Assembly (NCBI GenBank): GCA_037447605.1
Contig: CM074807.1
Location: 3,856,829-3,920,828, forward strand
Direction: 5' to 3'
DNA from: Zygnema circumcarinatum SAG 698-1b
Lineage: Eukaryota; Plantae; Zygnematophyceae
Length of the DNA stretch: 64,000 nucleotides
Shown: positions 1-64,000 of the stretch, piece by piece
How positions within the stretch are numbered: the stretch's first letter is position 1
Layout of the letters: every line of letters begins with the position of its first letter
Made by a program: the position numbers and the translations under genes
Notes under the pieces: generated by a model
The model's input: only the letters and a program-made list of their open reading frames with translations
What the model was told of the DNA's origin: nothing
Database searches by the model: none

Positions 1-1541
1 ATATCCGAAGCTGTAAATTCTTTGCCATCGTCGCCAACTTTTCCAAGTTCACTATTCAGCTCCTGTGTAGAGGAGAAATATTGCATGCATGTCAATGAAG
101 TTCCATTGGTGTTTTGAAAATGCACAGTCTAGTTGGTCATATGAGGAAACTGCAGCTGCACCTTAGCTTTGGCTTGCAGCAGCCTCGCAAACTCAAGGTA
201 GTGCTTCAATGTGTACAGACGACTGCCTGTGGCTGCCTCAAGCGCCTGCACACAATCATGTCCAGATGCGCGCTAAACATGTCAGACACATGCATTGCCC
301 TCAACATTGTCAATGATTACGAGTAGCCGTTCCTGTTTCTGACTGGTAAGTTTCAGGGGACGAGTTCAGCCCGAACTCCTTGATATGTAGAACAACACAC
401 CTCGTCAGACATGAATGGCGCCTGCGGATCGTATGCAGCTAAAACTGCCGATGCAGTTGCAGGGCCGACCCCTTTAAGGGCTGATAGCTCTGTAATGGCT
501 ACCTTCAAGTCTGGCATGGCAGCAAAAGCTTTCCTTGAAGCCGAGATGACATCATCATCAGCCAATGATGATGCAAAGCCAAGCAAACGTGGCCTGTACG
601 CCCACGTTCCCTGGTTAGTAGACTGTCGCCACTACAGAGCACTTAGGCAAAATTATGTGCTCTTGTCGACATTGTATGTGGCCCATCCGAATGCTTGCAA
701 TGAAATACGCGTATCTATAAAGCCAGCTAAATAATCAAACAAGTGCCACAAGCTAAGGGATGATGGGGCGATCATTTGTTGTTGAGGGACTTGGGACTCG
801 AACACTTTAGTCTTGGCAATCAAGTTACAAGACTCCAGGGATTAAAAGTTTGTTCTTCGCAATCAATTTTGCATGATAAGCAAGGTCGCCATTCTCATTG
901 GCTCAGAATTAGGAACTTAACAAAGTTCGGCAAGCAATTAAAGTGTTTAGGAAATTCATGATTTTCTGACGTCACCGTGGCATTACAATTGATTGGAGGT
1001 GGCAATACGATCGTTTGGAGAAAGAATTCGATTACCATATCCGCGATTTTTTGTCAATCTCTCTTTAAGGAACGTGTTCTTTTCCTGTTCTGTAACGTAT
1101 CGGTTATTTTCAGATTCATTTTACCAGCCTGATACATCACATTTTTGGAGGGTAGCTGTTTTGCTTCACTCATTGAAACTACAATATTCGAACCTGTTAT
1201 GAATGCCGCAAAAAAATCCTTCCCAGGTCCATCTGCAGAGACTGAATGCCCGTTTCAACCCAAGAGAGCTGATTAACACTGACGGTTTGCTGCTTCAAAT
1301 GGCAAATGCCATGCAGAGTGCACCTCCACTTTCCGCGAGTAAGCTTCCATTCCACCACCCTTTTCAGCTCGTCCTGCGTGATAAATGGAGAACTCCCCCG
1401 CCCCGCAATCCGAGCAGGAAGTTCACTCCAATAAAACTGCTCCAGGGCCTCCAGCTTCACATTCTCACGCGCAGATACCTGAGCTGAATACGCGCCTAAA
1501 GATTTCCTCCATTCCGACACATCAGTCTCCTTCAGCCGCAT
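1..1541 (-). CDS. Helix-hairpin-helix (HhH) DNA-glycosylase-like conserved protein, similar to Arabidopsis At3g12210; 3' end runs off the window
   Basis: GT-AG exons 1541-1324, 593-401, 245-162 and 62-<1 give MRLKETDVSEW...LTRGKWRPRLLGF...LSALKGVGPATASAVLAAYDPQAPFMSDE...YTLKHYLEF...KEFTASDI. LKGVGPATAS is an HhH motif. Confidence 0.8.
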
Positions 1542-1909
1542 AGCGACTGGCCTCCCTCCCTCCTGCTCTCCCTGCCCTCTCCCTCTCTCTTTCCCTCTGC
1601 GGCGCCATCCCTCAGCTCCAACTCTCTCATCAGATAGCAAGTCTTACCAGCCGTACCTATTACTTAACGTGTGCCTATTATCTGCCACATCCCCCATCTT
1701 TTCTGTACGAAAACGTCCATAATACCGTACGGTCACCGTCTTATTATCTGACCAATAAAATTGAAAGCAGGGAGCGCACAAAACCGCCAAACCGCCAGTT
1801 TTCAGCAGAGAACCGTACGGACATTTTTTTCAAATATTAGGGAATTACTATTTTCACACCTTTGTTTTATAGATACACACCTTAAAAAAAAAATCCCCCA
1901 ATACTTTAA

Positions 1910-1918
1910 AAACCCTAA
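1910..1918 (+). promoter_or_regulatory. Telo-box (AAACCCTAA) in the divergent HhH/HSP70 promoter
   Basis: Exact motif between the two head-to-head ATGs (1541 and 2334). Function not shown. Confidence 0.35.
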
Positions 1919-2333
1919 AATAAAATCTGACGGGCGGAAAAAGGTGTGTATATTTATTAAAAAGGTGTGAAAATAGCCTTTTCCAATTATTTGGAAACAT
2001 CGCCTAATTTACCTTTTCGGAAGACCCACGCAACCGTCAGATTTGCGTGCTTCTGGAAGGCTTGGAAGAAATTGGACGGTCCAGATGCAGTCTGGTCCAC
2101 ATTGGACGGCTACGATGGCTCCGGCCGCCTTTCGGCAGGCGATCTGCAAAAGGTGAAAGCCGGCTCCGAGAGGTGGCGGGAAGCGGCGCGTTCAAGTCCT
2201 TTGAAGTTCGGCGCCGCCTCCTGCAGGCCGCGGCATTTGCTCGCAGCTTCTCTTGGAAGAGGAGGCTGGTGAGAGCGAGGAGGAGGGCTGACTGCTTGAC
2301 AATCACTATTCGCTTGAAGTTGGAGGGGTTGCA

Positions 2334-5776
<3,443 letters not shown>

Positions 5777-6914
5777 GGAGGTACTTCTGGTTAACCAACG
5801 TCAAATTTGTCAAAAGTCGTTAGGGCCCTCGTGGTGGGATTATTCGTTTTGGCAAGTATTACTGTTGGTATTGTATTCGCTCTTTCGAGCGTATTCTTTT
5901 GCCTTACCTTAGGATGATAGAGAGGTGAAGTGCACATTCCATGAAGATGTGCGACATCTGGTGAATAAGATTGTCATTTGCAACCCAATTTCCCCAAGCG
6001 CCTTACAAGAGCGCTTGTACGTAGCAGAGCTTGTGCAAAAGGGTCCTTAGGGTAACTATGTACAATCCAGCCATTTTTACAAGGAAGGATTCGATGGAAA
6101 TGGATTTCGACATAGCCCTGCAAATGATGGTATACTTAACACCTGAGCGGAGCGGGAGGAAAAGTATTCAAAAAATCCCCGGCATATCATTTTCCACATG
6201 TTTGTCAATGATTGGTTTTTCTTGTGCTGTAGACGCAAAGCAAGACAAAGCAGTCTGCAGTCTCATCAGGGCACACGGCAGGGGGGACCCTTGCTGACAG
6301 GGTCGATTGTTGTTCTCCCCCGCTTTGAGGCCAAAGGTTCAAGCTGCGCCTAACTCCTGCTGACCTCTGCTGATCACCATGATGATAGTGATGAAAACGA
6401 GTCATTCGTCTATTGCGGAGCTCCAAACTGTTTCAGTTTCTAATTATGGTGGACGAGTAGGACACAAAATGCTGACCAAAACATGTCGAACGAATCATTT
6501 ACTACTCAGCAGTGACGGTGAAACTACAACAAAGAATACTCGCAACACATCCGACAGGACAGTCAGATCTCATCGACGTGCTTTTCGTGCACCCTCTGTC
6601 GAAGAAAGCTCAAATCTAAGGAATGATAAATATATTAAAAAACACGGCAATTCCAAAGCTTCAACCGAAGGTGCCTCACTGTCAAAAACTTTAAACGCAA
6701 ATAAAACTGCCAAGAACGGGAGAAAAACACTGACGGGCAAAAGCAAGCAACCACAAAACTCCCGACAAAATCTGAGACGGAAGACAAAACTGGTCGCAAA
6801 AACGCTACACAGACCCGCTTAAGCCGAGCGAGAGACTGAGTGCCCTACTTGCTAGGAAAGCCCAGGGCTCCCCCCCGCCCCATCTTCCTTACAAATAGGC
6901 GGAAGCGAGGCTTG

Positions 6915-8726
6915 TCAGCTGCTCTGTGCCCCCGTCACGACAGTCTTGAAGGAATCGTGAATGTGTTTCAGCATAACCTGGTCCCTGCGCCACCCAGCAC
7001 GCCACTCATTCTTAAGTGAGAAGGAAAACAGAAAAGGTACTTGGCCACAGCAGATCACCGAGAAGGTAAGTGCATATCCAAAAGTTTAGGGTTTGTATGT
7101 GTAAGGCAGGGCAAGTTTAAGAGTTACCTGTTCCAGTCAGGAGGGGGCGCGTTAACGAAATGTGCATACAGTTTGTTGTTTGTGCAGGTGACAGAAATCA
7201 GGCTGTGACCTATGGGGCTGTCGACCTCATAGTCATAGTACAGCTGGCCATCCTCAGTGCGAGTCGACTGCTCCACCGTCTCTGCGGCTGCAATTTGATC
7301 CTGACGCATAGCAGGCAACCTCATGAAACGTGGTCAGGGTGGTGAAGGAAGTGAATCTCAAGCACGGCAGGATAGCACAGGGAGATTGAAGTGATCCTTG
7401 CAGTGGCTCCAATGCAGAATCGAATTATTATTTTTGGAAGGTAGACAGGGAAGTAAAGCAGCCGAATTTCAGCTGCATTGCTTATATCCGAAAAATCATA
7501 CATAGAAGCTACGTTTACTTGAACTGGCAATCAAGCTCGAGTCTGTTAACGTATCCTTAGTGAACTAACAGAAAGAGCGTCCCCTACCTGCAGATTGACG
7601 TCAGAAAGGGCAATATTGGAAAGAACAGTGTCCTGGGGAGGGAGGCGCCTGAAGCCTGCATAAGACAAAAGTGGGCCACGAAACAACTTGCACATAAGAT
7701 TAGCATACAGGATACGTATTCAGCTCAAAGGAACACACAAGCAGCCCTTTTCCAAATTGAACGAGATGCTTGCGTTTTCCGTTCAGAATGCTCAGGACCT
7801 GAATTTCATTATTCAGCTATTTTTCGAGAGCACTTAATAAATATGTGAACCAGAAAGAACCTCCTACGTCTTTATCTGCAGGCATATAGCTCGTTTGTAT
7901 GCATTATGACTGCCTAAGTCACACACAAAGGCATTCTGTAGCCAAAGACCACATTGCAGAGCCAAAGGCTTCAGTCCCCATACGTCTTTCCGCTGCTCAT
8001 CTAAGAGTACACTTCACGTAAAATGTTTAGAGCACGTTCAGGAATGCAAAATCCGGGGACTTGTGCAGAACGAGTTTCCGTCAGCTCTTTGTGTCTCGGA
8101 AGCTAGGAAAGGTGAATGAGAGCACTGGCAGCTTTGTCAAAAAAAAAAAACCCTCCATACACCATAACTTGCAGCTCACATTGTGCAGTGCAGTGCTAGC
8201 GCTCACCTGCAAGGAAAGTTACATAGACCTTTTCTGTACGTTTCTTGGGGTTGAACCACTCGCTGTCTGTGCCATTTGTGCCCTTCTCCACTTTAGAGAT
8301 ATTGCGTTCCTTCCAAAGGGCAGGAACATCGTAGATATACTCTGCGCTGTCCTTCTTGCTGGCATTCCCTCCATAGCCGCCATAGCTGGAGGCGCTAGCA
8401 GCAGTGCCATAATACACTTGAAATTCCTCCTCAGCCATCAACCCTTGCGCATTTCCAAAGATGAAGCTAGCTGTCGCAGCCACAGCAATCAACCCCCTCC
8501 CGAAATCCTGCCATTCAACAGAGCTCTCCCTCTGCTCTGCAGAACTGTAAGCGCTTTTCTCAGAAGGGCTGCTGCTCATACAGATGAGTGCATTTCTCCC
8601 TGCTCGGCGTGTCACTGGCAGCCTGCAGCACAACTCTGAATGCGATGCTTTGGAAGAGAGACTTCTGGCAGAGAGAGAAAGCGGCGCTGCACAGGCAGCC
8701 AGGTGTGCAGATGCCATGGATGCCAT
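6915..8726 (-). CDS. TL19: Thylakoid lumenal 19 kDa protein (PsbP-like fold) with bipartite transit peptide
   Basis: Exons 8726-8207, 7655-7588, 7300-7128 and 6984-6915 are in phase. Product: YYGTAASASSYGGYGGN...KVEKGTNGTDSEWFNPKKRTEK...LYAHFVNAPPPDWNRD...DSFKTVVTGAQSS*. Confidence 0.9.
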
Positions 8727-8992
8727 TACCGCGCTCCTCCGACTGCTGCTCGGAAGAGAAGGAACGAAGCACTCTAGGAAAACAGCCTCCCTTCCTCCCT
8801 CCCTCAAAGTGCAGAGCTTTGCAGAACTTAGGCCCTCCCCGAGCCCCTGCTGGAAGCAAGCGGCTTGCGCCCCTCGTGGTTTCTGACGTCACTTTCAAAC
8901 CCGGGCAGGCTCGACTGCAAACTCAGTTTTTCGTTTTTTTTCGATCCGCAATGCCAAATTAGAAAGTCTGCCGCCTGCACCTCCCCTTCACT

Positions 8993-9086
8993 TTTAGGGT
9001 TTCGTCTTTAGGGTTTAGAGTTGAAGGTTTAAGGTTTAGGGGTTAAGAATTATAGTCTAGGGTTTAGGGTTGAAGGGTTAGGGTTT
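8993..9086 (+). repeat. Degenerate interstitial telomere-like (TTTAGGG) cluster
   Basis: About 9 imperfect units (tttagggt, ttagggttt, aaggttt, aggggtt, tagggttt, agggtt...). Confidence 0.7.
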
Positions 9087-10186
9087 CTACATACCATTGG
9101 AAGTGCGTTGGACACGCCCAATGGTGTTGAGGATGCATCTGAGAAAAAACATTGTACTTGTCGTCTGGCCAGTGTGAGAGCCTCTAGGGATGTGTTGTTG
9201 TGAAGCTGCCAGCAACTGTGACCCACGTGACGACATTCCAAACTGGTTGCGAAACCGAACCGAAACCAAACCGCCCTCCCTTGACCCTCGGCCAACAATA
9301 GAAGCTACACAGTACCTTACACGAGTGTGCATCTGGCGACATCAACATTGTAACCTCAAGGTTTCAGATACCCAACTGGGAAGCTCAACTGTTTGTACAC
9401 TGCATTGCATGCATTGCAGGTGCATGCTTCACGCGAGTACGCAGACACATTCTTAACACTCTAACAGCCTCGAGAAGCACTTGCAGTTGCGTTAACATGG
9501 AGACCCACAATCGCCAATGCCAATCTCGCAAGCCAAGCATCCCAGAAGGCCGAGACATAATATCAACATTGTACATTGGCAAGGACCCTCTTTCCTGTGT
9601 TCCAGTTTAGGGAACTTGCCAATATATGGAAGTGACAAGACAATGAAACCACCACTTAGCAGCGCTAGCAACAAAGCTTTCAATCTCCTCCCTCTACAGC
9701 CCAGAGGAGACAGTCTACAACAAATCTACAGGGAACCCCGCCTATTTACATACCCCTAGGACAAACGCACACTTTCTTCATGGGAGTGCTGCAGACCCTA
9801 TGGTTTTACGTAACGTTAGGTAATGCAAGGACTCCTGAACAAATACTGCACAATGATATCATAAAAGGAGACCATTTCAGCTTCCCTCGTGGCTCCAACC
9901 ACCTCTTGCAACTCTCCCTACAACCAAGGAATCAATCAAACACTTCGGACGGACTGTATAATTAACTCCCGCATTTATCTGGAGGAAGGCTGCGACCCTC
10001 ATGACTTGCTAGCTCTGGTGAACAGAGCCGCTAAAAATAGCCCATAAACAACTCTCCCCTTGAAAGGTTTCCAAATGCCATGTGCCCATTGTCGTCATTT
10101 CCGCACTCCTGCTGGTGCTTTGGCTTCCTTTCCTTTCTGTTGCGAGAGAATCAAGGCAGTTTGTCTGCTCACTTCAAAACGTACAT

Positions 10187-10228
10187 CCTTGATGTCAAAG
10201 ATAAGCACCTTGATGTCAAAGATAAGCA
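10187..10228. repeat. Perfect 21-bp tandem duplication
   Basis: ccttgatgtcaaagataagca occurs twice in tandem. Confidence 0.9.
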
Positions 10229-10298
10229 GTGCTCCACCTTCCGTATAATAGAGACTTCAAATCATGCTCTGTAGAAGTTTGAATTGGAAACGAGTCTT

Positions 10299-12192
10299 TC
10301 AAGCAGAGCCCTCAGAGTCCTCTCTTACAACCTGCGTCTCGAACCGAAACTTGGGCCGGGAACTGCCAAAAGTGTTGTCCAAGTCCTGCCCAGCTTGATC
10401 TGTCCACAGCCGGTCGCGGAAGCCCCCTTCTCCCCAAGCTTCTTGGTATTCTGGTTTAACACGTCGCACAGGAACAGTCACGGAGTACACTGTGCCAATA
10501 TCTGGATCTGTCGTCACATTGAACCCAATTTCCTCCTCGGCAGCAATCTCAACATAGGTAGAGATGGCTTTCAAAATGTTCTCCCGCAACTTGTGACGAA
10601 TCTCTGGAGACACCTCACCCCGATCGCTGAACAAAACAAGCCGCAGCCGCTCTCGAGCGATCTCTGCATTGCTGGAAGCACAAAAGCAGCAGAACTGTGA
10701 GGAATGCTAAAACCGCTTCCAGGGAAAGCTATAAAACAACCACTTTCTGGAAATGTTGCCAAGCAAGGGCTGCTCTTAGCCATTCTCCTGATGAGTGTTT
10801 GGGTAAGTAACCATTGAAGAAATTCCTGCAGATAAACGCCAGCAATCTGAACAAACTACACTCGATATATTGCAAATACAGAACAACCCGGCAAGTCAAT
10901 TCTTCAACGTTGACTTCAGCAATTTATCACCAAACAGCCAAATCCAGGAGACCCGCCTCTCGGCCACTTCATTAAGCCACATACCTTAAGTCCGGCAACT
11001 TTGGAGGGAAGAGGATTGCCCACGCCTTCACCAGTCTCTCCAAAAATGTTAACTCAGAATCCTCTCCTGCATCGTACTGTGCTGCTCGCCAAACAGACAA
11101 AACCCAATCCAGCCCTATCTTATCACTCCACTAGAACCAATGGCACTAAACTTTGCCATGAATACCTAAAGTCTTTCCTGATGGTCATTGCCTCTACGTC
11201 AGCAGACCCTAATTAGACGAAAAATAACCTGCAATGGCAATGAGGATGTTTCTGAAACAGCTGGGTTCTTGCTACCGCTTCAACGGGCTCAAGAAGAGTA
11301 CTATCCTCCCAGGCATAACTGCAATCCTTAGTTTATGCCCTCATATGACTTTTCACCTGGAAGCCTGAGGCACCAATAGTTGAAACTCTTGCGTCTCAAA
11401 ACAAGATGTCCGCCTTTTTCTCAAAAAGGTGCGAGCAACTGACTAATGACTAGCTAACTCAAGCTTGCCCCTAGATTCTGTCACGCTAAGCTTACATTCG
11501 GTGACAGGAGGACTTTAAGCGTCAGAAAAAGATCGGAAATCTCGCTTCTAGTGCCAAACTTGATTTAGATAAGGAAGAAAAGAAAAAGCAGCAACAGTGC
11601 ACAAAAATTGATAGCTAGGCGTGAGCTTGAAAAATTGTAGCGCCAACAGATGACGCTGCGCTATGCATAAGGGCACATGTCCACATGTTCCAGTACGATG
11701 ATATTGAGGGTGATTAGAGGCAGAGATCCTGGTACCTGCACGGATAGGCTGAAGCGCCTTCATTCGTCTGCTCACTCCGACAGCGCATCCCATGCACTCC
11801 TCCTTAAATGAGAACGAGCGAGACATGAAGGAGTCTAACAAGGCTTGACCATGGTGTCCAGTTCTCACGTTCGGACGAAGGTTAATTTTCGCGGAAGTTT
11901 GAGACTTGAACTGCAGCAGCAAGTTCAAACAAGCGCTCGGATCAAGAAGTATTCATCCAAGATACAAAAATATTCTCAAAATGTGAACAATTCGCTGTCA
12001 AAGAAAGAGAAAATAATCCCTCCATTCACACTCAAAAGTCCCCTTTCCCGGACCGCATATGAATGCGAGGACCCCCACCGCGGAAGAGGAAGCTTCGCAG
12101 CGGCAGGCGGAACGACGAGAGGATCCCCCCCTGAGGACCTCCCCTGCGGCGAGCAGCCCTGACCCGCTGTGTGTGAGGATCGCACGCTCCAT
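10299..12192 (-). CDS. MINE: Plastid division protein MinE
   Basis: Exons 11910-11736, 11066-10985 and 10671-10299 splice in phase to FLERLVKAWAILFPP...SNAEIARERLRLVLFSDR...TDPDIGTVYSVTVPVRRVKPEY. First exon from ATG 12192 is inferred; its donor is uncertain. Confidence 0.9.
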
Positions 12193-13249
12193 GGCCTGGC
12201 CTTGCCCTGCCCTGCCCTGCCTTGCCAGGCGCGCGAGGGAGGGCGAGCAGCAGCAGCAGCAACAATAGCCCTGGCCCTGGCCCCGCCCCTCCCTCCCGCC
12301 TGCAGCCGCCTTCAAGAGTTCAGGCCGCCCGCCCGCCCGCCCAGGCGGCGCCAACGGCAGGCAGAGGGAGGCAGGCAGGCCGCGCCGGGCGGACACTGCC
12401 GTACCGTACTGTACGGCCAAGGTATGTATGCATGCATGCATGCATGTGCGCTGGCTGCATTGCTATGGAGGGACCCGGGGGGGGGGGGGGGGAGGTGGGT
12501 CAGACAACGAAATCTTATGAGCAAAAAAAATCGGTAGTTCTCCGCAGCAGGTTCGCGATTTCGCCGAAGTACTCGTTCTGGCCTTAAACTGTACGAGCAA
12601 CTTTTTTAAGTCTGACATCCCCTATTGTTGATTGATGCTAAGTAGTACATGAGGATGGATAGCCATGTGGAGTGCGGGCAAGGGCGTGGGAGCCCAGCTC
12701 CCAACATGAACATGACGTCCTCTCATGGCTGGCTCCCATCACCGCCAGAGCGCAATGTCTACAACATACAATGTCGAAGCTGGGCTAAGGCTGAACAAAT
12801 ACATGGCACACATTGTACTCATGGGCGCCTAGGCCAAAGGGCTAGGTCCAGACCCCAATTTCCTCTAGCCACGGGGACGTGCCCGCCAGTCACGTCTCGG
12901 ACGCGATACGCTACGATACGATATTCAACTCGCCCTCAGTCCTGGTCGCCGGATATCTCGGTTGCTAGACTGCTGTGCTGGAGTTGTTGATCCTGAATTC
13001 CTGAAGGAGGTGGATCTGGGGATCTACCTGCGTGTTGATCTTCCTGATGTGGATCCAGGGATCTCCCTGCGTGCATGGCCATGGTCTGTGCATCTCATTC
13101 TGTGCGGGAATTCGAGGTCGCAGCGTCGCCTTAAAGCGCACACCCATCCTGCCTTGATCTGTTGAGCAGAGCAGAGCGCGCACATCGACAGCTTGCCTCA
13201 ATCTATGCTGTAGCAATATTTGGCACTGCACAGAAACGAATTGCTCAGC

Positions 13250-16200
13250 ATGGCTACTTCAAAGACCCATGCAGAATTTCCAACGCTCGGGCTAACCAAG
13301 CATGCTCCACCTCTTGTTGTAGAGGTGCGAGGATGCGTTCCTTTCTCCTTCTAAAGAAAAGAAAAAATTGCAGACAAAAAAAACAAAAACCGAACAAGCG
13401 AGAGAGAATAAGAGGAAGAGAGAATAAGAGGAAGCAAGTTTAAACTGCAAAAGTTTGAAGATCATCGTACTTGGAGCTTGCAGCTGCGGGCATATGCGAA
13501 CTTCAGAAGCAACTCCCCATTTCAGCACGCTAACTGCTATGTCTGCTGCATCCTGCGCTGCCCTACATGCTTATTTCTCTCCAGTAGGATGAGAATTGCT
13601 TATAACGTTGTCTGTTTGCACCTTGCCGATGATAATTTGGATCCGATATTCGTTCTTGAAACTGTTGAGTAAGAACGCGTGTCTGCCAGAAGTCTCAAAG
13701 GCCTCTATTTGGAGGAGGTGGCATTGTGCAGCTCGACATTGAAACGCTCGACTGTTCGTTTGTCGAGTGGGAGGGCGATGTCCTTGCCATTGGTGAGATG
13801 AGCAACGCCAATGCTACGTGAAACAGACGGTGTATTGGTCGTGCAGAAACTGCAAAAATTCAGACATGCATAAGTGGTGCTACGGACACCATTATAGTCC
13901 TGACATAAATCCAAAGTCGAGATGCATGATAAGAATTCATTACTTCATCCTTGTCTTACCTCAATAAAGCAATCATTCTCAAATGTGATGAGGTGAAGGA
14001 ACTGTACACAATCTCATTACAATGACCAGCCATCAATTCGCCCTTGAAGTTTTGGAAACTGCACAAAACAGAGAACTAGAGTTTTCAGGGTTTACCAATC
14101 CGATAGTTATTGACACACTATGCTGAATGCGTATATCACGCGCAAGTCCATTCAAATGAAGTTCCTTGCCATGGTTCAAAGTGTAAGCAAGGGAGTATGC
14201 AAGTGCTTGCAAATCTCGGCTTCATGACTGCGGAGTCGGAAAATTTATTTCACTTTCTCGTCACGTTACCTTGATTAAGTTTCAAAGGCTAGCCATTTGA
14301 AGGAAAAACGACTTGACATGATGGTGAATCAATGCAGGTGTATTTGAGGAAAGCTTGACTGTTGGAGAAGGGCGTTTTGAAAATGAGCTGCTCTCATCAT
14401 ATGATGATGTCGTTGGGGGTGTTCTTCTGGAACTGGTTAGTTACTTCCTGCAAAACATGAAGGATGCCTTCCCTCGCAGAGAAATCCTTTGTGCCCTTTG
14501 TATTTTCGTTGTGAGAAAAAGGTGACTACAGCAAGCCATTCTTTCTTAAGGAGTCAACTTGCAGCTTAACCTGAAGAAAGTCGTTTACTTGACATGGCAG
14601 GCTACAGAGGAAGATTTCAAAGCCAAACTTGGGCAAACATGTACTGTCAGACTTGCCAGCAAGAAGTTGAAAAGGTCAGTGTAGGCCACTGCATTGATCT
14701 CACGATGGCGATGTCATCAAATGTACATGGACAGTGTTGTTGTAATGTCGTAATTTCGCCCATTTCTCATTCGTTGACCTTTCTTAACATATTAAAACAG
14801 CTCACGGACGAGCCCTCTCTTGAGTATTAGTCGATATTGTCCCTTTCATTCGTTTAACTATGCGCGACCCCCTTATCCTCGCTTTATATAGTTTGGTTTT
14901 ACTGGTTTCTTAAGAGCGTCAAGGACAGCCTACACACGAGTCACCTCTGCACGAAGTCTTCATAATTGCCATCTTTCTGGAGATTGGTTAAAGTTGTACC
15001 TAGGATATGTGGAAAAGTACTTTTGAGTGACCCGAAGTGATTTGGAGAATGACGGATCCAATAATTTTCTGCTTATCCTTACAGCGTCTAGTATTCCTTC
15101 ACACAATAGAAGCACAATGAGCGCTAAATGTTTTCCTGGCGCACCCTCAAGATTGTATTGACTTCTGCAGAAAATTCTAGATAATAGGACGAAGGATTGT
15201 CATCAAAGCCGGCTTGCTGAGAATCATTGCAGTCTTTTGGCCCTTTCCTTTGTTGGAAAGAGTGCATTACATTCAGGAAAAGCCGCACGTGTCTTTATGC
15301 ATTTTGCTCCTTGAGTCCCTTTTGGCCTTACCAGCATGTACGGCTCTCAGGTTAGCTCTAGTCGGACTCGGTACCTCGCCTGGACCGACTGGTCCAAGAG
15401 GAAGTACAGAGCACTGGCGGACCTTTGGACTTGCCGCCGCACGGCTTGTAAAGCCTTTGAAGGTATGGCTCTTCTCATGATTATCCAGCAGGAGCATACA
15501 AGTTGACTTTGCCTGAATCCATCGGTTCTATTCGTTTCTGTAGCAGGATATTGTATATACTTATTGGTTGGAAATATAAGTATGGTACTGGTTTGTTATT
15601 CTGTGCAGGGTGGCACGTTGGGACTCGCAATCTTACATGGGCAACAGCTGGACAGTGAGACGCAGTTGGCTGCTCTCGAGGCTTTGTCTTGCGGAGCCAT
15701 ACTCGGGACATATGAAGACACCCGGTTCAAATCACAGGTGGGCTATTGCACATTTCGTGAATGGAGAAAGTGAGGATTTCATTGTTCTACACCTTGTTTG
15801 TGTTCTTTCGAAGGGGCAGCTGGTGGATGTTGGACTCAACCTCATCATCTGCCAGTGCTTTTGTCAATACCCTACCAAACCAAAAAGCAGTGCTAGTATG
15901 GCTCTGCTAGCCTACAGTTGTCCTCCAAGAAAACTGGGTCTCACCATTTAAATTATTGCGAATTGCTGTGTAAATTATTGTGAATTATTGTGCTCACTTC
16001 CGCAGCCAAAACCTTCGCCATTGAGACGAGTCACTATCCTCTCCCTCGGTTCAGGGCCGAGCCATGCACATGCAGTCCATAGGGCCGTGTCGGTGGCTTC
16101 AGGGGTCATTGTGGCCAAACAATTGGTGGCCGCTCCGGCCAATGTTCTCACGCCAGGTTAGCAAAAGACTTTTTTTTGCTTCCAATGTCCATATCTTTCA

Positions 16201-19200
16201 GCCTAAAACCTTCTTCTTACAAAGAAGAAGTCTTCTTATAAAACAACCTTCATGTGCGTTTCATCAGTGTTTGGGCATTGAGACGAAGAAATGAGGATGC
16301 TATAGGAGGGGGGACAACGTCTTCCCTTCATTGCTGGTCTTAGAAGTAGACGGGTTAGTGGGCTTGCAGGTGCATTGGCGGATGCGGTGATCAGCATTGC
16401 TCTAGCTCACAGTGATGTTCTCACAGCGACTATTTTGGAAAGGGAAGAGTGCGAGGTAAGACTCAGAGAGTGGGCCGGAGCATTTGAGCAAGGAGGTACT
16501 GCAGAAGGGAAGGCTGTTCGAGAAAGGGGGGGGAGGGGGGGGGGAGTGTGGGGCGAGAGGGGAAGGGGGAGGGAGAGCGAGGTGTGGGGGTGAGAGGGAG
16601 AGATGGGGGACAGGGAGAGGGGGGGAAAGGGGGGGGGAAGATGGGGGCGAAGAGAGGGGAAGAAAACGGACGAACGAATGAACGAATAGACAGTATGAAT
16701 GAATGAGTGAAAGAACGGTAACTTCTGAAACTCGTTTGGCTGCAGCTTTTAGGAATGGGGGCCTATCTTGGGGTGGCACATGCCTCTGATCTCCCTCCCA
16801 AGTTTATCCACCTCAAATACACACCACCCAGTGGGCAAATCACAAAGAGGCTCGCAGTTGTGGGAAAAGGTGAGTTGCTCTGCTGTGTGATCTCTTTTAG
16901 AGAGAGAGAGTAGAAAGTCTCTAAAAAAGTCTCCTCCATTCTGTTTCTTTGATTTAAGCTGTGGGGTCTTGAATTGTACAGTCTTCTTACCGTAGCCTTC
17001 GTCCTTTGGCACTTCCAGGTATATGCTTCGATTCAGGTGGTTATAACATTAAAACTGGAGCTGGTTGCGCAATAGAGTTCATGAAAACCGACATGGGAGG
17101 GGCAGCTGCTGCATTTGGAGCAGCAAAAGCCATTGGTGATATCAAGCCCGAAGGAGTGGAGGTAACGAAACGAAACAAAGAAACGAAAGGACTCTGAAGT
17201 GAAGTGAAAAAGTTCGAGTACTCTATCACTTGAAGCTTTCAGTCGGCTTACAAGGAAGGAGCGAGGAGCAGAAATTGTTTTTTTTCTCTCTTTGACGGAT
17301 ATCCGGCTAGTCGCATACTCTGCATCTCTCAGCCATTCCCATATGGTTCTTGCCTTGCTCTTTCTTGCTTGGCAGGTGCACTTTATTTCAGCAGTCTGTG
17401 AGAACATGATTAGTGGGAGGGGGATGCGGCCTGGTGACATTATCACAGCATCAAATGGAAAGACTATCGAGGTTAGTAAGGCCCTGCTTAGATTTTTCTT
17501 TAGCCCCGTGATCTTAAGGAGGAGGGAAGATAAAGACTTAGTCCTTTTTCACCCACTGTTTTTCTCATCGGTCGAATGGTAGGACATCCTTTTAGCGTCT
17601 TGTTTTTCATTTTGAAATGTGAAGTCTATTAGAGAAGTAACCATCAGTAAGCCCAGCCGTGAAGATGGAAAAATGGCCAGCAAGATAAGGACAAACGTGG
17701 ACCTGCAAACATGCTGTGCATAACGTGAACTCTCACCTGCCAACACCCCTACTCTGCATTTCACGAAAAAAGGAAGCGAACTTTTATCAGGCTCTTTTTC
17801 CATTGTAACCCATACAGAATCTGTTAGCAGCGTTTGGCTTATTCAGCCAGTTTTTGCTTATGTATTGGAATCCACTTTCCATGTCCAGCTGAACCCGTAC
17901 CTCCTGCATGTTGTTTTTTTCCCCCTTTTCGCAGGTTAATAATACGGATGCTGAGGGCCGTCTCACGCTTGCAGATGCCCTTGTGTATGCATGTCACCTC
18001 AATGTTGATGCGGTGAGAGGCTGCATTTGCCCCCCACCCATGAAGCTCTTATCTCTTCACTAATCATTGTAGAAGAAGAAGAAGAAGTCGTACCAAGAAC
18101 ATATGCATCTGTGGGGAGCCTTCTGCAATAGTCTCCGTTGCTATTAGCTTCTTTTGTTTCCTTGTTTTGACGTTTTGCAGATTGTTGACTTAGCCACACT
18201 GACTGGAGCAGTGGTGGTGGCTCTTGGAGATGATGTCGCAGGCAAGTTCACTGTAGTTTTCCAGAGCTTTTATACGAAGTAGCCGATCTTTCACTTTTAT
18301 TGCCATAGCCATGTAGTTCAAGAATATCAAGCACGACGTTTCTGATCTGCAACACTTATTCGACCAGTCAAAACAACAGAAACTGCGAGGTAGCAACAAT
18401 AGTAACAGCAATGAAGCAGCGTCTTAATGTCTCCTCTTACGACACTTGATAAGGAGCAAAGATACTAAAGATTATGAAGGCATGGTTCCAATCACCTTCA
18501 TGAAAGCAACATTATATATATGGGAGTGCTTGTGATATCGTGCTTTGTGCCTTGCTTTGCGTACATTATCCACTTGTCTCATTAGAGAGGATTTAGGGCA
18601 TGGCAGGCCTATTTTCTCCAAGCGACCAGTTGGCAGAGGAGCTGCTGACAGCAGCTAAAGGAGCAGGAGAGAAACTGTGGAGAATGCCACTCATTGAGGA
18701 GTGAGACACTCTGTCATTCTCTATGTATGTTTCTTTCTGTGTATGTGTGTCTATGTATGTATCTGTGTATGACCGGAGAGATGAGTCAAAGTAAAGTCAA
18801 TTGTTTTGGGATGCTCGTTTTTTTAAGGTCATTTAAAGGCTTATGAGAGATGGCAATCTCATTGAACCACGTGCCTGTCTTTAGTGATCCGAAAGGGGAT
18901 GGCGGACCAGGACAGATATAAGGAGGCCTTGAAGAGCCCTATTGCTGATCTCGTCAATACGGGCGGCAGGGCTGGAGGGGCTATCAAGGCAGCCCTATTT
19001 CTGAGCGAGGTGCGAACACTTTGTTTATCCTTCAGATGGTTTACTTTTGTGTATGAGACCTCAGCACGAGTTCAATCGCATGCTTTGGTGAAGATGGCAC
19101 GTGGAGCCTCCTGCTGCACCAGGGTGGGTGCAGGAAATGGGATGACGTGCTCGTCTGAAGTGTAGGAGAGAGTGGAAGTGAGAGAGAGAGAGAGAGGTAG

Positions 19201-19391
19201 AGGAGGGGGGAGTGAGAGGGCGAGGAAGGAATTCTGATTATGGGGGGTGGTTGTGAATGCAGTTTGTGGAGAAGGGGATGCCGTGGGCTCACATAGACAT
19301 TGCGGGACCTGCGTTCAATGAGAAGAAGGGGCTGGCGACAGGATATGGCGTTGGGACAATCATTAACTGGATAAGGCAACACGGAGGGTGA
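13250..19391 (+). CDS. LAP: M17 leucine aminopeptidase, about 15 exons; a transit-peptide exon may lie upstream
   Basis: [80 protein letters not shown], ending IRQHGG*. Start codon uncertain (13077 or 13250). Confidence 0.95.
14691..14733 (+). repeat. Solo copy, in a LAP intron, of the ~40-bp repeat forming the inverted arms at 27830-28332
   Basis: gcattgatctcacgatggcgatgtcatcaaatgtacatggaca compared with gcgttgatctcacgatggcgaggccatcaaatgtaca(gtaca)tggaca. Confidence 0.8.
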
Positions 19392-20280
19392 AAGGCTGTC
19401 TCATGTGCCGCCTATTGTTGGTCTTCAAGGTCACGACCTGTAATCCCATGATATGTACACTTTGAGTAATAGGCACAAAAATGGTTGAACTTTGTTGTAC
19501 CCATTACTGTACCTTGTTTTAGTCGCCTGAAACAAGTCTCCTTTTTGCTTCTGTCATCTCGCCCTCGTTCTTTTCTTGAAGGAGAGAGCAGAGCTTCTCC
19601 TCTCTCAGTGCAGAGTTTGGAAGCCCCATAAGGCCTTGAGGCTAGTGGCAAGATAGACAATTGAAGGCATGTTATGCTTCGAGCAGAAGAGCTACGCTGC
19701 TCCGCTTCCTTAGTTTACCCTAAAACAATAATTGCCATACAAAGGGGGTTGACGGGATCAGGCTGCTCCGTGCAAGCCCTTCCAGCTGTGCTGCATAGTG
19801 TCACATTCAGCCTCAGGCCCTCCCTTTCAGATGCACCCTGCAATGGAGGGGGTCCATGAGCTAACTGCCTAACGCTTCCATCATTGACATAGAGCATGGT
19901 TTGGGGACAGTTATTGCACGGGCTATGTATCGAGTCGCCTTGCTTTATCGCTTGGTCTCGCATCTAGCTTTGTCTTATGTCGTGAACTACTTTTCTGCAA
20001 GGGGGGGATTTGAGCTGAGCTTAACTCCTGATAGTCCTTTTCCTACTCGTAGTCAACTTTTTGCTTTTGCTAACACATGTAAGGAGTTTCCGAATTTAAA
20101 AATGCGCACGGAATGCCCCTACTTATTGTACCTGGACTTGTTCAGATACCAGGTACCTATTTAGGCTGAGGCATTATGAGGGGTCAGATCGGATCTGAGC
20201 CATCCATTGAACCTCAACTGCAGTCGCCATTCGTTGTCAACCAAGACCTCGTTAGCCTCTCCCCACCCCCCATCCGAAAG

Positions 20281-20478
20281 TTAGGGTTTTCAGGTTAAAA
20301 GAATTCAGAGGCTTTAGGGTTAAACAAACCTTTGAGGATCCAAACATCCCACAGTCGACAACCAGACCGAAGTTCCTCGTTTCCCTGTAGGACCATTTAG
20401 GGATTGATTGGACTTAGAGCGCTCTTTGAAGGGGTTAGAAAGGATAGGTTTCGAGGAAATTTTAGGGTTTGAGGGTTT
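20281..20478 (+). repeat. Scattered degenerate telomere-like motifs
   Basis: ttagggtttt, tttagggtt, ggggttag and tttagggtttgagggttt between the convergent 3' ends of LAP and the kinase. Confidence 0.45.
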
Positions 20479-20920
20479 CTCAAGCATCGTTGGCAGCCAA
20501 GCGCTCCACCACTGTGAAGGAGCACAGGATCTTACAGGGCAAAAAGAATGCATAAAAGTGTCAAAGTAATACTGGCAATGGACGCACTCTATTGCTGTAA
20601 TGGCACATGCCATACAGACCCTATTTGAGATATTCTTGACATGCAGACAGACAGACGGACAGACCCTCCATAGTACCTAAGTACGAAGCCTTTATACTTG
20701 TCGGGGCAGCCGCAGCTACACGACATCGTGAGAAAAAACAATGAAAAAATTATCATAACTGAAAATGTACGACCACCGACTAGGGTTTCTTAGTTCAGAA
20801 TGTTCTTCTCTACTCTTATCTACTGTACCGCCCCAAATATATATTCGACAAATCCCCAATAAAAACAAGCCTTCCTGTGCCTTTACTATCTCACTCTGCT
20901 GTCTTCTGTACTTGCACCCT

Positions 20921-23900
20921 TCATCGCCTTGTTATGAAAGGATGCCCTGCAACACAAGTAAAAGAAGTGTAACTTCAGCGAGATGTTCATTAGCACACCT
21001 TATTCCTTCAAAATGAGAGAGAGACAGAGAGTGAGAGAAAGAGGGGGGGGGGGGGGGGGGGGGGGGNNNNNNNNNNGGAGAGGAGAGCGAGAGCGAGAGC
21101 GAGAGGGAGAGAACGAGAGGAGAGAGGGTTGCAGGAGGGGAGAGAGATGGAGCGGGGATAGAGGGAGAGGGAGGGAGAGGAGCGAGGAGAGGAAAGAACC
21201 GACAAGGAGGGAGAGAGAGAGTGGCCAGAGGGAACAATAACGGAGGGCAGAGAGAGTGAGCGAGAGACAGAGAGCGCTCTGGCCCACAGCCTGCCTCCCT
21301 GCCTCCCTGACTGACTGACTGACTGACTGACCGACTAACTGACCGAGTATCTCCTCGGGTGTGATCCGCTTCTTAGGGTCCCTCGTGAGCATCCTCCTGA
21401 CGAGGTCCTTCCCCGCCTCGGAGACTGCCGGCCACGGGCTGCGCGCGAGGTTCAGCTTCCCCTCGCGGATGGCCTCGAATATCCCTTCATTGGAGGCCGC
21501 CCAGAAGGGCGGAATGCCCGACAGGAGGATGTACAGGACCACTCCCGCACTCCATACATCCGCCGCAGGGCCGTACCTCTCCGCCAAAACCTCCGGGGCG
21601 AGGTAGAAGGGGGACCCGGCCATGTCCTTGCAGGGCTTGCCTGCAGCAGCAGCATCATCCCAGAGAGAGGAAGGTTTGTTTATTCTCAGTTATCGTCTTG
21701 GTCTTCTCCTTGCTATTGTGATCGTAATCGTTGTTGTTGTTGTTGATGATGATGATGATATTGTTGCTGTTAATCCCATTGTTCTTGTTGTTGCTACTGA
21801 TCTTGCTGAACTTGCTGATCTTGCTGATGTTGCTATTGTTGCCGATGTTATTGGTAAAGTTGCTGTTTTCGTTTCTATTCTCGTTTGTTGTTTCTCAAGC
21901 AGTCTCAACGCAGCGACGTTGACCTAAATTCGACGTAGTTTAGGTCAAACACGTCACAGACGGACGAAAGACTGACGAAAGCACTCCTATCCCAAAGACT
22001 GACTCCCACTCCCACTCCCTCTCTCCAGATTTTTAGGGTTTGGGTTCAACGATGAGATCGATCACTCACCTTTCTTGAAAAACGCTGCAACTCCGTAGTC
22101 GATCACTTTGATAGTGGTATGGTCCTCCGGACTGCAAAGCAGAATGTTTTCCGGCTTCAAATCGCGGTGCATTACCCCCCGCGAGTGGCAATACCGCAGC
22201 ACCTCCGCAATGGTGCGGCAAACAATGGCGGCTTCCCTCTCCGGATAAAATTTGCGAAGTTTGATGCGATCAAAGAGCTCCCCTCCTTCACACAGCTCCA
22301 TCACCAAATGCACATTCTGCGAGAGTCCTCCCTCTCCCCACACAAGAATAGAATTCAGTAATCTTTGGTATAAGGATGAGCAGTTAGTTTATGAGTTTTA
22401 GTTTATAATATTGTCCTTCTCTTGTTATCAGTCGGACCCACTCTCTGTCATTTCCCCTACGCTCCCGTTTCCCCTTTCAAAAAAGGGAATTGCCACGCAC
22501 AAAACCCTAAAGTAAGTGAAAGAAGGGTATGAAGGGCATTAAGAGCACCTGCGGATCCTCGTATGTGCCCTTAAGATGCACCACATCGGGATGGCCTCTA
22601 AGAAGCTCCATAACTGCGACTTCCCGCCGTACATCCTCTAGGTCTTGAGCACACTGCAAACGCAATTACACACACACACACACACCAATCACTCACACAT
22701 TCTCTCCTTAAAAGATAAACCAAGGAAATTCCCCTCTCTGTCCCCTCCCTCGCTCTCTCCTTCCCTCCCTCTTGTTTTCCCTCTCCCCCTCACTCCCTTC
22801 CCTCCCCACCCTCCCCCACTCCCTCCCCCCCCTTTCCCCTCTCCCCCACCTCTCCCCCACCTCTCCCACCTTCAGCCTACCCTTGCTAATGGACTTGCAG
22901 GCCAGCCTCTCTCCCGCCCTATTCCCTCTCCCCCTCTCTCCCCTCTCCCCCTCACTCCCTTCCCTCCCACCCTCTCCCCCCTCCCTCCCCCCCCCTCCCC
23001 CTCTCTCTCCACTCCCCCTCACTCCCTTCCNNNNNNNNNNCTCCCCCTCTCCCCCACCTCTCCCCCCATCTCTCCCACCTTGAGCCTCCCCTTGCTTATG
23101 GACTTGCAGGCCAGCCTCTCTCCCGTCTGTCGGTGCACGCACACTCGGATGACCCCAAACCTTCCCCTCCCGAGCTCCTGCGCGTACACGTGGAAGTCCT
23201 CATGCACGCTCACAAAGGGCCTTTGTAAAATGTTGACTCCCTTCTCCCTGCTGCGCCCAAAACCCAGCGCACTCCGGATGCCCAAACTTCGTGGTTTGTA
23301 GCTCAGGGCGGAGGCTTGCTCGGGGCTGGCAAGGGGCATAACTGCGGGAGCATGCTTCCTAATGGGAGCGACTTCTATGGGGCTGATGGGGCGAAGGAGA
23401 GGGGGGGGAGAGGGAGAGGGAGGGGGAGGGGAAGGGACGGAAGCTGCTGCAGGAGTGACGTCAGCAGGGAGTGCATCTTCGTCAGGGTCCCCAACAGGAA
23501 TGGCTTGAAAGATACGCCAATGCTTGGGCATGCTGTTCACTGCCGGCTGCGTTTCTCTTTGTGGGTGGGAGTTTTCCTCTCCCCTTCCTTCTCGATACCC
23601 ACCTCCTCCTCCTCCTCCCTGTTGCCGTTTAGGCCCCTGGTAGCTGATAGGCCCCTCTCTCCCACTCCCTCCTCTCTCGATAGGACTCTTCTGTCTCTGC
23701 TGCTCTCTCCCTTCCCCGACCTCCTCCTCCTCTCCAAGGATGAGCTTGCGCCCTACAGAAAACCTTACTACAGAAGCACGTTCTGCATCAGGGGTTTCGT
23801 CTACTGCATACCTTTGCACCTCCCCCCTCCTCCCTCTCTGCCCCTCTCGGCCTCTCACTGTCTCTGTGTCTTCTTGAAGTTGCTCCCTCTCAGGATGCAG

Positions 23901-25922
23901 GAGGTCCTCCTCCTCCGGGTCCTCCACCGCTCCCCCTCTCTCTCTCTCCCTCAATTCCGGCGCTTCCTCGGAGCTGCTCTCATCCTCCTCGTCTATGGCC
24001 ACTCCTCTACTGCCTCTCATAGTGAGATTCCCCATGAGCCACTCGCGCGTGTTCAGCAGCCTCTCACTAATCTGCTGCTCCTCTCTCTCCCTCTCCAGCC
24101 TCTCCTGCTCCTCCTTCTCTCTATGCCGCTGCTCCCTCTCCCTCTGCCGCAGCATTCGCATCTGCGCCTCCTCCCTCTCTCTCTCCCTCTGCTCAACCTC
24201 TTCCTGCTCCTCCATTCCTGCCCTTAACCCTTCTCCCACTCGCCCCTCCCCTCCCGCCAAGCTCCTCATGCTCTTCCCAAGACTGCCCCTCCCTGAACCC
24301 TGCACTCCTCCTGGAAACAGATATGCGCTCCCCCCAACGGCTCCCTGAGCTTCGGGAGAGGAGTCTCTCTCCTCCTTCTCCACTCTCACTCTCTGCCCCT
24401 CCGCCCCTCTCCCTCTCAACGCCGCCAAGTCGGAGGGAGGCGAGAGACCCCCGTGCCTACCTCTCAGCTGCTGCTGTGGCGCCTCCTGATTGGCCGATAG
24501 CTTCTGCCTCTCACCGTCTGAAGCACCCTTAAAGAGAGCCCGAGATGCTGCTCCGATATGGCGGTCTGACAGAGAGCCCGGCTCGGCCAAGACCATGGCT
24601 GCCCCACGTGTGGCTCCGATCTTGCTGTCGTCTCTATGGCCCCACTCTCTCTCCCTCCCATTCTCCGCATACTCCATAGGGGAGCTCTCTCTCGTTCTAG
24701 GGTTGCTACTGTGTTTCGAATTCGCCACCATGGCTTCCGAGCTATTCTTCTGATAGTTTGCAGAGTTGGGTGACAGAGGCACGCCTGCAGCTCCTCTCCC
24801 TGAGGAAGGAGGGAGGGAGAGCTGCGGGGCGGGCCGAAATAGGGCAGCGAAACCGCTCCCAGACCTCGTTCTCGTGTGCTTCCCTTTGACCGCTTGTAAT
24901 TTACTCGGATCTTCTGAAGTGGTGGGCGGAGCGGAGAGGGAGACGGGGAGGGAGTGGGGAGGCTGCCCTGTGGGACTCATTCCCCGGGGCGATCTCCCGG
25001 AGCGAGAGAGAGACGAGGCGGGAGAGATTCCCTGGGGGCTTATGATTTCTGCAGGAACCCAGTCAGGGGTGCTTGTAGTTGAGAATATCTTTGGGGGGAG
25101 GCCGTTGGCGGGCACTTTGGAGAGGATGTCTTGCACCTTCTGAGGGGCTTTTTGAAGGATAACGTTCTGCACGGCACTCCTGCTGGTACCAGTCCAAGAC
25201 CTCCTGCGGGAGTCTCTCTCTCTCTCTCCTCCCGCCCCTTTCTCTCCCGCATGTTGCGCCTGCTCCCGTCTGTCGTGCACCTGCTGCTGCTGCTGCTGCT
25301 GCTGGTGCTGGTGCTGCACCACACGCAGCCCAGTCCTCCCCCTCTCCCTCTCCCTCTCCCTCTCCTTCTCCCTCTCCCTCTCCCTCTCCATCTCTCTCTC
25401 CCTCTCCTGGTCATGCCCTCCTCCTCCCGCAGCCAGCCTCAAACTCTCCACAGACGAACTCCTCTCCTTCCTCCCCCCACCCACTAGCACTCCGTCCATG
25501 TCTCCCATCAGGTCTGATTGCGACCTTCGATGTTGTGCTCTCCTGTAGTCTCCCGCAGCCTCTCTCTCTCTCTCCCACCTTTCTCTCTCTCTCCCTCCGG
25601 ACGACGCATGCACGGAGGAAAGCCCCGACGAGGGCTCAATGGAGGAAGACGAGTCGTGCGAGAGCGGTAGACCACGGCTCCCCCACCTCGCGTCCTCCCG
25701 CTCCCTCTCCCTCTCCCTCTCCCACTCCCTCCCTCTGCTGCTGCTGCTGCTGCTGCTGGGCAGAGGCTTCACCGCCTCCCCCCCCGGAAAGAGCCCTGCC
25801 GCCCCCCCCCTTGCACGGCCGCCCTGCCCGCCCAAGTCCAGCGCGAAGGAGGGCCGGTGTCCGCCGTGGGCCCTCTCCCACCCGCCCGCCCCGACCTCCG
25901 CCTCGTGCGCTATCGCCGCCAT
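20921..25922 (-). CDS. CDPK-superfamily Ser/Thr kinase of PEPKR/PEPRK type (no EF-hands) with ~900-aa low-complexity N-terminus
   Basis: Exons 25922-23079, 22653-22549, 22316-22070, 21640-21344 and 20946-20921. Product: [13 protein letters not shown]...[49 protein letters not shown], ending [11 protein letters not shown]. Two N gaps lie in introns. Confidence 0.88.
22834..22916 (-). repeat. Duplicate of the 3' end of kinase exon 1 plus its donor, inside intron 1
   Basis: 22870-22916 matches 23079-23125 at 44/47 nt, followed by the same GTGGGA donor and ~35 nt of intron. Confidence 0.9.
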
Positions 25923-27376
25923 CTCCCTCTCCAGAAGGGAGGGAGGGAGGGAGGGGGGGAGCGGGAGAGGGGTGGCGCCTTAGAATGAGAGAGCAGTGGC
26001 GAGTGGGAGGGAAGGAGGTCGGGCGGGCGGTAGCGAGGAAGGGAGGGAGCGAGGCAGGGCGCACCCCCCCCTGGCGGCAGGAGGCCCAGGCCGAGAGAGG
26101 CGGAGGGAGGGAGGGAGGGAGGGAGGAAGGGTGGAAGGCGGGCCCGCGTCAACGGCATGACGGGACAGAGGACGGCCCTGACACGGCCCCTCCCTCCCTC
26201 CGCTGCTCCATGTGCCCGCTAAATCCCGTTGGTCGTTCCGCGCGGCCATTGGTCGGAGGCGTGAGCGCTCATTTCCGCATAGAACCCATCGCGCGGTCTG
26301 GCGGTTACTGCGCGCGCTAGCGCCAACCGTTGGCAGGTAACAGCCAGCCGCCGACGTACGGACGCACGGACGAGGGCGGCCAGGGACGGGCGTACGGCGG
26401 GCGGGCTGGCCGTACCGATTGTCCTGGGCCCTTGGAGGCAGGGCATGGGGGCATGGCATGGCCATGTGAAGGATATCATGCATGCATATATGCATGGGGC
26501 GCATGCGGTGGGATGGTGCGGATGGCGACTACAGTGTTCCATGTCGGGCCGGCCGTTAACGGCGGGCACTGTGCAGGGAAATCTCCATGAATTCACGGTG
26601 CCACGTGGTGGGCAGGCCGCATGCGGGGGCGGCGGAATGTCGTCGCTGCTTGGAGGCAGCCGTCAACGCGCTACGCGCCAAAGAACCCGTCCCGCTTCGC
26701 GACAATTGACGCAAGTGGGCGCGCCGCCCCATCGGCCGCGCGGATCGCGGAGGTCCTCCGCCGGCCCTCCCTGCGGGCGACGGACGGCGCAGATCCGCCG
26801 AGGGGGCCGCGCCCCCGGGCGGGCGCAATCATTGCGCACTCGCTACAGGCGGGCGGTCCGCCACCCGCGCGGCCGTCGGCAGGCGCTTGTCGTTTGAGGG
26901 GTCGTTGGACCGCCGCCAGTTGGCACTGTGTACGGCCACCGACCATTGGCCACGGGGAGCCGGCCGCTGCCGGCCGGTACGCCGCCGCGCCGGGCGGGCC
27001 GCGCAACGCGACAAGCGGCGGAATGGCCGGCCGGGCGGCAGAATGGCCGGGCGGGCGGCAGAATCGCCTGGATCGGACCGCTCGCGACGTGCGCCGTGGA
27101 CCCTAGCGCGCGCGCTCGCAGCCGTCCGATCCGCAGGCCGTATGTTCGTACGGTACGGCCGGGACTGGATCCAGCGGCCGTTAGCGCACTGTGCCGCCGC
27201 GGATTCTCGCGCCATTTTGTCGCATGTGCAGCATCGTGGACTCGAGGGGGGCGGCGGTACGGCGAGCTCGAACGGCGCAAGGGGTTCCGTGGGGAGGCGA
27301 GCGTTTCCGGTGACGGCGGCTCCTTGCCAGTTGCTGTCGCCGTAGAGTTGCGAGCAGCAGCATGTGGCGCTGCGAG

Positions 27377-27472
27377 TTGACCGACGGTTGACCGGTCAAA
27401 GCGTCGCCCGCGACTTTGGCTTAGCCTACTAGCGTGTGCGCCTTCCGTGGCGGTCAACGGCCGGCGAGTCAA
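27377..27472. promoter_or_regulatory. Cluster of five W-box (TTGACY) motifs
   Basis: TTGACC at 27377 and 27388, GGTCAA at 27394 and 27452, AGTCAA at 27467. Confidence 0.35.
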
Positions 27473-27747
27473 CGGCAGCTGCGAACAGCTCGTGGCCGGG
27501 CGGGGAGGTTTGGCGTCTCTCAAGTCTCAATTGAAACAAGCTGGCGGCGACGGACAGCGACGGGAACCGCGACGGGAACCGCGACGGCAGTCGACGTACA
27601 GTACATTGAATCATCAGAACAGTCTAGTTTGCCGCCGGACACGAGTGCCGAGAAAACGACAAACTTAGCATCCGCGTGGCGCAACATCATTTGCTGTCTG
27701 TCCTTGTTTGGTTTGCTTGATGTAGATCACAGGAGATCATTTGTCGG

Positions 27748-28385
27748 GAGATCAATGCCACATCCGCGGTGGTTTGATGGATGGATGGTACAAATCAATA
27801 TCAACACGCAAGCAGAAGGGGACCTGGCGTTGATCTCACGATGGCGAGGCCATCAAATGTACAGTACATGGACAAGCTGAAGAGGAGATCAACCTTGTTG
27901 ATCAACTTTGTTCCTATGGCTATTGAGATTTTTGGCTGCCTCGACACCCGTTTGGATACCTTCCTTCGCCAGTGCGCCCATCGCTCTTTCGAGATGCACG
28001 GCCCCGGAAGCCCTCCTCCGGCGATCTTGGCTACCTTTTATCGACAACGTATTTCCGTCGCCCTTCAGCGTTGCCTTGCTTCTACGCTTCTTCGGCGTGC
28101 TGCAGTTGTTGGTGACCGTGTTGGTGNNNNNNNNNNGCCGCTCCCTCCTCGCGACGTGCCTCACATCGGTGACCTTCGCGGCTGCTTCTAGGGCTGCGTT
28201 GTTGTGCCTAGGCGTAGTTTTCCGCTCCTAGCTTTGTTTTATTGTGTTTCGGTCCTTTGTGACCAGTCCTTCGTGGTTCCACATTTTGCCTTTATCCATG
28301 TACATTTGATGGCCTCGCCATCGCGAGTTCAATGAAAGTTTGCTCCCCCTTGATCAACTAGGAGAACAGAAATGGCATTGATCTC
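27748..28385. mobile_element. Putative non-autonomous MULE-like element with interrupted long inverted arms
   Basis: Perfect 13-bp tips GAGATCAATGCCA (27748) and TGGCATTGATCTC (28373-28385), plus 34-bp inner arms 27830-27863 and 28299-28332 with 2 mismatches. No clean TSD; spans an N gap. Confidence 0.5.
27901..28191 (+). pseudogene. C-terminal fragment of a restriction-like-endonuclease (RLE) non-LTR retrotransposon ORF (CRE/NeSL/R2-type)
   Basis: FVPMAIEIFGCLDTRLDTFLRQCA...FYRQRISVALQR resembles the RLE C-terminal pattern F.P.A.E.FG...QRISxALQR. No RT domain in the window. Confidence 0.7.
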
Positions 28386-28864
28386 AGGACAGGAGCATTG
28401 AATGAGTCCAACAGCCTCCTTGCTGTAGTTGCGCAACCTCGACCTTGCGCTCGCCGACGACCGAACCCGCGACGTGCCGGCTGTGGCTCTGGCCTGTACG
28501 AAAAAAAGGATCGTCTTCTATTGTGCAAGGGCGCACGTACAAAGTAAAAATTGCGATCAGAAACACAAAGAACGGCTCCGTCCGTCCGACGGCACCTCGA
28601 CCACCGTCGATGTCCGTCGTCGCCAGCTGTTCCCATGTGATACGCCAAATATCCCCACCCGGTGCGGGTCGCAGCCCCCCCCCACTAGGGATGGCCCGCG
28701 TTATAAAGTCCGATTACATTATATACTTTACAACGGGTTTAAAAGTAGTAATATAGTACAATGTAAAACACTTTATTACATATATTATACCCACTCGTTT
28801 TGAACAATTGACGACCGTAGTCGTACGGTCGTACGGTCGTACCATACCAAAATTAGGTCTTTGG

Positions 28865-29709
28865 CAGGCCTCTTCAAATAGGGGAGATCCCCTAAATATC
28901 GTAAATAGCTTATTTATGTAAGATTTTGAGATTAGTTTACGTGATTTCAACTTAAATACCACACAAGCCCCAAAAAAGCATTTTTTTGGTTAAAAACAAA
29001 AAGGAAATGAATTGCAGTTGCAACCACGATAGCAATGATGTATATGAACTTTACTTGTTGGTATAACAACACGGCTTTAGAAACTGGTGCAACCTCTTTG
29101 ACTCTTATAGATTGGTAAATTTTACCAATCAATTAGAACAACTGTGCATTTGGCAATCACAACATATAGTTGCTTATTCAAAAACCCAATTGCACTGAAA
29201 CTTTGTAGATCCAATCCTAAGCTCTCTATTTCCTTTTCCATCCATCATTAATTACTCCAAGTATCACTTTAGAATCCATCATAGTCTTGAAATTTCCTCA
29301 CAAAAACTCTATTCCAAATCATTACCTCTGAAATTCAAGGTGTAGTCACAAAAGAAAAACTGAAATAGGAACTAAAATTAGAAATGAAATGAAAAATGGT
29401 CTCACTCCCTTAGGAGTTTTAGGCTGATCAAGACAGCTATAGAAGTGATGCAAACTACTCAAAGAGACCNNNNNNNNNNAATGAAAAGTCTGTCAACCTC
29501 TTTCGAAACTCGTCTTTCTCCCATCCAATTACTGAAAAATCAGACTCGACGGTAGCAATGTTGGGAAATGATGAAGCAAGGTCTCCACAAAATTCTCGTC
29601 CGTACGTGTACCGTTTCGTCCGTACAGTCCATATTTACGTGTTTTTACAAAACCAAGTTAGGGGACAGTCCCCTATCTTAAGCCGAAATCCCCTATTTGA
29701 AGAGGCCTG
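28865..29709 (-). mobile_element. hAT transposon internal-deletion derivative nested in the MITE
   Basis: Perfect 21-bp TIR CAGGCCTCTTCAAATAGGGGA and perfect 8-bp TSD GTCTTTGG (28857-28864 and 29710-29717). Carries a transposase remnant and an N gap at 29470-29479. Confidence 0.93.
29480..29598 (-). pseudogene. hAT-like transposase C-terminal (dimerisation-region) remnant
   Basis: Reads REFCGDLASSFPNIATVESDFSVIGWEKDEFRKRLTDFS up to the gap, inside TIRs with an 8-bp TSD. The family match is recalled, not searched. Confidence 0.7.
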
Positions 29710-31396
29710 GTCTTTGGGCGTTGGCGTTGCGAAATGCGTCCGTCTGGCTCACTCTGTATAATACCGTACAGTAGTACGACCGTAACGACCGTACATGTTG
29801 TAAAGGCGTTGTAAAGTATTATATAACAGCCGTTATCTAGTCGTCACAGTTATATAATATAATATATATTATATAGTCGTAATTAAGCCATCCCTAGTCG
29901 CAGCCCCCCACGAGCCTCCCCGTCGCGCAACACGTGGCGCCATCGGAGTCGTCCACGGCCCCATTCCGCACGTCCGTCCAAAGCCGGTCTGTCGGCTCCG
30001 CCCGACCGCCACGGAAGTCAACGCCAGTCAGCCGGCAACCTCCAAGGTCGCCGCCCGCCCGGAAGTACGGACGCGCTTCCGCCATTGACATGCCCACGCA
30101 AGTGGCCGCTGCGCTGGGCGCCAGCTGGTGGCCTCTGACTGGGTTTGGTCCTACAGTAGCGGTTTCCGTCCGGCCACCTGTCCTGTTCGGTCCGGCCCGA
30201 GCGGCCCAGCACTGTACGGTCGAGGGGCCGGGCAAGGGGCTGGAGGACCAGCGGTATGTGCGATACGATACGATACATTATAGTACGATTCGATATGGGC
30301 TACGACGTCATGGAATGTGAAGAGCCGATATAATTCGATGTGGTACGATACAGTACATGCAGTACAATACGATACGATGGCCCACGATGGCTCTCAAACA
30401 TGGCGACAAACAACCACAAACAACCACAGCGAGTCTCACGCTATTGCCAATGCCTCCCCGTTCTGATTGAAAGGGTTGGATGGGAGCCACCAACAACAAC
30501 GACAATATAGTCCAAAGTGAGCATGCAGCCACCACTAGCAAGAGGGCAGCTAAATGGGATCCCAAAGAGCACTCCACTCCCTCCATGGCGTGGCGAGCAG
30601 ACCAAGCCGCTGCACACAGCCACCAACAGAGGCACGTTTTAAAATGCATCTCGGTACAGCACTATTATAGTCCTATGCAGTCAGTGCCTTTGGCCCCATA
30701 CGAGAAAAAAAAAATCATCAAAGACATGCATTGGTGGCTTCCGTTATTCTCCCCACTGTCTACATTTCTCCCCGGACTCGAGTCAGGCAGAAAAATAAAG
30801 CTATCTCTGCTTGAACCTATAGTCTGCTCTGCCTGAATGAGTGAGATGGTGGTCAGGGAATTGTAGTCATTTTGAAGTCAGCAGCCTCACGCTCTGAGAG
30901 TCAATTGTCATCATTCCACCATCGCTAAGCCGAGCTATACTATTCACTCACTCTCTCTCTCCTCTCTCTCACACATGTGCCTCTCCCACACCTCTTCCTT
31001 AGAACAACCCAAAATTGCAAGTGGAGGCTCAGCTTTCTCAGAAAGCAGTGAGATGGACGGGAAGAAGCTCAGAAGGACCCATTGATAAAAAACGATCCTT
31101 CAGCCACCCCGAGGGGGCGACCAATCACAGAATCAAAATCATCACCGCTCTCTCGTCCACCTCCGAGCACTGCACTAAGTGACGTCATCAAACATACTAA
31201 ACATACCAAACAAAAAAACCCACGAGGGTAAAGTGACAATGGAGTGGTTGGTTTCAGAGCCTCAGATCAGGTCTTGTGGTGTCTCATCAAGGATAAATTC
31301 AGGCAATGTAGGTAAGAATTTGTGTTTCTCATCATCGGTCAACTTCCAACCACCTCCAATGACACTTTGCACTTGAATTCCTCTACGAGGAGAGAA

Positions 31397-31445
<49 letters not shown>

Positions 31446-31455
31446 NNNNNNNNNN

Positions 31456-31503
<48 letters not shown>

Positions 31504-32219
31504 AGAGAGAGGGGAGAGGACCGGAGAGGTGAGAATTGAAGCTGAGGAAGTTCAAAAAATAAAAATAAAAATCTGCCCTATTTCAAGAGGTGGTGAGAAG
31601 CTCCTCAGTTAAATGTTTCCACATGAACATTCGGCAGTTTATTTGAATAAGCATCTTTGGAGCTTCCCACCACTCTGCTCCAATTCAAAGAACCGCGGCA
31701 ACCTTCTGCCACACCTATGATAATCTGCTGCATATTATAAATCAGTGATAAGCTACGTAAGAATACCAAGTACAAGAGGGCGACCAAAAATAGGACCAAA
31801 TTAAGTGGTGAAGAAACCCACTGCACTACCAAATGCTTGAGAGGGTTCACAGATCTCATCATGTTCCAAAAATCAGCTGAATTCACATAAGCCTAAAGGA
31901 TATCATTTTGCACACTCTAGGAAGACCTCTAAGAGTGAAAGCACTCTTTGGCTCTATGAATGCCAAGGGCTTCATAGAAATGAATGCTGAAACTTTAGCG
32001 GGTAGATGATAGTGATCGGTAGGTTTCAATAGGCTTAAATAAGACTGGTGTTAGCTAGTGTGAAACAGGGGAGACAAAATCATAGAGCAGGTAGAGCAGA
32101 TAGAGCAGGTAGAGGAGGTTCAACGGAATTCAGTAAGGAGATACGGACCTGCATCATTTCCCTCGAATGCAGCTTCCAGAAATTTCGTCCACGGAGAGTG
32201 CTGAGTCGACTGAAAATTC

Positions 32220-33029
32220 TCACATCCGTCCCCGCTCCCTCTTCAAACTTTGCTTTTTTGTTTTAGCGACACCATTCTTTGAGCTCCTGCTTACAACCCC
32301 ATTTAAATTTTTAGACCCCTTCTGCTTCTCCTCGGACCTCTTCTTCAAATATTCTGCAATCAGCACCTCCTCTCTGCTGCTTCTGTTGAGCTCCCTCCTC
32401 AATCTTGCGTTCTCCCGAAAGTCCCTCGAATCCCTGAAATATGACCTGAACAACTGCTCCATTTCGAGAGTGTCCCTCCCTCCCTCTCTCTCACTCGTCA
32501 AAACTCCCTCCATTCCCTCTTCTCTACCAACACTCCCTCGCACAACTCCTTCAACACTCCATCTACTCGTTGAACGGAAGTCTTCCACACTCCCCCCCTC
32601 TAACAGAGCCCGAAACTGAAGTGTCATAGCATCTGCTACCCTCTTTCGCCCCTTTGCCTTTCCCCCAAGAGAGGGAGGCTCTATACCCGGCCGAAAACCA
32701 CCAGTAAGAGTGCTGTAGTTTGCAACAGCAGCTGTAGGAGTCATACTTGGCTGGAGAATGGCTCCGCTGCCTTCTGCAAGTTTTGCAATATCTCGTGCTA
32801 GTCGAGCTACTGAAGGATGGTAGTGATTACAGAGAAGAGGAAGGTCCCAAAGCACTGAAGAGAGAGCACCGCTAGTCTCGGGATCAGGGCCTTCGGGTCG
32901 ATGGACCTGCACAGGATTACAATATGTTGTTATACATACATGAATGAATGAATGAAGAGATGTGAGGTTACAGTGCATTGTAGGTGGAACGAGCTGTACA
33001 TGTTCGCAGCATAAGAGAGGGAGGGGGAA

Positions 33030-33088
<59 letters not shown>

Positions 33089-36000
33089 AAGAGTGAGAGA
33101 GAGAGAGGTGGGCAGTTGTGTTGTACTGCTTTTGCATATGCTGTTTCCAATCAAATTTTCAAACTGTTTTCAATCAATCAGGGAGTTGTTTCAGTTAGCC
33201 ACACATCAATCAGCTTGGACAGCGAGAGAGGCTTCTTGAAAACTTGCAAAAGTAGAAAAAGTTGAGGATACATACCGACACACCGATCAATGCTCCCCCC
33301 CCGCCCGGATCATTTTCCAGCATGTTTCGGCATTTTGAATGGCGTTGGAGCAGATGCCTCACCAAAACTAGCACTGCACAAAATACCGAACACAATCAGT
33401 ACATGATCTCTCCAACCAACCCTTTCAATGGTTCAAAATAACCGTTTGACGGCGCGTTCCCCCTACAGATCGACTACACCTTCTAGTCAACCAGCCCACT
33501 ATTCATTTAGCTAAAAAGACAAGGGAAAACATCACCCTCAGTTTTGACCTCGTAGCTCACACCAAACAGCCATCTGAACTTCCGTCCCATCTAGCACCCC
33601 CCAATACCTCCCTTACATTATCCTCAGCAAAAGTGCTGCAAAGTGGCTGCTCCGTCACAACATCCCTACCCCAATGTTCAGTAGACTTGCAGTAGACTAC
33701 TTTACTACTCTACTTTACTTTCAGTAGACTTGTCCCCCCAGCTTGAGTGTAGGAGAGGAGGACCCCTTACCCGCCATAGCTCTGCCTGAGTCGAAATGCA
33801 GAGCAGCCGCCGCCAGTCTCTTCACAAAAGCTGCACATCTTTGCAGGTCCGTCTGCCTCCCCTCCCACAGCATGGCCTGCAAAGCCTCTGCCAGCACTTC
33901 ATAGCCGCTGCATCCACAACTTTTTTCATACAGGATTCAGCATGCTGAAGTGGATCATATCATGTTTGTGCAAAATCATGCTATTGCAGCTAGGTAACAT
34001 AGTCATACAGGATTCAGCATGCTGAAGTATGCTGTAGGATCATATCATGTTTGTGCAAAATCATCCTATTGCAGGGTAGGTAACATAGTCCGTTTCTGAC
34101 TCCATCTCTACTGCCTGCCACATCCTAGAACAAACGACCAACATTGGTCTGAATGATACATATGGACACCAAGAAACACGAACCAATCAGTGAAAGAATA
34201 TCTTTTATTCCTTTAATTGTAGCTTCTACAACTCAAACATATGTATGGAACACGCAATCACCACAAGCTTTTCGTTTCATAAAATCAAGACAAAACAACA
34301 AGCTGCCTACCTTCATCCTGCAACAGTTTTCCATTTCACTGCATGCTGAGGATGTACAAACCTGTTCACTAATGGAGCCTCCAGCAGCAAAGCATAGAGC
34401 TGCTTGTAAAACTCCCGGAGGTCGACATTCAGAGCATCCATATTGCTTTTCACAATGCGAAATGCGACCAGACAGCAACCCAGCCTCTCCTCAACAGAAA
34501 GCTCCTCCTCCTCCTCCTCCTCCTCCTCCTCCTCCTCCTTCTCCTTCCCATCCCCCTCCAAAGGTTGCCCATCGCTCGTTTCGAGAACTGATAACCTTCC
34601 TTTCGCCAATCTTCTCAACACCTCCAAAATATCAGCCATGAAGTCAACACTGACAAGATGCGAGAACTTGGATAGCCCCTCCAAAGTAGTTTTTAGCAAT
34701 GGACGGGGGCCGAGATGAGCTGCTCCTGATCCATCTGCTAGACTGCATAAAAGCAGCAATCGTGGTTCATTCAAAATAAGGATTAAAAGTAAGTCATCAC
34801 CATGCAATGCATCGCATTTTCTAGTCTATTTTTCCCTCGGTTTCAGCCCCATATATGAAACGCAAGTACTGTATTGCTCTAAGACTGGACGTATTACACT
34901 AAATATGCGTGCATTATCCCAGGACCTGTCTTGAAGAATGCAGACAACTCTCCTTGAAATGTGTATTTTTTTTCCAAGACTTTCAATGGGCAAGTTGTCA
35001 AAACTAAAAGCTTCTATATTTGCTCACATCATGGAAGTTGGCAAAAGGCTAGTTTTGAGGACACGGAAATATGTCTCAAAAACGGCAGTCAAAACTGCAG
35101 CTTGTGCCTGCTTGCGCTGCGATGCATCTGCCACCGCTTGAGACTCGAGAAAATCAGATGCAACCTGCAACCCCCTCTCATCCAACATCCCTTCATCAAA
35201 CATGAACGGCTATGTCGATAAAGAACATGCACTGAAAGGAGCTGCACATGCAAACTTAACCATAGTAGTCACCTTTGTAGTCTTATTAATCACGTTTCAG
35301 AGTAATAAGCTTAGAATAAGCTTAGCTATAGCGACGGAAACTTTTGACCTCTAACCACTCCAACACCACTCAAACAAATCTGTTTCCTGACAAACTCACC
35401 TCCTTATGGAGCTTGGAAGAAAGTCGTTTTTTCTCAATTTTGCGCTGCCGTTTGGACATGAGAGTGAGAGAGTTTTTTACATCTGCTGACATTTCCGGAG
35501 TTCCTGCATTGCGACCCCCCCCCTTCCCCTTCTTTCTGCCCCCTTTGGCCGATTTGTCGCCATCTGATCCTGAAGCACGCCCCAAGTCTTCATCAAATCG
35601 CAGCTGCAGGAACACCTGCAAAAAAAGGCAAGGTTGCAATTGGAGTAAAGTGAGTACAACTGCATGGGTGAATGAATGGTCCAATGAAAATGAATGGTTC
35701 AAGGCATTTTGGATCCATTCTGCTACCATAACAACTCCTAGCGCAAAAGCTTGGCGGCTATGTGCTATATGTTTAAGCTCTAATGTGTCTAAATAGAGCG
35801 TAGCCAACGAGAGCTGAAAGGTGGTGTACAGATCGTTTAGGAAGGAAAACAAAAGGTGCAAATTCAACGGCATCAGATTTCTTGTATAGCAGGCGAAAGG
35901 CAGAGAGGTGGCACTCTCCTAGCAGCCGGCAACAAGCACATACTTGGAAACTCTCTCCTCCTACATGCACTTCTGTCAAAAAACTAGCTCGGGTATCGTA

Positions 36001-39000
36001 GGTTGTCAGTTTCCTTCAGTCTTGCAAACCAGAGTGTTGTTTCAGAATTCATTGATGAGAGACTATTCTAGCATAGGGTTCATCTTTCCGGAAAATAGTG
36101 CATACCTCCACTGCTTGTGGGCGGACCATGCAATGTCGCTGCCTGACAAGATCTGCAATGAGCTGCACAACCTCTGCGGTAGCCTCTCCTCCATGGCGGC
36201 TCTCTCGCGCAAAAACTTCCTTCACAGCATTGCAGCATATGCAGCTGCACCGTTGAATTGAAATGACGGGAGCATATCCCCTTAACTGGATCAGAAAAGG
36301 AACCCTTCCATGCACTTTCTGAACTTTCGTCCCACTCTTTTCCCTCCCTCTCCCATCTCTCTGAGCTCCTCCTCTATTCCCCGACCTTCCATTGTCCCCT
36401 TAACTGGATCAGAAAAGGAACCCTTCCAGGCAGTTTCTGAACTTTCATCCCACTCTTTTCCCACTCTCTCCCATCTCTCTGAGCTCGTCCTCTCTTCCCC
36501 GATCTTCCATCACCCTATATAGACGCCACTCATTTCTCTGACGGGTCTACTCAACTCTCACTTCCCTCAGCTCTCTAACATCATATGACCTTCCCGTTTG
36601 ACTCCATTAAGGCTTAAAGATCGGGTAGGAGGGCTTGTGCTCTAACCCATAAAGCTCTAAAACAGTATAGCTTGCTAGAAAAAGGAGTAAGCATTCCCCT
36701 TTCACATTGAACATTGCAAGAAGATTCAGTGGCTTTGCCTGCAGCTTACTCCTTACCTGACCTCATTGTCGGCTGCATCCATTCGTGGAATAAGAGCACC
36801 AAGCAAACTTGTCCGAAAATTGAAGTGAGGTGCAGCTGCCAGTAATTGGCCCATGCATCGCAGGGCCAATACTCGCTTGGACGGCACCTTGGCCGCCTTC
36901 ATCAGCCACTGAACATACATCTGCACAAGGGCTAGCGCACAAATAACCCCAAGGTACAAACGATACGGATGAATGCCTTAACAAGAAACGGCTCTTACAT
37001 GTTAGAGACGGCTTCCCATCGAAAAGTAATCTCCCAGTGTAAACAAAAAGGGATGGGAAGGCAAAGCTAACCGCAAACCGGTTCACTAAATCTCAAGTAT
37101 CACAGCAGGAATTCCGTATAATGCCAGTAGTGAAGCAGTTTGGGTGGTCTTTGTATGACTTTTCTGCAACTTTGCTTCACCCACCTGATACGCACGCAGG
37201 AGTGCCGCTTCATATTCGCGAAGTTTTCGGACTTCCTTAGAGACTGCCATAGCAGCTTCTTTGCCTGTGGGCAAACGAATTCGATATCCAGGCAGAATGT
37301 CTTTGAACACAGCAGCCAATGAAAGAACTGCAAGAGAGACCACCATATCATCGGCGTCTTCACACATTTCCTGCACAAAGATCGGAGAGTCATTAGAACA
37401 TGCAGATCAACCCACCAAGATACAGTTAGGACCAGCAAGACCTGATACACAATAGAGTGAGGTGCTGCAAACGCACATATGGAGCGAGACGCTCATATAG
37501 ACATCTAATTGGATTTGCTACAACAATGAGGAAAGAATGAAACAAAAAAAAAAAATGAAACAATGAGGAAAGTGTTAGGGTTCTTCAGCAAAACTGATAG
37601 TGAAAAGTTGAAATATTTATCACCTGAAGTTCCTTCAAGTGTCCAATGTGGGTTTCAGGGTCTGTCAGGAGAGCTGTTCCAAGCTCTGCCATTCGCAGCC
37701 TCGACTTTTCTCGTCTTTTTTCCACACTAATCTCCTGCTCCAGCTCCTTCTCAACAGCAGCCTGCCAATCCGACTTGCACAAAAAATAAGATACAGTAAA
37801 GGAATTTCCCAATATACAGACATTCACCATGTTAGTTGCAGTTGCCATAGACTCAAAGTTTCACACAAGCATCCACAGATTCTGCGTTCTGAGTTCTGAG
37901 TTCCTGTGCTATACGTTTATTGCACATTCATGACTTACCAATTCCTGATGCCTAGAAGTCTCAAAGGCATCACCTTTGTCCTCCTCCTGGTCCAGCGTCC
38001 CATTCTCGGTCCTTTTCTTCCTGAGCTCCTTCAGTTTTCGCTTCTCTTCCTTGCGCAGCTTCTTTGTGGGTTGTCCTTGTGCAGGTTCTTCCTCTTCTGC
38101 AGTTGCATGGTCAACTTCTGCACTTTCTTTGCCTCTTAGGACAGCTCGGCGCTCCTCAAGTGTCGCAGGACCGTCTCCTGCAAATCGGAATAAAGGCTGT
38201 CAATAAGCATTATTGACAACGTAAGCATTCTGCACAGACCCCAGGTCCCCTATGAAGTAAAAACAAGTCTTTCAAACAGAGAGGATGGAAAAGAGCTCTA
38301 AACAACACTCCTGCATAAGTGAAACTATATTTGCATTCAACCAGAAACCTAGTTATCATTTGAACACAGAGCCAGCTATGGTCTCCGCAAATCGACTAAT
38401 AACCTGGCAAAGCTATCAGATCAATGCACACAGATCGAAGGTTATTGACGCTAAAAGTTTGAGCTTGTCAAACCTAACGCATGGCTATTTGGTTTTGTAC
38501 TCAATACGGCAACTTGCTACATAATCCACTATGCAATTCAACACCCCAAAATCAAACTCAGACTGAACGCATCAAAAGCCGTCCACGGCCTACAACATCA
38601 GAGAATGCAGAAATATGTCAAAAAAAAAAAACTAGAAGAATAATCTCGGAGTAAGAACCTATCACATATTGCTCGTCCAACTATGCATCCCCCTATATGG
38701 AAGAAAGGGGTGGGGGCGAGGGATCTTGGCATTAAGTTACATATGTGATGTTGCCTGCCATAGAGGCAACATTCACAGTCACCGAATACACAGGACATGT
38801 CACTAAACTTTCCGACTCCCAATACTCAAAGAAGGGTCAACAGCATGTTCCAAGCCAAGACAAGCGCTTCACCGACAAGGACAAGACCATCTCACGATGA
38901 CGATCACCTTCTACCAAGCTAATCATGGCCACATAGGCAAAGTCCCACCTTGCTCGTCAGTAAATATCTGGCGTCCGTACACAAGCTTTCCATCCAAAGT

Positions 39001-40097
39001 CTTGACAGGGAGAGCATCCACGGGGTCCACAGAGATCCCTCGTCCCGTTCCATCTTCCTCCCTCTCTACTGTCCGTCTCGCCTTTTTCTCGTACTCTTCC
39101 TCTAAGTTTTCCTGTCGTGCCTTCTTCTGCGGCCGAACTTCGTCAGGCTTCTTCGAGCCCACCGCTCTGAGCCCTCCACAAAAAATATCCAGGAATCCAA
39201 AACCCTGTGAAAAAACGGCTACTGAATCACACAATTGGTGGAGAAGTTATACTTTCCATTAACTCTAAGCCTGGCGATTTAATTTCACTTACAATAAAAT
39301 GAAGTGGACTGAAGAGCCAATGAAAACGCACTTTGAAATGAGAACATTACCGGGAGCCCCTGAAGAGCTACTAAACCAGCTTGGTTGCAACCGATAGCAT
39401 GTTGAAGAACACTAAGAATCATGCATGCCTAGCCTTGCTTGCATAAAAGGTTTAGGCTAAGGTGTATCAAGAGTCCATTTCATAGAAAGTACATGAAAAC
39501 TTCCGTGAAATGAAGAAAAGGAAAAAACAGTTTAAACCGTCTGTTTGGACGATGCTCAGCAGAGTTTTAGCAGCAGTTCAGTTTTGTTCAAGTTCAGATA
39601 TCGAAAATGGCTTGCTGTACCTGTCAAGCTCCTCCTTGTTCAGCTTCGACAAAAAACTCGAGTACTTCCCATGGCTCTCGAAAAAGGCCAAATCGTCTTC
39701 TGACACCTCGACCTCCTCCTCCACGTCCACGAGAGGCGGTGGCTCGATCACAGGCGGCCCCAGCTGCGCGAGCAGATGGATAGCTGTCAGCTTCTTGCAA
39801 GCTCACCCTCACCGATGCGCCCTACACAGAAACCCTCAACAGAGCTTCAGCTCCATTCACTACTTCCCTCCAGCAACAATACTCCCCTCTCAAAGCACCT
39901 AAATGACACACCACACAGCCTCACCACACTCCCTCCCCCCCCCAATCATGACTCGCTTTCAAAAGCTCCAACAATGCAGCAGCATAGGACAAGTGTTTTA
40001 TGCTAACGCAGACCCTAAATTGCCCCTCGTTCCTGTCAACCATCTCCCCCCTCGGGAATCCCCAAACACCCACCTTTCTCTTCGCCCTCTGCCCCAT
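32220..40097 (-). CDS. NOC3: Nucleolar complex protein 3 homolog, multi-exon
   Basis: MGQRAKRK, EVSEDDLAFF, DALPVKTLDGKLVY, LAAVFKDILPGYRIRLPT, APHFNFR, LEGLSKFSHL...DF, AAFVKRL, LWDLPLLCNHYHPSV. Stop at 32220. Confidence 0.93.
33927..34089. repeat. Imperfect intronic tandem duplication (77 + 86 bp) in NOC3
   Basis: catacaggattcagcatgctgaagt...ggtaacatagt occurs twice; the second copy has a short insertion. Confidence 0.9.
36277..36510. repeat. Intronic tandem duplication (period 118 bp) in NOC3
   Basis: tccccttaactggatcagaaaaggaacccttcca... starts at both 36277 and 36395. Confidence 0.9.
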
Positions 40098-40640
40098 CAG
40101 GGCCCCCCCGGTACTCCGCCGCAGAGAAACAGCAGCCCTGCAACCTCACTTCCTCTTCTCCCTTATGAGAACCCTAAAATCCAGCGAGCGATGGCCTCCC
40201 CTCCCACTGTCTCCGCTGCACCGAAAACCATGAGAGCTCTCAAAGAGGGAGAGCGAGAGAACGAGGGAGTGAGGAGAAGGCGGCGCTGTGAGCTTCTCTA
40301 TTGCGAGCTCATGTTGGGCATCGGCCAATAGAATGTCGCCACGTGTACACACAGATGCACGTGATTGGTTGAGCGCTTCGCAAGTGCTCACTCTGAACCG
40401 GCGGCGGCTCTCGTGACAGGAGGGCCGTCGGATCTGTGCGGGGGCGGGGGGGGCTCATCGGACGGCGGGGAGCAGGGCAATGGAGGGGAGAAAAAAAAAA
40501 GCTGTTGATCTTCGGATCGACCAAAGATCACTCGCCCCTCGTCAGGTCCACATTGACTTTTTTGGTCTATTTTTTAAGTTGAACCGATGCCTGAACTTAT
40601 TGAACTTCCCTTATCCGCGGAGCCGCCTTCAGACCTCTCG

Positions 40641-40642
<2 letters not shown>

Positions 40643-40728
<86 letters not shown>
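40643..40728 (+). repeat. (CT)n microsatellite in the NOC3/small-gene divergent region
   Basis: About 43 perfect CT units. Confidence 0.95.
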
Positions 40729-40731
<3 letters not shown>

Positions 40732-40829
40732 GTAGGGTTGGAGTAGTGTTGGGAGTGGTTCAGTGCAGGAAGGTATATTGGCGGCAGTCGCTGCCCGTTT
40801 CTTTTTGTTCTGCTGCTTGCAAGAAAACC

Positions 40830-42365
40830 ATGCGGGGCCTGCGGAACCGGCCTAGGCGTGAGCAGGAGGAGAGGAAGAACCAGTTCGAGAAGCATGCGTT
40901 GAAAGCTACAACATCAGAGGTGGGATCATCTTTCACATTTTTTAAATTTAGTTCAGAAGGGGTTTCTGCAGGTGCTTGACAGGTTGGTGTTTGTTCGTCG
41001 AAGAAAAATGTCAACACGCGAAGGGCAACAGGTTGGCATGTTGCATGAGGCAAGGAATAGAATAGGATAGGTATAGAATAGGAAGGTCATAGTGCGTCTA
41101 GGGAGTAAGGAGGTCCATTTGAGAGCAGCGTGTTTAATTTCAAAGAATCTATTCTCGCTTGCGCTGCAGTGACGGAGAAAGTGGGAGTATCTAAGGGTAC
41201 CCTTGGGGCTATTTTACTCGATTCTTTCCAAATATTGGTCCAAATTCTCCAAATACATGCTGGCTAGTGGTTATAATTAGGGTGAGACAAGCGTTCGGTG
41301 GCATTCCCCAGACTTCCCCCTGCTTTTCCCTGCTTCCTGGGTTTGAGTGATACGTTACCCTTCGCAGCCGCTTACACAGTTGGAATCGTCTTCAATCTTT
41401 ACAACAGGCATTACGGCTGCTTTAGACCCCCCTAGCCGTCTGATTTTAGCTAAGGGAATTGTCAACTGTCACGCATACTTGCTCCTTTTTGCAATGTCTT
41501 GAGAATGAGCATGCATAATTCTGATTCTGAGGTCAATTTGCGGCGACTTTGACAGGATGGAGCAACACACATACATCAAGCGGGTCCAGTGGTGCAGAGG
41601 CAGCCCGGACGTCGAGATGATGCCAACCCCATGTTTGAGTTTGATCCTGAAATTGCGGCAGCCTTCTCACGCAATGTGCAGGTCAGTTTCTAATCCGAAT
41701 CCGGGGTAGGCCATTTTGCGAAGATTAGGTGAAAAAAGCGAATGCTGTGCTGCTATGCGTTCGGTGTCCTTTACCTTGAAACCTTTATATGCCTTGACTT
41801 CTCCTTTAGCCTATAATGGATTCACTCTCTCTCTAATACCTTGAAGGGCGCTCCACCTAACTTGATTTTATACCTCCGTGGTTTCGGTTTGGCTCACTCC
41901 CTGCAGTTTTTCAAACGTGTCTTCACCATTGACACCCTCCTACAGCCTCTCCCTACGCCTGTGAGGCGTGGAATTGCTCGAAGTGTACATTCCTTCACTC
42001 GAATCTTCACCCAGTTTTTTGGTGAGTGGCGGTTTACCTCGACCTGCGGAGAAGGAAGCCCGTAACCTAACCCATTTTATGCTAAATGGCGGGGTGGGAA
42101 AGGACATGAGCTCTTGGAAAACGCTGATTTCTGTTAAGTGAAGGTAGATGCTGGCAGGGCCAATCTTTTGGTGAAGTAAAGGCCTTGCTGTAACTTACTG
42201 GCCATTGCTGAAGTTCAATACTTAAACTCACAAGTGAACCCTTTTGCAAGATTCTGAGGAGGTGAAATGACTGCCAATGCAGACCAACGAGGCATTGTCA
42301 ATGCTCAGAAAGCCTTGGGACTGCGGCCAGGAGAAGCAGACCGCAGGCGGACACTGTCTCGCTAG
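40830..42365 (+). CDS. Small (101-aa) basic protein of unknown function, probably plant-conserved
   Basis: Exons 40830-40919, 41556-41681, 42015-42021 (7 nt) and 42283-42365 are in phase with GT-AG sites. Product: MRGLRNRPRREQEERKNQFEKHA...PMFEFDPEIAAAFSRNVQFFDQRGIVNAQKALG...SR*. Confidence 0.65.
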
Positions 42366-43651
42366 AATTGCTTGCTTGCAGGGGAAGGATGGTGATAGGC
42401 AGAAGAAGTTCCACATGTATGGAGGCCTTATTAACCTGGAGACCCTTCACCCTTTTTGTCGTCACAACTGGCTATGAAGCAGCATTACCCCTTCAGCTGT
42501 AGGGCATTGGGGAGAAGAAAACACAGCTTGCAGTTTTTGTCAATGCGCACCCTCTGGTGATTCTAGTTTGGTCTTGACGAAGGGGAATTCAAATGGCTCA
42601 AATCTTGGCTATGCGCCCTCTATTTAGCAAGTGCGCTATGTTAGGTTAAAATGCCTTCGGTTGGAGGAACAACACAATTCCTTCAAGGCAAAGTTAAAAT
42701 GTATTGAAGAGTGTATTTTACCCTAGTTTATGAACTCTGATTCTTTTCGCGCAGTCTCCTTCCTCCCCCTTTCTCCATCTTTCTCCTCCAGTTATACTCC
42801 TCGTGCTGAGAGCGGCCCTTGTTTAGTGCCTGCCCAGCGCGTTACCTCTCAGCTTCCCCTCAACTTGCATGCATGGGTCACCTTTGCTGTTTATCCCTGC
42901 CGTGTTAGGGCTAATGCTCTCAAAATTGGGATGTCCTCATATTGATGTCAGTAGCTCAGTTGATGCAGGGTTGCATTGTGGGGGTGGCCACTTCCAACCA
43001 ATGCGTTGTGGGAGTTCTTCATGCATAAGATGAAGTGTATGAGCAGTCGGTGCACCAAATTCGGTCGCCACAATGTGGACAGTCGTAATTCCTTGCACAG
43101 CGCCAATGAACACATGCATTGCGAGCTTGCAAGCTGTAATGTTGCAATTCGACCTGCATGTTTTACCCACAAAAAGCACAAGATTTTCATCCCCCCTCAG
43201 CCCCGTCTTGCCAACAATGCATTACGGGATGATCGGTCTCCTTCGCCTCTACCGTAGCGAGAATGACAAAATTTTGCCAATCTCCTCAGAGTGAAGGTCG
43301 TCTCATTCATGGCGACAAACAAAACCTGTTCATGTTGCAAAGTGGACCAAAGTGGAGTGCTATTCATTCTTAGGCCAACCTTTTTCCTCGCATTGCAGAC
43401 CGCAGTCCACACAGGGACACATAAGTACCGGCACAAGCTGCATAGCCTGTCACTTTCTGCATCGCGAGCTGAGCCGTAGTTGTCGTGCACAGCAGACGCA
43501 GACTTTTGAAAAAAAGAGAAAAATAGAAAGTGTTCCTGCAGCTCTGTCCTGCTGTCTTGTCTGCTTCTGTGACGTAGCAGAGCAGTATTGAAATACTTGG
43601 ATTCTTGAGGCAGAATTTTGGCAGTAAGGATTGGCAGAGGCGGATTCAGCC

Positions 43652-46048
43652 ATGGCTGGCTCCTCTTCTGCAGATGCTTCCGCCGCATCTTCCTATTCGG
43701 AAGTTCCATCGATCGAAGGAAATTCTTCTGAAGGTGTGGAGGAAGTGACTCTCAATGTGAAGTGGTCCGGAAAAGAATACGCTGTGCGCGTTTGCGGGGA
43801 GGATACGGTTGGAGAGCTGAAGCAGCGCATCTGTGAAGTCACTCGCGTTCTGCCAAAGCGGCAAAAGCTTTTGGGGTTGAAGGCAAACGGAAAGCCGGCG
43901 AATGACAGCATGTTACTAGGGCAGTTGGCGATTAAGCCTTCTATGAAAATAATGATGATGGGGTAATTGCACCAGAAACTCATTGAAAGTCTCTATCTCT
44001 GTTTATAGAACGGTGTCTCATTAGATGAAGCAGCAAAACCATTCAGCTGGGGTGATTCCAATCGCTTGAAATGTGCAATCCATTCCAGGTTGGCCATGAA
44101 GAGTTTAGTCTGCAAAAAAATCTGGAGACATTAATGGCGTGAACCAACTGTATCCGGTAGGGGAAACGTGAAGTGCAACTGTTGTAGCTGCGTTAAATGT
44201 GTCTTTTTCTCGCCAAAGGAGGCAAGGCGTTCTGTCAGTGAATGATTAGGCAATATTTTGACGGCGGGCCCTATGTGAAAGCACTGCCTGATGTTTGGGT
44301 GAGCATATCCATGCGCAGAACAGTGGAGGATGAAATATTGGTGGAGCCGGAGGAGGCGCCGGAAGTGGTGGATGACTTGCAGTTGCCGCAGGAAGAGGCC
44401 GTTGCAATACAAGATCGGGAAGAGAATCAAAGGAAGCTCAGGCGCAGGGCTGCAGCATACAAGGTTTGTGGGATGAACATACTCTACTAAATGCAAAGCA
44501 AGTGCTGGACTCATTTACTCAAGTCTGTAGCAATCTGGATGGATTCTTAATGAGTTTGCCTGCAATCTGCATTTTATAAGGTGCTGAGAAAGTCTATTGA
44601 CGTTGACAAGACCAGGAGAATGAGGAGGAGTGTCCTCTGGTTCGCCTCTTTTTAAAGGACTCTCAATGAATAGCTAGGGGATTCATTATTCTCGGATTTG
44701 CCACGCTTCTGACGGATGTTGATGAGGGATTTTTTGGAAAGCAGATGAAAGTGTTGAACCCTCCACGGGAAGGGAAAAAACTGCTGGTTTTGGATATCGA
44801 CTACACGCTGTTTGACCATCGCTCAACTGCAGAAAACCCATTGGAGCTGATGCGTCCCTGTATGCCCATTTCTCCACCTGCGATAGTTTTTCTGCTGGAA
44901 TGTTGAAGTCACTGCACAGGCAGTGGTGATGTGGGCAGAGGCCTCGCATTCAATATGTCATGTTGGGCATTAAATAATTTTCTGCAATGAGAGAAGTGGT
45001 ATTTTGAACGTTTCAAGAGTGGCGTTGGAGCTAGCAAGAGGTGCTTGCTACTCGGATGGGGTTCCCTGGAATTCAGATAATCATGACAAGAACTCAAAAT
45101 TCAGCTATTGTGATGCACTTCTGTCAACCTGAAGTCGCTTTTCAACTTCTTCCCTTGGGCGTTGCAGGGCAGGGTGGTCCGAGGCTTACAAGTTTGTCAG
45201 AGGTGACCTAACACAAGAAAATCTTCTCTTCCTGCTCGACACTTGGCAGATCTACATGAGTTCCTTGCGGCCACCTACTCGGAATACGATATCATTATCT
45301 GGTCAGCGACAGGGTAAGTCGCTGCTCCACACTTTCGTTTGTGCATTTATGCCAAAGATTACTTGAATGGGTGTTTTGAGGAATCCTGGGTGATGAGGGC
45401 AAGAGTTGAGAAGCATGGGAGCAGCCGCCAATGCTCTGTTTAGCCCTCATTCTGCTTGTGTGCTTACTGCATCGATGCAGCATGAAGTGGGTGGAGGTGA
45501 AAATGAAGGAGCTTGGAGTGCTTGGAAATCCGTCCTACAAGATTGTCTCCCTTGTTGACCACTTAGCGATGATCACTGTTAACTCGGACCGTTATGGGGT
45601 CTTCGACTGCAAGCCTCTTGGCGTCATCTGGAGCAGCTTCCCTGAGGTCAGAACTACTCATGCCTTCCTCTCCCATCTGAAGCAGTGCTTGCTTTAGCTT
45701 TGCAAACTGCTCGAGATCGAGTCTGCTTCCAAATGCCGGGAGAGTCTGGGGAGCTTTCTCCATTGTAGACTGGCTCACTCTTTTGAAAATGGCGGATTGC
45801 AGTTCTACAATTCAAGGAACACCATCATGTTGGACGACCTCAAGCGTAACTTCGTAATGAACCCGAGGAATGGCCTTGTCATCCGGCCCTTCCGCAAAGC
45901 ACATTTTACGAGAGGGGAAGACCACGAGCTGTTGGATCTCACTCACTACTTGTTGGCCATCGCGGAGCTGAGCGATATTAGCAAGGTTGACCATAGCAAG
46001 TGGGAGCTGTACCTTACTGGACACGCAAAGAAGCAGAGGAAACTTTGA
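43652..46048 (+). CDS. UBLCP1: Ubiquitin-like domain-containing CTD phosphatase
   Basis: N-terminal UBL (VKWSGKEY...[11 protein letters not shown]), HAD motif [45 protein letters not shown]. Seven GT-AG exons. Confidence 0.96.
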
Positions 46049-46565
46049 GTGGTACTATGCTTTACGAGGTTTAGAGCTTTGTGACAAATGTCATTTTAAG
46101 TGTTTGGTGCCAATATTTACATGAAAAGGAAAATGGAGAAAAAGCTAACGGAAACGTGATGCTGAGGTTAGTTTGCCCTTCCTTTCACATCTCAAAATTT
46201 AGATTCGTGCCTTGTGAACAGTTAACATCAGCACTGGCTCGGACTTTCCATATTTTATTCAGATAGACATGATTCACGTTCGGCAGACAACAAACTTTGT
46301 GCAAATGATAGCTGGTCGATACATCTTTAAGCCCAGACACATTCCGTCTGAGAATCCCTGTCTCTGAACCATTAATGTAAACAAATGTACAGCCAACTGT
46401 GTAATGTACAAGACGCTCGCTATTCAGATGAACTGCTTCCTCTGATTTCAGTCTAACCTTACAGCAACAACGAGACGTTTAACTACAAGCGTTTCGAGTT
46501 TTCCATTAACCGTTTCTTCCAAAGCGAAGCCTCTTATCCCACGTTGGCAACGTGTTTGCTTCACC

Positions 46566-48044
46566 TTACTCTGTCTTCTGCTCGACTTGTCCTGCATGGC
46601 AGACAATAAGCATAGCGCACAAGGGTTCAACGAGCAGGAAATGCATGCATTTGTAAGACATATTATACAACAAAGCAGTAAGACGATGCTATCTATAGTG
46701 GCAGAAGCTCTAGGAGGGCCAACCTTACTTACGATGATAGCGTAATTGCAGTTATGTTAATGTTTCAGAACAAGCTTTCCTTTCCAGAATCATTTTGCAT
46801 AGCTTCAAAACAGAAACGACAGGAGTAAAACGCAGGCGGAGACTGCCAACCTTTGAACATGCGAGATTGGTCGCCTACTTTCTCGTACACTTTTGTGCGA
46901 AGCTGCAGGCCTCTCGGGCGGATGAAATTAAGGTAAAGATAGAGAGCTCCACGAAATTGTGGCAGAACCAACCAAGCCACAAATACGAGTTTCAAAGTAT
47001 AGTAAAGGGGAATCCTGCCACGACATTTGCCACGAATCAGTTAAGTATGCATCATTCTCAAACCACGTCTCTCCCACAAGTAAAGCACCATCAAGCACAG
47101 TATGTAAAACAAACAAGTTCGACTCTGGCTTCAGACATTGCAGAAAGCTGAATCGATTAGGAAAGCTCATTACCAAGCAACGATGGGCTGTGCAAAAATC
47201 TCAAAGAGTTGAAGGAGGGAGTTGATGACCCTGCCACAACGTTTGCCACGAATCAGTAAAGCATGCATCAGTCCCCAATCACGTCTCTCCCACAACTAAA
47301 GCACCATGAAGCATAGTATGTAAAACAAACAAGTCCTACTCTCGCTTCAGGTATTGCAAAAAGCTGAATCGAGTACCAGTAGGTCAACCACTGCTTGTCA
47401 TCGTCAGGGCTTGGCGACTCCAGGGCCTCAAATGAAGCAGCTCTGAAAAAACAAAACAAAACAGAGCACAAGCCGTCAGAAAAAATTCAGCATTCGCACG
47501 TTTCGGCCAGCAAAGTCCTAAAAGCCAGCTTTTCAAAGTAGTACCCTTACACCCAGAACTATGGAAGGATACATAATAATTGTCCGGGGCTGAAAAGTTG
47601 TCGAGACTTACGCTGGATACAGAATCGTTAGAATAGGCCTGCAAAGGAAAAGCCAGAAGAGTCGTCAGTCAGGAAAGAAACGTCAGAATCGGCAACTGGA
47701 CCGACTTCAGCACCACCCGCCATAAGTAAAGTTACTCTAAAAAAAGTAAAAAGTTGAACTGAAGTAACTCTCAATTAATTCATTTTTTGATGTAAAACGA
47801 GGCAATTCCAAGGTTAATGCTCCATAAGCGATTGCAGCCGCATGAACCCTGGCTCGGAGCTTTCCGAAAAAAAAAACATTTCAGAACTGAAAAGTGTTGA
47901 CCGTCTCCAAGTCACTCCTTTGCGTACACAGCAACGCAACCACCGCAACAGCGCTTTGAGTAACGTTGAGGACCTTTACCCGAGGAACTTGAAGGCGGTG
48001 GTGAGAATCGGGTACACCGGGACGGGCACACTTCCGTTTGCCAT
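46566..48044 (-). CDS. HVA22: HVA22-like (TB2/DP1/REEP) protein, 134 aa
   Basis: Exons 48044-47980, 47638-47612, 47442-47377, 47230-47174, 47014-46851 and 46591-46566 total 405 nt. Product: GPILTILYP...[10 protein letters not shown]...[24 protein letters not shown]. Confidence 0.93.
47015..47372 (-). repeat. Homologous adjacent introns 3 and 4 of HVA22
   Basis: 47231-47372 versus 47015-47156: 125/142 identical by hand count, ungapped, both ending at the acceptor AG. Confidence 0.93.
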
Positions 48045-48109
48045 GGCTGCCTCCTGTGCACCTCAATACTCTCCTTTTTCCTTCTCTCTCTCTCTCTCCC
48101 TCTCTCTGT

Positions 48110-48154
<45 letters not shown>

Positions 48155-48269
48155 CTCTTCTGTCGACTGAGCAAGCAAGCAAGCAAGCAGGACCAACTGG
48201 TGCTCTCCGCCCCTTCTTGTACGGCCCGCAAGTGCGCCTCGCTGGCGCCGCCAGGTCCAATCCCTTTCT

Positions 48270-48418
48270 GCCACGTGCGCGCTCCAGTCAAAGGAGGCCA
48301 CGCAGCCCCGCCACGTGGCCGCGTCCCCGAGCGCTTGGAGGTTAACGGCAGTCCTTGCCACGTCATCGAGCCGTCTGGGCGCGCCATGTGGCGGGGCCAC
48401 CGCCCAGCCCCACGTGGC
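48270..48418 (-). promoter_or_regulatory. ABRE/G-box cluster upstream of HVA22
   Basis: ACGTGGC cores at 48270-48276, 48310-48319 (palindromic), 48357-48363 and 48412-48418, plus GCCACCG (CE1-like) at 48396. Confidence 0.6.
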
Positions 48419-49475
48419 AGCCTCCCCGGATCGCCAGGGTGCTGCCCGATATATCGTCCGGTATCGAAAATGCGATGGTTGGTGGTCCGATGCGATGGGA
48501 CCCCATGGCCATGGGAGGGTGCCGTACAACGAACTATACGGATCGTTCCCTTAAGGGAGGCAACGATGAAGCGGAAGTGGGGAGGTTACATTATGGGTTG
48601 CCACATACTGAACCTTGCTTTGTGTTGGAGGGGGAGCAGCTTGGGTGGTTCAACGGGGCTTATTGGGATGACACTTTTCTTCCTTTTCTCGTCATATAAT
48701 TCTGTGTACTCGGGCTGCTATATTTAGGTTTTACTAAAGGTAAACCATCGGTCAAGGGCAGAATACAGCAATTAAGAAACTTGGTTCTTGAACCAGTCTT
48801 GACAAAAGCACGGTTAAAACGAACTTTGAACTGGACAGAACAGAGCAGAACACCTTCATAAGAAGAGAGGTGTAGCGGTCTCAAGCAGCAGACAATCTCA
48901 TTAACTTCACAGAAAATAGATTGAATAATGAAAGCACTCGACCAACAGAGTGAACGTGTGCGATAGGCTCGAGGAGTCCTTGCAAACGTTTTTCAGCACG
49001 TTAAAAGTCACCGCTAATGCGAATTCATCAAAGAGGAGAAGCGCGGTCACAGGTACATGCTTGAGGTGTCGAGAGAAAGGTCAACACCCGCCATGGCTGC
49101 CGAGCTAAGAAAGCCCATGACCGCGTACAACAAATACGTAACTCTAGTTGCAAATGAGAGATAGGGAGTATACCAGGCAGCAGTGCCTCGTACTATACTC
49201 ATTCAAAAAACTCGGTGGCAAATCCTGAACTTTTCCTCAGAGAGTCTCATCCTCGCCTGAAGCGCATTATGTCTCATACCATAACGAGAACCCGCGGCAA
49301 ATTGCAATGGTCGAACTTCAAGGAAGAAACCATCAGCCTGCTTCGCCACTAGACAAAAGAAGTCGAGAGTTTCACTGTACACATTCCAATGACCAACGTG
49401 GCCAAAAAAATAAGTGGAAAGAGCAGCTATGACTTTACTACTTTAAACTCTACTATTCTTTTTAAACCTTTAAAT

Positions 49476-51944
49476 TCAAATGTCTGTCTCTTCTAATGGC
49501 AGAGGGCCGCAGCCCGGGATGACTTCGGCCGAAAGTAACTCCATTGGAGCCATTTCCATATCCTCCAACTCGTCCTGGAAAGCGGCTGGTTCATAGCGGC
49601 GAGCTGCCTTCCCATCGTACGATGGGCGAGAAAGGGGCAGCGCATCTGCAGGTGTGAACAGGGGCGCTGCAGCAGGAGAGGGGACCGTGTTCGGGAGGAA
49701 GAGCAGCAGGAGACTGCTTGCCCCAAGGGAGAGGCCGAGCCCTATAAGAGTGATTTTCAAACGGTTGAGTACTGGTTTCACCTGAAGGGAGCATGGCAGA
49801 AAGGGAAAGGGGCGGTATAAGGACTAATCTGAAAGTGTTTCTGCAGTTAAGAGGAAGGATGGAGAAGCTGTGGTTTTGCTCACTCACTTTGTATGAGGCA
49901 AGGAGGCGATCACGTGCGAGCAGTTCGGGAGTCTTCACCCACATCTGGATGGACGAGGAAGGTCACGAGCAATAAGAAGACTCAAGGAAAGGATGCAACA
50001 CTTGAATGAGGTTTCAGAAGGGTTCAGACTCAACTGCAGTTGGCAAGGCCTGTCAACCCTAGATTATACTTTTTTTAATCAGTTTAGAGTTTCTGTTAGT
50101 ACCTCTCCGTCATACCATCCTGTCTCCTCGTCTGCTCCCAATAACACAACCCAGCCAAATAGAAATCGCCATTTGTGAGTGTCCAACACTAAGTGTCAAT
50201 CACAGGAGCTTATTCCCCATTTCAATCATACATGAAGAGATGAAAACTACTTCCAGCTTATAAGGATACTTGACAGCCAAACACGTCTTCGACTGGGGAG
50301 CAGGAAAAACAAGTGGGAGCTTAATACCGCTTGCAGCCACTCCCTAGTTGCACTTTCATGATATATTAAACACACGAAGTTCAGCCCAGCCAAACAAACT
50401 CATTCCGCCTTTAGGAACTGCATTGCCAAGCTCTCTAAGGTTGCACTTATCGTCTTTGGTCAGGAAATGTACAGCATTTAAAGCAAACCTGGTACGTTTG
50501 ACAGAATGCAGGTTTCCTCCTTTCATGTGCTGGAAACGAGTCTCCAAACATATGCCTCATCTAAACGGGCTGTTAATGGCCTGGAGGGAGACTAGAGCTT
50601 ACATTCCACTGTGGCGCTAAAGAGGCGGTTTCCAACATAAGACCAGCCGAGGTAAAGGCGAAGAGCCGTCAAAGTGACTGCCACTTGGCCTCCAGCTAAC
50701 GTGCCCAGTACGCACTGCAAGGCTTGGTTCTGAAATCCAACACATAATTGAAGAACAAACAAGAAACTCACTGCCTGCTATGGGAACTTGCTAAGGATGA
50801 GGAATGATTTCGCCTAAAGGGAGGAAATGCCTGATTCTGCCTTCACCGACGACACTCAGTCTGACTTGTTTCAAATTAAGTCTGCAGATCCACAGACATG
50901 AACTCAACTACGGCCTTTTAAACTAGATCCAGAAATAGTTCAGTTTCAATTGGAGGCTTGTAGGTGAAATCACGCAATCGCACTTTGCCATGCGCAACAA
51001 TGAATTTCATAAACAGGTTTGGGAACGGTTAACACTAAGATAGAACAACAGCGTTCGACCAGAAAATTTTGAAAAAAAATCTGTCTCGCTCGTCCTGCTA
51101 CTCTACGTGAAGTCGGACTTCATGGGTTATGCAAAAGAGAGCAAGTAAAAGAGAAAAACATGGAGATGACTGTCCGTGCAGCTTCTGAATCACTCGAGGA
51201 CCTAATTAATGAACAATGCCTGCATTAGGTACAATACATGCCGAATAAGGCTGCAGTAGCAGACGGTGAGATTTACTGACCATATGCACTTCCCCACAGC
51301 TGCACGTGACAGGGCATAAGGCCAAGGTACGACATTCAACCAAAGAAGCACGCTTCATCTGCAGGCCAGGGAGGTTATCGTACCCGAGGGTTAAATGTCA
51401 AGGATGAGACTGGCCATCCAATGAGGAGTGAGAAGCAGACTCCAATTGCAGCTAGCCTTAGGGCGTAGTTCACAGGCCCTAATGTTACCCACGAAAACAG
51501 CCCCATCTCTAATAGATTCTGATACTCATTCATGGGCTGCTGCTCTTTCGGGACCGGGCACCAGCTATCCAGAAGAGGATCCTTTCTCCAATCTCCTCCA
51601 CTGGAACCTCCAGGGGGGATATCGCCTCCTCGAACTGCGCAAACTGGCGATGACGCTAATCGTACTCCTACTTCTAAGCCTAGCCCTAACCCTAACCCTA
51701 GCCTCCTTCTCTTCTGAAGGCGTTTACACCGCCTGCAGACTACTGCAGAAGGCCGAGCAGCGCCTTGAAGTTGACAACTTCTCTCAAGCCATGGCGTGAA
51801 TTCTAGTGCGGTAAATAAACGGAGCCCTGAAGGTCGATTCTGATCCAAATGCACGATTCTCCTGGACGAAGCAGCAGCCCTAAACTGCAAGGCCGAAACG
51901 CGTCCCTGGACAGCACACGAGCTTGCAACTGACAATGCCGCCAT
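49476..51944 (-). CDS. CGLD27: CGLD27/Ycf36-like (DUF1230) plastid protein
   Basis: CPVPKEQQPMNEY, RLYLGWSYVGNRLFSATVEYEETGWYDG, WVKTPELLARDRLL, VKPVLNRLK. Five exons with a transit-peptide-like N-terminus. Confidence 0.92.
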
Positions 51945-52210
51945 GGCGTGCAACAAGACTACCCCTCTGCTCTTTCAACGACACCTCTTTCCAGGGCGCC
52001 CGTCCCCCAAGTCTCCCCCCTCCCCCTTACCGCCGCCCCTCTAGGATGGCGGCCGCCATGGACCCGAGGAGAGAGGCGCGCGACCGACCCCCACGTGGCC
52101 GCCTCTCCTTCTTCCCCCTCCCGGCCTCCCTCCCCCGCCTGCGGGCCACGCCCGCCACCGCCCGTGGGCGCGCGGGCGACACGGGCCGGAACGGGTTCCC
52201 GTGTGAACAC

Positions 52211-52585
52211 TATAGATCCGTATTATACACTTTGAGGTTCGATACAATGTATAATACAGTATTAATACTGTATTATACACTGTATAATACCTTAACGCAA
52301 CTGTTAACAGCCGTACAATCGGAACATAGACCCGTACGGAAATTATGTACGGAATGCGTGTACGAACGTGTACGGACCAAGTCACACGTGTTGAGTGTTT
52401 GGCAAGTGACGTGACTTGGCAAGTTCTGGAATTTCAATATTATAATCAAATTTTGTTCAACTAACCACGAAAATAAAAAAAATACGTTAAATACATTAAA
52501 AATACACTGTATTTTTAAAATGTTGTATAATACGCATGTATTATACAGTGTATTAATACACGCGTTTGATACATACGGATCTATA
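52211..52585. mobile_element. 375-bp hAT-like MITE, intact (copy 1)
   Basis: 13-bp TIR TATAGATCCGTAT/ATACGGATCTATA, perfect 8-bp TSD GTGAACAC (52203-52210 and 52586-52593), AT-rich with internal palindromes. Confidence 0.92.
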
Positions 52586-52812
52586 GTGAACACGCTTCCT
52601 GCGTGAACTCGTTCAATGTGAACATGTCCAAGACGGTACGGACCGCCCTTGGGGATTCCAGGTCCTAGTTTGTGTCCATTTGGGCTTCAGACCTCGTGGT
52701 TCCCCGTGTTGGCTCCGACCATGGCATGTGATGGCATCGCCATGGTGGGATCAGCGCCACTTTTGCCCCCCTTCTAGGCTTCTCGCTTGGAACACTCCCC
52801 CAAGTTGGGGGA

Positions 52813-53191
52813 GTATTATACAGTTTGAGGTTCGATACAATGTATAATACAGTATTAATACTGTATTATACATTGTACAATACCTTAACGCAACTGTTAA
52901 CAGCCGTACAATCGGAACATAGATCCGTACGGAAATTATGTACGGAAGAGATGTACGGAAGTGGTGTACGAACATGCACGGACCAAGTCACACGTGTTGA
53001 GTGTTTGGAAAGTGGCGTGACTTGGCAAGTGCTGGAATTTCAATATTATAATCAGATTTTGTTCAACTAACCACGAAAATAAAAAAAATACGTTAAATAC
53101 ATTAAAAATACATTGTATTTTTAAAATGTTATATAATACGCATGTATTATACAGTGTATTAATACACGCGTTTGATACATACGGATCTATA
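52813..53191. mobile_element. Second copy of the same MITE, left TIR deleted
   Basis: Near-identical to copy 1 in the same orientation. Right TIR intact and followed by CCCCCAAC; the left end begins 9 nt into the TIR. Confidence 0.92.
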
Positions 53192-53281
53192 CCCCCAACT
53201 CCCAATCAAGGCACCGAAACGATTTTCACTTTTGGTCGGTTGTATGGCTCTTGGAGGTTCCTTTCGGCAACTGCGAGCTTC

Positions 53282-53464
53282 ATTGGGTCGTCGAATGAGT
53301 AACTACATGTTGAGATTGCCAGATGGACGAGTGTTCTAATCCCATGTATGAGAGTTGACGAGTTTGCACTAGTTTCTAAAGCCGTGTTGTTACACCAACA
53401 AGTGGAGTTCATGTACATATGATGACATCGCTATACAGTAGTCAGTGCAAATGCAATTCATTTC
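53282..53464 (+). mobile_element. Decayed fragment homologous to the 3' internal region of the hAT element at 28865-29709
   Basis: Matches the reverse complement of 29004-29190. Core 53371-53403 versus 29053-29085 is 32/33 identical. Confidence 0.8.
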
Positions 53465-54094
53465 ACTTTTCACTTTCTTGTACGGTCCTCCCTCCATCCG
53501 TACGCCTTGATGTCGGCGTCCCGGCCTCAAATGGATGGATAGGTAAATTCCCAAACAAATTCGATTTTTGTGACATTATGGTAGCGTGATCTATTTCCAT
53601 TCCAGGCCCCCTCCCTCCCTGTCCCCCCGTCGAGGTCCAATGCGCGCGCCGCCTCGCACGTGTGATGACTCCCCCGCGCCCCTCAAGCCCCTCCCGCCGC
53701 AGCCGTGGCCAGCGTGCCACGTGGCGTATCCCTCCACAGCCATTGCTGCCACGTGCCCACGCAGGCCACGCCCCCCCCCTTGGCGCCAGTGGCCGTCGTC
53801 CGCCGTCCGATCTTGCCCCCCGCACTGATCTGGCGCCGCTGGCCACATCCCAGCCGTCCAAATCGACGGGGAGGGCCAACGCTTGGAGGGAGCCCTCCCC
53901 TCCCAGCTCGCGCCGCCCTCTCTATAGGGGAGAGTCTGCATCAACCGGTGGTCTTTGAGAGGGAGGCATTTGGAAGCTGGTGGGAAGAGGGGGCTGAAGG
54001 GGAGAGAGGGATAGGCGAGGAAAGGGACAGGCAGAGAGAGGAAGAGAAAGAGGGAGTGGGAGAGAGATAGAGGGCGGGGGGAGGGTCGGAGGAT

Positions 54095-57000
54095 ATGGCG
54101 ACCCTCCAGGCTGGGGTAATTGCAAGGGAGGCGGCTGCAACTCTGGTGTCGGAGGTTGTGGCGAGGAGAGAAGTTCAGAAGAAGGTAAGATCTGTCTATC
54201 AGTGGTTGTTCTGAGCTGATGTAGGTCGTGGTTGAGAATAGGAACCTTGATCCATGTGTTTGGAAGGAGGATAAAGGCCTTCCTTTAGCGCTGTGGAGCT
54301 CCTGTAACTGATCCAAAGCGCGTGAGGCATTGAATGACTGGGGAGGCAATGATTCAAAGTTGAGCTGTCAGACAATGGCTAAGGGGGGAGGGAGCCTGAA
54401 GTAAAGGTCTGGAGAGGAAGGCAGCTGGCATGATGACTGAGCTATCACGAATATTCTGTCAACTGCCTGGTAGGGGCGTGTCTTGTTGCATATGACTTGT
54501 TCATTTCCTGTCACCCCGGCGTTGTGGGGCGCTTAGTCAGATTCCTCCTTTAGCATGGCCAGCCGTTTGAATCGTGGGAGGGAGCAACTTTCAATCGCTT
54601 TGTGAGGAAAGAGGAAGCCTGAGTGTGGCTTACTCGTGTTGATGTGAGCTCCGAGAGGGCAAACTTTTCACCATTGTTGACCACGAAGAAACGTCTTGGT
54701 TAGTGCAGGACAACAATAAATGATTTGCAGTAGTCCAATAGCATGAAGCTCTTAACATGCGAGTCTTCGGAGTAGTGTCTTTACGACTGCAATGCATGAG
54801 GAATTGCATATCTTGACAGTTGAACAGAACAATTCTCGGCTGACAGATGCTATCTTTGACGCCAATTTTGGATTGCAGAGGTCAGTCCGTCTTGGTGCTG
54901 GCTTGGGCTATTCCAGCTCCAACGCTTTGAGCAGCTTCCAGGTATGACACTGTGTAGCGTTTTACTTGTATGTTGAGAGAGCTTAGAGTGTTTCTGTTCT
55001 GATAGCAGGAGATTTACGCGAGGAAATATACACTTCAAAAAATATTTGGAACTCAGTCGAAAGAATTTTGGTAGGATGGTCAGCTGCGATCAGTGAAATG
55101 AAAGATGCAAAGTTCAATTGACGAGAGTGTATCCTTTCTGATCGCTTGCTTGCTCTCTTCCCCCGCAGGCCTCATCGAAAGGTAGACGAGAGAGTGCTCG
55201 AGCGTCAAAATTTTCTATCTCTGCTGTAGCTGTACCGGTTGCGCCCACTTCCACGTCATCCTCTCCTCCTCCAGAGCCCTCACCTTTAGCAGACCCTGAC
55301 GTCCGTGAGAGACTCGCCAAGGAGTATGGCTTCAGACAGATTGGGGAGCCTCTCCCAGATGACATCACTTTGAAGCAAGTTATCGACTCCTTGCCGCCAG
55401 ATGTGAGCTTCTTCATTATCATAACTAAAGGGAAGGGCGTTTATTGACAACTGAGTTGCCCAAACAAGGTGCTGCTACACGATGAGTGTGTATATCCATG
55501 AGAGTAATAAGTTATCATTAGCAAGAGTTTACATCAGCGAATCTGGTGAAATTCTGGAGAAGGCAGTGATTCTGTCTGAGTCTGTTTCGCTTCTATGCCC
55601 TATTTTTTCTAAGAACTTAATTGTTTCATTTGCAACAATCGTGACTCTGAAAGAGAACAGGTTTTTCCAGAGATATTGTAGGTTGTTCTAGGCTGCCCAG
55701 TGCGATTGCCATGATTCAGAGGAACACGAAATGAGGAACATTTTATTGAGATAATATACGGATGGCTGGTTTCTTCTGCAGGTTTTTGAGATTAATGAGT
55801 GGAAGGCATGGAAATCCGTCGTAGTATCCGTGGCCTCAATGGCTTTGGGATTAGTAATGATTGCAAATTCTCCATGGTACCTACTGCCGTTAGCTTGGGC
55901 ATACACTGGAACGGCATTCACCGGAGTAAGTGAAGCATTTGTCTTTCAGGAGCCAGTAACTGTATGCTGTTATAGTGATAGTTGTGATAATTCAAGATCA
56001 TCCCGCTGCTTCTGTAGTTTCTGCATGGACCTTTCAGCTTTGCCCGTACTTCCACTGCAATGTGAGTGGATGCATCAGGCTCTGAATGTTTGTCTGGTAT
56101 CCAGATGATATTGAAGTCCATGTTTTTGCTCAGAGTGAAGATGTCATGGAAGTGTCGGTTCCCTTCTTACCATCAATCTCATTCTGTACCTTGCGTCATG
56201 TTGTTGTGATGGCAGTGGTTTGTTGTCGGACATGACTGTGCGCACAAGTCCTTCTTGAAGAATAAGCTCGTAGAGGATATTGTTGGAACAGTGATGTTCA
56301 TGCCCCTAGTTTATCCCTATGAGCCCTGGCGCATCAAGCACGACCGTCACCATGCCAAGACCAACATGTGAGTAAAGTTGTTGGGAGAACAGCATGTCCT
56401 TGACAACTTTGAGTGATACCTTGTGGGGATCTTATTTTGCGTCCTCATCTCCTCTGTTCATCAGCTTTAACCTCTCGGGAAAGTGACTTAGTATTTTGTA
56501 GCTTTTGTTATCTTCCTTCTGCTCACAGCATATGGGCTTATATTAAGGATAGTCTTCAAATTAACTGCAGATGTTTGACATGGAGGGGTTTCTGTGCCCT
56601 TGGTCTGCAGGCTGGACGCAGACACTGCATGGCACCCAGTCATGCCAAAGGAGTACGAAAAGTTTGGTCCTATGGGGAAGGCAGGGCTTCAGCTTGGTAT
56701 GGGACCATTAAGGTTCCTCGCCTCCATTGGACACTGGTATGGCTCCTACTCACTGCATGTTTTGAAATTCTAGAATGCACCATCGCATTGAAATGCTCCT
56801 TGTAATGAGAAGGGTTGGTGTGGAGGAAAAATGAACTTTATAGAAGCGGCTGTGCCACTTGCGAGATACACCAAAAGTGATGGATTGCAGGTTACTCTGA
56901 ATCTGCAGGCTGGTGTACCACTTTGACTTGAAGAAATTCCGGGCAAATGAGCAAGATAGAGTGAAAATCAGTCTGGCCGCTGTATATGCATTCATGGCCG

Positions 57001-58342
57001 TTGGGTGGCCGCTTATTATCGCTAGTGTCGGACTCGATGGATGGTTCAAGTTCTGGCTGATGCCGTGGCTCGGGTATCACTTTTGGGTTAGTTTACTGCA
57101 CCCCTCTGCACGTTTTATACTATTATGTTTGTGATTTTAAGGGTAAGGTTAAGGGTACTGCTGCATATATTGCGACTCCGTACAGCAGCATGCAGCAATT
57201 TTCCGAAAGATATCTCAACCAAACTTCCACAGCATTGCATATGTAGTTTTATTAACCTTAGCCCACTAAAAGTGCTAAATTTACTGATGTCAGTACGATG
57301 GGATTACACAACTCAGCTATCCATCAATGGCTTAAGATTTTCTCCATGGAAAGAAGTGAATAAGTTAAAGTGGATGTCCGTTGTAGTGGGACGGAGCTCA
57401 GCAGTAAATCCCTTAGCGACTGCGGCACAAGCTGGATACAAGCAAAAACTTTTGGTGGTAGGTTTTGGTAGACCTGAAGCAGAAGAGAGTCGACGTTTCC
57501 CCTGCATCTAAGGCACATTCATCCAGAGAGATTGGTTCTTGCCGGATGGCGGAGGCATCCTTGAGATAAGTCCTCAAGGCAGGAACATTCAGTTGCCATG
57601 CTGATCTGAGCTGGCTATATATTGTTGGTGTTGCAATACAGATGAGCACTTTCACTATGGTGCATCATACTGCGCCACACATTCCGTTCAAGCATGCCAG
57701 AGACTGGAACTCTGCTCAGGCGCAGCTGGGAGGGACAGTGCACTGCGACTATCCTTCATGGTAGGTGGAGTGCCCACAGCACTCTGCAAGCATGGGGAAC
57801 GGAGGGAGTGACCCCTTGTAGGCAGACTTCATATATCGCACAACGTGACTGCTGTAGTCTGTCAGACATGTTCACTTTCTGAAGACTGGTTTGGCAAGTT
57901 CTTGCAGGGTGGAGTTTCTCTGCCACGACATCAATGTACATGTGCCCCACCACGTTTCACAGAAGATTCCAGCATATAACCTGCGGAAGGCTACGGACTC
58001 TCTTCGCGAGAACTGGGGGAAGGTGAGAGAAAATTGCTGGCCATCAACAAGGCTCGCTGCATAGGTGACAATAGACTGGCATGTTAGGGTTCCATGAGGG
58101 GATGGTCATGAGGGGACTTCCATGCCTACCACTGTTCCACTGTTTTCCATGTCTTACAGTCAGCCTCCGCTTGATTGTTGCAGTACATGAGCGAGGCCAC
58201 ATGGAATTGGAGGCTGATGAAGACCATCTTCACGGAATGCCACTTCTTTGACCCCGAGGTGAACTATAAGGCATTTGATTCAAAGGACAAGGCTCCCATC
58301 ATCAGCTCTCTCCGGAAGGTCATGCCTCCTCTCCCCCAGTGA
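54095..58342 (+). CDS. FAD6: Plastid omega-6 fatty acid desaturase
   Basis: [15 protein letters not shown], His boxes GHDCAH, HDRHH and HVPHH, plus DTAWHP and [16 protein letters not shown]. Transit-peptide exons are less certain. Confidence 0.96.
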
Positions 58343-59284
58343 GGAGGTGCCACTAAATTGATCCAACCGAACAACTATGACTGATGAACTTAACATTGCT
58401 TCGCAGCTGCTTAGTTATTATATTTGACAATTGGGCGGATTGGGCGGTGAAGAGCACTTAGTGGGGAGGTGTGAGTAGCTTTGTCCGTTCAGAGGGTGTA
58501 AACTATACTATTGTGTCTGCTACGCTTTTGCTGTGACTTTTTTTTGCAAGTTGCTGGTGGCCCATTAGACGAGGCTCGTGAATAAAATCGATTTTTTTTT
58601 ACCGGCAAAGCTCTTCAGGTTTTTATCTTCCAAGGCAAATACTTAACACTTAAATTTCAAACTTTTTCCTCTGAAGCTGGAGTGGGGCTTGTTTTAAATA
58701 CCCTCTAAAAACTCGGTTTGGAATTCTCCGAGTGATGTGAAGAGTTTTGCTTGAGTCAAATTATTGAAGGCCGAGCGTTCCTATTGATTGGCAGTGTTCC
58801 CTAACTTCTCTACAAGAATTGTCGTTAAAATTTGTACGTTTGTAGTTTGCGTCGGTCAGGTTTGTGGCTTGCAATTCCTATTAATCTGCCATTTCGTTGT
58901 CATTTTTTATTTTTATATTGATTCTAAATCTCACTGTCTTTTCCCTTTTGCCAACAACTTATAAAAGCAACAGCAATCCAACAAAAAAAATCAGCACTCT
59001 AAAAACAATTTTTTACTACGATCAAATTCTCTAAACACAATCACTTCACCGAAAATTTGGAATCCTAAAATGCCTACATTCCACCTCTGTCAACTAGTGA
59101 AAACTGTCAAAACGCTGCCGTAACTTCGTAGTCGTTACCTAAAGAAAATTTCCGAAATCTAAACGTAGAAACGGTGCCCTCACGTGCTCACAGATAAAGC
59201 TCCAAATACTTCACAAAAAGGAAAACGAAAAAACTACTTTCTCTCGTCTTCGCTCTTCACACAAGCTCATCAAGACCCTAGTAT

Positions 59285-63357
<4,073 letters not shown>

Positions 63358-64000
63358 CTGGACGCAATAAGAATTGAGGAAAGCTCGGTTGAGATACTGA
63401 AGGCAACGAGGAGTTAAAGGGAGAGTCTGCAGCTTCTGTGTTTGGTTCAAGGTCGAGTTTTGGGTTCAAAAACGCAAAATCCTTCACTCGTTTGTTTCAA
63501 TCATGAAGCCTTCACTGCAGTAGCCACGGCTACCTTGAATTCGCTTACATATTTTTTTTTCTAAAAAAGCTCATTGAATCATTTTCATCTGACATATAGT
63601 TTGCCTTATCAGGACTCTCAAACGAAACAATAAGAAGGGAGTTCTTCAGGGCAAGAATTATGATTACCAGTTGTGCAGGCCATAAAAACTCAAGCAATTA
63701 AGTTTAAATTTGAAAAAAGTCACTCATATACACTCACTCCGAGCGGTCAATCTCGACCACTCTCCCCCCTTTCCCCTATATTTCTCGTCACCGCATTTCG
63801 CACACTTTTTTTTTCTTGACAATCTCTCATTCCTTCCTAAGCAATTCAGCTGACATTAATACTGGACGTCATTCAGTGACCATTCTAACAAAGGTGTCTA
63901 GGAACGATCGCTGATCCCGGGGCACTTGAAGAGAAAAAGGAAGAATGTTGATTCTGAATAGCGCACTATTCAATTCTTGGAAGTGGATTGGCATGCTAGA

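What the first reader, a model, noticed from the sequence alone, without database searches (positions are those of the whole stretch)
47015..47376. Two neighbouring HVA22 introns are copies of each other, but the exon between them is unique
Seen: intron 3 (47231-47376) and intron 4 (47015-47173) are 88% identical over 142 ungapped nt. The match covers almost all of intron 3 and ends exactly at both acceptor AGs. Both introns are phase 2 in a Trp codon (TG|G). The 57-nt exon between them is not repeated. Inference: plain tandem duplication cannot give this. It looks like intron replacement (a conversion or template switch anchored on the GCAG|G junction) or repeated insertion of an introner-like element. 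From memory these intron positions are old in HVA22 genes, which favours replacement.
Basis: partly seen in the sequence, partly recalled or inferred. Interest (0 to 1): 0.75.

Follow-up and report, generated by a model that had tools for sequence, protein, structure and literature searches.

The report
Neighbouring intron copied into an exon
In a stress-protein gene (HVA22) of a green alga close to land plants, one intron is an end-to-end copy of the next, older intron and splits an exon that land plants keep whole, so it looks like a fairly recent intron gain by copying, a rarely caught event.

Summary
On the minus strand, intron 3 (47231-47376, 146 nt) and intron 4 (47015-47173, 159 nt) of an HVA22/TB2/DP1 gene align from GT to AG. 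They match at 128 of 146 positions, with one 13-nt gap just behind the 5' splice site. The flanking exons match only at random level, and the 64-kb window holds no third copy.

I threaded three land-plant HVA22 proteins exactly onto their genomic loci (pineapple, Striga, Sphagnum). All three have exons of 47, 27 and 123 nt. The alga has 65, 27, then 66 + 57 = 123 nt. So the intron-4 site is shared and old. The intron-3 site, in the Trp codon of WLTYW, is missing in all three.

Best reading: intron 3 was gained by copying the whole of intron 4 into a TG^G site 57 nt upstream. The element has no terminal inverted repeats, no target-site duplication above 2 nt, no unusual fold and no Rfam match. 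That argues against a transposon-type introner.

Three things could not be done: a genome-wide copy count, an algal outgroup locus, and RNA evidence from the same organism. This is a rare but described kind of event, with earlier cases in Oikopleura and in fungi. The scan had not noted it elsewhere.

The parts
47980..48044 (-). HVA22 exon 1 (65 nt, ATG at 48044-48042); ends in phase 2
   Evidence: Sequence reading. The intron phase and position match land-plant exon 1.
47612..47638 (-). Exon 2, 27 nt
   Evidence: Same 27-nt exon as in pineapple, Striga and Sphagnum. Its peptide aligns to relatives.
47377..47442 (-). Exon 3, 66 nt; ends with TG of the Trp codon in WLTYW
   Evidence: Pfam PF03134 match; 18/21 residues identical to P0007.
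47231..47376 (-). Intron 3, 146 nt, GTACTC...GGCAG; the probable new copy, at a site absent from land-plant HVA22
   Evidence: homology to intron 4; site absent in three land plants. Read-through meets a stop after 40 codons.
47174..47230 (-). Exon 4, 57 nt, unique; with exon 3 it equals the 123-nt exon of land plants
47015..47173 (-). Intron 4, 159 nt, GTAATG...GGCAG; old site (phase 2 in the Trp codon before IPxYY); the probable source copy
   Evidence: site conserved. Read-through gives an immediate TAA stop.
47160..47172 (-). 13 nt present only in intron 4, just behind the 5' splice site; bounded by a TAAT direct repeat, and its exact placement can shift by up to 2 nt
   Evidence: Global alignment with several equally good gap placements; sequence reading.
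46851..47014 (-). Exon 5, 164 nt, the core of the TB2/DP1/HVA22 domain
   Evidence: Pfam E = 4e-11. The 3' boundary after FK|G is supported by the same intron site in L010 and by the C-terminus of P0007.
46566..46591 (-). Exon 6 (encodes GQVEQKTE, stop at 46568-46566); intron 5 is 46592-46850
   Evidence: Sequence reading; the ...KTE end is shared with P0007.

Best explanation
Intron 3 is a fairly recent gain. The whole of the neighbouring, ancient intron 4, from GT to AG, was copied into the Trp codon TG^G of WLTYW, 57 nt upstream in the same gene. This split an ancestral 123-nt exon into 66 + 57 nt. The copy brought its own donor, branch-point region (the conserved ACTGATTCG block about 25 nt before the AG) and acceptor, so it could be spliced at once. 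Since then the two copies have diverged by about 12%, and one 13-nt indel arose next to the donor.

Shown: the end-to-end homology, the unrelated exon flanks, the conserved site of intron 4, and the absence of the intron-3 site from three land plants.

Inferred: the direction of copying and the mechanism. I lean slightly (about 55:45) towards an RNA route over a DNA route. In the RNA route, the excised intron 4 is reverse-spliced into its own transcript, copied into cDNA, and a short patch recombines into the gene. In the DNA route, a break in the exon is repaired by copying the nearby intron, primed on the TG/G microhomology, and selection keeps only the exactly spliceable product. The sequence alone does not separate the two.
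For: Homology covers the whole of intron 3 and stops at both splice junctions. Exon flanks are at random identity. Pineapple, Striga and Sphagnum loci, threaded exactly, have exons 47/27/123, against 65/27/66+57 here. The exon peptides align collinearly, with one split Trp between them, to Zygnematophyceae relatives and to Sphagnum. The intron-4 site is present in a related alga's genomic contig, where the intron sequence is unrelated. It is also present in 45 of 150 representative ORF fragments. The insertion has no target-site duplication: junction ambiguity is 2 nt at most. There are no inverted repeats and no special fold, z about -0.15. Intron 3 has the weaker donor (GTACTC), as reported for young introns (PMC2809761, abstract listed). 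Homologous intron pairs are the accepted indirect evidence for intron transposition (PMC3443670).
Against: No genomic locus from another streptophyte or green alga could be obtained. With land plants alone as comparison, one gain in the alga's line and one loss in the land-plant ancestor are equally parsimonious by position; only the 88% identity argues for recency. Ongoing gene conversion between the two direct repeats could make an old pair look young. Genome-wide copy number is unknown. No transcript of this gene from the same organism was found, so splicing of both introns is inferred from homology and from stops in the read-through.
Confidence: 0.6

Rival explanations
1. Replacement: both intron sites are old in this lineage, and the sequence of one intron was overwritten by the other. 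This could happen by reverse splicing into the spliced junction followed by cDNA recombination, or by a template switch anchored on GCAG|G.
For: Both junctions share the TG|G context and the GGCAG|G acceptor. Without an algal outgroup, loss of the intron-3 site in the land-plant ancestor cannot be excluded (searches cover land plants only). The review read (PMC3443670) says most suspected reverse-splicing events in fungi were at sites that already held an intron.
Against: The intron-3 site is absent in all three land-plant loci examined, while the other three shared sites are kept. Replacement needs exact removal of an old intron plus exact insertion of the new one. The flanking exons offer no homology for ordinary gene conversion.
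Confidence: 0.15
2. Introner-like element: a mobile, intron-generating sequence family inserted independently at both sites, or inserted at site 3 and into the old intron 4.
For: The unit is a whole spliceable intron with its own signals. Introners are known mainly from algae and other fast-evolving protists (PMC9860276).
Against: The 64-kb window holds only two copies. A 20-mer from the best-conserved block gave only two chance matches in the metagenome contigs. There are no terminal inverted repeats, no target-site duplication, and no stable fold like that of fungal introner-like elements. One of the two sites is ancient, so it did not arise by insertion.
Confidence: 0.12
3. Shared function: both introns host paralogous copies of a small RNA (snoRNA or miRNA) or a splicing-control element, and constraint keeps them alike.
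For: There are perfectly conserved blocks of 16-20 nt.
Against: No Rfam match reaches even E = 1 inside the introns. The folds are no better than shuffled sequence. The 18 differences are spread along the whole length. A hosted RNA would not explain homology that ends exactly at both splice sites.
Confidence: 0.03
4. Two-step DNA route: tandem duplication of [57-nt exon piece + intron 4] (216 nt), followed by exact deletion of the first exon copy.
For: The period is 216 = 57 + 159 nt. Short tandem duplications of about 80-200 nt occur three more times in this window.
Against: It needs an exact 57-nt deletion as a second event, and no trace of a second exon-4 copy remains. The 216-nt period follows trivially from two copies that end at their acceptors.
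Confidence: 0.04

Closest known systems
Intron transposition, i.e. duplication of a pre-existing intron. The review PMC3443670 cites Oikopleura dioica and Mycosphaerella. From my own memory, not read here: the Drosophila Xdh intron (Tarrio et al. 1998) and Caenorhabditis novel introns similar to other introns of the same gene (Coghlan and Wolfe 2004).
   Same: A new intron is homologous over its full length to another spliceosomal intron, here one in the same gene. It sits at a site that lacks an intron in relatives, and it has no transposon hallmarks.
   Different: This case lies in the plant lineage (a conjugating green alga), where I know of no described example. The source intron is the immediate neighbour, 57 nt away. 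The recipient and source sites share the TG|G Trp-codon context. The polarity rests on land plants only.
Introners and introner-like elements (Micromonas, Aureococcus, fungi, many protists; PMC9860276, PMC3609843)
   Same: The repeated unit is a complete, spliceable intron.
   Different: Those families have tens to thousands of copies, often with terminal inverted repeats and target-site duplications, or with stable folds in fungi. Here only two copies are seen and none of those hallmarks is present.
Intron gain by tandem genomic duplication of an exonic AGGT segment (PMC3265369, PMC4974935)
   Same: A local duplication creates an intron without changing the mRNA.
   Different: In that mechanism the new intron is a copy of adjacent exon sequence. 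Here the intron matches another intron, and the exon between the two is unique.
[quoted passage not shown]
   Same: Insertion into an exon with very short microhomology at the junctions, here TG and G.
   Different: Inserts in Daphnia are of unrelated or unknown origin and have short direct repeats. Here the insert is an exact whole intron from 57 nt downstream.

Membership tests
HVA22 / TB2 / DP1 (REEP-Yop1) gene family | Match to Pfam PF03134 above the curated cut-off | tested here: met
   Exon 5 alone scores 43.1 bits against a cut-off of 27.2, E = 4e-11. Exon 3 gives a further partial match. All exons align collinearly to HVA22 proteins.
Intron transposition / intron duplication | The new intron is homologous over its full length, donor to acceptor, to another spliceosomal intron, and the homology does not extend into the exons | tested here: met
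   128/146 identical with one 13-nt gap; exon flanks 10/30 and 8/30 identical.
Intron transposition / intron duplication | The recipient site has no intron in relatives and outgroups, while the source site is older | tested here: inconclusive
   The intron-3 site is absent in pineapple, Striga and Sphagnum. The intron-4 site is present there, in a related alga's contig and in 45/150 ORF fragments.
Intron transposition / intron duplication | An RNA intermediate (reverse splicing plus reverse transcription) | not testable with these tools
   Sequence alone does not separate this from DNA-templated break repair.
Introner / introner-like element | Many near-identical copies across the genome, each forming an intron | tested here: inconclusive
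   Two copies in 64 kb. The metagenome 20-mer scan gave chance hits only. Look-ups in the scan's own notes were blank. The whole genome could not be searched.
Introner / introner-like element | Transposon hallmarks (terminal inverted repeats, target-site duplication) or, in fungi, a stable predicted fold | tested here: not met
   No inverted repeats; junction ambiguity of 2 nt at most; fold z-scores -0.16 and -0.13.
Intron gain by tandem duplication of an exonic AGGT segment | The intron sequence duplicates adjacent exon sequence | tested here: not met
   Neither intron resembles any exon of the gene, and exon 4 is unique.
Intron-hosted small RNA paralogues | Match to a known RNA family, or a fold better than shuffled sequence | tested here: not met
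   No credible Rfam match; folds are ordinary.

The most novel reading that the evidence does not exclude
A caught-in-the-act case of RNA-mediated intron transposition in the plant lineage: the lariat of the ancient intron 4 reverse-spliced into its own transcript at a matching TG^G site 57 nt upstream and was fixed in the genome. Source and copy are still 88% identical and the polarity is known. If sister strains or species differ in having the intron, this would be a natural system for studying how spliceosomal introns spread.
Probability: 0.3. Interest if true: 0.7.

Novelty: new member of a known kind. Interest (0 to 1): 0.5.

Why it matters
How new spliceosomal introns arise is a long-standing open question. 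Intron transposition is the most often cited mechanism, yet it has never been shown in vivo. The 2012 review read counted only 14 unambiguous indirect cases, in Mycosphaerella fungi and the tunicate Oikopleura. Here source and copy lie side by side, the source site is demonstrably ancient, and the recipient site is intact in land plants, so the case is unusually easy to read. It lies in the algal group closest to land plants, and land plants themselves show no introners. If related strains or species are polymorphic for intron 3, the event could be dated and the RNA and DNA routes could be told apart.

A side consequence: the two direct repeats flank a 57-nt exon bounded by two phase-2 introns. 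Skipping that exon, or losing it by recombination between the repeats, would leave the reading frame intact and rebuild a TGG codon.

Tried and rejected
- **Same-organism transcript or protein.** Word searches with the stop-to-stop ORF around exon 5 and with the closest full-length relative P0007 found none. The closest hits are metatranscriptome or RNA-seq contigs of other algae, which carry no introns.
- **Spliced protein.** All searches used single exons or ORFs by reference.
- **Algal outgroup loci.** The profile search was swamped by land plants.
- **Other copies of the intron.** The 20-mer scan of metagenome contigs gave two matches of 20-28 nt in AT-rich contigs, which I take as chance. 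The scan's own notes gave nothing by sequence, relatives or words.
- **Tandem duplication.** Rejected, because the exon between the copies is unique and both exon pieces are ancestral family sequence.
- **Small RNA host and MITE.** Rejected.
- **Assembly artefact.** Rejected, because the copies differ at 18 positions and by one indel.
- **Papers not held.** PMC3760481 (Oikopleura) and PMC509176 (Caenorhabditis) could not be read, so those precedents rest on the review and on my memory.

Full report
**What is there.** The region holds a six-exon gene on the minus strand. Exon 1 is 48044-47980, exon 2 is 47638-47612 (27 nt), exon 3 is 47442-47377 (66 nt), exon 4 is 47230-47174 (57 nt), exon 5 is 47014-46851 (164 nt) and exon 6 is 46591-46566. 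Exon 5 alone matches Pfam TB2/DP1/HVA22 (PF03134) at E = 4e-11, above the curated cut-off, and exon 3 adds a partial match. The peptide of each exon, aligned on its own, falls collinearly on the closest relatives, with exactly one split Trp residue between exons 3/4 and 4/5. Reading through intron 3 meets a stop after 40 codons. Reading through intron 4 meets TAA at once. Both introns must therefore be removed to make the domain.

**The observation.** The repeat finder reports 47014-47159 against 47230-47375, 146 nt at 88%. blastn gives 145 nt ungapped at 87.6%, E about 1e-48, and nothing else in the 64-kb window above chance. A window-against-itself comparison confirms this is the only such pair. 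A global alignment shows that all 146 nt of intron 3 align to intron 4, 128 identical, with 10 transitions, 8 transversions and one 13-nt gap directly behind the first one to three bases. In intron 4 the extra 13 nt are bounded by a TAAT direct repeat, the pattern left by a small slippage indel. Homology is thus donor to acceptor in both copies. The 30 nt of exon on either side match at random level, 10/30 and 8/30, and introns 1, 2 and 5 are unrelated. Both introns are phase 2 in a TGG codon.

**Which site is old.** I threaded three land-plant HVA22 proteins exactly onto their genomic loci, so that the CDS translates to the protein with GT-AG introns. Pineapple (L001) has exons 47, 27, 123, 226 and 18 nt. 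Striga (L003) has 47, 27, 123, 193 and 18. The moss Sphagnum (L009) has 47, 27, 123, 250 and 36. The alga has 65, 27, then 66 + 57 = 123. Introns 1, 2 and 4 of the alga therefore sit at the same codon and phase as in land plants. Intron 3 interrupts an exon that is continuous in all three.

A 521-nt metagenome contig from a related alga (L010, found through ORF fragment P0009) also has the intron-4 site (...cag|GATTCC) and the intron-5 site (TTCAAGG|gtgagt), but its intron sequence is unrelated. Among the 150 representative relatives of exon 5, 45 are ORF fragments in which homology begins at Arg-(Ile/Val)-Pro after unrelated residues. That is what read-through of a phase-2 ...AG|G intron at this exact site produces. 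A few of these have the FYYE-type motif, which as far as I know is commoner outside plants, so the site may predate plants.

**What it is.** The simplest account is that the whole of intron 4 was copied into the TG^G of the WLTYW Trp codon, 57 nt upstream, creating intron 3. The copy carried a donor, the conserved ACTGATTCG block about 25 nt before the acceptor (a plausible branch site) and the GGCAG acceptor. Intron 3 has the weaker donor (GTACTC against GTAATG). The insertion left no target-site duplication, since the junctions are ambiguous by at most 2 nt. The region has no inverted repeats. Both introns fold no better than shuffled sequence, z = -0.16 and -0.13. No Rfam family matches credibly.

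These results speak against a cut-and-paste introner, a MITE, a fungal-type introner-like element and a hosted small RNA. A plain tandem duplication is excluded because exon 4 is unique and both exon pieces are ancestral family sequence. A duplication of [exon piece + intron] followed by an exact 57-nt deletion would work but needs two events.

**Mechanism.** Two routes give the same product. In the RNA route, the excised intron 4 reverse-splices into its own transcript, is copied into cDNA, and a short patch recombines into the gene. This gives exact ends for free and explains why source and target are in the same gene. It needs recombination confined to the 66-nt and 57-nt exons, because introns 2 and 4 were kept. 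In the DNA route, a break in the TGG codon is repaired by copying nearby sequence, primed on TG and resolved on G, and selection keeps only the exactly spliceable product. This window does show three other short tandem duplications. I lean slightly to the RNA route but cannot separate the two.

**Limits.** No genomic locus from another alga could be obtained. The Mesotaenium and Spirogloea relatives are held as proteins only. With land plants as the only comparison, gain in the alga's line and loss in the land-plant ancestor are equally parsimonious by position. The case for gain rests on adding the 88% identity and the difficulty of overwriting one intron exactly with another.

The rest of the genome could not be searched. 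A 20-mer from the best-conserved block found only two chance matches in metagenome contigs, and the scan's notes were blank. No transcript of this gene from the same organism turned up.

**Organism.** Earlier notes call this genome a conjugating, streptophyte green alga. The nearest named proteins here are from Mesotaenium and Spirogloea, which fits.

**Comparison with the known.** Homologous intron pairs are the accepted indirect evidence for intron transposition. The review PMC3443670 counts 14 unambiguous events, in Mycosphaerella and Oikopleura, and notes that the process has never been shown in vivo. Cases in Caenorhabditis and in Drosophila Xdh are from my memory; those papers were not held. 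A survey of 3,325 genomes found no introners in land plants (PMC9860276).

**Verdict.** This is a new member of a known, rare kind, in a lineage where I know of no example.

| Reading | Confidence |
|---|---|
| Intron 3 gained as a copy of intron 4 | about 0.6 |
| Replacement at two old sites | 0.15 |
| Introner family | 0.12 |

Interest is 0.5.

Noticed in passing
window 48296-48428: Three 34-nt repeats, each with a CACGTGGC (ABRE/G-box-like) core, lie about 250-380 nt upstream of the HVA22 start codon. This fits an ABA- or stress-inducible HVA22, and another note on this window (s1-393404) has already flagged it.
   Followed up: no
window 48083-48158: A (TC)n/(GA)n microsatellite of about 38 units sits immediately upstream of the HVA22 start codon, probably in the 5' leader.
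   Followed up: no
window 36277-36510, 33926-34090, 22731-23125: Three short head-to-tail duplications: 2 x 116 nt at 93%, 2 x about 80 nt at 87.5%, and 2 x about 195 nt at 78%. Local duplication of 80-200-nt pieces seems common in this stretch, which bears on a DNA-level origin of the intron copy.
   Followed up: partly
window 52220-52585 and 52813-53191: Two copies of a 370-380-nt element at 93% identity, each with a 42-44-nt palindrome (52242-52285, 52836-52877). Another note (s1-393368) calls it a hAT MITE. It is unrelated to the introns.
   Followed up: no
window 53282-53470 and 28999-29190: A dispersed repeat of about 200 nt, inverted, 72% identical; probably an older transposon remnant.
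   Followed up: no
L010:1-521: A metagenome contig (ENA ERZ28595023) carries exon 5 of an HVA22 orthologue from a related alga, about 60% identical in protein. It has the same intron sites on both sides of the exon, but its intron sequences are unrelated.
   Followed up: yes
window 46850-46845: Intron 5 has an unusual donor (GTTGGC). The boundary is supported only by the same site in L010 and by the shared ...KTE C-terminus with P0007. An alternative read-through end 29 codons further on cannot be excluded without RNA data.
   Followed up: partly
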